Of a stretch of DNA of 64,000 nucleotides, positions 1-64,000 are shown in pieces (positions within the stretch are counted from its first letter, which is position 1; each line of letters opens with the position of its first letter). Origin of the DNA: Trichosphaerium sp. ATCC 40318 (Eukaryota > Protista > Tubulinea); assembly GCA_038496445.1 (NCBI GenBank), contig JALMLS010000323.1, positions 88,233 through 152,232 of the forward strand. The letters are read 5' to 3'. The notes beneath the pieces were generated by a model. It saw only the letters and a list, made by a program, of their open reading frames with translations. It was not told the DNA's origin and made no database searches. Made by a program: the position numbers and the translations under genes.

Positions 1-938
1 ATCCTGCTGCTCTTTTACGTGTTGGTCCTGAGACAACCATAACATGCAGTAAAGCTACAGCATATATTCTTACTGATAACAACACCCTCTATGCTTGTGG
101 AACCAACCACGACGGGCAATATGGTAATGAAACCTCCCAAGCCAAAGTATCTTGTTTATTCACTTCTTTTTTTTTTAGGCCTTCCTGTCGGTAGAGGTGG
201 AACAGGTGATTTTGAGTGCAGCTTTATGAAGCTTGATTTCTTTGATGATATTGATATCGAAAAAGTCACATCACACAGCGACCATACATTGGTATTCACA
301 ACAGGTAACATCACAAAGAAAAAAAAAAAATCATCCAAGCTATCAGTAACTTTTTGACTAAATTTGCAACAAACTGGTTAGTCCTACCTACCTAGTATTC
401 CAGTTGTCACTTATACGTGTACTTTGGTTTGTGCTTTAAAGGGTAAACTAATACCAAGTTCTGAAAAATGAGTGCGGAAGGAGCTTGTGGACAAGTCTTC
501 CGTTTCTCTCGGACGAAATCTTTAGTTTTCGCATATTTTTTTAAGGACATTTATTTGTTGACTTGCTCACTTACTGATATACGTTTATTAGATAACCAGA
601 TTTACGCCATGGGTATGGGCGAACAGTATCGTAATGGTAGCGGAAGAACAAGAGATCTCAGGACTCCAGCCTTGATTGCTCCATGCGTAGATAGACCTAT
701 CATTGATGCTTACGCTGGTGGTCTTAATTCATTTATACTTGTTGATGATAGCGGACGTAAAATGGATTACGGTGAATTTGAAGATGACGAACCTCCTTCT
801 GAGGAAGTTGAAGAGGATTTTGAGGAGTTTGATGATGAAATTCCAGATGCTAATGCAGTGGAGAAGGATGAACCTGCTGCTGTTGTTCATACCGCAGCTG
901 GTGAGACCGGTATGGGTTTCTGGGGCAGCAAAATGTAA
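1..938 (+). CDS. RCC1-repeat protein, 3' part (multi-exon), acidic C-terminal tail
   Basis: Spliced exons give RCC1-like blades (LYACGTNHDGQ-GL, SDHTLVFT, IYAMGMGEQY, AYAGGLNSFIL); stop at 938. Confidence 0.75.
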
Positions 939-1150
939 AAAAAAAAGAAAGAAAAACAGAAATAAATAAAAAAATTACAACGCCTTAGTGATATTGTTTC
1001 TCCTTGTTCTTTGCGAGCTTCAGAACTAGTAAATGACAACATCAAGGGCTACGCTAGAGCCACTAGACGTTGATGTCTTCCTCCCAATATTGTCTGGTTT
1101 GATGAATCGTGAAAATGAGTAGTAGTATGAGGTAAAGGATAGGTTCTAAT

Positions 1151-1984
1151 TCAAGATTCCCAAGGATCCTTCCATCCGTTTTTCTTCTTTTCCAAGTAGT
1201 ATGTATTAAAAGGAGCTGAACTACATGAATGATCTTCAATAAGAAACACACCTATAACTGCCTTTGATATAGGTGATATACAATGAATAAGGTAACATTT
1301 AGTCTCTCCATTATCGTACTTAAGACACGTGAGGTTTTTCAATCCCCACATGTTTTTTTCTGTAACTTCTTCTAAACTCTTCAACATCTCAGGTTTGTTC
1401 ACGTGTTCTGAGAAAGCTTTTAAATCTATTTCACTAAACAGATCTATATCCTCTTCATACTTAAAAGTAAACCTCTTGAACAGGTTCATCAGTGCGTGTT
1501 CTTCGTTGTCATCTTCTTTTAAAGATAAATAAAATGGAGTGAACTTTGGTACATCAAGGCAACCATAGAACGCAAATTCAAAGTCATCTAGATGAGCAGC
1601 AAGCGACGTAGCTATCTTCTGGTTATCACATCTTTCCTGCCAGAGTTCTAAATCTCCTTCCACAATCCAAAGGACTCCGCGCTGTGCCTCAGCACGTATG
1701 TCGTATTCACCAGTCGCTGCTACTTCTAAAACTGCCTCATATCCGAGAATTTCGGCATCTTTAATAAAATCCCAAATACCGTTGTTGCGAATGAAACCCT
1801 TGTCGGTGGCAATGTAAAGAGAGATATACATATGTCTCCAGTACAGCACACGTGACTTGATAAACTGTTCGTAGAACTTCGAGAGCGCCAAATGCGTATA
1901 AACGGATGCCTTGTCAGTGTTGTAATCCAGAATAAGCATTATGATCTCTTTAGGAAGTTGTTTTAATGTTGCTAGGTGGTCCAT
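1151..1984 (-). CDS. Intronless 277-aa protein with N-terminal F-box-like motif
   Basis: Long uninterrupted ORF; LKQLPKEIIMLILDY resembles an F-box; remainder unrecognised. Confidence 0.65.
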   Translation of the reverse strand: MDHLATLKQLPKEIIMLILDYNTDKASVYTHLALSKFYEQFIKSRVLYWRHMYISLYIATDKGFIRNNGIWDFIKDAEILGYEAVLEVAATGEYDIRAEAQRGVLWIVEGDLELWQERCDNQKIATSLAAHLDDFEFAFYGCLDVPKFTPFYLSLKEDDNEEHALMNLFKRFTFKYEEDIDLFSEIDLKAFSEHVNKPEMLKSLEEVTEKNMWGLKNLTCLKYDNGETKCYLIHCISPISKAVIGVFLIEDHSCSSAPFNTYYLEKKKNGWKDPWES

Positions 1985-2406
1985 TTGTACTCTTTCTCTA
2001 GTTTATGGTTTTAAGTCCTTGTATCTCCTAAGAACGTGCTGGAACAAATTGTAGAAAGTCCTCTACAAACGCTGTTTGTTGCGTACTACTCCCAGTAACG
2101 AACACTGTCGTTGGATCTAAACTGCAATCTGTTTCCTAACCGTCTCAAAGGACTACCCTTTTTGGGGACTAGCGATCTCATGTGATCCTTTACTCCCAAA
2201 AGATCGTCTCGCTGTTTTCAGCGAGCCATATATTTTGTGAACTTCATCACTATAAAACGCTACAATATTTCAACACTGTCTTTGGCTGAGCTGAGCTGAG
2301 CTTCGCATGCCCTTAAAATTCTTATGTAAATTAGGAAGCAACCAATGGCAATGACAATGACTTTTTAACCGGGTGCTATCTCGTTGAATAGTAGATATAA
2401 ACAAAT

Positions 2407-2477
2407 GGGACAATGGTGTAACGGAAGCACATGGCATTGAAGGTGCTGCAGTTCAGGTTCGATTCCTGGTTGTCCTA
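2407..2477 (+). tRNA. tRNA with GAA anticodon (Phe), atypical body; copy 1
   Basis: Cloverleaf: GGGACAA/TTGTCCT, D stem GTGT/GCAC, anticodon stem TGGCA/TGCTG with loop TT-GAA-GG, T arm TCAGG-TTCGATT-CCTGG. Confidence 0.8.
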
Positions 2478-2485
2478 CATACCTT

Positions 2486-2572
2486 GCAGAGGTGCTCGAA
2501 TTGGTTAATGAGGTTGTGTTCAAGACACAATGTGATGAAAATCACGTGTGGGTTCGAGTCCCACTCTCTGCA
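2486..2572 (+). tRNA. tRNA-Leu(CAA), copy 1, followed by T7 Pol III terminator
   Basis: GCAGAGG/TCTCTGC acceptor; TTGTG-TT-CAA-GA-CACAA anticodon arm; long variable arm; GTGGG-TTCGAGT-CCCAC; T7 at 2573-2579. Confidence 0.93.
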
Positions 2573-2723
2573 TTTTTTTGACATTGTTCAATACAATAAA
2601 GTAGACGCCAAACATGCTAAACACTATCGACAAAAGCCTTTTTGAAACTATTTTACAAGCGCCTGCTATCTTTTTGTCAAATAAAGTCAATTCTGACTTG
2701 GTCTGCCTTTGTACACAACGAAA

Positions 2724-3892
2724 ATGAGCGACAGAGAGAATTCTACAAAACCGCTAGCTTATCCATACGTTTTGTGTAGTAGTAGCGTTTTTTGCTTACC
2801 ACCAGAGATTATGGTTGAAATTCTAGCGCAATTGGGTCTTTGCGACCTTGCTGCGTTTGGTTCCACGTGTAGACATTGCTGTGAAGTACATTTACTTGTA
2901 CAATATTCAAAAGTACGCAAAACGTGCTTAATCCGCCATTATTAACTAGGTGGATTAGGTAGCCAATGATTACCGTTATACTGCAGTCAAGTTGCCTCAT
3001 TCATTCCAACACATATCCAGCTGTGGTGTGTTGTCCACAGGGGAGGTACAGTGCTAGTTACGGTTTGTGCAGCTCATTTTTGGTTCTTCTAGATTGTTGT
3101 AGTTGACTATAGTGCACGTTCCCTTTGGCTTATAAATGGTAAAGAAATTGTGAATATTGCAAGAAGTAGATCACGTGAAAGTATGGAAATAAGCATCATA
3201 AAGTTTTTCACATTAATTTTGTTTCTTTTCAGGATTAGCACCTGCATGTTGTGCCATTGCTCCAGATGATAGCATAGTTCTCACTGATTGCAATCATTTT
3301 ATTAAGCGTATTAATCCTGAGAAAACAGAGATAAAAACAATTGCTGGTGTAAAAAATAGTAAGGTAGGTTCTGGTTGCCTTTGGTTTCCAAGTGGTATTT
3401 GTTTTGATGTTGATGGGAATATGTTGATTTGTAATGAGAACAAAAACCAAATCTTAAAGTTATATCCTTCAGGTGAACTAGAAACTGTACTAGCTGCCAA
3501 AGCCAGACTCAATTTATTCAAACTAAAACAAATTGCATGTGATAGATCAAACAAAGTGTACGTACAAGCCTTTACAATATACATTTCAAACCCACAAACA
3601 CTCTAGGTATTTTACATGGGATGTATGTATTTATACCTACAAAGGAGATATGATAATAGAAGTATACAAGCACAAACAAGTAATCTATGGACTTGCTATA
3701 GATAGATATGGTGACTTATATTTTGGAGTACAGCGCAGGGCAGGTGTTTTCAAGTTATGTATGAACAATCCAAAGAATCTTGCTGTTCGATTGAATATAA
3801 AACCGGAGATACCAAGTGTTTCTGCGATGCACTATAGTAATGGCACTTTGTATGTGTGCAGTAAAAGCGAGGTGCACAAGATAAGATTATAA
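2724..3892 (+). CDS. F-box + NHL/beta-propeller repeat protein (multi-exon)
   Basis: LPPEIMVEILAQLGLCDLAAFGSTCR F-box; later FPSGICFDVDGNMLIC and YGLAIDRYGDLYF NHL-like blades. Confidence 0.7.
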
Positions 3893-4132
3893 AACGACAA
3901 ATTCCGCATTTGTTTCTCTGAATTATAAAGACTTTAGTCAATGTTAGTTTTATTCCCTGTACTTCGCTCTATCAGCTCGCTAAATATCTGAGTACAGCAG
4001 ATTAACATTAGGCTAAGTAATTGCGCAAGGTAAAACAAGAATACAAAGCGTTTAGTACAAACAGCAAGCAGGCTGATCCAACTCCGTTATTGATTAGTTT
4101 ACAATACATAACACTTACAATTAAAGCATATT

Positions 4133-4594
4133 ATGGCGTCAAACAATGGCACTGCCTTACCACAGCTTGGTTGGAGGGAAAATGCTTCAATACCTGAATT
4201 AGGGATTGATTGTATATCAGCGAAGGTAGATACAGGCGCAAGAACGTCATCTCTTGATATAGATAGTGTCACTGAGTTTTCAAAGGACGGGAAGCAGATG
4301 TTGAAGATTAAATTACGTCCTTGTAAAAAAATCAAGTTTTCTTCAAAACAAGTTGTCGTACCATTGCATGATAAGAGGTCTGTGAAGAATTCAGGTGGTA
4401 TTTCTCAAATTAGATATGTTATAAGCACGTATGTTGTGATTGGAGACAAGAGAACAAAAGCTGAGCTTACACTTGCAAAAAGGAAGAATATGATTTTTCC
4501 AATGTTGATTGGGCGTACAACACTTTGTGGTAACTATGTTGTAAACCCTTCTCTTTCGTATAATATGGGTGATCCGAAGAAGTCTTTTGATTGA
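4133..4594 (+). CDS. Bacterial-type RimK-associated retropepsin-like protease ('putative ATP-dependent Zn protease' family), intronless
   Basis: GWRE..IPELGI..ISAKVDTGARTSSL, R.VKNSGG...RYVI and ELTL..R..M.FPMLIGR motifs. Confidence 0.85.
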   Translation: MASNNGTALPQLGWRENASIPELGIDCISAKVDTGARTSSLDIDSVTEFSKDGKQMLKIKLRPCKKIKFSSKQVVVPLHDKRSVKNSGGISQIRYVISTYVVIGDKRTKAELTLAKRKNMIFPMLIGRTTLCGNYVVNPSLSYNMGDPKKSFD

Positions 4595-4647
4595 TAGTAT
4601 TTTGTATGCGACGTTGTTGGGTGACTGAAGTAAAAAACAATGACAAT

Positions 4648-5742
4648 TTAGTCTAACACAAAGGTGTTTTTTTGAAGAAATTTGTTTTGTTGAAGTCTTT
4701 TTACTGACTCTGTAAAAAGTACTTATTACCGACCTCGCTCGTTTTTACTTGGAACACAATGTTATTGGATAGCTTGATTTTGGAGAAGTCGTTCGATGTG
4801 GAAATGTGTTTTTTTTTAAATACAGTGGCATGTACAATGTTTCTTTACCTCGATCAAGATAAAATATCGTCACAATGTGGCATTAGGTTCAAGGACGCCT
4901 ATAAATAAATCATTACGATTCTTTTTGATTCAAAGAGTGATCTATTACCTCCAATCGGATCTATAAAGTGTAAAAAGAATCTATCCCTACAACAAGCATT
5001 CTGTTAGACGCCAAAAACAATAAAAAGTTGCCTCACTAACCTTGAAATCTCTGGAATCTTTATAACCTTCTCTAAATACATTTGTAACCCCCAACGGCGC
5101 GTGTCTATAAATCCTCTTTTGAATTTCCCGATAGCTTTTTTCTTTGGCAAGTGTGGCACGTGAGAAACAACGTATGGCTCTTTTTTTAACTTAAAAAAAC
5201 CAACGATAAGCAAAAAAAAGACTTTAACGAGGATCGTTTTGTACCTGTTTATGTAGATAATTAAACTCGCTATATCGACGCTCTATATGTAAGCTTGCAC
5301 AACTGCATGTAAACTCTATGAAGAATACCTTTATTTATGGGTTATGGAGTACAAAAAATAAAAAAGGATATAATTTTTTGTTTTACAATGTGCCGCTTCA
5401 CATGCACGTGCGTTTAGTAATAACGTACGGTGAATTTTTCCTTGTGTTGTTTCACAATACGAGCGCTTGATATTTGCACTCTTCCTATTTTGTCCGTGCC
5501 ATCTTTTAATTTTCTCAATAGATCTACAGGAACATCGTCGCTGGGAACTGATTGTTTGAGCATGAAAAGGTACGAGTTTGTTTTTGTAAGTCAAAATTTG
5601 TCTTCACACTTTCTTTCAAATGTGAGCTCAGTGATGGATTGAGTTACTTGTAGTTAAATAGGACATTACACTAGCTGTATTTGAAGTAATCATGCTGATA
5701 AGAGTTTAGATACTCTTTGAGTACAACATACTTATTATGCAT
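4648..5742 (-). CDS. Coiled-coil + PX domain protein (multi-exon; ends approximate)
   Basis: RRYSEF.YLH and PHLPKKKAIGKF..GFIDTRRWGLQMYLEKV PX motifs in spliced exons. Confidence 0.7.
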
Positions 5743-5994
5743 GTTTCAAATCGTTCAAATACTCTACTTTTTTTCCCTCACAGAAACGCCTTGCGTTTTA
5801 ATTGGCTTATAAAAACTGTATTTTCAAGGAGCAAAAAAGTAGGATTGAGGTGGCAAGAACTGTATCTTCTTTCATTTTTTTTTATTAACTCACAACAACG
5901 ATAAAATCATCGATGAAATAATTGTTCTTCTTTTGCTAATACAGTAGCAAACCATCCATGTGTTTCTTTTAAACTATTATTCTCCGGAAAAAGC

Positions 5995-8803
5995 TTACAT
6001 AATACACGTAAATGAGCGCTCTCAGCACGTAGATTATCAGCAGTGCAATGAGAGTTTACCATCTCTTGTAAATACTGTTTACCGCTCTTTGAATCCTCAC
6101 GTAGTAACGCAACGTGTGCTGGCTGAGCATAACGAGAAGGACGAATCTACAAAAAAGTAAAGGACTACAACTACGCAAAAGCTTAAATTACCTCTGGTTC
6201 CGCTTTAGCTACCTCTAGGCAATCACGTAGTAGCTCATCGCCCTCTTTTTTCTTGTTTGTAACATAAAGAATAATACCAAGCCAGAACAGTATACGAGAC
6301 GTTTTCTTACGGCTAACCTTATTCGCTTCTTGAATATCATACCTTGCTTTTGTTTTCTCGCCGATAGCTAAACACCGAGTAGTCAGTTTACCGCTACGCA
6401 GAAAAAGAGAGGAATTCCCAACAAATGTAAGAAGGGAACTACTACGTACTCAAGTGAAGTAAACCACGCCAAAACAATGAAGTTTCATCAGCACGCATTG
6501 TGACTGCTTTATCAAGGTCTTGCATTGATTCTTCGTATTTTTCACGTTCCAGTGTTATAGCCGCACGCCATACATAATAACCGGCGTTTTGGGGTTGTAG
6601 AGATATAGCCTGAGCAAATATAAGTCAAAAATAGAAGAAAAAAAATGCAAGTTAAGAAAAAATCAAGAACACGTGTTAAGATATTGAGTGAAAAAACACA
6701 AGTTTTTTGTTGACGCGTTCACAATAAGTTACAAGTTGAAGATGTTACTATTGCAAATCGTGTACGGTACCTTTGTGAAATCAAGGTATGATTCTTCAAA
6801 TGCTCCTGCTCCATAAAGCATTACTCCTCTACTTTGGTAATGTGATGGAAATCCTCCATCTTTGTCAATCGAAGAGTTGATATCCTTCATCGCGGCTTTG
6901 TAATCACGGAAATGCCTGGAGACAAAGTAAATAATTTTTAAAACACCCCGAAAAGTTGTAGTTCCATTTACCAATAAATAAGAGCCCTATGAAAAAGATT
7001 AGATACTTGCTTACATAAATATTTGATTGTGGTTTCTCCAAAAAACAAGAAAAAACATTTTTAAATTTTGTGTATGCAAAGATGTTTTGTTTTTGTACCT
7101 ATACGCATGATCTATATTATCTCCAGTCAGGGCAATAGCTTTATTAAAGTCTAACCAAATCAGATACACAAAAAAAAGTGCACAACGGAAAAAATTTCTT
7201 CTCCTTTCACGTACCTGCCAATGCCTTCTTCATTTCGTTCATCTCACGCAATATTCTGCCTACAATGTACAAGTAAGAATTACATTTGTTTAATATACAA
7301 ATAAACTAAGGCTTTGGTAAGGAGGTACCTCTAAAGTGATAGTACAAAGAGTTTGAAGGCGAACTCTCGATTGCCTTATTGAAATCAGAAAGTGCCAATT
7401 TAGTTCTTCCTACAGGTTCAATTTAGCTTTAAATACATGTAAATAATGCTCATTACCTGTAAAATGATATATACGTCCACGTAAGCAATAACCTACAACT
7501 GTCAGTGAGTAAAAAAAATCAAAAACTACAAATGCTTGTTTCGTTTTGTTAAGAAAAATGAACTGTACATTCTGAGTCTTCCGGGGACATAGCCAAAGCA
7601 ATCTCAACGTATTGAAGAGCTTTTACAAAATTCTCAAGATCCAAGTACAAATAGGACAAGCAAAGATAGGTATAGAGGGACGGCTTCTACAAAAAAAACA
7701 TTAAAACTTTTTTTTACTGTTTTTCAAGATAGTACCACTTCCAAGGATTTATAATAGTACTCCATAGCTAGTTCAGTGTTAGCCTCTTCTTTAGCCCAAT
7801 TCCCAAGCTGTCTCCACATTGATTCATTATTAGGTTGTGCTTTAATAATTTCGCGTATATCTGCTTCAGCGAGCTTTAACAAGAAAAATATTAGCAGTAT
7901 GATCTTTTTTTGTTTATTTTGGTAGTTTTTTGTTCGTTGACATACCTTCTTTTTATTCATATCGCGGTAGAGCAAAGCACGTTGGTACAAGAAGTCATAT
8001 ATACGTTTTTTTTCTGTAGTACACCGAAGGGTAAGTACACAAGATTGATCTTTTTGTGGAAAATTGGTAATTTTTTGGATTTTTTTTTTTTTTGGTAATA
8101 GAATCGTACCTCGTTTTTGCTCCTCTATTGTATCATTAAGAGCGCCAAGAGCCATTTCATAATGCTTAAGTTCTTTGTGTTGTTGATAGTGACTAGTGTA
8201 AAAAAAGATCAAAGTTAGCTATGACCAATTTAAACAAGACAGTGAGCGGTTTTGGTCACACCTCTGACAAAAAGTGACGTGATTTTTGTTACCGATTATT
8301 TTTTTTTTTGGTTGGTTTGCCAAAAAATCACGTTAAAAATTACGCTTACGCTTGTAAATTCGCTTTCCCTTTCTTTAACAGCTTAAATTTGTTGTGTACT
8401 TCTATGTACTTTTCACGCCAATCCGTAAATCTAAAAATCGAATTAACGACAGAGAAATGGACCGGTGGTATTGTTTATACGCACTTTCCGATACGCCACG
8501 TTACGTTATACGCGTTTTTGTATTGCACATGCCATAAACTGCCTGACTTTGTAAGTTGATACCATTGAACCGACACAAGCGCAGCGATACCCTCATAGTC
8601 ACATAAGTAAAGTGGTAGAATAATGAATTGTGTAGTACCAGGTTCTGCGGCGATAAAAACTCAAATATCCTCACTACGAGCTCAGGAGGGAGCATCCAAG
8701 CCACAGTGGAATTACAACAAGGGCTTGAAGACTCTGGCGTAGGTTTCAACTTACAAAGGCTATTAAACTTGTCTTTGAGGTTTCTAATGACAGGTAGAGA
8801 CAT
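5995..8803 (-). CDS. F-box + TPR repeat protein (multi-exon)
   Basis: LPPELVVRIFEFLSPQNL F-box; many TPR-like exons (ALSDFNKAIE, AAMKDINSSIDKD, SMQDLDKA). Confidence 0.8.
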
Positions 8804-8964
8804 CAGTCACGTAGAAGAGTTTCTTTATCTCGTTTATGTCAAGTGAGTAGCCAAGTGTACGGTCGGGCTGCGAGTAATGCGTTTGAACGTGTTTGAAACT
8901 ACTAGTGACGTTAAGCGAGATCGAAGTGGGGCTACATTTACAAGTGAATGCTACAGCGAGGCTA

Positions 8965-9396
8965 ATGGAGAGACCTCCGTCTCCAGTGTACGGTTTACAA
9001 GGGGAAGCATGGCAAAAGCGGTTAATAGTAATTAATGAACAAATTGAAAAGCGCAAAGCAGCCGCAAGGGAAAAAAATAAGCCTCTGTACCCTTGGAAGA
9101 ACCCAGATTGGCCTCAAATAAAAAAGAAAAAGAAGGGCAGCAAGCACTGGCCGAAACTTACAAAAATGCTTAAAGAACGCGGCTCCGAAGGCTATAAAAA
9201 CTTGTCCGCGCCTCCATCGCTTTTACCCGCGAAAAAGTACTGTGACATAACTGGCTTGGCAGCACCTTACACAGATCCTCAAACAAAGCTGAATTACGCA
9301 GCCGCAGATATTTTTTATTATATAAGACAAAATTTAAATACTCAGGCTGTACAAGAGCATTTAGATGTACGAAAGGCAGGCTCTTTATTGAAGTGA
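8965..9396 (+). CDS. IES6: INO80 complex subunit C / Ies6 (YL1_C domain)
   Basis: SAPPSLLPAKKYCDITGLAAPYTDPQTKLNY signature. Confidence 0.9.
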   Translation: MERPPSPVYGLQGEAWQKRLIVINEQIEKRKAAAREKNKPLYPWKNPDWPQIKKKKKGSKHWPKLTKMLKERGSEGYKNLSAPPSLLPAKKYCDITGLAAPYTDPQTKLNYAAADIFYYIRQNLNTQAVQEHLDVRKAGSLLK

Positions 9397-9540
9397 TAAC
9401 GCTGCCATGTCCAAAAGGCGTGACACATGTCATCAAAGGCATTTTGACATCCACACAGGACAAATGTAATTTTACAAATGTTTTGACAAGCGTTGAAAAT
9501 AAAAAATAAAACATTAAAAATAGTGACCCACAACCAACAC

Positions 9541-10335
9541 ATGAGACTTGCATTGCTCCTTATCGCTATATTTTGTTTATTCGCGTTTTCGAACTGTGAT
9601 GACGCTGCTGAACCAGTTGACGACGCAAAACCTCAAGAAACTGACACTAGCGAAACAGAAGCAGTAGAAGAAGGTAAGTTGTACTGTCTAGACTAAATCG
9701 GTGTTATTTTTACTCTCAATTTAGCTGTACCGATTCCAACGGATGCGGAAATAAAGAAAATGCGTGTTAAACAATTAAAACAATTTATAGCAGAACGTGG
9801 CGCTAAATGTGCTGGTACGCTCTTATTTCACCCAATTGCACCCTCTCAAACGGGACAGGATGCGCTGAAAAATCTCATCTTGTCGCCAAAGCCATCGAAG
9901 TAAAAAATGATCCTTTAGTAGCAAAAGAGGAACCAGAGAAACCCAAAACAATGGAAATGGATGGTAAGAAAGCTTGGTTTCCCTTCTCTCCGGTTTCTTA
10001 ACACTAGTACAAGATGAGAAGCTCCAAGAGATCTTAGAGGCATTAAAAAAGCAAAACAAGGAGAAAAAAAGCATGAGAGAACAACTACGTAACGCTGGTA
10101 TTAATATTGGTGAAGAGAAAGACCAAGTGGACATTGAAGATATAATAAACAAGATGGAGAATAACAAAGGTAATACCTCCTTATTGGGAGTAGATAACAA
10201 CTTTGATAACAACGACAAAAACCCATTACAGATCTTCATCTTTTTTCCCTTTGTACTTACAATCTTTGTTTTATAGCAGCCGAGAAAGATGTTGAAGGAA
10301 AGGAAGAAGAAGATGGTGAAAGTGTAGAGCTGTAA
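9541..10335 (+). CDS. ER/secretory protein with ARMET/MANF C-terminal-like (SAP, CxxC) domain
   Basis: Signal peptide; IKKMRVKQLKQFIAERGAKCAGCAEKSHLV; C-terminus SVEL (KDEL-like). Confidence 0.75.
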
Positions 10336-10872
10336 TAGAGGATTTTCTTGTTGAATAAATATATTTGCTTTTTAGTAGGTTTTGTACTTGACTTACAAGC
10401 CGATATCAATTTGATAGTAATGGATTGCTACCAGGTAATTAGATGGTCCTGAAAAAGGTACTATCAAGACCGAGGAATTCCTAGTCTTACGTGGCGTTAA
10501 TGCACATTTCATGCTGTATTTCCACTTCTACATGCCGTGCTCTAAAACGCACTGCGCGTAAAAAAAGCACCTAAGGTAGCTAAAACTTATTCAATTCATC
10601 GTACGTCCAGAGTAAATAAACTCTATCAAATTGATTTAATGATTGTAGGTAACAATCCTAGTGACGTGTCAAAATGACAGATTTTTTTTTTCTTGTTGTT
10701 CTTTTGTGGCGCGTGATCTTAGATACACAGATTAACGTGTGGAACGTTGTGTGTGGTAAAAGTGTATGCTACTTGGGTGAATGCCTCCTATTGCTTAAAT
10801 TACCGAAAAAGTATTTTAGTTATGTTGGAATTTACTTGGTTTCACGTACGATGTGGATAAAAAATACAAACC

Positions 10873-12636
10873 ATGCCGTCGAGAAACGCCAACGGTACTT
10901 TCACGAGCAATCAGGTACGTATTGATATCACACATACTGTACCTGTCAAGAGTGCGAAGGGAGTAATACAGGCAAGCTTTACAGCGAGATCGACTAGGGA
11001 GGTTATTTTTTTGGGCAATTTTTAGCGAAAAGTAGTGTTTGCGCCTATGGCACTGCTCCTTCAGTCTAGTTTGTGCAGAACTCCGTAGCGTGAATGAGCA
11101 GTTCGTTACCTTTTGTTATGTAAGAAACTCATGCGATGCTTGTTGTAGCGATGTGGGGCCTGCAATTCCGCAAGGTAATTGGTAACGTCTTTTGAATTTC
11201 TATGAAGAAAGTTTTGCTGGCCTCCCGCCCACCGTATACCGGCCACATTGCTCTGTACATTGCGTAGACACTGTATATAGTCTCGACGGTATCATACCTC
11301 TTTAAAGCGCTTACATGATGTACGTAACCTAGCAAGGAATACAACCATTGGTACAACACTAAAAGAACTAGAACAGTTTTTTGTTTTTGGGTACAGGAAC
11401 CAATGGACTGAACCACATAAGCCTGAACAATACACAACCCACCACGGTACACGTTGAGTAGTATAGAAGTTTTGTAGAGCATACACAATACACTAAACAT
11501 ACTATTGTTTGAGGAAAGTGTATTACAATGAGATTATAGAGATCCATTCAAAAATTTAGCAAAAGCACTAAGGTCCGCCGATGGGTTGACGTCATGGATG
11601 CTTTAAATCGATAGTTTGAATCTCAGTAGTTAACCAATTATTACGTAAATGTATATAGCGCAATAGATACCACATAGTCCGAAGACTTCCGAAGCAATTC
11701 TCACCGTTGAAAGACATTAATGGCAATCTTAAAAAAAAGATCAAGTTTCCATCACTTTAGCAAAAAGCACACGTGTATTCCCGGAGCTTTGTTTTGACGA
11801 ACAAACTTTTAAACGCTCACTACTTAAGTAGTTTCTCACGTCATATTTCCGGAACACATCATAATTACCATACAAACGTCAGTGCAGCAGCTAAGTAAAT
11901 TTTCTGGCAACCAAAGGTTCATAAGCGAGGCTATCCAAAAACATACTTTACTAATGGATTAAAAGGGAACTCGGCCTTCAGAAGAAGTTTCGTTGCCCAG
12001 TGGATACTATCCACTGGTACCTTTATTGTGTTGTCTACGATCACTCAAATATCTCCCTTTAGAACACAAAAGGTTCAATGGAACTGTATTGTAAACTAAA
12101 CGATAGCCTGTCGCTTTTGTGTTGTTCTTACATATTTATTTTAGCAAAAAGGTAATTTGGTAAAGGATTTTATACCTCGATATTCTCACGAGCTGCTACT
12201 TGGATCAATGGTACTTATAGCAACATTAGAACTGATCTTAATGAAAGTTGACAAAATAGTAGTTCCTTTATAAGACGAAAATCAAACCGTTCGGAGTCTT
12301 GTCAGTATCTAGTGATCTAGGAAAAAACTGGAAAAATGGTTTATTAATTAGGCATCCCCTACCTTTTGGAAACTTTCTCGTTCGTATCTCTACATTATAG
12401 ACACTGTAGGATATCTTTCACGTCTTCTATGCGAAACTAGTGACTTTTATCCACAATAATCACGTGCTGACCATACGACAAACTTTTTTTTTCAAGTAGT
12501 TGATTTGAACGCACTCGTGTTGTTAGCTTAAACGCAGATTGTCTATGGAGTGGGAAAAATCCTTGTGTGGAAATATAAGAGAGGAGGAAACGTGGATTTC
12601 TCTTTTCAGAAAAAGTCGAATCAAGACTGGAAGTGA
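10873..12636 (+). CDS. Hypothetical protein, many small exons
   Basis: Series of GT-AG-bounded open exons on + (e.g. RNRYHIVRRLPKQFSPL, KDFIPRYSHELLLGSM); no domain recognised. Confidence 0.4.
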
Positions 12637-13061
12637 CTTTTTTTTTACCCTTCAAGCGAACTCGAGGTTTTGTTCGCTATCACTAACATGCCCGATATCG
12701 CCTTAACACAACGAGCGTAGTGTGTATGTATGTGTACGTATTTTCTAGAGTTAGACAAAACCACAGAAGGAAAGTTCAACTTTTGTTTTTTTTCAGCAAC
12801 ATTTTGTTCTAGTTTGTGGTTGACCCAAATTTTACTTAAACTGCATTCTACACGCCATACAACTCTTCTCAATTTTTTTTTTGACCTAATACTGCAAGCG
12901 CCTAAAATACGTAAAATCTTATTTGGTATAAACCGAAAAACTATTGTGCGGAGATGGTGTGTAGTATGCACATGTGTAGTGTTTACTTTTTTATAACTTT
13001 AAGTTATGTGTTTTTACTTAAAATCTTTAGTTCTTTAAAAATCAAGTACTGTATTGGGATA

Positions 13062-13756
13062 ATGCCAACAAAGCGTCGCAGAGTTAGTAAAAAATCGCCT
13101 CCTCTATACAAACAATACTGTACGTTGATAAAAGATGCAACGGTAGGAGCCTACGAGCTTCTTATTTTTTACATCTTTTTTTTTTGTAAAAAGATACCTC
13201 AACGTACTTGTTGCTCCATAAAATCACGTGGGGTAGCTTTTTTTTTTTTTCATGTGAAAGCCACTTGAAATTGATTTTTTCTTTTAGGCAGTCAGTTTAG
13301 TCTGAAAAAGGCTATTCCAACTACGACGCCAGCGCTTGTACTTCCACTACTACCACGTAAAGAAGGAAGAAGAAAAAACTTTCAGCTTGCGTCTTACGAC
13401 GTCGAGTTTAATACAAACCAGTATTATAAATCACGTGATGGGTATGTATACAAACAAGATAGTTTGTTTATTTTCGTTCTTTTCAAACAGCAGTGGAGAC
13501 AAAAAAATAGACAAGGAAAGAAAAAAATGCTTTGTGCATTTTTATGTGTTCCATGTGTTTTATCATATGTACTAATCGTTATTACGTAGATCACACGATA
13601 TATGGGTATTCAAACCAAACACCGCACTTGGCCCGCTCCATAGGCAATCTGCCTTTCAGCCATTCAACCCGAGGAGATGAGAAAAAGTTGTTCTTCTGCG
13701 CAGATGTAAAGCAATTGAAGAACAACACCTTCAAAAAAAAAAAAATCAATATGTAA
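13062..13756 (+). CDS. Hypothetical protein with N-terminal NLS-like motif
   Basis: MPTKRRRVSKK start and spliceable exons to stop at 13756. Confidence 0.4.
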
Positions 13757-13907
13757 ATAAAAGTTGTTGGTATTAATGCCAAAACAAATACGTACATGTT
13801 TCATCCATGAAAACTGGCCTGTGTTCTTCAATAATTCATTTCGGAGAAACAATAGGCCCTACCCTTACATGTTGTAAAAACTTTTCGGAAGCAAGTCTCT
13901 TGAAGGT

Positions 13908-15760
13908 TTAGTTCATCGTAGAATCTGTAACACAAGAAGAGATTGCTCAAAACAGTCATTGAAGTGATTCCCTTAAAAATCGATTTGACGGTTGGATCTT
14001 TTCGGGTTTTTTACGTTTTTTGAGGTATACATACTTCAAGGGCTGCTATGAGTGTCCTATTAAAATATTTGTAAGCGAAAAAACGGAAAACAAAAACTCC
14101 TTGGCAACCATAAACAGTAACGGAAAATAATGTGTCACATTGTTTTTTTTCTGAAGGGTTTTTTGCTCTCACTCGTACCTCTGCTTTGCTCTTTTCTTTT
14201 TAGTTACTATTCTACGTTCATTCCATTGAATATTAGGATACATACGAGATAACGCATTAACGATATTTTGGGCGTAATAGAGTAAGCCCGATCCACCCAT
14301 TAAGGCAATCTCATGGTTTGAAACGCGGTACCTAAAGTCAGTTACTATAGGCCAATAAAATTAATTGCTTTAATTAAAGTACCAGTCATAGGGAGCCACA
14401 ATATTTAGCCTTTGTGAAACTTTTGAAAGAAATCTTACAACGTTCATCTGGTTCTTCCAATATCCTGATTTAGTGTACCTAATAATCGAAAGTAAGAAAA
14501 TAAATTATTGTACAAAATAACCCAAAAAATGTAAAAAAAAAAGATCCGGAATGTCAAAACAACAAACTACAACGTCACCTCTGCTCCCACTTGTATTCAG
14601 GATAAAGCGTTTCTAGTGCCCTTATGATATTACCATCATAACTACAACACGTCAAACAAAAAAAGCGTTTTCAAGTCAACTTGACTTCTGTGACACTTAC
14701 TTTGTTAGGAGCAAACCCCACCCACCTGCTTTAACAATTTGGTTTTGAGTAACAAATTCCCAGTCTTGCCAATTTATTATCTCTAGGTCCTTAGCCATTG
14801 CTTCAAACTTTTGTTTTTGATTTCCCAAATCATCCCAATACTCTTTAGAGCAACGACTAATACAAAGCTCCATTAGCAAAGCGTAATCTAACCAGCAACA
14901 AAAACACAACAAAATTCGAGCCTAAGCGTAGAATGAAGCGACAAAGACCACAAGAGAACAAAAGCTTACAGAAGTAATGATTATATACATCGGAAAAAAG
15001 TTTGCACAGCAAGTCACGTACTTGAACTTCCATATACAAAATTGAAACGTTGGGTATAACGTTGACAAGCACTTAACAATCGAACCACCATACCTATCAT
15101 CCGTTAAAATGTTAAATCACAAAATAAAAAAACCAAACAGAAATCGGAAAATCTGTTTTTCCTTCCTTCGTTATTCTTTTAATCACGTGCCTGGATTTGA
15201 GAATAAAGATTGCGTGTTTAGATGTTATACCACCAAATGATACAGTGTACCAATCACTCAGAGTTTTCAAGTTGAGGGTTTCGCTAAGGCTATCAAAAAC
15301 TTCACGTTGTGCTTCAACACTGTTCCAAAAATGTGCTGGAACTGTCCTATAAGCCATTTGTTAAAGAAGTAACTGTTGTGACATGCTTGTCGTGGGTATC
15401 TTGTAGCAAGGCGGTCGTACAAGAATTTTTTATCGTTCCAAGCGAATTTAGGGTACAACGTCTTTAACGCTTTTCTGAAACCACTTCCATAGCTTTTACG
15501 GATTAACAAGCGCGTTTGATGCGTTTTTAAGAGAGAATGTAATAATAAATACGTACTATGCTATATTCGACGTATTGGTACTTGATACATCACTGGTGGT
15601 TACTTTATACCAATCGTCAATTGTTTTTAGTCCAAGATTACGTGCAATGGTGTCAAATCGCATAGTTTTCTTTCTTGTGCACTCTAGGGGTTTCTGCAAG
15701 CTTGAAATACGTTATTACAAAGTAAATGTATAAAAAGGTACCTAGTAGACGCCCTAGCAT
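13908..15760 (-). CDS. 'DDWY' helical-repeat protein (about 4 repeats, no nuclease domain seen)
   Basis: FDTIARNLGLKTIDDWYKV, FDSLSETLNLKTLSDWYTV, FEAMAKDLEIINWQDWEFV, RLNIVAPYDWYRV, followed by GG/AL..LYP..W motifs. Confidence 0.75.
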
Positions 15761-15924
15761 ATTTCGCAGCGCTAACGAACTTATTTCGCATACTACAGCC
15801 TATACAACGCCTTCAGGATAGTAGCACGGGTCAAAAAGCTGGCTTATTACCTGATTAAGTCGTGTCAAAAAAAAAGCAATGTGATCACATTCTGCAAATA
15901 CCGCGCGTCTGAAACACCCTGTAA

Positions 15925-17278
15925 ATGTCTGGTACACCTAAACGAAAAGGTCTTGTCATCAAGAAGTACACTCCTGAAGAGCTGAATGTAAGAATACTTC
16001 TTTTGTCAATAGTTTTGCATTAAAAACGGTAGGCTCGCAGAATAGCGAGAGAGGAGGCTCTAAAGAAGAAGGAGGAAGCACGCAGGCAAAAAGTAAACCG
16101 GATAACACGTTTTGAGTTGACACTTACTGTAAAAATCAGGAGCTTGAGGAAAAGAACAAGCGTGATCAAGCCAAAGAAGTCAAACTACAAAAACTTGCAG
16201 CAAATGCTTCTAAAGCTGAGAAGGAGCGACATGAGCAAGAGAAGAAGTATCTGGAGGATCAAAGAAAGCGTAAAGAGGCAGCTGATAGGGAAAAGTACGT
16301 TATTAAAGTTTGTACAAAATAACCAGACCGTTTTCTGTTTCCAAAAAAAAATTCGGTTTGGCGCACGTGATTACAAAGATGAAAGTGAATGGTATTTTTA
16401 GGAAGAAACAAGAGGAAGAGCGTAAAAAGAACGCAGAACAACGTAAAAAACTTGATCAGGAAGGAAACCTAAAGAACTATGAGGGCGATTGGTTAGCTGA
16501 GCAAGTGCGTTATTTTCTAGCCAACTTTTGTCTTTTTTTCTTTTACATTTTTTTTTCTCAACAAGTACCTCATCATGCGGGTTGAGCATGACGTTCGTTG
16601 TACTATGATTTTGTTTGCACATTTTAGTGTGTTAAGTTTACTAACAGAATTGTTTGTAGCGTCAAGAGGCAGCCAAGAAAGTCAAGAAATCCAGATACAC
16701 AACAACTGTTAATGTTTCAGGTGGTCCTTCAAAATCTGGTGGGTCTAGTAAATCAAACGCACCTGTGCGTAAAGGAATGACAAAGAGTGATGCTGTAGCT
16801 GTACGTCCTGTTATTTTAGCGTTATACTTTTTACTTAAAATGCTCACTATTTCAGGCTCTTATGAAGTCCCAACAAAGTGATGGTTCATGGAAATTTGAT
16901 CCTAAATTCGGTACAATGTTTAATCTTGACACAACTAAGATGGTTGCTTCTTTACCAAACCCAAACGTACGACTTGATTTCTTCGTTTTTTTTTTTTAGT
17001 TCACGTGATAGATGCTTAGAATTATTGTAGATTGCTACTGAATGGGGTACTGCTATTGTTGTAATGTGGATAAAACTATACGCTGCTATTTTAAGCGAGA
17101 CATGGGGACAAGCTGTTCATAATGCTATTGCGTATCTAAAGGCAAGTCACATGTATTTTCATGATTTTTTTACCATTGTAAAAAATGTATGTACTTACTT
17201 GTGTTCTAGGCAAAAGGAAAAGAGAGTTTATTAGATGATGCCAAAACTGCAATTAGAGGAATGAAAATCCCAAAGTAA
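15925..17278 (+). CDS. Coiled-coil protein with C-terminal VWA5A/PARP4-C-like helical domain
   Basis: E/K-rich coiled coil, then LMKSQQSDGSWKF...EWGTAIVVMWI...W...AIAYL. Confidence 0.6.
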
Positions 17279-17498
17279 TTATTGTCACTACCAAGTGAAC
17301 GCCTGTTTCTAATAAAACAATATCAAAAAACAAGCTGAAAACTCAATTCGATTTTGAAAATAATCCATTCACTTCACCCGCATTATCACTAAATTGGGCT
17401 CCTTGTTATATTGACAAATTTGCAACAGTACATACTCTTTTGTGCAACACAATAGTCTAAATGAACAAGAACGGAAACGCAACAAAACTATTACTAGT

Positions 17499-19338
17499 CT
17501 AGTGGGTAACTATGTTTATTGAAGCGTCACTAGTGACAGTATACGTTGCATGGACGTAGAGTAATTGGAAACACAGAGGATTGGCACTGCCATGAACAAC
17601 CGATCAAGGTAATAGATGGGTTGTCCAATATGTGTTTGTTGTGTCAGAGCCAGACAATGATATGGCCAAGGGTTGGATTGTTCACCCACTTTAGACCGTC
17701 GTGAGACAGTTTGTTTTGCCCTACTGGTGGGCCTATTTACTATTAATGTCAGACGACACTAAGATTACAGTGTATGAACAATTGTAAGTGGATTTTATTA
17801 AGAATCAACTTTTTGGTCATCTATTACCATTCATAAACATAAGCATAAGAGAACACTTGACTCTTTGTTGGGTTTCCCACTTTGGTTCCATTATCATCAA
17901 TACATTTCTGACCGTTAGAACCTGTTGTATCGCCGTTCCTCCATACTACAACAACATTACTATTTCTTTTTGTGTGGCACTTTTTTTTTGATACAAAAAA
18001 GGAATCTACATCCATCATGTTCAGCCCATCGTACCAAATGTAAAATTACTATTCCAAATAAGAGGATCTTCAAAGTGAAACCTATAAGCTGAAAAAGCGG
18101 CACTACCTGTGAAAGAAGTGATAAGGATCTTTCTTGTTTTTTGTAGTTTACTTATTTAGGTCTTTGTACCTGTTGTTCTATCGATATGTGTAAGCCCAGA
18201 TACAGGTAAATGGAATGTTCCAGCGTTGAAGTAGAAAGCAGAATCGAAATAATCTTCAGTTCCAGAGCTTTAACACAATTAGTAAAACAACATTGCGTGA
18301 AAAAAAAGCTGTGTAACAGAAGTCAACCTCAAGAGCATCTTTGGCTTTCCATCAATGTACGCTCTTACACAGCCCTACACGTACGTATGAGTACGCGGAT
18401 TGAGTGGTTTTAAAGAAAAAAATAACAAGGGTAAACCCAATTAACGCACCTCAAGAAAGTTCAAGTTTTGTGATTTTACGACCATCATTACTCCAAATAA
18501 CAGTCCTGATGATTTACTCTGCACTAGGTTTATCTTCTCCAATGGGTCGTAAGTGCCATTTATTTTGTAAACTTTCAAGTGTGCCCTATGCACTGTTAGA
18601 ACATGAATTAAAAAAACCACGTGACTTACGTTGGTGGTACTGTAAAGCCTTCCACATGTATAGGAAAATTTTCTGCTCCTCGTACAATAAACCAGTACTT
18701 TGCTTCTGGATCCGAAGCAGCTTGTTGTACGGTGACACGAAGAGAAGATTTAAACGGTATTTTAATGTCTACAAAGGGTAAAAAAAGCCATCAGAACAAA
18801 AAAAGAAAGAGTCAACACTTACTATTGTACACTCCACCCTGTGCTGCTGCCTGAAATAACTTGTTAAAGTGAGGGTTTTTTTATCTGTTCAGCACCTTTC
18901 CGATGAGTTCTGTTCCCCAAGGACTCTCTTTATCATCGAACCCAATACCAACTGACAAATCAAGAACAAGTTCAATAGTGTAGCTTGGGTCATCGTCAAT
19001 GTAGAATCGAATAATGGCATTGTCAACTGTGGGACCTTTAAAAAAAAAAGTCAGAAAACTTTTCAGGCTGACCAGAAATTGTAGGTCTATGGTCATTTTC
19101 GTACTTCCTGTCATCCACCAATGGTTAATAGCGGCTCCATTAGATCCCTTTACGGTATACTTGAAGCTATGGGTACATTAGAAAAGTTTTTCAGTTTAAA
19201 GCCAGCGTACACCGTTAGTTCTTCGTGTCCTAAGTTTGCTGCTGATACTGCTGTACCAAAAGCTTCTGGTATAGCACTATTAACCATAGTGGTTAATAAT
19301 ATAGAGATGTATAGTATAGTTATTGTCAAGAGACGCAT
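17499..19338 (-). CDS. Secreted DUF2961 (GH172-related) protein
   Basis: Signal peptide; THWWMTG, IIRFYIDD...TIELVLDLSVGIGFDD..PWG, GGVYN..RIPF motifs. Confidence 0.75.
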
Positions 19339-19544
19339 GCTAACGTTGGTAATTTACACGCTTTTTATGTAAACGTGCACATGCTTTAAGCTACAAATGA
19401 CACGTGCTACCAAAAAAAACCCAATAGATTCAGTGGTTGCTAAAAGCTCCTACAAACCGCTGACGCCAGCGCGATATTTAAGCATTTACAGCTGTCCAAG
19501 AGATTGATATTTCCGAATGCTAACTACATTTATTTTTTTACTTA

Positions 19545-20270
19545 CTAGCATCCAGAACAATTACAATCTGGTGGGCAAGTAATAAGACTATTCTCAACAA
19601 AGCAAGAGGTGTTACCAAATCCACAAATACTGTCACTGAGTTTACCAGACAAACGTGTGTCTGTTAAGTCCAAAAAGTGCAATGAAGGTGATTCAAGTAC
19701 CCACTTTGGTAGCTCTCCATCCAAGTGGTTATTACATATTTCAAGCGAGTACAATGAGTACAAATTATTCCAACTATCAGGTATATGACCATAGAAGTTA
19801 TTGTAATCAAGGTTGATTTCTTCAAGAGACCATAACTCAGAGATAACTTCTGGTAAAGGTTGCTTTCCAAAATCATTTCTTTTCAGCCTTAGTATTCTAA
19901 GGCTCTCAAGGCCCTTGAGGAATGTGACATTACCAGACAGGGAATTGTCATCAAGCCACAGCTCAGTGATCATACTCAACCTACCAAAACTCTCTGGAAT
20001 AGTGCCGACCAGGTTGTTGTGGCGTAAATTGATTTGCAATCCACTTTTTAGCATGGAACAGCCAATACCATGCCAAGTGCATGGGTTATCATTACTCTTG
20101 TCATTCCATCCTTTGTTTGTCCTCCAAAAGGGTCCTCCAGTTGCATCGTAGAATTGCCGCAAGATTCTTACTACTTCGTCATGTGAAGGGACTTCTCGGG
20201 TTTGTGTGGGTGTTACGATGTGTATTAGTGTGCACACGATAAATAACGAGCAAACAACTGATTTGAGCAT
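19545..20270 (-). CDS. Small secreted plant-type LRR protein, intronless
   Basis: Signal peptide; FYDATGGPFW...W...PCTWHGIGC N-cap; LxxNxLxGxIP repeats. Confidence 0.88.
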   Translation of the reverse strand: MLKSVVCSLFIVCTLIHIVTPTQTREVPSHDEVVRILRQFYDATGGPFWRTNKGWNDKSNDNPCTWHGIGCSMLKSGLQINLRHNNLVGTIPESFGRLSMITELWLDDNSLSGNVTFLKGLESLRILRLKRNDFGKQPLPEVISELWSLEEINLDYNNFYGHIPDSWNNLYSLYSLEICNNHLDGELPKWVLESPSLHFLDLTDTRLSGKLSDSICGFGNTSCFVENSLITCPPDCNCSGC

Positions 20271-20674
20271 CTTAGGAGGTTCCACAAGCTGTAAGTGTAC
20301 GATTGCTATACTCTGTTTCGCACTGAATACAAGATGTATTGATTGTGGGACACAAAACCAACAGTTGCTTATGTGTAAAAAAAAAACTTAAATCGAAAAT
20401 GAATTGGAGTTTTCATGTCTCCTAGATGCCCTTGACCAAAAACTTATGAATGCAAATCCTTTGGCCATTACCCTCCTCAGAGTTGCCTTGAAAGGTACAA
20501 ATATGGCCAAGAATAAAATGAGAAGGTTGAAGTGAACGAGACTAATACAGACTTGTTTAATCAAAATTACGGTATTTAATGCGCCTAAAGCAGGTGTAGG
20601 CTTTGCTATGGGATATGGTTAGTTTTTATCGGTTTTAACAACAAGAATACAAAGTCACTCGCTTTGCGCGTAAA

Positions 20675-23600
20675 ATGCGTGCTTTGGCTAAGAGTGTAGC
20701 TGGTAAAGCCACACAGCGCTCAAAACAACCACAGGCAAAGCGAAAATTTTCTACAGGTACAAAAGCGCAATGAAGCGAACCTTCTACGCCCGTTTAAGTT
20801 ATATATAACCTCACTCGCGCTTTTTACTAGCTCCAAAACCAAAATACCACTGGGATGATATTAGAACTCAAAGGCACTACTTTGAGAACCACATGGCTCC
20901 TGTACTTAATATAACCACACCAAATGATTGGTATAACGTCACAATTGAAAAAGCCAACGAAGCCGGCGCCAGAGGCATACTTAGGCGGTGAGTAACGCTA
21001 ATACGCACGATAACTTCCGGTTAAAAACGCTTTGACAGTTCATACTCTATTGTACTCACCTGCTATCTTAAGGTATGGAGGATCATTGATTAGAGCGTTG
21101 GTAGCTATTTACCCGCATAAAAAATGGGATTTATGGCAGTTCAAGTAAGAATGAAACAGTAAACTTACCGGATCCAACGGCTATTCACTTAGGTGTGTGC
21201 CCATGCATTATTGGGATAAAATAGAGCATCAACAACAAATCTTTGAAAACGCTGCTCGTTTTCTTCAAGTGATGGCACGTGCAGACAATTTTTTTGCTGA
21301 AGAACAAGTCTTTTGGTAATCATGAATATTAATGTGGTTTTACCTAGATTATGGAAGATTGGTATGCGATTACAAAGATAGATCTCATCGAGAATGGCTG
21401 TGTAAGCGTCATACTTAACAAGTACGAAGGAGCGTTACCGATATGTATCCCTTACACAAGTTCAGATACAATGGCTCAGTGTCACGTGCATTAAAGTCTG
21501 TTTTTCCTCAAATTAAATGGAAAAAAAAAAGATTCATGTACTGCCTTTTATTCTCGTGTTAGATGTACCGGTCACTTATTTGTTTTCGTTTGTCTAGATA
21601 TGTACCTTTGAATATAAATGAAAAATATAAAAGAGATATAGATGAATTAAACATTGTTGCAGAGAAATTGGATATCAAAGTGTTAGATGACTGGCATGAA
21701 GTTAATGTCAAAGATGTTTTAGATATTGGCGGTGGTATAACTATTGCAAAGTGAGTACCATGGTTTTCTCATTATTACGCTTGGTGTTAACGAAATCAAG
21801 GCATGGAAGAAGCTTGCAAGCTGCCCTTCGACAGTTATTCCCAATGCACAATTGGCCTCCACTACACGAGTTAGTACTTGACTTTTTCTTTGAATACTTT
21901 TGTCTTATGTTGTTGTGCTTTAGGCTTAGCGAATGGGGTCACTGGAACGATGAAAATAACCAAAGATCTAGGTTAGAACGTATGGCATCAACTCACGGTA
22001 TCAAGACATTAGATGATTGGTATGGTGCGCCTTACTCTGAGTTTATCAAGAGCGGTCTTGGGACTATAATGAAGATGTACTTTGTTCTGGTTTTTACCTT
22101 TCTTGGTTCTTACCCTTTGTGTTTTTAGATACAGCTTTTCTGCTACAAGAATGTTAGCTTCATTATATCCTGAATATCAATGGAAAGTATGGCTGTTCAA
22201 GTATGTGACAACGACATTATTGTAAATAGGTTTTATTAATAGCTATCATTAGGACTTCTGTTGAAGGTCATAAGCGTATTGAACTTGATAGGATTGGCCA
22301 AGAGCTTAATGTTAAAGTTCTTTGGGATTGGTATAATATACGCGGCGAGGATGTTCAGGCACATGGCGGTAATTACGTAACACAAAAGTACTACAAAATA
22401 CCAATTCAGAACCTCATTTCATGTTTGTTCTTTCTCACAATTAGTTGATTTGTTTTCGTAGATTTAACGGTTCCTTGTATGCAACTCTTGCTGATTCTTA
22501 TCCTCACTTTGCTTGGAAACCATGGAAGTTCGTGTAAGTACTTGTCACATGTTGTTTCTTTTCCTAATAGTTAAAACGATTTAGAACTGCTCCAATGAAC
22601 TACTGGGCGGATACAAAGAATAAAAAGGCCTATACAAATTATGTTGCTAAGCGTTTAAATGTCAAGACTTTAGAAGAATGGGATAGTATAAAAGCTAAAA
22701 AATTCAGACAAGAAGGAGGCGCTGGCATGCTGAGAGTGTACAGTCTTTCTGAACCAATTTTTTCGAAAAAAAAAAACTAAGACTACACTTCTAGGCATAA
22801 CGATTCTCTTGGTTCTGCTCTTAAAGATCTCTACCCCGATTTTGCTTTCATTTTCAAGTACTAGTATTCCGTCGTTGCCTTTTTTTTCTTATGTGTGCAC
22901 AGAGACAAGAAGGTAGTCCGCAAACCAGGTCACTGGAACAAGGAGAGGAATCAAATCACTTTTCTAAAATCAGCAGCAAAATCTCTTAAAATTGATGATC
23001 CAGATAGCTGGTACAGCGACCTCATGCTTCGGTTAAAACACCTCACTTAGTTACTCACTTTATGTAAGGTATCGGATATCAGAGGCTCAGTTAGCAAGTG
23101 CTGGTGGTTCAGGTTTTTCGCAACACTTGCTTAATGCTTTGAGGCTACTTTATCCAAACTACTCTTGGGATCAGAACAACTTTGTAAACTCAAGTAAAAA
23201 GTCTAAGCAACGGTAAGTAGTTTACAGCATAATTCGAGGATGGCTTTAAAATAGAAACACTTTATTTGAGTTAAAGTATTGACAAGAAAGTTTAGGTGGA
23301 TGTTGTCTTGTATAAAAAAACTATTTCCGTTTCACAGAATCGAAGAAGAACACTTTTTGGGATCACGTGAAGATTTTACAACTGCTTGCAGTGTTGACGT
23401 GTTTATACCTTCTTTTAATTTGGCGATTGAATATCAAGGTAAGCAGCAAGCACATCAAGTTGATTGTGCACATAACTAACTTTTGAATCAAAAAAGGTGA
23501 ACATCATTACAGCGATATTTTCAAGTTTTCCATGCCGACTATGGTATTCAAAGCACGTGATATGGAAAAAATAAGTTTATGTAAAAAAGCAGGTTCGTAT

Positions 23601-23869
23601 CTAAGCTAAATATTTGTTTTCGAGAAGACTGTATCAACATCTTTCTGTATTGAAACAAACTTTTTTTGTAACTATTCAACAAACGCTCATCTTGAAAAGG
23701 TATTACACTGATTGAGATTCCGTTTTGGTGGCGAGGTGATATTGAAACGCTTGCCGCTACTATTAGGCATAGACTTCCTACCGTTGGATTGGATATGTAC
23801 AAGGATGTTAAACCATTACTGCCTAAGGAATCATCAGAAGAAATACAGAATCTTCCAACAAGTACCTAA
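20675..23869 (+). CDS. 'DDWY' helical-repeat protein (about 7 repeats) with C-terminal PD-(D/E)xK/Vsr/RAP-like nuclease domain
   Basis: Repeats PNDWY, EDWY, LDDWH, LDDWY, WDWY, LEEWD, PDSWY; C-term VDVFIPSFNLAIEYQGEHHY...RDMEK..LC..AGITLIEIPFWW; basic N-terminus without acidic residues. Confidence 0.8.
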
Positions 23870-25037
23870 ACCCTATTTTTCTGTGTTCCGCAGCTTTTTT
23901 AACTCCTTTGGTTTAGCGTTTTCAGCTCATATTATGACGCCCACTAGTTCAGCCAAATTAGGGGTTATGAGTGCTTAGGTTGTGTTCAGAAAGGAGGATT
24001 TAAAATAAAATAAAATGTACAGTAAAGAAAAAGAGGATTAACTTGCGATTGGCATGGAACGCTAGTAACAGCATTGCTAGTGCTCCTTCAAAAGAGAAAC
24101 GGCATAAGGGATCTCTGAGACAAACCAAATGTTTAAAAAGGATGAGCTAAGGAGTCTGATAAAACATGTTTCAATCTCTCGTATTTTTGTGATTTGGCAA
24201 ACAGCATACATCTTCAAGTGTGGCTAGAACTGGTGGTGTCACTACTGCTCACTTTATATCATGTTACAAATTAGGAAGTACATGAGCCCCTTTGCACTGT
24301 AGATATAATGGTATGTTAGACAAATACAGAAGAGAAACTCTCTAATACATCATCCGCTAGATAGTTTGTCACCTCTCTATTTTAGCGTCATATTGCGACA
24401 ATACGAATTCATACTTGTTACACAATTTAGCTTGTGGTATTTGCGCGGAAATAGTTTGGAATGTGAACAGGCTCATTGTCTTTTTTTCGGTTTTATTCTC
24501 ACCAAAAAGAAATAACCGCAAGTGGTTTACTACCCTTGCACTCTCATTATTTGGTATATGTGGTTGTGTTGACACGTTATTATTTGCCCGCTATTGAAGA
24601 ATACAGCGAATTCGTCATGTTATCGTAGCTTTTATTTTACTATTTTTGTAGTGCATCACATGTGATACCGGACAATAAGTTTATGGCCTCCCGCGTATGT
24701 GATTTCATGCACGATTGTTGGTATATGTTACAACAGCTTGTAGGTTTTGCAGCTGTGAGCATCTGGTATTGCTACTCTCTGGAAACCGCCGTCACTTCAC
24801 TAAGGGTCACTAGCGCTAGAAAAGTTGCTAAGTTCTTGTAAAGCACATGTAAACAATAAGATACATCGCCATAACTTTGACTAGCGCTAGTTGCACTATT
24901 CCACGGTTTTATCAACAGCCCAAGAAATGTCACGTGATTCTTTATTTTGCTAAAAAACGCGAATTTTCCAACTAGCGCTGAAAAACAAGGAAAGTCATAA
25001 AATACATACAAGACCCAAAGCAACAACAGGTCCTGAA

Positions 25038-26363
25038 ATGAAAACACTACTCTTAGCAAGTATTGCGTTATTCTTTGTCCTCCATTTTGGTAACATAAAC
25101 ACTGCTGAAGTATGCGCCAACTACGGTCAAGTCGATACTGCATCACGTGATCTCTATGTCCTAAACAATGGATACAATATCGATGTATCTAAAGCGGATA
25201 TTTGTTGTTGGCTAGATAACGGCAATCGATGGGGTGGAAGGATTGACTTTAAACAAACAACAGGTGGAGCAGGCGTTTCAATAATGTGGGGTAAATGGCC
25301 GTTTTCTGCTATTTGGACTACCGGTAGTTATCCTATACATATCAATGCAGTAGAACCACAATACAGCGAATGGAACTTTAACCTTGGTAGCACCTCAGTT
25401 TCTAACTGGAACATGTACGTTCAATTGTGTACTCTTCTTTTTTGTGCTATTTTATTACCTTTTGTCGGGTTTGATCACGTGCTGACATGTTTTTCAGGTT
25501 TTGGGAGATATGGACGCAACCATGTCCTACAGCTGATTGTATAAGACAAGTAGCAGGAGACGTTATGGTTCATCCTAGATACGGAGAAGTAAGTCTTGGA
25601 CCAAAGTTTGGATCTGTAACTTTTGATGGTGTTTCATGGGATGTAGTAGCACAACCTCCAACAAATACAAGATCATATTACATCGTACACTACTACCGCA
25701 GACCTCAAACAACACGTACAGGTACGTTGAAAGAGTTTTCTTACTTTCTTCTAATTCTCTCTTTGTATAGGTCGTGTTAACCTTACACCTTTCTGGCGAC
25801 ATTCTAGAGACAACGGATGGGCTTCTGGATATGTCACTGGCATCACAGCTGGATTAGAAATGTCAAGAGGTCGTGGAAGTTTCACAACAACAAAATTTGT
25901 TTTGGATACAACACGTCCTACTGGATCTCCTCCACCGCCTATGTCATTTGTTCTCGATGGAAAACATCGTATGAGAGATACTTGGAATGGGCTGTACGCA
26001 ACAGCTGCTACAAGAGTAAATTTTGCTCAAATGAAGGTGAACAATAAACTCTCGCATCCAAGGCAAAAGTTCTTCTTTGAAAAGATTAGTGGTGATAGAT
26101 ACAGGATAAAGAATGAATGGACTAATAAGTATATCAATGCAGCTAATGATGTTCAATGGACACCACTAAACGGTTCACCAAGCGCTGCAGGAACAGCAGC
26201 ACAATGGGTAGCTCAGAAAATTGCAGGACAGAGGTATCGGTTCAGGAATGTCTGGAATGGCATGTACATCACATCAAGCGCAAACAACGACCAGAAGCTG
26301 CAACAAGCATACTTGAACACAGCATGGACATCTCAAATATGGAATATTGAGGACGCTAACTAA
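25038..26363 (+). CDS. Secreted GH12-like domain + ricin-type beta-trefoil (CBM13-like)
   Basis: Signal peptide; YVLNN, WNM-FWEIW, GDVMVH, GSVTFDGVSWDV, ITAGLE pattern of the GH12 fold; three YR.KN.W..Y / QxW subdomains after a P-rich linker. Confidence 0.7.
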
Positions 26364-26524
26364 TGGAAAATCGTGCTTTTGTTTGTATACAATAAAAATA
26401 CATCAATCATGCTCTTGAGTTTCTTTTACCTTTTAGTGCAATATATACAGTGTAGATAAGATCTAGATCAAGGAACATGACTTTTTGATCCGGTGCAATC
26501 TCGTTGAATAGTAGATAAACACAT

Positions 26525-26595
26525 GGGACAATGGTGTAACGGAAGCACATGGCATTGAAGGTGCTGCAGTTCAGGTTCGATTCCTGGTTGTCCCA
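26525..26595 (+). tRNA. tRNA with GAA anticodon (Phe), copy 2
   Basis: Same cloverleaf as 2407-2477 but with G1-C72. Confidence 0.8.
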
Positions 26596-26603
26596 CATAC
26601 GTT

Positions 26604-26691
26604 GCAGAGGTGCTCGAATTGGTTAATGAGGCTGCGTTAAGGACGCAGTGTGGTGTGTAACCACGTGTGGGTTCGAGTCCCACTCTCTGCA
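26604..26691 (+). tRNA. tRNA-Leu(AAG)
   Basis: Same acceptor, D and T arms as the Leu(CAA) copies; anticodon arm CTGCG-TT-AAG-GA-CGCAG; T7 terminator. Confidence 0.93.
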
Positions 26692-26908
26692 TTTTTTTGA
26701 TTATGACAGAAAAAGCAAGTTTATTGACATTTGAACAAAATAACACAAGCGCGTTGGGAAGAACGATTTAAAAAGTTCGCAGTTTAACACATAAAATAGA
26801 CGTTGAATCTTGGTAGCAACCATAAATTTGAAGCATTTTTAAACTGTTGGCAATACATATACAGAAGCAATAGAGTTTTATTATATTACAGGCCGACTAG
26901 GTCTATTC

Positions 26909-28658
26909 TTATGATCCTCCAGTAGAAAATTTAGATTGCAAAAACCCTGCCTCTTGCATTGCACGTTGACGCCTAATTAAGATGTGAGAAAAAATCCAGC
27001 AAGGCATCTATGACGTTTAAAAAAAAACAAGAAAAAAGAAAAAAAAAAAGAAAACTGTTCAGGCACACCTTGTCAAAAGGTGAACTCTGATAAGGCTTTT
27101 TGTTGTTGTTAATGTTAATAATCTTACTTCTTTGGATCTATTGTTCGTTTTATCAAATCTGTATCTCTATCCCAGTAAGGCTTAGAAGCCAAGAATGGAT
27201 TTTTTGGTTTTTTATCCTTTTTCTTTTTACTTTTCTTATGTCTTCTTTTATGCTTTTTATCTTTATGCCTCTTATGTTTATGCTTCTTATCTTTATGTTT
27301 CCGCCGTTTACTCTTTTTTCTTCTTCTATCACTATCACTACTACTGCTACTGCTCTCTGAGCTTGATGACTCTGAGCTACTGCTTTCATCAGAGTCCTTA
27401 TCTTTCTCTTCTAAATGCATTTCAAATAAAGATTTACTTCTATGTTTAGCCTAAGAAAAACATTTTAACATAAAGAATACAAGCAATCACGAATAAAAAA
27501 AAACCAAAAAAATCAGATTTCTAATTTTTTTTCGTCTCATCACAGAACTTTACAGCTCGAATGAAAATAATATTTTTATCACTAATAATAAAGCATAACA
27601 TATTTTTGTGAGGAGGAGGAATACAAAAGAATTTGAATGAATGTTCTGTATATACACAATAATGTATTGACAAAAAAAAAAAAAAAGATCCACGAAATTG
27701 AATCTCAAGTGTCAAAGTGTCACTTTTTTTTTCGTTTTGACTAATTTTGTTAGCAATACAATTATTACCACATTGAATATACAATAGAACTACTAGCGTT
27801 AACGTATATATTCGTTGCCTCACGGATAAAATAAAATAATAAAAAAAATGATATTTCTGTAAACTCGTACATTGTACTGTTTAATTTCAGCTTCTTCACG
27901 CTCTCTCTTCTCTCTAGCTATACGTTCTGCAACCATTTTCTGTGCATCTCTAATAGACGTTGTTTCTTTTTGTCCTGGAGTTTTTGTCCATGCTTCAGCA
28001 TCACGTTCACTAACACCAGACCTACTGAATCTTTTGACATTCTTTTGCATAATGTCTACAATAAAAGTAACAATTAATAACCGCAAACTCAATTATGAGG
28101 CTCTTTATCCATACCGAAATTAAGTGTTTTTCTTCTACCTTCTGGCATTTCTAACATCCATCCTTCGCGTGCTTTGGGTTTATGCTGAAACGGCAATTAT
28201 TTTTCTTTTAACATTGAATATACGTACAAGAGACGCGTTAGGATCACCACGAAGCCGTGCCCAGTCAGCTGCTGTATTTTTTACTTCTGGTTTTTTAGTT
28301 ACAGGTCTCAATAACTCGCTAAACGAAGGTCCTACTTGCTCTAAACCACCAATTAGCGGTTTTTGATATAAAAACAACAAACCTTTCTCTCCTTTCGAAA
28401 TTCGTCGTTTTTTGGGTTGTGGGGGCTTAGTATCGCTCGTATCATCTGATCCCTAACTTTATTAACGAAAGACGCCAGTAGTCGATCACGTACCGCGCCG
28501 AGCCTCAGCGGACCATCGTCGGGTTGCTTTCTTTTCTCTCCTTGCATTGCGAATAACCAAAAGAAGGAATGACATAACCGTCAAGCGCATTCTCTCCTTA
28601 AACTAAATTTCCAATGTACGCGGTATTTCTGCGGTTACTCACTTGCTGAGAAACTCAT
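26909..28658 (-). CDS. GPALPP1-like / DUF3752 protein (intact copy)
   Basis: Spliced: AREGWMLEMP, EAWTKTP, IKQYN-AKHRSKSLFEMH, PYWDRDTDL, LQSKFSTG. Confidence 0.75.
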
Positions 28659-28942
28659 ATTGCTTTTAAATTTGTCCGTTGCCTCTCGTTACAAAAACAT
28701 GGCTTCATTCTTGATGTTCACTCTACACTTTCTGCCTATGGACCTAAATATGCTTGGATCCAAGCCTAATCGGTACATCAAGAATTGTTCCGTAAAAGGA
28801 CTTTATTCATTGATTTCAATTCAAAAACACCACAATTGTAACGGACAGTTGTGACTTGTGTGGTAACTAGTTTATTATCTATCTACAAACACTTAAACAC
28901 ATACAATCGCTTGATAGCGATATACACACGGAGTCTCTCTAA

Positions 28943-29151
28943 GCACATGTATCAGGATTTAAAGAAGGAAGTTTAGGATTTGATACATTCCTCAGAGGAA
29001 GAAGAAGAAGAGTTGTATTCTCAAGAACAGGTCCAGGTTATCAATCATGGATAACTGTTGAAAGAGAATTGGGTCTTGTACCAGCTGGTACCTTTGATTT
29101 CCAAATTGTGTTCAAGCTTGGTATTAACTTGAACTTTCGAAATTGTAAGAA
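28943..29151 (+). pseudogene. 3' remnant of the CBM6-like-domain gene (intact 3' end at 52900-53120)
   Basis: Near-identical to the reverse complement of 52905-53118 with small frameshifting deletions; rest of gene replaced by ~105 bp of unrelated sequence (28837-28942). Confidence 0.88.
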
Positions 29152-29377
29152 TAACAACTTTTATTTGTTTGGGTAAAACGGTTCAACTTAATGATCTTCC
29201 GAATTTAAGTAGTATTCATTAGTATTCATGACTAGCACTAATTCATTGTTCATGCATGTTAGGCTGCAACAGTAAACTGCGAAACTTTTTAGAAAGTCTG
29301 TGGATTGGTGTCACACTTTTGTCAATTGAAGTAAAATTTCTTTTCTTTTTTATCCTTTTACACGTGATTAGTCATTC

Positions 29378-32332
29378 ATGGCAAAAGTACATTGGTTGGT
29401 TTTACTAGTGCTAGCTTTATCGTATTGCGAGATAATAGTTGTTGGCCCTGAAACGCCAAATACACGCTATGCATCGAGAAAACTTCAAAACTTTTTAACT
29501 ACTGAGCGTTCCCAATGGTACGTAAGGGTTAGAGTCTATATTTTGTTTGTAAACGTGATGTGATGTTGTTGTACGTTAACGGCTTCAAACAGGGAAGTAG
29601 TACAATTTGATGAGCTAAAACACTCTGAAAGAACATTTTCATCGCAAGAACACGTGATTGGAGTCGTTATTGGTTTAAACGATGCTAGACAATTACTGAG
29701 AACTTTCGGCATTTTTACACCTAAACTAGACGAATCTAATATTACCATGGAAGGCTACATTGTATCAACACATGTAACTGAGGTACGTTTCTATTGAGAA
29801 AGTTAAGTAGAATGTTCGGTAGCTTTTTGATCGTTTTCACGTGCGATGTAGACAGTCAAATTGACTTGCGTGTATTCAAATTCTGGTCGCGGTTTGATTT
29901 ATGGTGTACAAGATGTGATAGAGCAAATGAAGCTCGCTGTAGTTTTGAATGATGTTTCAGAAGCCAGTCTTGATTCTGTTTCGGACAAGATTGTTGTTGG
30001 AGCTCGCTTTGAGTACAGGGCACTTAAAATAAACATCCCTTGGAACCCTTACAGAGAAGGTATGAATCTTTAAAAGACACTCCAAAAAGAAAAAGTATAA
30101 ATCTTGTCACGTGCATCTAACAAGCCGAAAATAGGAATTGCTACCTCTCAACATATTCCAACGTTCAAGAATCTTACTTTTTGGGACGCCTATCTTGATA
30201 TGATGGTTGAGAATCGTTTTAACGTCTTATCGTTATGGGGTCTTCATCCTTATCCGTTTATGCTCGAACTAGAAAAATGGCCAAAAGCATGCCAATTTGA
30301 TACAAAAACTCTAGCAGAATGGAAGCTTTATTGGCACGGGCTATTTGATAGAGCACATGAACGCGCCATTGATACATTTATAATAGACTGGTACTCTAAA
30401 AACATAGCTTAGTATTACTTTGTGTAATTTATGTGTTAAGGAATATCTTTGTTTCGGATGGGTACGCTGCTGCGTATGATAAAGGTAACTCAACGGTTTT
30501 TGTTCCCGTTTGTGAAGTTGTAACAAAAACACAGGCGCTTGGACAGATACGTATCATGGTGCTCATAAAGCAATAGAATCTGTTGATTACCAGCAAGAGA
30601 GTGTATACCAGATGCTAAAAGAATACCCTAACATTGGTGGTATAGGATGGGTATGTGGGATTTTTTTGAAAGGAAACCTGTTACGTAACAGCATCTTTAG
30701 GAATTAGCTGAAGCAATGAATGGAATCTCAATACCAGATCGTATCAATTATGGAAATACCAAGTACTTTGGTGCTGTTGCTAGAGCGAACAGATCAGTAT
30801 CTATAATATACAGAGATCCTCAGTTAGGTAAAGATGCAAGTCAAGTAAGGAAAACAATGGAAGAAATGAGCGAAAAACTAAAAATACCAATCTACCTCCA
30901 AGTAAAGTTCGACTGGAGTCACGGGTGTGTACAATACAAATATGTACTATTTGGCTTTAATTAATGTTTAAATAATAGGCATGGTACTACAATGCTCGTA
31001 CATTCTGGAAGTGATTCATCTAATACAACAACGAAAATTTACTGGGATCCTCCACCAACAAAGTACAAACTAGTTTTTCTTTAATATTTGACCTCCGAGT
31101 ACTTCTTCATTCTTTAAAAGCAAACGAGACAAAAAATTCCAGGGCTTCCAATATCACTTCTAGAGTTTCGACGCTTGCGGATTTTTACCTTTTCTGCAAT
31201 ACTATATCGCTACTCACAACGCTTACTGTTTTTCAAAAATAGATACAAAGTCACGTGGATGGTAAGAAATGAGGACTTCTTCTTTCTTAGATGGGGCGGT
31301 TCAGATTTTATAAAGCGTCATATAGCAAATAATGGGTTTGATTGGGTCGCAGGGTATGTAACAGGATCAGAAGGACTCATACCTGCTCTGGAATACGCAG
31401 AACAAAAAAAATACCAAACATGGAATTTTATGTTCGAAAGACAATGGCTTTTCTACATGCAGGTTAGTCTTGTTAGCTCTCAATAGTCAAAAAAACATCA
31501 CCAATAGTATCTTTGTATTCGCTAACATAGCTTTTCTTCAGTGGGGACGGTTGTTGTATGATCCAAATACGTCATCAGATGTCTTTGCTCAAAAGTTTGC
31601 TTCTAAATATGGCACAACACTTGATGTTGCTTCAACAATGTTGCAAGCGATAGACCAAGTTGGAACTGTACCTTTGTCTATTGTTAGATTCGTAGAAAGC
31701 CAATCCGATTTTACGTTACACAGTGAAGCGTTTATAGCTCATTCTAAGTTTATCACTATTGATACGCTTATTGCTTCTCCAACTCTTGATCCTCTGCTTC
31801 AAAACATCCAAAAATTTGTCGATGGTGATAGTCCAGGTAATGCTCAAACGCCTGATCTATTTGCTTTGGAAGTAGAAAAAAATTGTAGTAGTGGATTGGC
31901 TCTGCTGAATAAGGTCAGATCATCGCTACCAGCGTCTGCTCATTTGGAAGTTGCGGTAAGAATTTCTCAGTTTTTTCTTGTTTTTTACATAGAAATCCTT
32001 CGCTTACTCACCCTTTATTTTTGTTGTAGGATATTGATTCCTGGGTAGCTTTGGGACGGTATTTTTCTTCAAAAATCAATGGCGGTATTGCGTTGGCGAA
32101 GTACAGAAAGAATGGAGATAAAGATGAAAAGACAAAAGCTGTTAATTATTTAACGCAAGCACTCGATCAATGGCAAAACCTTGTTAATGCTACGGAATCT
32201 CATTTGAGAGTTGGTATCAACTTGCTAGACCTTGGCGCAAGAGGTACAGGTCCTAATGAGAATAAGAAATACGCATGGAGTGATCAAATTGAGCTTGTTA
32301 AAAAAGACATCCAAACAGCTCAGACCGCATAA
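29378..32332 (+). CDS. Secreted putative glycoside hydrolase (GH20/GH67-type N-terminal domain + bacterial-like catalytic region)
   Basis: Signal peptide; EGYIV...GRGLIYGV N-domain; FEYRALKINIPW, FWDAYLDMMVENRFNVLSLWGLHPYP, WMVRNEDFFFLRWG. Confidence 0.7.
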
Positions 32333-32523
32333 ACAAAGTTTGCATTAAAATGAACTCCCCAAGTAGACTATAGTTGTATTGTTTTGTTTTCACCTAAGAC
32401 CTTATACGATCTATCAGTTTGAATCAAGCACTTGATATCGTAATCCTTTTTATTTTTGAACTTTTTTTGAATGTATATTTTCTTGGTTTTCTGTTGTTTT
32501 TGGATTTTTCGTTGCTTTCTGCT

Positions 32524-33556
32524 TTAGTTGAGGTATACTTTCATCACTTGAGTGATTTGAACACGACACATTGGGCATGGTTTATTCGTAAATTTAGGAG
32601 CGCATTCAGAACACATAACGACATGACCACATGGTATACAAGCATGTGAAGCTTCTTGATCAAGGCAAACCTAATAAGTCTTTAACAACAAATACTAAAT
32701 GATTGGACGCTTTTACAGCATATCACGTGTTAATCACACAGTAAATCACCGACATAAATACTGCGATATCAAGCAAGTAAAAACTGACGTACCACACACT
32801 CGCTAGCTTCTTCAGAATTCTGTTTTTCTATTTTTTCTTTTTTTGCTAATTCCAACTTTTCTATTTCTGTCTTGTGCTGAATAATCAACTTATTAATCTC
32901 CATTATAGTCAAACTATCATAATCTCCTTTAATAATTTGAGTCATTTCAGTAGGACCATTTGATGTAATGGTCCCTGTTGATGAAGAAACAGTTGGATTC
33001 ATGTTTTGGTTTGGTGTTGTCATCATCGAGTTATTTGCGTTAGTGCTGTTGTTCTGAGTATGCTTTTGCTCTGCTAGCTTTGTTCTATGATCTTTTGAGC
33101 AACACAAGTAGTATCGCTTCTTTATGATATTGAATTGAACTGCCTCTGTACAACCTACAAAAAGATTAAAGCCGTTCAACGAAACAGAACAAGAATTGAA
33201 AAATAATTGATATAGATAGTACCTTCAAGGGCACAAAAGCGTTGTGTACGATGAGGCGTGTGGTTATTGTATTTTGACCTTGGTTTGTGTTGATGACCCC
33301 GATTATGGTTTGAGTAGGTAGAATGAATTAAACTAGAGCGTTGAGGGTAATTTCTAGATCGTGAGTGCCCTTGATGATGCGAATGGCTTAATCTATGCCC
33401 TGAGTCGTTATTGTTACTCCAATCACCACCTTGCGCGTTTTGGTTTCCATAGCGGTACCTTTTGTAGCATTCACTACAATAAGAATGTACTTTATGGCCC
33501 CTCCTAGCCTTGGGGTTTGCACAACCAGGTGTTTGACAGTTCATATACGGTTCCAT
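32524..33556 (-). CDS. C-terminal RING-HC E3 ligase
   Basis: ECVVCLDQEASHACIPCGHVVMCSECA...CPMCR. Confidence 0.85.
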
Positions 33557-33770
33557 GCGTGTGTAAGAACTTTTGTTTGAATTGGTTAAACAACTTCAAT
33601 AATTCAGAAAACTCGCCACAAATTCAGTTATATCCGAAGTACTACTCATGTATTAAAAGTAAGTTTTGAGGTATAATGGAGATATTCAGCAAAGTGTCAC
33701 AACAATGTCTGTTGGACTTAACTAGGGCCTTTCAGTGATTAGAATTATACATGCAAGACACTCACCTTGT

Positions 33771-35475
33771 ATGCAATTTTACGACATGGCAACACCTCAA
33801 ACACAACCGTCATTTATAAATGAAGTTATAGACGATATAATATCCGATGTTTGTACTCATAGTGATGCGTACCAGAAATTTGTTGATACATTGCAAAAAC
33901 CTGAAAATTTGACGTCACATCGTCTTATTGTGCCGCTGTTGAACAGTAAAAAATACAAAACAAAGTCATCAGAAGATGGACACGTTTTAGTGCAATCTAA
34001 ATCGCTACGACAGCGTAGAAATAACAGTTGTGGGTATTACGGCTTGTTTAACGCATCTGTAATTGTAGCCGCCATTATCGCGAAAGACGAGTCTTGGATG
34101 AAAGGTGAGAGGCTGAAATCGCGTAACAGTGGTTTAAAACGCTATGTGTAACCGAAAAACTCAGTAGTTGGTATTTTTAGTTTGACACTTTACTAACCCT
34201 TCGTTTCAGAGCTATTGAACCTTCATCGCGACCGTAGCTTCTTTTGGAGAAACTACACAACAAACATCGACTTACTCCTTGACCATGCAGCCGAAAAACG
34301 AAAAAACGGATCAAACTGGTATCCCTGGATTGATAAAGACATAAAATGTGGTACGGTTAGCTTCAATCTTTTGATACAGCTTGTTGTTAATCGGTTTATT
34401 GTTAGGCGTAATGGAGCGTCCTTACTTAAATTTCTTGCTTGATAATGATCCCATTATGAAGGCACTTCGCGCTCATCCTCATGTTGGTATTACAAACCTT
34501 CCGGAGTTTGGTTTAGGCTCTTTAAAATGCAACGCTTGTTCAAGCAGACTTGACATTCTTGAGGGTATTTTTGATGATTTCAGAACTCACGACAAGTACA
34601 CACACATGTTCATTATGGGACAGACATGTCATTGGTACGAAAAAGAATCGTCTGAATAATAGAATTGCAACACTCTTCGAAGCAAGATTTTTTTTTCAAA
34701 AGCTAAATGATTCTTTAGGGTTAGTGTTGTCATTAATAAATGTGGTGATAAAGTTGAAACTTTATTTTTTGACTCTAGAAACCACTTTTCTCTAGACATG
34801 TCAAAAAAAGATATTCTGGAGCACATAGATAAGCGGATGGAAGGTTACAAGCCAATTACTGATTTTAAAAGAAAAGTTTGGATTCAAAGTATTGAAGACT
34901 CACAATACGTTGTCCCATTATTACATAATTGTGCTACAGGCAAATCAAAGGTACACCAGCAAACCCACAGCAACTTCAGTTTTGTCATATCCAGCGTACA
35001 AAGACGTTATTTTTTGACACATTTGTAGATTACAACAGAATTGCTTTCACTTAATTTTGACGGATTTTTAAACCGCTATAAAACAGTCGTAGTGGCACCA
35101 ACTGAGGATGAAGAATGGTTAGTTCAATTAATACACTGGTTAGAACATTACTACCCACCAGCCATTATTGAGTCAAGTATCATCGTACGTCCTTTGCACG
35201 TGGTTTTGTAACAGAGTTTAAATTGTTGCTATATCGACTTTCCAACTTCTCGTCGAAACTCCCTGTCTCCAAATTAGCACCTAATTGACCTTCAATAGAA
35301 ACCACTTGAAATGTATGGTATTACTTCTTTACGAGACAATATAAAGGTAGAGTTAATCGCATGGGCATCTAACATTTGGCGCAAAGTTAATTTTTCAAAA
35401 CCTAAAGTTACTGTCATTGCTCGTTTTCATAATACAATGCAATGGTTCAAGAAAAACTTACTACCACATACATAA
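33771..35475 (+). CDS. Hypothetical protein, possible papain-fold cysteine peptidase
   Basis: QRRNNSCGYY, then CHW-VSVV...FFDSRN (C...H...D order). Confidence 0.5.
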
Positions 35476-35683
35476 ACAATAAAACTACCGCAATCTCAAC
35501 AATATAAAAACAGAACAAAAAAATGTACAAAAACAAAGAATTGTAAATTAAATCAAGAAAGATTTTGACCGCAATTCCACGTTCTTGATTAACCAAAAGG
35601 CTTAAAAAGCAAATTAATATTATTCCCATACGCTATTTGTACTATTTATATCCATTAAAGCGCAAAAAACGTAATCTCAAGAG

Positions 35684-37142
35684 ATGACGGATGTAAATGA
35701 AGACAGCTTAACCAAATATCGTAAAGAACCATATCAAGAAGGTTTATACGTATCTAACTTGCTTTCACTCCCTCCCGAACTACAACATTGCATACTAAAC
35801 AAATTAAACCATCAGCGCTCTCTATTTCAAGCGTCTGTAACTTGTACACGTTTACGTCAGATTGCTGCTCTATCAACGTTATTCAGATTATGTACAAAGC
35901 CTTCCTACCACGTACGTTATCCCTAAACGCAGTACAGACGCATTTTGACGCTAACACGCTTAATAGAAAGCAAGTGAGCTTGTTTTTGGCTGTGAGCACT
36001 ACAGCAGAGGGTGCAAGCCACTAGCACCATGCTGTAAAAAGCTGTATAGTTGTCGGTTCTGTCACGATAAGGCTGAAGATCACAAAATAGATAGGTACCT
36101 CAAAAAACGCCTTTTACGATTTTTATTGTTAAAATCTCAGCCTCGCTGATTCCACAATTTAAAAGATTGAACGGCCTAAGGCTTGTGTAAAGTATCACGT
36201 ATTTTTAAAAGCAACATAAGCGTACAAGACTGTAATAGTCAGAACAGTGCGAATCTAACTACACTAAAAAAACCCGAACAGTTTTCATTGAAAATTCCGT
36301 TGGTTTTGGCCTTTCACGTGATGTCTTCGTAATTTAATAACTTTATTTTAGATATGCTGTAAAGCAAGTCTTTTGCTATACCTGTGACCACCTTGTACCA
36401 CAGGGTGAAACATGTACAAATTGCGGTACAAGGTTCGCTCGATATTATTGTGGTATTTGTAAATTTTGGGATGATACAGTACGCCCTTGTCTTTTGACCA
36501 ACACCTCTTTAAACCATGCTTATTTATTATTATTAGGAAAGCAAGGATATATATCATTGCAAGCACTGTGGTCTATGTAGAATAGGTATGTCGTTCACAT
36601 CTATAGCCTTTTCAATTGGTTGTAGTTCAATTGTTTAATAACGGTCATAGGTCGCGGTTTAGATGTCGATTTTAGCCATTGTCATACATGTGGTGTTTGC
36701 ATGAGTAAAAGGTACAACTTTTTTTTCGCTACTCTTGAGCTTTTGAGCAAGCATGTGTCTATTAAAAGCTTTTGCAAAAAAAAAAATTAGTCGTTTTAGT
36801 ATAACTTTTATCAGTCACTGCCTCATTACCAAAGTCATACATGGTACTAACATAAAATAATTTAGGTTATATCCAACTCATAAATGCATTCCTGGTAATA
36901 ATAAGGCAACATGCCCTATTTGTAAAGAGTCAGTATTTTTTTCTGTAAAACCTGTACATTTTTTACTTTGTGGACATTTGATTCATTTCGAGTGCTTACA
37001 CAAGTACAATATGGAAAAAATAGCACCCGGAGCAGTTCTTGATTGTCCGAGGTGTGATGAAGAAAAAGAGGAGAAGGAGAAGGCTAAAAAAGAGGGAAGT
37101 AATGAAGAATGTAAAATATCGCATATAAAGGCAACAAATTAA
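35684..37142 (+). CDS. F-box + CHY zinc finger + RING (RCHY1/Pirh2-like)
   Basis: LLSLPPELQHCIL F-box; CEHYSRGCKPLAPCCKKLYSCRFCHD CHY; CPICKE...TCGHLIHFECL...CPRC RING. Confidence 0.8.
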
Positions 37143-37335
37143 AAAAACTTGTTTGTATCCTCTTTACTGACTACTAGCGTTATTCCATTTGTACGGAACT
37201 GTTTATATTTTCTGTTTGTATTTGATTACTTTGAAAGAAAACTGAAAAGTCACGTGGTTTTTTAATGATGTGCCACAAAACTAAACGTAACCAAAATTAG
37301 CATTTTTTTCTATCTACATTTTTATTGTTGGTAAT

Positions 37336-38159
37336 CTACAATCGCTTTCCTAACCACTCAAACCCTTCTTTATAACCAACTTGTTTGACTATACTACACA
37401 TGAAAACTCGCATAGATCTGGCTCCCTATAACAAGATCCTCAGCAACGAAGACAACTACATATTAAAGTAAAAAACCAACATACCTCCTCTGGTATTCGA
37501 TCTATGCCAAGAGCACACTTTAATTGATCTAATCCTACTGCATCCACCATATCTATCTTATTTCCGAGAATTAAAATGGGTACTTTATCTATAACCTCAG
37601 AGCTTAATAAACCCTAGAATCAACAACGTATTAGAATCCAACTTAGAAAACCATTTTAAAAAAACGCATACCATTAAAGCAGCCTTAGACTCTCCGAAAC
37701 GCTCATGATCAGCAGTATCTACAATAAATACAATACCTCCCACCGAGTGAAAATAGCGTTCCCATTGATCCCTCACTAGGCGAAAAAATAAGGACAAACA
37801 ACGTGACAAACTACGTTGAACAAACACAAAAAAAAATTTCTAGAATAAACTTTGGTCGTACTTGATTGTTGGCCACCAACATCATGTGCGCTTATAGTAA
37901 TACCACCAAATTGAAATTCAGCATGAGCTAAAATGATATGTCGGTACGTTGTATGTATTTAAATCGATGTAGACGTACTTGTAGAGGTTGTAGGTGGGAA
38001 TGATTTGAGAGCGCCTGTTTTCAGCTTATACAACAGAGTTGTCTTTCCTGCGTTGTCTAATCCAAGGAAGAGAATTGTTGCTTTCTTGGAGAACCATTCA
38101 GGTCCTAGCCATGCCAAACCACTTGATATCCAAGAGAAGAATCCTGAAACGTATTCCAT
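37336..38159 (-). CDS. Sar1-like small GTPase (divergent)
   Basis: ILFLGLDNAGKTTLL, DVGGQ, GIVFIVD, ILGNKID, VFMCSIVKQVGYKEGFEWL. Confidence 0.85.
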
Positions 38160-38336
38160 TGGGGTGTTGTTTGTTTGTTTTTTTATCTAAAGTTATGAAG
38201 CCACGTTGACAAAAAAAAAATCTGGAAAACTGTCAACGTGGTACAATAAAAAAAACCCGAAATTTCCTTAAATTTCAGTGAATTCCATGTTTAGCGTAAA
38301 CAAAAAACAACTTCATGCGAGTGGGAGGCTTAATGT

Positions 38337-40474
38337 TTAATAGTGGGCAGTATTTGAGGTAAAGAACAAAAATAGTAGCACGGAGATAACCAGGAATTTT
38401 TTTTGTGTATTTGAACAATCTTTTTTGATTTGGCTTCGCCTATGACTCGATTCAACTTTCTGGTTCTTTATTCTACCACAAATTCTAATAAAGTTTTGTA
38501 ACTCCTCCCTACAATTTTGCATAATTTTACGGTACATGATTGGTCCAGTTTGATCTACAAAGTACAAAACGAGGTGGTTAATTAAAAAGGAATGGTTCAA
38601 AAAAAAAAGGAGCTTACCTTGCACGTGTGCTCCTTGTTATTTTTGTCCATTGTTGTTCTAATCTTTTTCGGTAGTGCTTGGACTATTGATAAAGTATCAT
38701 CTTCTCCAGAAGTTACCTAAAAGTGGTAATAAACTAACAGAATATAGCCAGAGTTTTATTTCGTATGTACTTTAAATAGAGTTTCTTCATTCTTAGTAAG
38801 TTTAACTTTTAACGGAGATTGCAGTCCATAGCAACCTTTAAACCACAAACCCTTAGCCTGTGGGTAAGTAGTAGGATCCTTTGAACCCTTAAAGGCAACG
38901 TTAGTAAAGACACATCGCTCAAACTATCTTCAACGTATTTACGTACCTTGCCTTTAACAAAAAGTGCGTACTCAGCCGCCAGTTCCCAGTGAATATCTTT
39001 TGTAGGATCTAAACTAGCAGAATACAGCTTAATCAAAAATGTGCCAGCCCTAAAAAGAGTTAACAAACGTGTGTTTGTACAGAAACTACAACTCACTTTG
39101 GAGGACAAATATACATTTGATATACAGATTCGTTTTCTGTTATTTGTGTCACGTGCGAAAAAGTCGCTGTAGCAATTTTACCAAGGTTTTTACTTTCTTT
39201 TATTCCCTGCAGGTTCGCCTATCATGTTTTAAGCGGTAAAAAATCGCATCAGAGCACGTGCTACACTGTAGTAGTATATGCGTGTTTTCATGTTCATTCA
39301 CGTGCTTGAAGTTCCTTTTCTACACAAAACGTACCTTAATGCCTATACCCTTGGGACAAGCAAACTCCATGGTGAAAACATCGCCAGTGTCACACTCAAT
39401 GTTACGCTCTTAAAAAAGCCTAAGTAAATATAAAAGAAAAATCTGTACCATTGTGGCTCACAATACGTAGCCTCTCTGTAAAGAATCTGCTTTTTAGATG
39501 TGGTAGGTGTTGGAATGTATCTTTAGATATCGGTTGCTTTAACATTTGCCACTTTGGATCATAGTTGGGTCCCGGAAAATGTCTATAAATAAACAACTCT
39601 GAAAACAATAAGGAGGCTGACAAAATAAAGAAGATTTCCCGTACCTGGACGTGTACCGAACCAAAAAGGATCAAATCTAAATCCAAATACGTTATTTTTT
39701 ACACTACCAGCACCCCATGTTGTATCAACGAGTATCTACGATCAAAAAAATGAGAACATGTGACAAAGAAAAAGTGTCAACATACATATTTGTTGTCAAT
39801 CTTTAGTACATTCCATGCATGACCATCTGAACCACCGCTTATACGACCAGAATCTCCAGAAACATGGTAAACTTCTATTCCCATTTTCTTACACAAACCT
39901 TCAAATAAGGTTGTATACCTAATAAACGATTTGAATAATATCAAAGCAAAAACCAGAATAAAATAGGAACAATGTAAAGTTCCCTTTGCGTCTATCCGTG
40001 CCGTACCCGCTACATACAGAAGATTTATTCTTAAGTACGTTTTCTAGCTTTGTACCCTCTCGCTTGATTGTTTCTGAAACCAAATTAATCTGATGGTGAG
40101 AAATTACGGGATCTATTAACTTACTATCTTTTTCGCCCTTTAACGCAACATTGTACTCAATATTAACAGCTATCCACGTGAAAGCTGCTCGAGCTTTCTC
40201 TAAGTTATTTTTAGCTGGTTCTGATAGATACGTTGCCAATGACTCGATAGAAGTAGCTTTAGAAGCTATTTATGTATAATTAGTGATAAATCGCTATTTA
40301 GACGTTAAATAATACTTGGAGTTGCCTTAGCGTGCGCATCTATTGCGTCAAAAGCACCTAAAAGCAGTTTAGAAAAGAACTATAACAATAAAAGCTACCA
40401 GTAGCGTTAAGACGCTCTATTTCATTCAAAAAATCTTCGCAAGCACAGAAATCATCTGGTGGTGCAATAGACAT
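38337..40474 (-). CDS. Transglutaminase-like protein (KY/CYK3/hillarin type; 3' end approximate)
   Basis: AFTWIAVNIEY, VCSGY, GHAWNV, LVDTTWGAG catalytic C-H-D motifs. Confidence 0.85.
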
Positions 40475-40567
40475 GGTATTAAGCAATAATACGTGAAGAC
40501 AAGGCTTAAACCACGTGATATCTATGAAACCAACAGAAAGCGTTGTAAACCGTTTTTTATTGTTAGT

Positions 40568-42013
40568 TTATTTCGACACTCTGATTGTTGCTACACGCCC
40601 ACGTGCAACAGTCTTTCTCTCAAAAGGATAAATATGCCTCCTTATACATCCAACTTGCGTGAGTATCACACCAAGTATAATAGCGATAACAATTATTACA
40701 ACAACAGCGACAATACTTACAAGCATTACTGGTACTTTTGTCTCCACTCCACTTTTTTTAGAAGGACATCTTGATGAATCAAACAGTACCCTCACAGATG
40801 TTTTGTCTGGGCAGCGTTAATAACATCACCATATTATTGAAGCGTGCCTTGAACCACACATGCGTTTTCAGGCAAGTCTACAGTTTCAATTACAACGGGC
40901 TCACAATGGTCATCAAACATCATAAGTATGACAACACTTGTGTTTGTATCAGGGGATATGCTCATACGAATAGTGGCTCCGTCTTCGATTACAGGGCATC
41001 CTTGTATTGTTACACGTGATAAGGTATCCATTGTCATGATTGATGATCCTGTAAGAACCAAATCACCTTTTGTTACATTAGTCAAAAGCAGTATGTTTAA
41101 GCACCATATAAATACTTACCACCGACAAACACTGTGTTGCCTGTAACATTCAACTCTTGGTTATAGAATGTATTACCTTCGTAATCATTAAAACGATGAA
41201 GCCTTGTACATTAGTTACCTTGTGTAGTACAAAGAGCATGACGCTGTGCTGTACAGAATAGATCATTAAACTTGCCTTTCAATATGTAAGTTGTGGTACA
41301 ATACTAGTAAACTTCAAGGTACCAGAAAACATAGCCAAGCAGTTCTCCTCCTTGCCACCGTATATAACAGTGGGTTCCCGGACATAGAAAGTTTCAAATA
41401 AAAACGTATTGGTACCATTGAAATGAAGAAACAACGGGGTTGATGTGAGAGCCTTTCGTGACTGAAACCTGTTAGTAAACACGTGCATGAAAAAAGAAAA
41501 AACAAGGCAGAAAATTCAAACAATGATACTTGTGCTTACTCTCTTCCACTCGAAAGCACTCAATAGGTACTCACAATTTCTACAATAGTCCATGGACCTC
41601 ATCTTACATTCTTCGCACATTAGGTTATATATTGTAAATTTAGGTTCCTGTAGCAAGCTTCTCCTTCGGGCATTCAACCAAACATCTGCAGTAGGGAAAT
41701 ACTGAGCTATCATGTTGAATGTTTCGAGGCTTAAAACCTCAACCAATGACCCGTTTCCTCTAATATTGATAGTAAGCTCAACTACATTGTTGATCATATT
41801 AAAATGAGGTGGTTACTATCGAGGTACAAACGTTTGTAGTAAACCAAAACAATATAACAAAGGAACATACGTCTTATGGCATTCATTTTCTGCTTCGTCA
41901 AGTGATACAATATTGTCAGTGATGAAGTAAACGCCTTCGTGTATGTGACCAGCTAGAACACAGGCAAGGAGAAGTACTGTAAAAGCGAGAGTTGTTGTGC
42001 TAGCACGTGACAT
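40568..42013 (-). CDS. Type I membrane / cell-surface protein
   Basis: Signal peptide (MSRASTTTLAFTVLLLACVLA), Cys-containing ectodomain, C-terminal hydrophobic helix. Confidence 0.65.
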
Positions 42014-42816
42014 GACAGTAAATGAGCCAAAAAATAATAATTGATTCACACCCGACTTTCTCTCATGGTGTACCTTTTATTGCAGGGATATCCTCATAGA
42101 TAACTATACTACTCGGGTAAAATAACGTCATCAAGTAACGCGGCTCCATGTTTTTTAAACGTACATACGAGAAAAGGGAAAGTTAGGTGAACCAACGGAA
42201 AAAATCGGGGTTACTATTGTCCATTTCAATCAGTGCTGGTTATTTCGTCATTTGTTTTTTTTTCGAGCGAAAAATAGTTAAAACGGAATACCAATACCAA
42301 ACTTGGTGTTGGGACAGCCGTTATTTTAACTTTGGGTCTTGTAGAAGAACGAAGCGCTTGCCCAAAAAAGCCGAATGGCGACACATTGCGAAATTTATGT
42401 AACGCAAACATAACACGAAAAAACACGTGAGTTTTTATGTGAATCTACTACGACAACAACTGCAGTGTAACGATATAATACAATATGAACACATAGATGA
42501 TATCTACAAGTACAAAAAGTTTGCATAAAAAAAGTTCTGATCACGTTCTGCAGAACAAAGAAAAAAAAGAAAAATCAGAAAACAACAAAGAACTGTTTGA
42601 CAATGTGTTTAGTATTTATACAAATGTACAACTATTTCAAAAAAAAAAAACCAACAAAGTTATGCTGATCTTCGGGTTTTTTGGATTTTTTCACCGAAGA
42701 AAGAAAAAAGGGTACTGTCATTGCTTTGTGTTGAAAAGTTTTTGTCTTCCATTGCAGGTATCGTTTGATACCTCATATTAATCCCTATTTTCTCTATCTT
42801 TTTGCTAATTTTTTTT

Positions 42817-46852
<4,036 letters not shown>

Positions 46853-47339
46853 GTGTATTTCTGTGGAGATGGGCGAAGTCTACTACGTCCATCAAATGGG
46901 TTGTACGAATAATTGCAAGACAATAACTGGGCACATAAAAGACATATTGTTTCCGTAATGTTTAGAGCTAAACGTACGTACCGTCTGGTTTTTTTTTACT
47001 GAAGTATAAGGGGACCAAGAACTGCACAACACAAGAGAACTCCTTAGAAAAAAAATGAACTAGTCAAACTTGGCGGATTTAAAGAAATTCATGAAGTATT
47101 TTTTTTGCTGTACGGGATTTGGAATTTATTACATCGAAAAGGCGATAATAACGTTAAGTAAATATCACGTGATCAAATTAAAAAGGATTTTTAAATAATC
47201 CTTATTTCGGGTTTTGTACCTGTAACGATCGGAATGCGTTGAGGTTGTTCGGTGTTCAGTGTACGTACAGCGTCTGTTGGAAAGGAACCTGAGTTGGGTC
47301 GGGTTTGGTCTTCTGCCAAAAACCTGTTATTGTACAACA

Positions 47340-48727
47340 ATGACTTCCTCTCCTCCAAAGAAGCCTAAAACAGCGCCCTCATTCCCTAAAGTGCGTAAGG
47401 CGCTTATTCCCATCGCCGGTTTCGGTACACGTATGTTTCCAGCTAGTAAAGCAATCCCAAAGGCTTTTTTTCCTGTTCAGGACGTGGTACGAGTGTAAAA
47501 TTACTGCTGCGCGACATTTAGACTCAATTGCGCTTTAGGATGGCTTTTGCAAGCCTGTTATCATGATTATAATCAATGAAGCCTTGTCTGCGCTTGGAGA
47601 TGACGCAGAGATTTGTATTGTCTGTCAAAAGGGTCAAGAAGGTACACCATACCATAATTACGCATAAGAACCATTCAACTGACGCCTTAGATCGCAAGTC
47701 TCCATTTCTTTGTGAAAACTTTCCAAAACGCCTTGTTTATCGCGTTTAAACAATACCTTGCCCACTAACTCCTTGTCCCACAGTGAGCATTAAAGAATTT
47801 TTTGATGAATCAAACCCTGTCTACCACAAGAAGCCAGAGCTTAGACCGTACATAGAAAGGCTTAAATATATTGGTAAGCGATTAAAGTTCGCTTTTCAAG
47901 AGGAGCAAGAAGGTTTTGGACATGCTGTTTTATGTGGAAAAGATGTAATTGGAAAAGAACCATTTTTTGTCTTGCTTGGCGACCACGCTTATATATCATC
48001 ACATGAAGAAGGTAAAACATGTGCACAACAATTAGTTGAGGTACGTTCACACTTTATTGAAACTATCACGCTTAAGGAAGCCATGAAGAGGCGACGCTTG
48101 ATGAGTTTTTTTCAAAAAAACAAAAAAAACTTTTGACTTCTGTATCAGGTTTACAACGACACTGGTATCAGTGCTACATCATTAGAAGAATGTCCAGAGG
48201 ACGAGTTAAAGTTTAATGGCATTAATTTTGGAACAAAGCACTTGACAATAGATAATGCAATAGATATAACAGCTATTGTTGAAAAACCTACCGTGGAATA
48301 CGCACGTGAAAATCTGCAATACGAAGGCAAGAATTTTCTTTTGATTTCTCAGCTTCTCACCCTAATACCTGCTTTAGGTAAATACCTTTGTAATTTTGGT
48401 ATTGATCTACTTACACCACGTGTATTTGATATTTTGGAACATAACTACAAAAACAATATAAGAACAAAAGGTAACGCGAAAATCATTCAAAACGAAAAAC
48501 AACTCAGAAAAAATCTTCTGAAAATTCAACAGAATTATCACTCTTTACCATAATTTCCATAATTTAAAGTTCTTTTAGGCGAGATTCAATTACGAGATGC
48601 TATGGCTACCCTTAATAAGGAAGAAGGTATGTCTGGCGTTTTAGTAAAGGGTAAGAGGTATGACACTGGTATGCCCAACCCATACGCTGAGACAATTGCT
48701 GCATTCCATGCCGTAACAAAGAAGTAA
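47340..48727 (+). CDS. Bacterial-type (GalU-like) nucleotide-sugar pyrophosphorylase, with introns
   Basis: [61 protein letters not shown]. Confidence 0.88.
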
Positions 48728-49338
48728 CCAACAACTTTGTGTTATTATGTCAACTTTTTTTAAATTGGAGTAAGCCTGCTTGTACTGCAATAAAACCACG
48801 TGGAACCAACTACAAAGTTCCATTTTTTTTTCTGTTTAGCTACAAACTTTGGCACGTGACAACAAAAACCCCTCATTGGACAGGATGTTTCCACAACTGT
48901 CGATTTTTGTGTTGTCTTTAATGTTGGTAGAAAACCACGTCTTGATGAGCCCTATAACAGGATTAAGTGTAGCTATAAATGAAAGAAATTGGAATAGGCG
49001 ACGTCATGTTTTTTATTGAAAGAAATCTGCTTTAGTATTTCAAAAAAACTTAAATATGCTTTGGAAACCAGCAACGAGCAGTGACTTGTACGTCTCTACA
49101 ATTATGAACTTTTATGTTTTTTGTAGTTTTTTTAGTTTTATGTCTCAACCTTACAGTCTTCTTTTATCTAGATATCTAGTTGACGTTGTTTGATATTTGA
49201 GCGACAGCATATACGGTCGTTATTGGTACCTACACTAATTAAGTTAAATCACACAACTTCCGGTTAAATGAAATACCCCGGTGGGATTTTGATTTCAGTC
49301 AAACAACTTAAAATAGAAATCATTATAACTAAACACTC

Positions 49339-50443
49339 ATGTCCAAGCCTACTCTCTTCTTTACTAAAATATCAAACCACTCGCTTCTTCCATGTTGGGT
49401 ACGAATGATGGCCGACACATTTCTCTGCAATGCAATCCTAACTTACATGTTGTTTAGGTACTTAACGCAGCAGGTGTTGATTTTGATATTAAATATGTTG
49501 ATCTAACGAAAGGAGAGCACAAGGTACAACAAACAGAAAGCTTACTTAACTTTGCTTTTGGTTTCTGCACTCTGCGAATTCCTCTTGTTCTATTCACTAG
49601 AACTAGAGGCTTATTTGCGGCTACTAGTTGTTGGGATTGTTGTAATATTTTTAACCGTCTTTAGTCTCCCGAAGTATTAGCAGTAAATCCCTTGGGGCAA
49701 ATTCCAGCTTTTAAAGATGGAGATATCTCTGTGTATGAAAGCTCAAGTACGATATCATCTTGACAAAGCATCACCTTCTTTTTCTTTTTTTCACTTTTGA
49801 ATGTAGGTATTTGTCGCTATGTTGGTCTGAAGTACAAGAGTAGTGTCTACCCTCTTCACGACCTCAAGGTATCATACTTTTTGAACACGTTTATTGTTGA
49901 GTCTACTATTTGTGTTAACACTTGTTAGGCTTTTGCTGAGGTAGATGTTGCTTATGAGCATATTAGACATAATGTTTGGGACCATCATACTGATATTATG
50001 TTTAACGCCTGGGTGAATCCCATCATTGGAGAGACTCCTGATCAAAAAATAATAAAGGTAAGAATAAGTTCACTGACATAGTTGTGATGACATTCTTTAC
50101 ATAGGAGGCAGCTGAGAAATTTCGAAAGGGACTTGAGCATGTTGCAAAGACTTTCTTCAAAACTTCTCCTAACTATGTTGTTGGTGATAAATTCACCGCA
50201 GCTGATGCTGCTCTTGGCATTTCGGTATTTCTTATCAGCAAGCTCTATGATAAGTCTTCTGAAATCATTCCAGAGAAGGTTACTGAAACATAATGTAAAC
50301 TAGAATATTAACTGTCTTTTTTTTTATAGTACACGGATTACATGGCCAACCTCAAATCTTTGGATCATGCCAAAAAGACCTTCGTACATTTCGAAGAAGG
50401 CTACGCTGTCATCAATAAAATGATGGCTGCCAGGAAAAAGTAA
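49339..50443 (+). CDS. Glutathione S-transferase (theta/phi-like)
   Basis: VDLTKGEHK, NPLGQIPAF.DG...YES..ICRY, YVVGDKFTAAD. Confidence 0.9.
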
Positions 50444-50556
50444 AGTCAAGGGCAGGCAAAAGTTCAACGCTAACACTACGAGCAAACTAGTAGACTTTCA
50501 ATAAACAGCATCTTTATAATGCAAGTTTGTTTTATGACCAAAAGGGATAATGTCGT

Positions 50557-51330
50557 TTATTTGTATACATCACGTGACATGCAAACAGTTGGAATCTCGA
50601 ATTTATCTTCTGATGGTATCAAACTCCAACTCTGAACCTGAGTGAACAAGAAGTCAGCTACTAAGCTTTGGTGTTCAATGGTTTTTACAGTAGCTGTATA
50701 ATTGTATCCTATAACACTGTTTTGTACGCCAAGCAATACAGGATTATTCGTGTTTGGAATAGCCGCTATACTCTTCTCAAAGTCACCGAACTAACTCTTT
50801 GTAATGAAGATAGCAACAAAGTAGGCAACGTACCTTTCCTCCCCACACGTCCAATGTCACTCCTCTAAACTGCTGCTTACCCATATACTCTGTTTCATTA
50901 AGCCATCCCCACGTAGGTGGTATTGCGCCCGTTAAAGCCTTGGATGAGCACGTAGTAGTTGATTTATTACCAGCTGATATTGTGTACGCTGTACCCTTGT
51001 CCAGGTTTGTTAGCCGAACAATTTGCTGTGGTAACTTACAAGATCGTATCTGTACAATAAGTAAATATTGTTTGATGTATCATCTCCATCATACACAATC
51101 TTTGTTACTTCTTTACCAAGATGCTCATCTTTGGCGTAAAATCCAGTGCCATTAAATGTCGCTCCTTTTATCTCAAGTACAGTGTTGACATCCGCTTAAA
51201 CAACCGTGAGAACATGAGGACGTGAGAGTAACGTTAGTGTTCGCAAACCTTCAAAAGTCTCTGCTGGTGATGGTCTGTACTGGGCAATGCAAACGATAAT
51301 GAAAACACTAAATACAAGAACAGTGTTCAT
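50557..51330 (-). CDS. Small secreted protein, possibly ependymin-related
   Basis: Signal peptide, beta-rich exons, C-terminal F.IPTVC; family assignment tentative. Confidence 0.5.
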
Positions 51331-51847
51331 GGTGGTCTTTTATAAGATGAATTAAATAGTCACGTGGCGAGTTGAAAGTCCGGCAAAATAATTTTTGCGT
51401 GGTTACGTTTCAACACACAAAAATAACTACATGCCCAAACAATGGCTGTTGGGAGCTTTGAAATGGTAGTGACTTAACGTGATTCAAGTATTGGTGAGAC
51501 AGCCTTAATCGAATCACAAGTGTTAAGTAAGTCCTAGTGCCTGCCTTACATATTACAGGCAGTGACATTGGAAGCTTGCTACTAATGCTACATAATCAAG
51601 ACAGGTGCACCATGTAGAACGACAACACGTGAGTTATAACCTTTTCAGAAAAAGAAACAGGAGACTATAGCAATTATTTACCTTGGTTTTGTTGTAACGC
51701 TTCATCTGTTGTTGACTTTGAGGTTATTAGTTAACGACTACTGTAGATTAGGGCTATTAAAAATGACACTTGTAGGTAGCATTGGTACTAATAAATTGAC
51801 ATTGGAGAGACTGGTTTACCAAGCGTACTTGCTTCTCATCAAAAAAA

Positions 51848-51934
51848 TGCAGAGAGTGGGACTCGAACCCACACGTGATTTTCATCACATTGTGTCTTGA
51901 ACACAACCTCATTAACCAATTCGAGCACCTCTGC
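51848..51934 (-). tRNA. tRNA-Leu(CAA), copy 3
   Basis: Reverse complement matches 2486-2572. Confidence 0.93.
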
Positions 51935-51942
51935 AACGTATG

Positions 51943-52013
51943 TGGGACAACCAGGAATCGAACCTGAACTGCAGCACCTTCAATGCCATGTGCTTCCATT
52001 ACACCATTGTCCC
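51943..52013 (-). tRNA. tRNA with GAA anticodon (Phe), copy 3
   Basis: Reverse complement matches copy 2 except C16>T. Confidence 0.8.
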
Positions 52014-52134
52014 ATTTGTTTTATATCTACTATCAACGAGATTGCACGGGATCAAAAAGTCATTTCCTTGATCTAGATGTTATCTACACTGTGATAGCAC
52101 GTTATGTATATATTGTATAAAAGGTCAATGAAAC

Positions 52135-52650
52135 TCAACAAGACGTATTTTTATTGTATACAAACAAAAAGCATATTTTTGATTTTCCATTAGTTAGCTC
52201 CTCAATGTTCCATATTTGAGACGCCCACGCTGTGTTCAAGTATGCTTGTTGTAGCTTCTGGTCGTTGTTTGCGCTTGATGTGATGTACATGCCATTCCAA
52301 ACATTCCTGAACCGATACCTCTGTCCTGCAATTTTCTGAGCTACCCATTGTGCTGCTGTTCCTGCAGTGCTTGTAGAACCGGTCAATGGTGTGCATTGAA
52401 TATCATTAGCTACATTGATATACTTATTAGTCCATTCACTCTTTATCTTGTATCTATCACCACTAATCTTTTCAAAGAAGAACTTTGCCGTGGATGCGAG
52501 AGTCGCGTACCATTGGGAACGCTCAGTAGTTAAAAAGTTTTGAAGTTTTCTCGATGCATAGCGTGTATTTGGCGTTTCAGGGCCAACAACTATTATCTCG
52601 CAATACGATAAAGCTAGCACTAGTAAAACCAACCAATGTACTTTTGCCAT
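52135..52650 (-). CDS. Chimeric ORF: exon 1 (signal peptide) of the 29378 gene fused to the partial ricin domain of the 25038 gene
   Basis: First 48 aa identical to ORF 29378; aa ~56-151 match the C-terminus of ORF 25860; junction at 52503-52506. Expression unknown. Confidence 0.6.
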   Translation of the reverse strand: MAKVHWLVLLVLALSYCEIIVVGPETPNTRYASRKLQNFLTTERSQWYATLASTAKFFFEKISGDRYKIKSEWTNKYINVANDIQCTPLTGSTSTAGTAAQWVAQKIAGQRYRFRNVWNGMYITSSANNDQKLQQAYLNTAWASQIWNIEELTNGKSKICFLFVYNKNTSC

Positions 52651-52899
52651 GAATGACTAATCACGTGTAAAAGGATAAAAAAAGAAAAGAAATTTTACTT
52701 CAATTGACAAAAGTGTGACACCAATCCACAGACTTTGTTAAAAGTTTCGCAGTTTACTGTTGCAGCCTAACATGCATGAATAATGAATGAATAGTGCTAG
52801 TCATGAATACTACTTAAATTCGGAAGATCATTAAGGTTGAACCGTTTTACCAAACAAATAGAAGTTTTTTATTGGTTTCATTGTTATTTAGGATGCTTT

Positions 52900-55800
52900 C
52901 TAAATTCTTACAATTTCGAAAAAGTTCAAGTTAATACCAAGTTTCGTGAACACAATTTGGAAATCAAAGGTACCAGCTGGTACAAAACCCAATTCTCTTT
53001 CAACAGTTATCCATGATTGATAACCTGGACCTGTTCTTGAGAATACAACTCTTCTTCTTCTTCCTCTGAGGAATGTATCAAATCCTAGACTTCCTCCTTT
53101 AAATCCTGATACACGTGCTCTTAATAAGTACTGTCCAGGCTCAGCAAAAGTGATATTGTATGTAACAAACTCGTTACGTTGTATCCACCCGATGAAACAC
53201 CCTGAATTTGGGTATTCTGGGTCTATCGCAGGTGCCATATCAATACTATTTCCTCCGGCACAGCTTAAGGTGTTGTCACATGTAGGTCTACCTAAATCAA
53301 GCATGGTGAGATCTTGACATAGAATGTAGTCTTCTGCTGCAATAAGTCCTGGTTCCATTGGTGCTGGGGCTTCTGTTGTTGGAGGCAACGTTGTTGGAGG
53401 TAAAGTAGTAGGCGGTAATGTTGTTGGAGGTAAAGTCGTTGGCAGTGGTATATAGTCAATTGCAGCAATGTTAGCCAAATCCCAATCTGCAAGGAAAGGT
53501 CCTACAGTGAATGTAGCAATATCAATTTCAAACAACTGCTCTGGATCATTAAAATCTCTGTAGTCACATAGCATAATTAACGTGGCATCATTTACTGATG
53601 TTATTGCTGAACAAAAAAATGAGTAACTTTTAAGTTGTTTTGTTTACTTACATCTTGGTTGACAATCACCAGTATCAAGGATCGCTACTTGAGCGCATGT
53701 GTCAAAATTGACTTTAAAGATACCATTAGAATCAGTGAGGTATATGAAACCACCAACAATTTCGACTACATGCAATTAGTAAGAGATAGATTCGTTCAAA
53801 GGAAAAAAATAAGAAAACGCACAGTCAAAAGTATATTTAGGCAATAGGCATTTTTGAGCTAGTGAGCATTCATTTAAGTCAATCGCCATTAGCCTTTCCT
53901 GAAGCAAACCACCGTATAATTGTCCAGTGCTGTCATCAATACCAAAACCATATATTTCGTGAGGTACTTGACAACGTTTGTCCTTAACACAAAGAGTTAA
54001 GGAAGATTTGGGTCACAGAAATCCAAAAACAAAAATTGCAAGTCGTAGTTAACGTACCACTTGGCAGGTAACTGGATCAATCGTAAAAATCTCAACAGTC
54101 TGTTCGCCAAAAGCCTTAATAGTAACCAGCCTGTCTTCAAGAGGAGAATACACTAACGGACCAACAAATACTGATTCAAACTGTCGGCATGCTTAATAAC
54201 AAAGTTAGTACAGGGTCAAAAGTTGGTGCCGTACAGGTAAGTTCATTCGTAAGGTCGTTCCTATTGTATATTTCATAACTAGTGCCGCCTGAATTTAAAA
54301 TAAAATCGCGGTTTGCTGGTCTTGATCCAGCAGGATTAGGTGCCAAAGTAGTAGGAGCTAATGTTGGAGGCAATGGTGTAGGGTTGTAATTCATAGATGC
54401 TACAGATCCAGAGGCAGGCAGAGCTGTGCTGAAAACTCCCACTTCAGAAAAACTTGGAATATCAAACTCTACATAGCCGCCCGTTGTGCATGCTATAATT
54501 AGCGTATCACTAGAAATGGCCGTCATTCCTAAAGCACGTGTTAGAGAAAAAGTTTGGATGTTGTTTCCATGTTGTTACCTGTAGGTCTGCAACTATTAAC
54601 TCGTTATTCGTAACAAAAAAAAAAATTACGCGTAACAAATTTTAATAAAAACCCCTGTTGACCATGACAACATTAATACCGCTACATTTGTTACCTATTC
54701 CAATAGTTTAAAAGTCGCTTCACGCAAAATAAAACGCAAACCGTTACACAATCATGAAATCGCGTAAACGCTGTGCTGCTACGCGTCAATTACTGCTTGA
54801 AGGTGTCAGCCGGACGCAGGAGCAGGTGATAGCCTAAAATCGCTAAAATATCGCGCACTCAGACATAAAACAATTTAAAAGCCAACAGGAAGAGACAAAT
54901 GCAAACGACAGAGCAGATTGAAAGCTAAACAAAGTTATTGATGAAGGTTGGCGAGTTTTGACACATGCGCAAATTTTCCTTCCCCGAAATTGAGCATGTC
55001 TCTAAACCCAGTAGCAAAACTGGGAGTTCCAATACAATGCAAAGACAGTGTTTGAGTGGTTGGTAATAAGTCAGAGTTAATTGATAGACTTTTAAAGGCA
55101 CGTGATCCTACTTTTGAATTCAGCTTTAATATCCATATTAAGCTAGTTTTTGGGGCTGTTCAGCTGTGATACATTCATTTTATACAACTCACTTTGATGT
55201 TGTTGATCATGCTAATCAAACTAAATGGAGTACTTCAATGCCTGGGCAGTGTATAGAGCAAAACTATCGAATGATTACGGGAATTATGAAAATGACAATG
55301 ACATCCCTGTAGCCATCACAGATTACAATATAGTATCCAAGTGTCCTGACCATGATCAAATACATCTTGTACTTGCAAAGGCCTTGTGCTATGGTGACGT
55401 TTTATAATTCTGAATAAATTGTATTTTTTTTTGTTGGACACTCAAAAAACAATCCGAAAAATGCTATCACCAATAGGTACCTTTAAAAAAGATGGTGTTA
55501 GTTGAAGGAGATGCTGTATTTCAGACGATCAAATGATCAATATTGACTAAGTGCACAATATTAGCATAAAAATGAATAGTTACAAACACACAAAAGATAC
55601 AAAAAACCATTTTCTGAACCTGTTTGTAGCTAACTGTAACAAACCTTTTAAACCTAGAACTCATATATAAGCAATATAAAGACGCTAGAAAGTGAAATTA
55701 CTAAAAAATTTATTCAAGAGTCTGTGTAGTACATGCGACAACTTTGCAAAAATAAAAAAAACAATCTCAACAATTTTTGAGGTGTCTGTCAATTCTGTCA

Positions 55801-57120
55801 TTACACTAAAAAACTTCAAGTTTAATGAGGTTTGTTTAATACCATTCTATTTTATGTGTTGTATATATAAACAACAATGCTTGGACAAAAGATGGAATAT
55901 TATTGCAAACTTTGTAACAAATACCGAAAAAACCCACTAAAATTGGAATCAGTCAGCTGACTTTGCTGGCTTGTTCACAAATTCCATGATCGCATCAAAG
56001 TATATCCTGCACTTGTAAGCATGATTAAAACGTATATGGCGTTTCTCAAAAAAAAATAAAACAAGGACACTGAGTCACTTGACCAGGAAAAATTTGTTAC
56101 GCGTAACTTTTTTTTTTGTTACGCGTAATGAGATTAAGAGGTGCTGTTCTTGTAGCATTACAGTCTCCGTTTTGAAAGTTTGCAAGCTCGACTACGGTGT
56201 GCTTAAAACCATCGAAATTAAAGAATGTGTAGTAAGCAATGCCATTTACAATCTCAACTAGGGTTCAATTAGCACAATCCAAATAGAATTATACGGATAA
56301 AACAACTATTAACAAAGGAACGAAAAAAAAAAAAGACTGGGGCGCGAGCACTGTAAAACTAAAGTGTCCACTCAAAGGAAGGGGGATGTTCCGAAAAAGT
56401 CTCCGAAAATTGTTTTTTCCGCATTTCTCAAAATTCTTGATTTCAAATACAGTATTCTCGAAATACAGGTATTTCCCAAATTTCGGAACATCTTCCCTCC
56501 TTTGTTTCTATTGACGTACAAGATTCTTCTACACGGCCTTGAACGCGACAGTATAATGAATCTGTACAAGCAACTTCATCATGTGTATAAATTCCTGACG
56601 ATAAAGCAAAATATGTTTGTCCGTTATCTGTTGCTAAAGAGCCAGTTCGAGTATTTCTGCTGCAGAAAGATTCCTAGGTGGAGTATTTAGATTAACAAGG
56701 CAATCAAGTCAAAAAGTCTGTTGCCAGCGGCGTACAATCTCACAAGTGTATGGATCAATAACAAATATATTCTGCCGTAAAAAATCGGGGCTATTGTACT
56801 CTACTTTGTTCGTAATTGGATCGTACACCATTCCGTTTGTTTCATAGTGTAGAACAGGGTCTGTACAAGCTAAATACAACCGTTAGAGCGTACTACAGTA
56901 GTTGGAAAAACGGAGAAATATACTGAGGTTAGTGGTGCGCAATATGATGCGTACTTTGTACTACAGTAGTTAGGTCGCTAAGCAGACGAATTTCAAAGCC
57001 AGGAGCGTTGTTTGTTGTATCGACTGTGCCTACAATCAATGCATTGTTTGTTTGTGCATTGATATAGATAGCAGCTATCGTAAGTAGAACGATTAAATAC
57101 TTCGTAGCAGGTGCACTCAT
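52900..57120 (-). CDS. Secreted protein: two related beta-rich domains, P/T linkers and a C-terminal CBM6-like module; interrupted by a piggyBac-like element
   Basis: Signal peptide; paralogous motifs (VYDP...IFVIDPYTC / VYSP...IFTIDPVTC); (PTTLP)n; I.AEDY...IGWI...E...YNI...G.Y....RV...TG.YQSW.T...INLNF. Confidence 0.7.
54600..56133 (+). mobile_element. Decayed piggyBac-like DNA transposon, TTAA TSD
   Basis: TTAA at 54596-54599 and 56134-56137; ~44-bp imperfect TIRs containing GTTACGCGTAAC; transposase-like remnants VIDE (54934), FYTTHFDVVDHANQ (~55178), NAWAVY (~55237); removal restores the host reading frame. Confidence 0.88.
56373..56504. mobile_element. MITE-like element in an intron
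   Basis: 24-bp terminal inverted repeat with 21/24 match (CAAAGGAAGGGGGATGTTCCGAAA); no clear TSD. Confidence 0.55.
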
Positions 57121-57286
57121 TGTGGTGTTTTTGAATAAAGTCCTTTTACGGAACAATTCTTGATGTACCGATTAGGCTTTGATCCAAGCATATTTAGGTC
57201 CATAGGCAGAAAGTGTAGAGTGAACATTAAGAAAGAAAGAAAGAAGCCAGTATAACGGAGGCAGCGGACAAATTAAAAAAAGCAAT

Positions 57287-58383
57287 ATGGGTTTTCTCAG
57301 CAAGTGAGTAACCGCAGATACCGCGTACATTGGAAATTTAGTTTAAGGAGAGAATGCGCTTGACGGTTATGTCATTCCTTCTTTTGGTTATTCGCAATGC
57401 AAGGAGAGAAGAAAGCAACCGACGATGGTCCGCTGAGTTCGGCGCGGTACGTGATCGACTACCGGCGTCTTTCGTTAATAAAGTTAGGGATCAGATGATA
57501 CGAGCGATACTAAAACCCCACAACCCAAAAAACGACGATTTCGAAAGGAGAGAAAGGTTTGTTGTTTTTATATCAAAAACCGCTAATTGGTGTTTTAGAG
57601 CAAGTAGGACCTTCGTTTAGCGAGTTATTGAGACCTGTAACTAAAAAACCAGAAGTAAAAAATACAGCAGCTGACTGGGCAAGGCTTCGTGGTGATCCTA
57701 ACGCGTCTCTTGTACGTATATTCAATGTTAAAAGAAAAATAATTGCTGTTTCAGAATGTCAAAAGATTCAGTAGGTCTGGTGTTAGTGAACGTGATGCTG
57801 AAGCGTGGACAAAAACTCCAGGACAAAAAGAAACAACGTCTATTAGAGATGCACAGAAAATGGTTGCAGAACGTATAGCTAGAGAGAAGAGAGAGCGTGA
57901 AGAAGCTGAAATTAAACAGTACAATGTACGAGCTTACAGAAATGTCATTTTTTTTTGAATTTTGTTTTATCCCGTGCAACGAACATATACGTTAACGTTA
58001 GTAGTTCTATTGTATATTCAATGTAGTAATAATTGTATTGATAACAAAATTAGTCAAAACGAAAAAAAAGTGACACTTTGACACTTGAGATTCAATTTCG
58101 TGGATTTTTTTTTTTTTTTGTCAATACATTATTGTGTAATACAGACCATTTGAATTCCTTTCTATTCCTCTCTTCCTCACAAAAATATGTTATGCTTTAT
58201 TATTAGTGATAAAAACATTATTTTCATTCGAACTGTAAAGTTCTGTGAGGTGGAAAAAAAATCTCAATGATTTTTTGAAATTGACTGCCTGTTGGATTTT
58301 TTTCTCATATCTTAATTAGGCGTCAACGTGCAATGCAAGAGGCAGGGTTTTTGCAATCTTCATTTTCTACTGGAGGATCATAA
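57287..58383 (+). pseudogene. GPALPP1-like duplicate, pseudogene
   Basis: Paralogue of 26909-28658 with a +1 indel after the ATG, further small indels, loss of the HKPKAREGWML exon and of the K/S-rich exon; last exon out of phase. Confidence 0.85.
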
Positions 58384-58577
58384 AAATAGACCTAGTCGGC
58401 CTGTAATATAATAACTCTATTGCTTCTGTATCTGCTAAATTACGCCATAAGAGTGAATGTGAGTTTAAAATGCTTCAAATTTATGGTTGTTAAACCGAGA
58501 TTAAGTGTATCAACTGTGAACTTTCTGAATTGTTTTTCCCAATGCACTTGCGTTGTTTTGTGACATAGTCAAAAAAA

Positions 58578-58664
58578 TGCAGAGAGTGGGACTCGAACCC
58601 ACACGTGATTTTCATCACATTGTGTCTTGAACACAACCTCATTAACCAATTCGAGCACCTCTGC
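58578..58664 (-). tRNA. tRNA-Leu(CAA), copy 4
   Basis: Reverse complement matches 2486-2572. Confidence 0.93.
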
Positions 58665-58672
58665 AACGTATG

Positions 58673-58743
58673 TGGGACAACCAGGAATCGAACCTGAACT
58701 GCAGCACCTTCAATGCCATGTGCTTCCATTACACCATTGTCCC
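58673..58743 (-). tRNA. tRNA with GAA anticodon (Phe), copy 4
   Basis: Matches copy 3. Confidence 0.8.
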
Positions 58744-59130
58744 ATTTGTTTATATCTACTATTCAAAGAGATTGCACCGGATCAAAAAGTCATGTTCCTT
58801 GACCTAGATTTTTCTACACGTTTCAAAAAGTCATGACATAATCTTGATAGAAAAACGCCTGCCGTTCTTACTCAATTTGCTTAGTAGCTGAAGAGGCTGC
58901 GTCGAGAGCATTTTATTTTTATACAAAAGGAAAGACGTATTATCCAAGTATTTACAAGGAAAAATAAATGCAAGTGTACACTACGGTGTTTACTTTTTTT
59001 CGGGTACTGGACTGTTTGTGGTGACTTTTTGCCGGAGGACTAGTATGGAAAATACGTCGGGTCAGTGCACATTCCACTTAATAAAATACAAAAAGTTCCG
59101 ATAAACTAATTTGGCATCACAGAATACGTA

Positions 59131-59904
59131 ATGAAGCTGCTCCTCATACTCGCTCTTTTCGCAACATTTTTGACTTATTCGTTATGTCACGTGGTAGTAA
59201 AAAGATTCTTCAACGACAATCAATGTAAAGACGCCTTACCTGGCTTCAACGAGCTTAGCAGTGACTGTTTCAATGGTGTCAGGTGGGTTTGCTTTGGTGT
59301 GCGTTTCTCCTCATTACAACTTGAAACAAGCGCTAAACAGCCTATATAGCCTTTCTTCTTACGCTTCACGTTCGACGCTAGTGATTGTACTGGTAAACCA
59401 GTAGTTCGCAAGTTCTTAAAGTGGGATTGCTTTCGAGACGATTCGTCACCGGCTTCGCTTCCGCCGAGTTACATCAAGCTTTCTTGTACTAGCGGTACGT
59501 AATGTTTTTAAAGGTCTTCTTACGAAGTTCCGGTTTGCTTATTCTTTGGTTTCAAGGCTTCACACCAATCCCAACTGATGGAACTATGAATACCGTAGAG
59601 TTATGGAACGGTCCTGGGTGCCAGGGAGCACCTTTTGCAACGTTCCCAACACCTTCGCTTACATGCGCAGGGCTGCCTGGTAAAAAGGAACAATCTGGAT
59701 GCGATAGTTCGAAGGTATTGTGTCTGTTTGCCTACTTGTCTCTTTGATATTTTTACTTATCCACAACTTTAGTTTGTACTTGCTAGATACGCTCCAGGTG
59801 ATACAACATGTTCTGCTACACCAATAAGTCAGATTGTAGAACCTCAAACAGGAGCATGTGTGGATCTTGACACTGGAGTCTCTATTAAGAATACTTGTAC
59901 TTAG
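59131..59904 (+). CDS. Small secreted Cys-rich protein
   Basis: Signal peptide MKLLLILALFATFLTYSLC; repeated F/Y...C.G motifs across spliced exons. Confidence 0.7.
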
Positions 59905-60223
59905 TGAATATTCACTTTCACTATTAAAATGTGACTTGTTTTGATCCTGTCTTGTCGTACAACATCTCAATACTAGCCATTGTAATTTCGCAGTATCCTA
60001 TACCAAAGTGCACTTGATTTTAGTCTTTAACATATCACGTGTCTTAAACGACAAGTAATAGTATAGTTAGAACAACCAACAATTAATATGAAAATTGTCT
60101 TTTGGCCTTGCAAATACTTTGGTCTCCAAAAATAACGGCTAGTGTCTAATTTATGATACGTCTCCACAAAGCTAGCTGCGTAAAGTGTTAAAGTTGCAAG
60201 CAAGTAAAGAATTTAGCAGTTTC

Positions 60224-60460
60224 AAAAAAAGACACTTGGGACTCACACAGCCGTACAGGCCTACCAGGAGTCCCTGCAGACTCTAAGTCCTGCGGCACAC
60301 CTTTACCAGACAACTGGTGGTTAGCGAAGCCAGTGTGCAGGACACCATGCCCGAGCGGCGTTAAATGTTCATATCGTTAGGCCCGAACCCCCTGGCGTGG
60401 GTACCCTTCTGGGACCATATGGTACCAATATTGAACCGTGTACGCTCAGCATACCTCCTT
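60224..60460 (-). ncRNA. Unidentified structured Pol III ncRNA (~235 nt)
   Basis: GC-rich island with multiple long stems; upstream TATAAAA and TCCCATAA; T7 terminator. Confidence 0.8.
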
Positions 60461-60483
60461 AGTAATATAATAGGCGATTGTCC

Positions 60484-60523
60484 TTTTATACACCTACAAA
60501 CATCCAAAAAATAAATTATGGGA
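60484..60523 (-). promoter_or_regulatory. Type-3 Pol III promoter: DUSE-like TCCCATAA (60523-60516) + TATAAAA (60490-60484)
   Basis: Matches the Dictyostelium upstream sequence element consensus WCCCAYAA at about -63, plus TATA at about -30, as for U6. Confidence 0.78.
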
Positions 60524-61045
60524 TCACTTCACTGAAATATTCAGTGTACTACTCAAAATATGGATAATGCACATTTCAAAACGCTCACAGACCCTTGTAG
60601 TTGCTAGTTTCATGCCTGAGATCAGTATCAGCGATGTCTTTCTTTCTCAAAACGTGCTTGTAAGCGATTGTTTCCTATTTTATACTAAACGAAGAGACAA
60701 CGTGAAATCTCGATGATTTTCATTTGCGTTACTTGTAAAATTACTGCTTCCACACTTTGATTGGAGGTACCGTTATGTACTCTACGCCTTAAAATAACAT
60801 CTGTCGTGGTTTACAGACTTGTAAGTCGCTTGTCGTACTTCTTAGAATCACTATGTTCTTAAGTAGCTCTGCTCACATGGCGACCTTGGAGTATTAGCAC
60901 AGCCCAAGGCTAGGAGGCTCTTTTAAACCTATGAACTCTTTTCATTGCCAGCAACTGGCGAAAAATCTGTGTTGGTTTTTCTTGCTGACGTTTCAGGCAC
61001 TTAATGCACTTGCACAATCACCAAATGCAACATTGTTAAACGAAA

Positions 61046-61131
61046 ATACATTGCTTTTTTTTTATCATTGTAAATACGCCGTTTTTACAGTACGGTTTGA
61101 TGTTATACAAGTCATTTTAAAAGTAATGTAT
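61046..61131 (-). promoter_or_regulatory. Eukaryotic SECIS element (type II)
   Basis: Helix I ATACATTACTTTT/AAAAGCAATGTAT (12/13); ATGAC...TGAT core; helix II TTGTA/TACAA; AAA 13 nt after ATGA; apical CCGT/ACGG ministem; ~55 nt after the stop codon. Confidence 0.88.
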
Positions 61132-61186
61132 CATATTAAATCTTATTTTGGTGGGTGTGGGTTACCTCCACTTTTCTTTTTTCCGT

Positions 61187-62462
61187 TTACTGGTATTTGT
61201 CTTTCAAAAAAGCTTCAAGCTCTTCAGGGTTATACCTAATCACACACAATTAAGATTGCATTTATAAGCTGTTTACTTACCCATAAGGACCTACACCAGT
61301 TTGAAAAACAATTTTTCCATCATCAACAACATACAAGCGCTGTAAAATGTAGTCAGAGATTGTTAAGTTCATAAGAAAAAAAAATGCTTTAAGCGAACCT
61401 CTGGTCTTGCTTCCCATGCAATATCCGTCTCGTTTTCAATACAATCAATAACAATCTCGTCTTTAATACTCATCTCAGAAATCATATTCTTAAGAAGATA
61501 ATGAGTAGACGAAAAATGACTAAAAAATAAACTGTACCTTTGTTATTGCCATACGTGCTTCTAGAGTTTTAGGTTGAACATAGCATACTCCATCCGATTC
61601 ATTAGAATCTAGTGACCATTCATCAGATGAATGTGCCTCCACTATATACACAACAAGGTAATCAACCTTATAGCCGAGTCAGTAAATGTTTCGAAAATGG
61701 TTTACAAAAAGTTATTATTTGGTAGACCTGGTACACAAATCTTACAACGTCATTAACCGCTCCTGAAAAACGCTGTGTCCACACACTTTTTAAGTTGACC
61801 AAAGAAGAAAACACAGCCATTTCAAGGACACTGTTTGAAAAAAAAAAAAAATGAGATTTGATGCAATGTTTTACAAAACAAGTTATATCAGTTTCTTAAG
61901 TATAGGCGTACCTTGTTTTTGTAAGATGCAGCAATTTTAGAAATATGCTGCAAGTGAAGGCGAAATGGTGGTCTGAAAAAATAAGAATTCTGTGAGTGAC
62001 AACTTTGGTTTAAAGTAAAGTCGGAAAATAAATAAAAAGGAGTTTGTCAAAACAGTACCAGGTGTAGCTTCCAAAGTTGATCAATATGGGTCTATTACGC
62101 GTAATCACTGACAGAAAGTCCATTTCTTTACCGTTTAAATCAAAAACTACGCCGTTAAAAAAAGTCAGCTCAGTCGCTCTACAAAAACGGTACCTCTTCC
62201 TCCTGGTGCTTGATCACCTACTTTAACTGTAGGATTATGTAGATTTTTCATGTATGTAGTTTTTAAAGCACTTCCACGCTTTTCAAGCATTTCTATCATA
62301 TTTTGCTTCTTTATGTGCTCCTTTAGGTATATTAGAGCTAACGGTTTACAACACAAACCGAACCTTTACTTGTTCGACTGTCATGCTATTTAAACGCTTT
62401 TGTAGGCCCCCACGCCATCTCTTACTTGCCGCAGCACACTTAGGCGGAACGCTTGCCGCCAT
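61187..62462 (-). CDS. Iodothyronine deiodinase-like selenoprotein
   Basis: Spliced: KVGDQAP, RPILINFGSYT-U-PPF, YLVVYIVEAHSSDEW, IVIDCIEN...ARPERLYVV..GKIVF..G.GPYGY.PEEL. Confidence 0.9.
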
Positions 62463-62661
62463 AGTTTTCCCTGTTTGTTAGTTTAAGTGACTTTAAATGA
62501 CTAGAACTTTAACCCTTTCCGGAATTCGTCCGCTTTACGCTCGGAAAGAGTTCTACCGGTCTACGCGGCGGCTGTAGAAACTAGTCATGCTTGAAAGGGA
62601 TGTTGTACATTTTATTTTCGCGAGGAATAAAAATTCGTCAAAAAAGGAAGGTGAAATAATT

Positions 62662-64000
62662 TTATCGCTTTGGGCAAGACAGAGCGTGGTCTAGCTCTCC
62701 GCATAGTCTCTTTATCTCACATAAAGTGTTTCGGAGGCTATGACAATCTGCAGGGTTTGCTTCAAGGCACATTACACGTTGAACAAAGCCGCCGGAAATG
62801 TCGATTTGCGGTACTGCATCTCTACAAAAACAAAATATGAGCTATTTAGTCGGTTAACAACTCTTACCTATCAGGGATGACGTTAACGGCGTATTTGTAA
62901 ATATTCTACACATAAAGTTAATCATTGCAAACTAGAAAAACTACGCGTACTTCGAGGCGAATACCAAGTTTACGTCTTGTCAGCACGAGACCTGGTGCTG
63001 AAAATACTACGGCTGTTTTATTTCTCTTAGTTCCTGCAATCTTTGCAATAGCTCCACCGAGACTGTGACCAGTGAGCATCACGTGCCTTCAATAACATTA
63101 GCAAATCTCATTGCATTGACCTCGAAAATACCTGTCTTTAATCTTATCAATGTATTCAATAACAGGCTTGTAGTAATGTCTCACAGGATTGTTTATCAAA
63201 GACTCTGGAAGTGCAGATATTTTCAAAAGTGAAGCAACTACAAAGTAAACACATTAGTATTATTACTCTTTACATAAAAGGCATACCAAGGCCTGTTGGA
63301 ATCCAGTTTAGCATCGGAACAAAAGATGAAAAAAGTTGGAACATAGACACGTCCATGTAAATGTCAGCATCTATAGTTGATTAGCAATAATACTTTATCT
63401 TCTATGTATTGTGCCTTGCAGAACATCCAATAGTCTAGCAGAAGTACCACGGATTGCTATTACAGAAAGTCCTCTTGACTGGTATAACGTTTAGAATTTG
63501 GTGTTAAATCCAATAATCAAATACGAACCTTTGAATAAAAATCATAGAAGTGGACATTTACGTCGTCTGTCGTGTGTGCACGTATGACATCCCAATCGTT
63601 CGTACTACAAATGCCTTAATTTTGATTGTTGTATTGTATTACATACCCGCCATCTAGACCTTTTACTAATTCTTGTAACCGCAAAGCATGTTTGTCAAAG
63701 CATGTTCCTTCAAAATACGCCTAAAAGAACATTAGATAAATATAGTACACGGTAAACAATATACCATATCCGCTAAAATACCGATATCAATCACATCCAA
63801 CCCGTGCCATCTTTGGCTACATATTTGGTAGCCACCATCGCACTGAGAGACCTGAAAAAATAAGTTAAAAACCAGCATGATATAACAAAAAGATTACATT
63901 TTCTCCAGGCATATAAAATCGATCAAAATCCGAACAATGCATATCCATTTCTTCTTGTTCTTCTTGTAGAAATACACCAAAACTTAATGAGAAAATAACC
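62662..64000 (-). CDS. Lipase class 3 protein, 3' part
   Basis: LSVIAIRGTSA..D, VMLTGHSLGGAIAKI, VFSAPG. Confidence 0.85.

Follow-up and report, generated by a model that had tools for sequence, protein, structure and literature searches.

A circularly permuted duplication with a tRNA-Phe/tRNA-Leu gene pair at either end in Trichosphaerium sp. ATCC 40318

How can a block of chromosomal DNA come to lie a second time on the same chromosome with its parts in reversed order and a tRNA gene pair at either end? This question is raised by a locus within a stretch of 64,000 nucleotides from Trichosphaerium sp. ATCC 40318, referred to here as the window. A preliminary description had read the locus as the footprint of a DNA circle formed from a segment A and integrated by a Campbell-type crossover into a resident tRNA cassette, giving locus B, and had called for a self-comparison. 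Self-BLAST of the window recovered the permuted duplication. Locus B (51838..58831, minus strand), delimited by self-comparison and alignment, corresponds to A 26450-29522 joined straight to A 26048-26701, with a tRNA-Phe(GAA)/tRNA-Leu pair present at either end. Since the minus strand of B reads A 26450..29522 and then A 26048..26701, B is a circular permutation of A (26048..29522, plus strand; delimited by the limits of similarity to B and by gene content), which is located on the same chromosome at a distance of 22 kb. The block order of source and copy is thus reversed, as in the scheme A-B/C-D becoming B-A/D-C, in which the letters stand for blocks.

The duplication is made up of five matches in the self-BLAST: A 26048-26701 with B 52503-51838 (88.7% with gaps), A 26450-27006 with B 58819-58286 (82%), A 27507-28043 with B 58276-57753 (92%), A 28182-28809 with B 57757-57132 (94%), and A 28942-29522 with B 53119-52506 (89.6%). 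The order of the parts of A in B had been described correctly, as had the exchange of flanks, in which the cassette at 58.6 kb carries the downstream flank of A and the one at 52.0 kb its upstream flank. The stretches 27006-27507 and 28044-28181 of A are absent in B, while about 4 kb of B (53120-57131) are absent in A.

Segment A contains the last 316 coding nucleotides and the 3' UTR of a ricin-domain gene, followed by a tRNA pair, a GPALPP1-like gene on the minus strand, remnants of a CBM-like gene, and the promoter and exon 1 of a large secreted-protein gene. The ricin-domain gene is whole at A (25038..26363, plus strand, three exons) and encodes a signal peptide, a domain without assignment, a linker rich in Pro and a ricin-type trefoil of three lobes (PF14200; 29-30.6 bits, cut-off 25.6); B shares it only from 26048 on, that is lobes 2 and 3. 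The copy of A 26048-26524, comprising these lobes and the 3' UTR, lies at 52014..52503 (minus strand) and differs from A by 6.7% substitutions and nine indels. Exon 1 of the secreted-protein gene (29378..29521, plus strand) has 48 codons, encodes a signal peptide and belongs to a many-exon gene reaching to about 32330. Within the copy of A 28942-29522 (52506..53119, minus strand), its part at 52506-52650 is identical to A at 145 of 145 positions, and the remainder is 6.1% diverged. The CBM-like gene, which encodes a secreted protein with a weakly CBM35/CBM6-like C-terminus (PF18099, E 0.027, below the cut-off), was kept in B (53120..57131, minus strand), where it harbors a piggyBac-like insert at 54600-56132, and was deleted from A, where both its edges remain around a 116-nt dispersed repeat. 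The GPALPP1-like gene is represented in B by a decayed copy (57132..58286, plus strand) that misses two exon-bearing stretches, those at 27006-27507 and 28044-28181 of A. In Pfam searches run exon by exon on unspliced exons, only the ricin-type trefoil scored above the cut-off, and the labels "GH", "GPALPP1" and "CBM6" given in the preliminary description found no confirmation there.

On gene content, A is the source and B the copy, since two multi-exon genes are whole in A while only fused fragments of them are found in B; for the same reason, B was rejected as the ancestral arrangement. Across the four long segments, which lie on both sides of the joint, A and B have diverged by 6.7%, 5.9%, 5.3% and 6.1% in substitutions. 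As this divergence is similar on both sides, B arose in one event and has a single age. The C4 side of B, including both copies of a 13-nt motif described below, is also present in a second haplotype (contig C490), and the duplication is therefore fixed and not new.

The two ends of A meet in B at 52503-52506, where the minus strand reads ..CAATGGTACG / CG / ACTCTCGCATCC.., so that the single head-to-tail join with CG previously noticed here is real. The CG filler (52504..52505, minus strand) is a 2-nt insertion that matches neither end of A; microhomology is absent, and the two ends of A have no homology to each other. At A, the sequence reads on past the joint point on the right (..GGTACG|TAAGGG) as well as on the left (..AATAA|ACTCTC), and the similarity between A and B ends one base into the GTAAGG splice donor of exon 1. 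The joint is present only once in the genome assembly, no match to it was found among public metagenome contigs, and no second haplotype was found across it, as C490 covers the window only from 53633 onward.

An open frame of 171 codons spans the joint (52135..52650, minus strand) and fuses exon 1 (48 aa) to two ricin lobes out of three. Its two parts share a frame only through a 1-nt deletion about 20 nt past the joint; a further 1-nt deletion lies close to the stop, one trefoil lobe is absent and one QxW tryptophan is lost. No exact match to the 171-aa product was found in gene records, and a word search for relatives of 94-299 aa found none; accordingly, there is no evidence of expression or conservation of this frame. 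A hand count from the alignment gave about 10 protein-changing and about 8 silent differences from A (ratio near 0.4). Selection on the fused frame was considered and rejected, as these counts, the lost lobe, the lost tryptophan and the two 1-nt deletions are not evidence of function.

Four Phe(GAA)-Leu pairs are found in the window. C1 (Phe GAA and Leu CAA; 2407..2573, plus strand) lies 24 kb before A and belongs to the same subfamily, and its flanks are not duplicated. C2 (26525..26692, plus strand) is the pair in A and consists of Phe(GAA), a 6-nt spacer and Leu(AAG). The two pairs of B, both Phe GAA and Leu CAA, are C3 (51847..52013, minus strand), which has the upstream flank of A before it and, beginning 9 nt past Leu, DNA without relation to A after it, and C4 (58577..58743, minus strand), which is followed by the downstream flank of A and is identical to C3 over 183 nt. 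The insert is thus bounded by direct repeats of 183 nt at 100% identity or 253 nt at 96.8%. About 59 nt before Phe are common to C1-C4 and the pair on contig C120, and more loosely to that on contig C5, so that the homology available for pairing spans about 230-250 nt. The 70-Mb genome holds at least 10 such Phe-Leu pairs. A search for other permuted duplicates beside these cassettes, as had been suggested, was made by comparing stretches of 10-20 kb around six other Phe-Leu pairs (contigs C120, C176, C268 twice, C5 and C20) with each other and with the window; the pairs alone matched, and no duplication of their flanks was found.

The difference between Leu(AAG) in A and Leu(CAA) in both pairs of B, for which later conversion or a different donor state had been invoked, is real. 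All 11 differences between A and B within the pair sit in alignment columns 260-289, and this one block of 30 columns corresponds exactly to another Leu(AAG) gene. The Phe gene and spacer of C2 match C3 and C4, while its Leu gene is identical to a Leu(AAG) gene on contig C176; only three other columns differ between C2 and the C176 Leu(AAG) pair. C2 is therefore a mosaic, and a short gene conversion explains the mismatch, which removes the anticodon as an objection. With CAA in both Leu genes of B, at least one such later conversion is required.

B ends on both sides at the edges of the conserved tRNA-pair unit, and the claim of a tRNA pair at both ends of B holds. On the right, the similarity to A ends in register 9 nt past Leu, with none further on, and the downstream flank of C3 compared with A, C4 or C1 gave nothing beyond chance. 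On the left, A-like sequence extends to about 88 nt before Phe and adjoins an extra copy of CATGACTTTTTGA (58823..58835, minus strand), the pair's own upstream motif, placed exactly where the similarity to A ends. This 13-nt motif occurs 11 times in the genome, against six for the reversed control, and five of the 11 copies lie in these pairs. The extra copy is possibly a remnant of a resident pair. The left limit appears to be out of register by about 40 nt, and it is blurred by a marginal collinear similarity to A further upstream of C4 (E 0.085; z about 3.6); the switch from resident to A-derived sequence can be placed only between 88 nt before and 18 nt after C4. We also considered whether the DNA right after C4 is itself resident and rejected this, since it is about 17% diverged from A yet clearly of A type, unlike the sequence past C1 or the C120 pair. 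Mutation rates are high beside tRNA genes (PMC6130373), to which we attribute this excess divergence. By our own estimate, the chance that two random ends of a 7.4-kb unit land at the edges of a pair is about 1e-5. Judged from their position, the limits argue that a resident pair was used as homology.

We favor, at a rough probability of one in three (0.35), an origin of B by break repair with outward copying from the pair in A, followed by end joining. A resident Phe-Leu pair, or the DNA next to it, would have suffered a chromosome break that was repaired with the homologous pair in A, 22 kb off, as an ectopic template, and from this pair new DNA would have been synthesized outward to both sides. 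At one end, copying would have covered about 6.9 kb, through the GPALPP1-like and CBM-like genes to the end of exon 1, and at the other it would have reached back into the ricin exon for about 0.5 kb, before the two new ends were sealed by end joining that left the 2-nt filler. The outcome would be a tRNA pair at either end with the flanks of A swapped and A itself unchanged, without a free circle; later, different genes would have been lost from each copy and a short gene conversion would have altered the Leu block in A or B. The permuted structure, its direction from A to B, its single age, its limits at the pair edges and the mosaic pair of A can be read from the alignments, and from these we infer the resident pair, the break and the outward synthesis. 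Outward synthesis and end joining are known from break-repair work in Drosophila and plants. The reading fits the single joint, the limits at the conserved unit and the 13-mer at the left limit. It also fits the use of the nearest candidate sites, 22 kb from the source among at least 10 pairs in 70 Mb, which mildly favors proximity-dependent copying over a diffusing circle. Against it stand the left limit, out of register and blurred as it is, the later conversion required by two CAA genes, the fact that its resident pair is deduced from sequence, and two other routes that predict the same product.

These routes are the integration or copying of a free circle and conversion from a tandem at A that later collapsed. 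The circle originally proposed, in which A (then about 7.4 kb) closed by end joining of 29522 to 26048 and entered a resident pair by a single Campbell-type crossover or as a rolling template for one broken end, is a possible but doubtful origin. The permuted order, the joint, A as source and the pair at both ends all agree with it, and a crossover within the pair would produce the direct repeat of the whole pair that is seen; the free circle itself is indistinguishable from its rivals. Reversed order and one joint with a 0-2 nt scar are the accepted footprint of circular intermediates (PMC7450558), and reintegration of a circle has been documented in yeast (PMC4352087). The right limit is in register, as a tidy crossover would have it. 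The left limit is less tidy: such a crossover predicts resident sequence up to C4, but A-like sequence goes on until about 88 nt before Phe, where the duplicated 13-mer lies. It further predicts one Leu gene of the type in A, whereas both are CAA, which only later conversion can rescue; the assembly contains no second integrated copy of the joint, and nothing would lead a diffusing circle to a pair 22 kb off among at least 10 in 70 Mb. A tandem duplication of 26048-29522 could instead have made the joint, with the B pair then gap-repaired from the two tandem pairs and the tandem later collapsed. This would yield exactly B, with both limits in register and the donor close by on the same chromosome, and the 145/145 identity of the exon 1 tract may reflect exchange between A and B. 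We nevertheless regard it as unlikely: although its steps are individually common events, three separate ones are needed, no trace of a second copy is present at A, and the odd left limit is left unexplained here as well.

B might also have formed without a resident pair, from a piece of a concatemer or tandem copy that exceeded one unit in length, broke beside its tRNA genes by chance or fragility, and was end-joined at an unrelated site. The left limit does resemble an illegitimate join; yet two ends within tens of nucleotides of the pair edges would need a special explanation, and the extra 13-mer is most readily taken for a remnant of a resident pair, which makes this origin distinctly improbable. 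Least probable is an assembly artefact, in which the joint would be a spurious connection close to where a contig ends. Its appeal is that 5 kb separate B from the end of contig C151, that C490 begins inside B at 53633 and stops short of the joint, and that the joint occurs only once in the assembly. However, B differs from A by about 6% throughout and is thus a separate genomic copy, no repeat that might deceive an assembler is common to the sequences on either side of the joint, the remnants in A show the ends of the CBM-like gene to have been contiguous, and the C4 half is independently present in C490. Two further candidates were rejected: a tRNA-targeting integrative element, as the 10 stretches of open frame from B that were searched against Pfam gave no integrase or transposase and B, besides the CBM-like gene, is host DNA from A; and Helitron rolling-circle capture (5' TC, 3' CTRR, insertion between A and T), as the ends of the unit are ACTCTC.. 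and ..GGTACG.

With outward copying by break repair as the favored reading, the locus can be set beside known systems. Human circular segmental duplication pairs (Chicote et al., 2020; PMC7450558) and cattle color-sidedness at KIT, which arose via circular intermediates (Durkin et al., 2012, as cited in PMC12235870), share with A and B the reversed order, the one joint with a 0-2 nt scar, the non-tandem copy and the retained source. In those cases, however, the copy is one unit inserted without homology, whereas B is about 260 nt longer than one unit, with a terminal overlap of about 250-260 nt at both ends that is the tRNA pair with its upstream unit; an overlap whose edges are the copy limits points to homology with a resident pair. 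The scale differs too, about 7 kb in this protist against tens to hundreds of kilobases in mammals. In the yeast XylA case, a tRNA-bearing chromosomal segment was likewise amplified as a circle and returned to the chromosome by homologous recombination (PMC4352087), but there the circle was seen directly and, under selection, went back into its locus of origin as tandem repeats, while here a fixed footprint diverged by about 6% lies at a second site. Ectopic double-strand-break repair (SDSA or BIR with end joining or template switching, the MMBIR/FoSTeS class) is alike in the unchanged donor, the start in short homology, the homology-free joint with a small filler, and the nearness of donor and copy on one chromosome, an assignment made here by inference. 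Integrative elements at bacterial and archaeal tRNA genes also leave tRNA sequence directly repeated at the ends of a block. They use an integrase and a short 3' segment of the tRNA, whereas in B no integrase or recombinase was found in the open frames searched, the repeat is a two-gene unit with its promoter, and the cargo consists of ordinary host genes from 22 kb away.

Taken together, the locus adds a clean example to a known kind of rearrangement, a type of duplication familiar from cattle, humans and yeast, and it opens no new class of mechanism. It provides a base-resolved protist example of a permuted segmental duplication with the usual aftermath, namely different gene loss in each copy and a fused open frame across the joint. 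It also advises caution: a reversed order of blocks does not prove a circle, since break repair with outward copying from a shared repeat gives the same footprint. The limits at the tRNA pair suggest that short dispersed tRNA homology can direct the landing site of a copied block. A more general role, in which Phe-Leu pairs with their upstream unit repeatedly serve as landing pads for DNA that is circular or newly copied, and thereby move blocks and fuse exons, seems improbable at present; if true, gene shuffling in this lineage would be driven generally by tRNA genes, as in the joining of a signal-peptide exon to part of a ricin lectin.

Comparison of the window with itself bore out the permuted layout proposed in the preliminary description, in which a copy (B, 51838-58831, minus strand) of a source segment (A, 26048-29522, plus strand) carries the two ends of A joined head to tail. 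Read on the minus strand, B 58819 to 57132 is a copy of A 26450-28809, B 57131-53120 is a stretch of about 4 kb without counterpart in A, and B 53119-52506 is a copy of A 28942-29522, which is directly followed by a copy of A 26048-26701 at B 52503-51838. The sequence at the joint is ..CAATGGTACG/CG/ACTCTCGC.., where CG matches neither end of A, and the two ends of A have no homology to each other.

The gene content indicates that A is the source of B, since two genes are complete in A and are present in B only as fused fragments. One of them has three exons (ATG at 25038, stop at 26363), and its product comprises a signal peptide and an unassigned domain, together with a proline-rich linker and a ricin-type trefoil of three lobes (PF14200, above the cut-off). 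The other is a many-exon gene running from 29378 to about 32330. All that B has of the two genes is the final pair of trefoil lobes of the former, fused with the promoter and exon 1 of the latter. When exons were searched separately rather than joined, only the ricin domain was confirmed among the family labels previously given to genes in this region. Four long segments, lying on either side of the joint, differ between A and B by 6.7, 5.9, 5.3 and 6.1% in substitutions, and this uniformity is consistent with a single event.

ARAGORN called four tRNA-Phe(GAA)/tRNA-Leu pairs with a 6-nt spacer in the window. Those with Leu(CAA) are C1 (2407-2573, plus strand), C3 (51847-52013, minus strand) and C4 (58577-58743, minus strand), while C2 (26525-26692, plus strand), which lies inside A, carries Leu(AAG). 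At least 10 Phe-Leu pairs are present genome-wide, with the Leu anticodons CAA, AAG, UAA or CAG. A 190-nt stretch directly beyond an orphan Pol III RNA gene (60481-60668) has a 75% identical copy on contig C5 (4340-4527 of the stretch compared), about 470 nt from a Phe-Leu pair and in a different relative orientation.

Both outer limits of B coincide with such pairs. On the right, similarity to A ends at the T-run terminator, 9 nt past the tRNA-Leu of C3, and the sequence beyond shows no resemblance to A, C4 or C1. On the left, it ends about 88 nt before the tRNA-Phe of C4. As about 59 nt of upstream sequence are common to the subfamily formed by C1-C4 and the pair on contig C120 (more loosely in that on contig C5), the limits of B lie at, or no more than about 30 nt from, the edges of the conserved pair unit; we estimate the chance of two random breaks in the 7.4-kb unit landing there at about 1e-5. 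A second copy of the pair's upstream motif CATGACTTTTTGA sits exactly at the left limit, and this 13-mer occurs 11 times in the genome (5 of them in these pairs) versus 6 times for the reversed control. We read the extra motif as what is left of a pair resident at the B site beforehand, with the junction shifted out of register by about 40 nt, a reading that is not secure because family similarity on contig C120 extends up to about 90 nt upstream and marginal collinear similarity (E 0.085) is found further upstream of the left limit. Resident sequence could give way to A-derived sequence at any point between 88 nt before C4 and 18 nt past it. Over roughly 130 nt following C4, the sequence is clearly of A type but shows about 17% divergence from A, which is consistent with the elevated mutation rate known for DNA next to tRNA genes (PMC6130373).

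Stated generally, homology probably directed a head-to-tail-joined copy of A to a resident tRNA pair (probability roughly 0.8); insertion without a resident pair appears improbable. Three routes, namely break repair, a circle and a transient tandem duplication, yield exactly the same product. We slightly and tentatively favor break repair, in which a resident Phe-Leu pair would break, the pair of A would serve as the repair template, DNA synthesis would proceed outward from the pair in both directions, and the new ends would then be joined. This preference is based on the target site lying only 22 kb from the source despite the many candidate pairs in the genome, on the intact source, and on the fact that no free molecule is required. 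The circular route of the preliminary description is possible, if slightly less favored: end joining would close A into a circle, which would then cross over with the resident pair or serve as the template for one broken end. Published cases of circular intermediates have as their footprint a reversed block order with a small scar, although the authors could not exclude replicative template switching for their cases (PMC7450558), and those cases lack homology at the insertion site, whereas B has it. A transient tandem duplication at A that templated ordinary gap repair and then collapsed seems unlikely.

The C4 side of B is present in both haplotypes, which indicates that the event is old and fixed, and we regard an assembly error as very improbable. 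The second haplotype, contig C490, is 93.7-98.1% identical to the window, gaps included, and the substitution divergence between A and B is about 2-3 times the haplotype difference, the latter counted with gaps. The window is the final 64 kb of contig C151 in an intron-rich genome of 70 Mb and 37% G+C; the contig ends at 64000, and C490 (8855-20629) reaches about 11.8 kb further and could be used to extend the locus. C490 begins at 53633, about 190 nt from a short Pro/Thr-coding repeat of PPTTL units (53374-53442, in the CBM-like gene) that matches well over 100 places genome-wide and may be a point of assembly break.

A fused open reading frame of 171 codons (52650-52135, minus strand), in which exon 1 is joined to trefoil lobes 2-3, spans the joint. 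Past exon 1, similarity to A continues for a single base of the GTAAGG splice donor and then stops, by our estimate roughly a 1-in-40 coincidence with an exon border every 120 nt or so in the genome. The fusion was originally out of frame and was brought into frame by the loss of 1 nt, 20 nt downstream. Compared with its source, the frame lacks one trefoil lobe, has lost a QxW tryptophan and has a 1-nt deletion ahead of its stop; searches returned neither a record nor relatives of it, and we do not claim that it is a working gene. Exon 1 itself (29378-29522 and 52506-52650) is identical in A and B at 145 of 145 positions, compared with about 6% divergence elsewhere and about 5 differences in the 45 nt directly upstream. 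Given an estimated chance of about 0.02 for an identical run of this length, recent gene conversion would be the simplest reading, with a tract that possibly ends at the joint.

Elsewhere the two copies have decayed differently. A has lost the gene with a weak CBM35/CBM6-like end, both edges of which remain around a 116-nt dispersed repeat, and B has lost two exon-bearing stretches of its GPALPP1-like copy. The repeat (28810-28941) has copies 76-95% identical on at least six other contigs (C373, C423, C2, C110, C103 and C251) and may represent a small mobile element or the footprint of one. Within the CBM-like gene of B lies a 1.53-kb piggyBac-like insert (54600-56132) with TTAA on each side; as C490 lacks the insert and has a single TCAA instead (940-990 of the stretch compared), the insertion is hemizygous and probably recent.

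The preliminary description had considered the mismatch between Leu(AAG) in A and Leu(CAA) in B a difficulty. C2 differs from C3 and C4 in 12 alignment columns across both tRNA genes and the spacer, and 11 of these fall in one 30-column block covering the anticodon and variable arms; the remaining one is a CpG site, also variable between haplotypes. Over its full length, block included, the tRNA-Leu of C2 has the same sequence as the Leu(AAG) gene in the pair on contig C176, and the spacer base G of C2 is common only to C3 and C4. The mismatch is accounted for, and the objection answered, by a short gene conversion either in B or, after the event, in A, since the sequence on either side of the block is identical among all Leu genes here. 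Every tRNA-Leu found (C1-C4, and those on contigs C120, C176, C268 (twice), C5 and C20) lies 4-7 nt downstream of a tRNA-Phe(GAA) that is nearly the same in each case. Among the Leu genes, which have CAA, AAG, UAA and CAG anticodons, the acceptor, D and T arms are near-identical and most differences fall in the anticodon and variable arms, which suggests concerted evolution with block swaps between isoacceptors.

Follow-up and report, generated by a model that had tools for sequence, protein, structure and literature searches.

A gene on the minus strand of the window (the whole 64,000-nt stretch of Trichosphaerium sp. DNA analyzed here) is likely to belong to a previously undescribed, lineage-specific family of structured noncoding RNA (ncRNA) genes in this marine amoeba, the copies that we compared all coming from one genome. 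This conclusion is drawn from what can be observed directly, namely the anatomy of the gene, the equivalence of its promoter with those of known RNA polymerase III (Pol III) genes of the same genome, conservation among paralogues, and compensatory base pairs. ncRNA has hardly been explored in Amoebozoa outside Dictyostelium, and the terms "ncRNA" and "snRNA" are both absent from the text of the paper that describes the Trichosphaerium sp. draft genome (70.87 Mbp, 37.69% G+C, 710 scaffolds; PMC10521059). Our genome-wide searches covered 70.28 Mb in 642 contigs. The initial annotation of this locus missed two points: the gene is one of a family of five paralogues, and a cassette of about 200 nt upstream of it is common to about 100 other genes.

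Anatomy of the locus

Every sequence reported in the initial annotation was found in place on the minus strand, that is, TCCCATAA, TATAAAA, AAGGAGGTATGCTGAGCG starting at 60460, and CCCAAGTGTC running directly into seven thymidines (T7) (Table 1). The unit predicted from A60460 through T7 is 237 nt long with 56% G+C, and in the composition profile G+C is about 0.53 across the unit, compared to 0.33–0.37 in its flanks (0.557 for the predicted RNA body alone). A scan for bacterial-type terminators found nothing relevant at the locus.

Table 1. Features of the window gene and of its predicted RNA (window coordinate = 60461 minus RNA position; base-pair changes and broken or mismatched cells refer to the five copies)
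Feature	Window position	Strand	RNA position	Observations
Distal upstream cassette	60524..60680	minus		16-mer core AATGTGCATTATCCAT at 60575–60560
USE/DUSE-type element TCCCATAA	60516..60523	minus		−63 to −56; 25 nt upstream of TATA box
TATA box	60484..60490	minus		as 8-mer TATAAAAG, 22 nt before A60460; TTTAAAAA is at this distance from +1 in the genome's own U6, RNase P, and SRP genes
Predicted RNA body	60231..60460	minus	1–230	56% G+C; model R1 finds five copies
5′ domain	60339..60460	minus	1–122	H1, H2, H3; conserved unpaired CCUAACG, UAACG
H1			2–8/116–122	A-U to G-U; one G-G mismatch, in the window lineage
H2a			10–12/111–113	U-A to A-U; no breaks
H2b			13–17/105–109	U-G to U-A, C-G to U-G; no breaks
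H3			25–29/90–94	C-G to U-A, G-C to G-U; no breaks
Central three-way junction	60295..60338	minus	123–166	best conserved stretch of the RNA
H4, closing helix GCACAC/GUGUGC			123–128/161–166	G-C to U-G, C-G to A-U; one U-U, in the C34/C269 lineage
H4a and H4b, junction hairpins UGGC-UUC-GCUA and ACCA-GUUGUC-UGGU				two cells broken in H4a, one in H4b
H5, small bulged hairpin	60276..60293	minus	168–185	in all five copies; G-C to G-U only, no breaks
H6, 3′ terminal hairpin with conserved GGUAGGCC	60238..60274	minus	187–223	7 unpaired nt and the U tail follow it
H6 base			187–191/219–223	A-U to U-A, C-G to U-A; 0 of 25 cells broken
T7 run, predicted Pol III terminator	60224..60230	minus		source of the 3′ U tail; paralogue similarity stops here

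The expression data available to us are cDNA contigs from three runs of one sample (X1–X3), one of these contigs carrying a template-switch adaptor. The gene adjoining the locus (61186–61668, minus strand) is correctly spliced in them, with three introns of 45, 59, and 49 nt that have GT..AG ends. No transcript of Pol III size is present among the X1–X3 contigs, and none would be expected there if the cDNA was primed with oligo-dT, as we assume from the adaptor. The sole contig on the locus (from X1) is 284 nt long and covers 60308–60570, or +153 to −110; it matches exactly the variants of the C490 paralogue described below, and its adaptor is on the side expected of an antisense 5′ end. Because it crosses both the transcription start site and the promoter and carries its adaptor in the antisense sense, it is not the predicted Pol III product.

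Promoter architecture

Taken alone, the 8-mer WCCCAYAA is not above chance frequency in the window (10 observed, 7.8 expected), so the case rests on the whole arrangement, which is far from what chance would give, and its recurrence, and the same promoter and RNA arrangement does recur in the four paralogues. As references we used genes of this genome located with Rfam models, comprising 16 copies of U6 and 31 matches to U2 over the cut-off, three copies of SRP RNA (127–130 bits), and, as a tandem pair on contig C4, an RNase MRP RNA (111 bits) and an RNase P RNA (121 bits). The U6, RNase P, MRP, and SRP genes are like the window gene in having a USE of the form [ACT]CC[AC]A[CT]AA near −60, a spacing of 25–28 nt from there to a TATA-like box downstream, about 22 nt from that box to +1, and a T-run terminator (Table 2); the window gene itself reads USE, 25 nt, TATA, 22–23 nt, +1. 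In U2 the USE and the TATA-like sequence are only about 20 nt apart. Since the layout and spacing of the window gene are those of U6, RNase P, MRP, and SRP and not those of U2, we place it in the Pol III group. The U6-type layout originally proposed for it (USE/DUSE, TATA, and oligo-T) is thus borne out by the genome's own genes, and this promoter layout supports, short of proof, its transcription by Pol III.

Table 2. Promoter and terminator of the window gene and of reference genes of the same genome
Gene	USE	USE-to-TATA spacing	TATA-like box	Distance to +1	T run
U6	ACCACAA	26 nt	TTTAAAAA	22 nt	T run
RNase P	ACCACAA	25 nt	TTTAAAAA	close to 22 nt	T run
SRP	CCCACAA	26 nt	TTTAAAAA	close to 22 nt	T run
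MRP	CCCACAA	28 nt	TTAAAAG	close to 22 nt	T run
U2 (Pol II)	ACCACAA	20 nt	ATAAAT only	~22 nt	none after the gene; T6 inside the RNA
Window gene	TCCCATAA	25 nt	TATAAAAG	22 nt to A60460	T7

Within this genome, U2 (L127–L132) and U6 (L039–L044) share an ACCACAA-type USE and differ in its distance from the TATA-like box (~20 versus 25–28 nt); the rule by which USE-TATA spacing distinguishes Pol II from Pol III genes in plants runs in the opposite direction. The RNase P and MRP genes on C4 (221083–221379 and 221636–221925, loci L047 and L045) have the same orientation, with about 250 nt between them and a separate USE and TATA promoter for each. In contrast to the window gene, none of the U6, RNase P, MRP, and SRP genes has the distal cassette, which occupies −65 to −230.

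Search for a known RNA

Rfam cmscan at gathering thresholds returned eight tRNAs and nothing else from the whole window. Four tRNA-Phe(GAA)/tRNA-Leu(CAA or AAG) pairs are present (2407–2573, 26525–26692, 51847–52013, and 58577–58743), and their members are 6 nt apart, which suggests dicistronic tRNA units. When matches with E up to 10 were admitted, the 800 nt around the locus gave one meaningless match on the opposite strand and both diverged paralogue lineages gave noise only; over the three lineages these noise matches were GlsR14, ST7-OT4_3, ZNRD1-AS1_2, and sRNA162, all with E of at least 1.2. RNase P, MRP, and SRP RNA have no match at the locus and strong matches elsewhere in the genome, and were rejected as candidates. 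The initial annotation is borne out on two points: Rfam has no match for U6, U3, SRP, or RNase P/MRP RNA at the locus, with the MRP, RNase P, and SRP genes found elsewhere, and it offers no confident match for any copy of the RNA, which had been called novel or highly diverged. Beyond the genome, a metagenome scan with a 21-nt core pattern gave three matches, none with flanking similarity and thus attributable to chance; a scan of viral contigs gave no match to this pattern and one isolated match to the cassette core.

A family of five copies and its conservation

BLAST identified four further copies in the genome, which we designate by contig: C490, with 97% identity to the window copy (C151), C306 (75%), C34 (71%), and C269 (69%). 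R1, the covariance model derived from these copies, detects all five and no others genome-wide, at 220–303 bits, when matches with E up to 1 are considered. The pairs C151/C490 and C34/C269 are located within duplicated segments of kilobase scale whose flanks are 92–95% identical, and C306 and C34 have about 1 kb in common; we therefore count three independent lineages, with identities of 69–75%. Between the window lineage and C306, C34, and C269, only the cassette and the RNA are similar, and the T run marks the limit of this similarity. Each of the five copies has T5–T7 at its end, and none contains an internal run of T4; the RNAs predicted from C306, C34, and C269 are 261–271 nt long.

The duplicated segments permit a comparison of each RNA with its own flanks. 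The RNAs of C151 and C490 differ by 2 substitutions and 2 gap columns in 231, compared to 109 substitutions (2.5–6% of aligned bases) and 423 gap columns in the flanks, so that the RNA is the better conserved (Fisher's test, p = 0.011 for substitutions and 1.6e-13 with gaps). In C34/C269, the RNA has 4 substitutions in 258 and no gap columns, and the flanks 77 substitutions and 98 gap columns; by substitutions this RNA is no better conserved than its flanks (p = 0.31), and with gaps included the difference is again apparent (p = 7.5e-4). The paralogues are separated by indels of 5, 8, and 10 nt, which, together with a longest open reading frame of 49 aa in the unit, argue against coding.

Predicted fold and covariation

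Thermodynamic stability does not set this RNA apart from shuffled sequence (MFE z-scores of −0.04, −0.17, and −0.44), and when the raw MAFFT alignment was given to RNAalifold, the covariation term came out slightly positive (+1.34). The latter is partly due to indels that shift the strands of helices out of register; we therefore placed each helix by context in each of the five sequences and tabulated the pairs, the helices being curated by hand (Table 1). Tabulated in this way, six pairs in four helices show two-sided compensatory changes, and H2a, H2b, H3, and H6 have no broken cells. The junction hairpins are less informative, H4a having a C-G to U-G change in one copy and H4b no pair changes. 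With only three lineages and helices of our own choosing, this covariation is supportive, short of statistical proof.

The fold drawn by eye in the initial annotation can be followed only in part. All of its helices are complementary in the window copy. Across the paralogues, AUGC-UGAGCG/CGCUCG-GGCAU and the hairpins UGGC-UUC-GCUA and ACCAG/CUGGU are kept with compensation, as are GUUC.../...GAAC in its outer half and GGGACUC/GAGUCCC at its base. Two helices fail outside the window lineage, GUACC/GGUAC with 7 of 25 cells non-canonical across the copies and GUCCUGC/GCAGGAC with 8 of 35; H5 competes with the latter and supplants it. Pairing inside the 5′ domain is ambiguous, since a CCRGG segment (S2) covaries with either of two YYGG partners; in this variable region, GGYCC and GGGCC may possibly pair to give a pseudoknot. 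Conserved motifs outside the helices are CCUAACG with further copies of UAACG (two to three per RNA), YGGUA (three per RNA), and GGUAGGCC.

From the promoter, terminator, and fold we infer how such a gene would be expressed. An snRNA-type activator complex would bind the USE at −63/−56, and TBP together with a Pol III-specific factor would assemble on the TATA box at −30; Pol III would then start at or next to A60460 and stop in T7, producing an RNA of about 232–237 nt with a 3′ oligo-U tail. In the folded RNA, H1/H2 would close the 5′ domain, the three-way junction would lie at the center, and the small hairpin and the long terminal hairpin would follow on the 3′ side, leaving the repeated CCUAACG/UAACG and YGGUA motifs and GGUAGGCC exposed and unpaired. 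Its most likely role would be that of a protein-binding scaffold or the RNA of a regulatory RNP.

An upstream cassette common to other orphan genes

The approximately 130 nt upstream of the TATA box are found in at least 44 other places in the genome at 77–93% identity, and the 16-mer core occurs 111 times genome-wide, compared to 0 occurrences of the reversed control. We fetched 67 further cassette loci and examined 93 non-identical units, 58 of which have a canonical USE and TATA box at a fixed distance. Downstream of the cassette, the units belong to at least 10 mutually unalignable families, including one of ~320 nt with 22 or more near-identical copies, one of ~472 nt with 9 copies, a superfamily of ~240 nt, and others of 178, 256, 300, and 318 nt. 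An Rfam scan of 26 other cassette loci at gathering thresholds found neighboring tRNAs only, and a search for k-mers shared across families found nothing beyond the terminator. Model R1 has no match in 47 other cassette loci, so the search offers no link between the family of the window gene (family 1) and the others. None of the RNAs is as well conserved between families as the cassette; in the cross-family alignment, conservation extends to about −230, with weaker blocks further upstream. On this pattern, a single ~200-nt cassette would drive at least 10 unrelated families of predicted orphan RNAs, or about 100 genes in addition to family 1, and the window gene is probably co-regulated with them.

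In some loci the cassette is tandemly duplicated with a spacing of about 170 nt. At the window locus, the 11-nt sequence ACAATCGCYTA (gene strand) is directly repeated, with one copy just downstream of the TATA box (60471–60481) and the other within the cassette, in its 5′ part (60661–60671); this repeat and the tandem copies suggest that a promoter module gave rise to the cassette by tandem duplication. Some U2 genes contain a short related element (...CATTATCCA...). About 13 loci have the distal core and lack a canonical USE/TATA (L026, L065, L070, L075, L078, L080–L083, L085, L108, L113, and L056); these share a different downstream sequence and may be another class of gene or decayed copies.

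One could envision family 1 as one part of a larger system, in which about 100 genes of at least 10 structured-RNA families (180–470 nt) under one cassette form a co-regulated regulon of Pol III RNAs, perhaps linked to the complex life cycle of the organism and acting in RNPs of undescribed kinds; we put this forward as a tentative proposal. If these are real RNAs, about 100 genes of this amoeba are given to orphan Pol III-type RNAs, the DUSE/USE and TATA logic of Dictyostelium and plants extends to Tubulinea, and a concrete promoter signature becomes available for finding such genes in other protists.

Alternative explanations

The conservation of the cassette itself raises the question of whether it is the real duplicating unit, a promoter or enhancer module whose downstream sequence is largely passenger, in which case family 1 would have no RNA function of its own. 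The cassette is 77–93% identical over ~130 nt between families whose RNAs cannot be aligned, it occurs in tandem at ~170 nt, some copies have no USE/TATA, and the folding z-scores of the window RNA are near zero. However, the transcribed part of family 1 can itself be aligned among its three lineages (69–75%) and has compensatory pairs, its end coincides exactly with the T run and it never contains T4, and in C151/C490 changes are fewer in the RNA than in the flanks; we consider this explanation unlikely. It could also be that the transcript is a precursor cut into smaller functional RNAs, with no stable RNA of ~235 nt. Nothing points to this directly, and it is the hairpin-rich 3′ half and the lack of excess thermodynamic stability that leave room for it. 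Conservation and compensation run along the whole length, including the long-range helices H1–H3, and thus argue for a full-length folded molecule, so that we give processing of this kind little weight. A SINE or another mobile, retroposed element would likewise be multi-copy and of Pol III type, and GGTTCGGGCC resembles a B box; this stretch, however, is not kept in the C34/C269 lineage, and an external promoter cannot travel by retroposition. The initial annotation had named high-copy dispersal with TSDs as the mark of a SINE, and what we find is five copies only, mostly in segmental or homeologous duplications with kilobase flanks 92–95% identical, and no TSD, TIR, or A-tail bracketing the unit. 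A mobile origin is accordingly the least probable of the explanations considered here.

Two known kinds of Pol III RNA were considered as well. A 7SK-like identity, suggested at the outset, would give the RNA the role of a Pol III scaffold for sequestering a kinase of transcription elongation, and the type-3 promoter, the 3′ hairpin with U tail, and a length of a few hundred nucleotides are common to both. A 3′ hairpin and U tail are generic to Pol III transcripts, however, and no 7SK model matches any of the three lineages in Rfam at E up to 10. In 7SK, paired GAUC motifs in the 5′ hairpin form the HEXIM site, and GAUC is absent from all five copies. HEXIM (PF15313) is also unmatched in the genome, a weak argument in that the controls were silent as well and the genome is intron-rich. 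7SK is not known outside animals, and five diverged copies are a further point against it; the suggestion is not supported, and we regard a 7SK analogue as very unlikely. Also very unlikely is a telomerase RNA transcribed by Pol III as in plants and ciliates, in which the template/pseudoknot core would correspond to the 5′ domain and the activating domain to the three-way junction. The core-enclosing helix, the possible pseudoknot, and the distal three-way junction loosely recall such RNAs, and the conserved unpaired CCUAAC is a 6-nt permutation of CCCUAA. Against this, the longest match to (CCCUAA)n is these 6 nt, no copy contains a template of 1.5 repeats, and five copies diverged to ~70% are not expected of a telomerase RNA. 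This comparison presumes a telomere repeat of the TTAGGG type; the genome has (TTAGGG)4 in only 3 places, and 20 contig ends are non-telomeric. A lineage-specific family of structured RNAs thus remains our preferred reading.

Comparison with known systems

Among known systems, 7SK shares with family 1 a type-3 Pol III promoter, a size of a few hundred nucleotides, a 3′ hairpin, and an oligo-U tail, and differs in that the window family has no match to its model, lacks GAUC, and is multi-copy and diverged. The Pol III telomerase RNAs of plants and ciliates are alike in USE and TATA, size, a helix-enclosed core, and a distal junction domain; the window family differs from them in its five diverged copies and in the shortness of its template-like stretch (6 nt). 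Class I RNAs of dictyostelids are roughly 40–65 nt long with a short terminal stem, whereas the window RNA is ~235 nt and multi-domain, with a TATA box and unpaired ends; its length, its ends, and the lack of an Rfam match argue against a dictyostelid Class I RNA. Class I RNAs are further defined by pairing of the 5′ and 3′ ends in a terminal stem and by an 11-nt motif beside the 5′ strand of that stem (PMC7919456). The cassette core also contains AAATGTG, the "TGTG box" of Dictyostelium, which here is upstream of the USE and not downstream of it. In their general organization, the DUSE-driven ncRNA genes of Dictyostelium nonetheless resemble the window gene, having [AT]CCCA[CT]AA about 60 nt upstream, a T-run after the gene, and multi-copy, lineage-specific families (PMC7919456).
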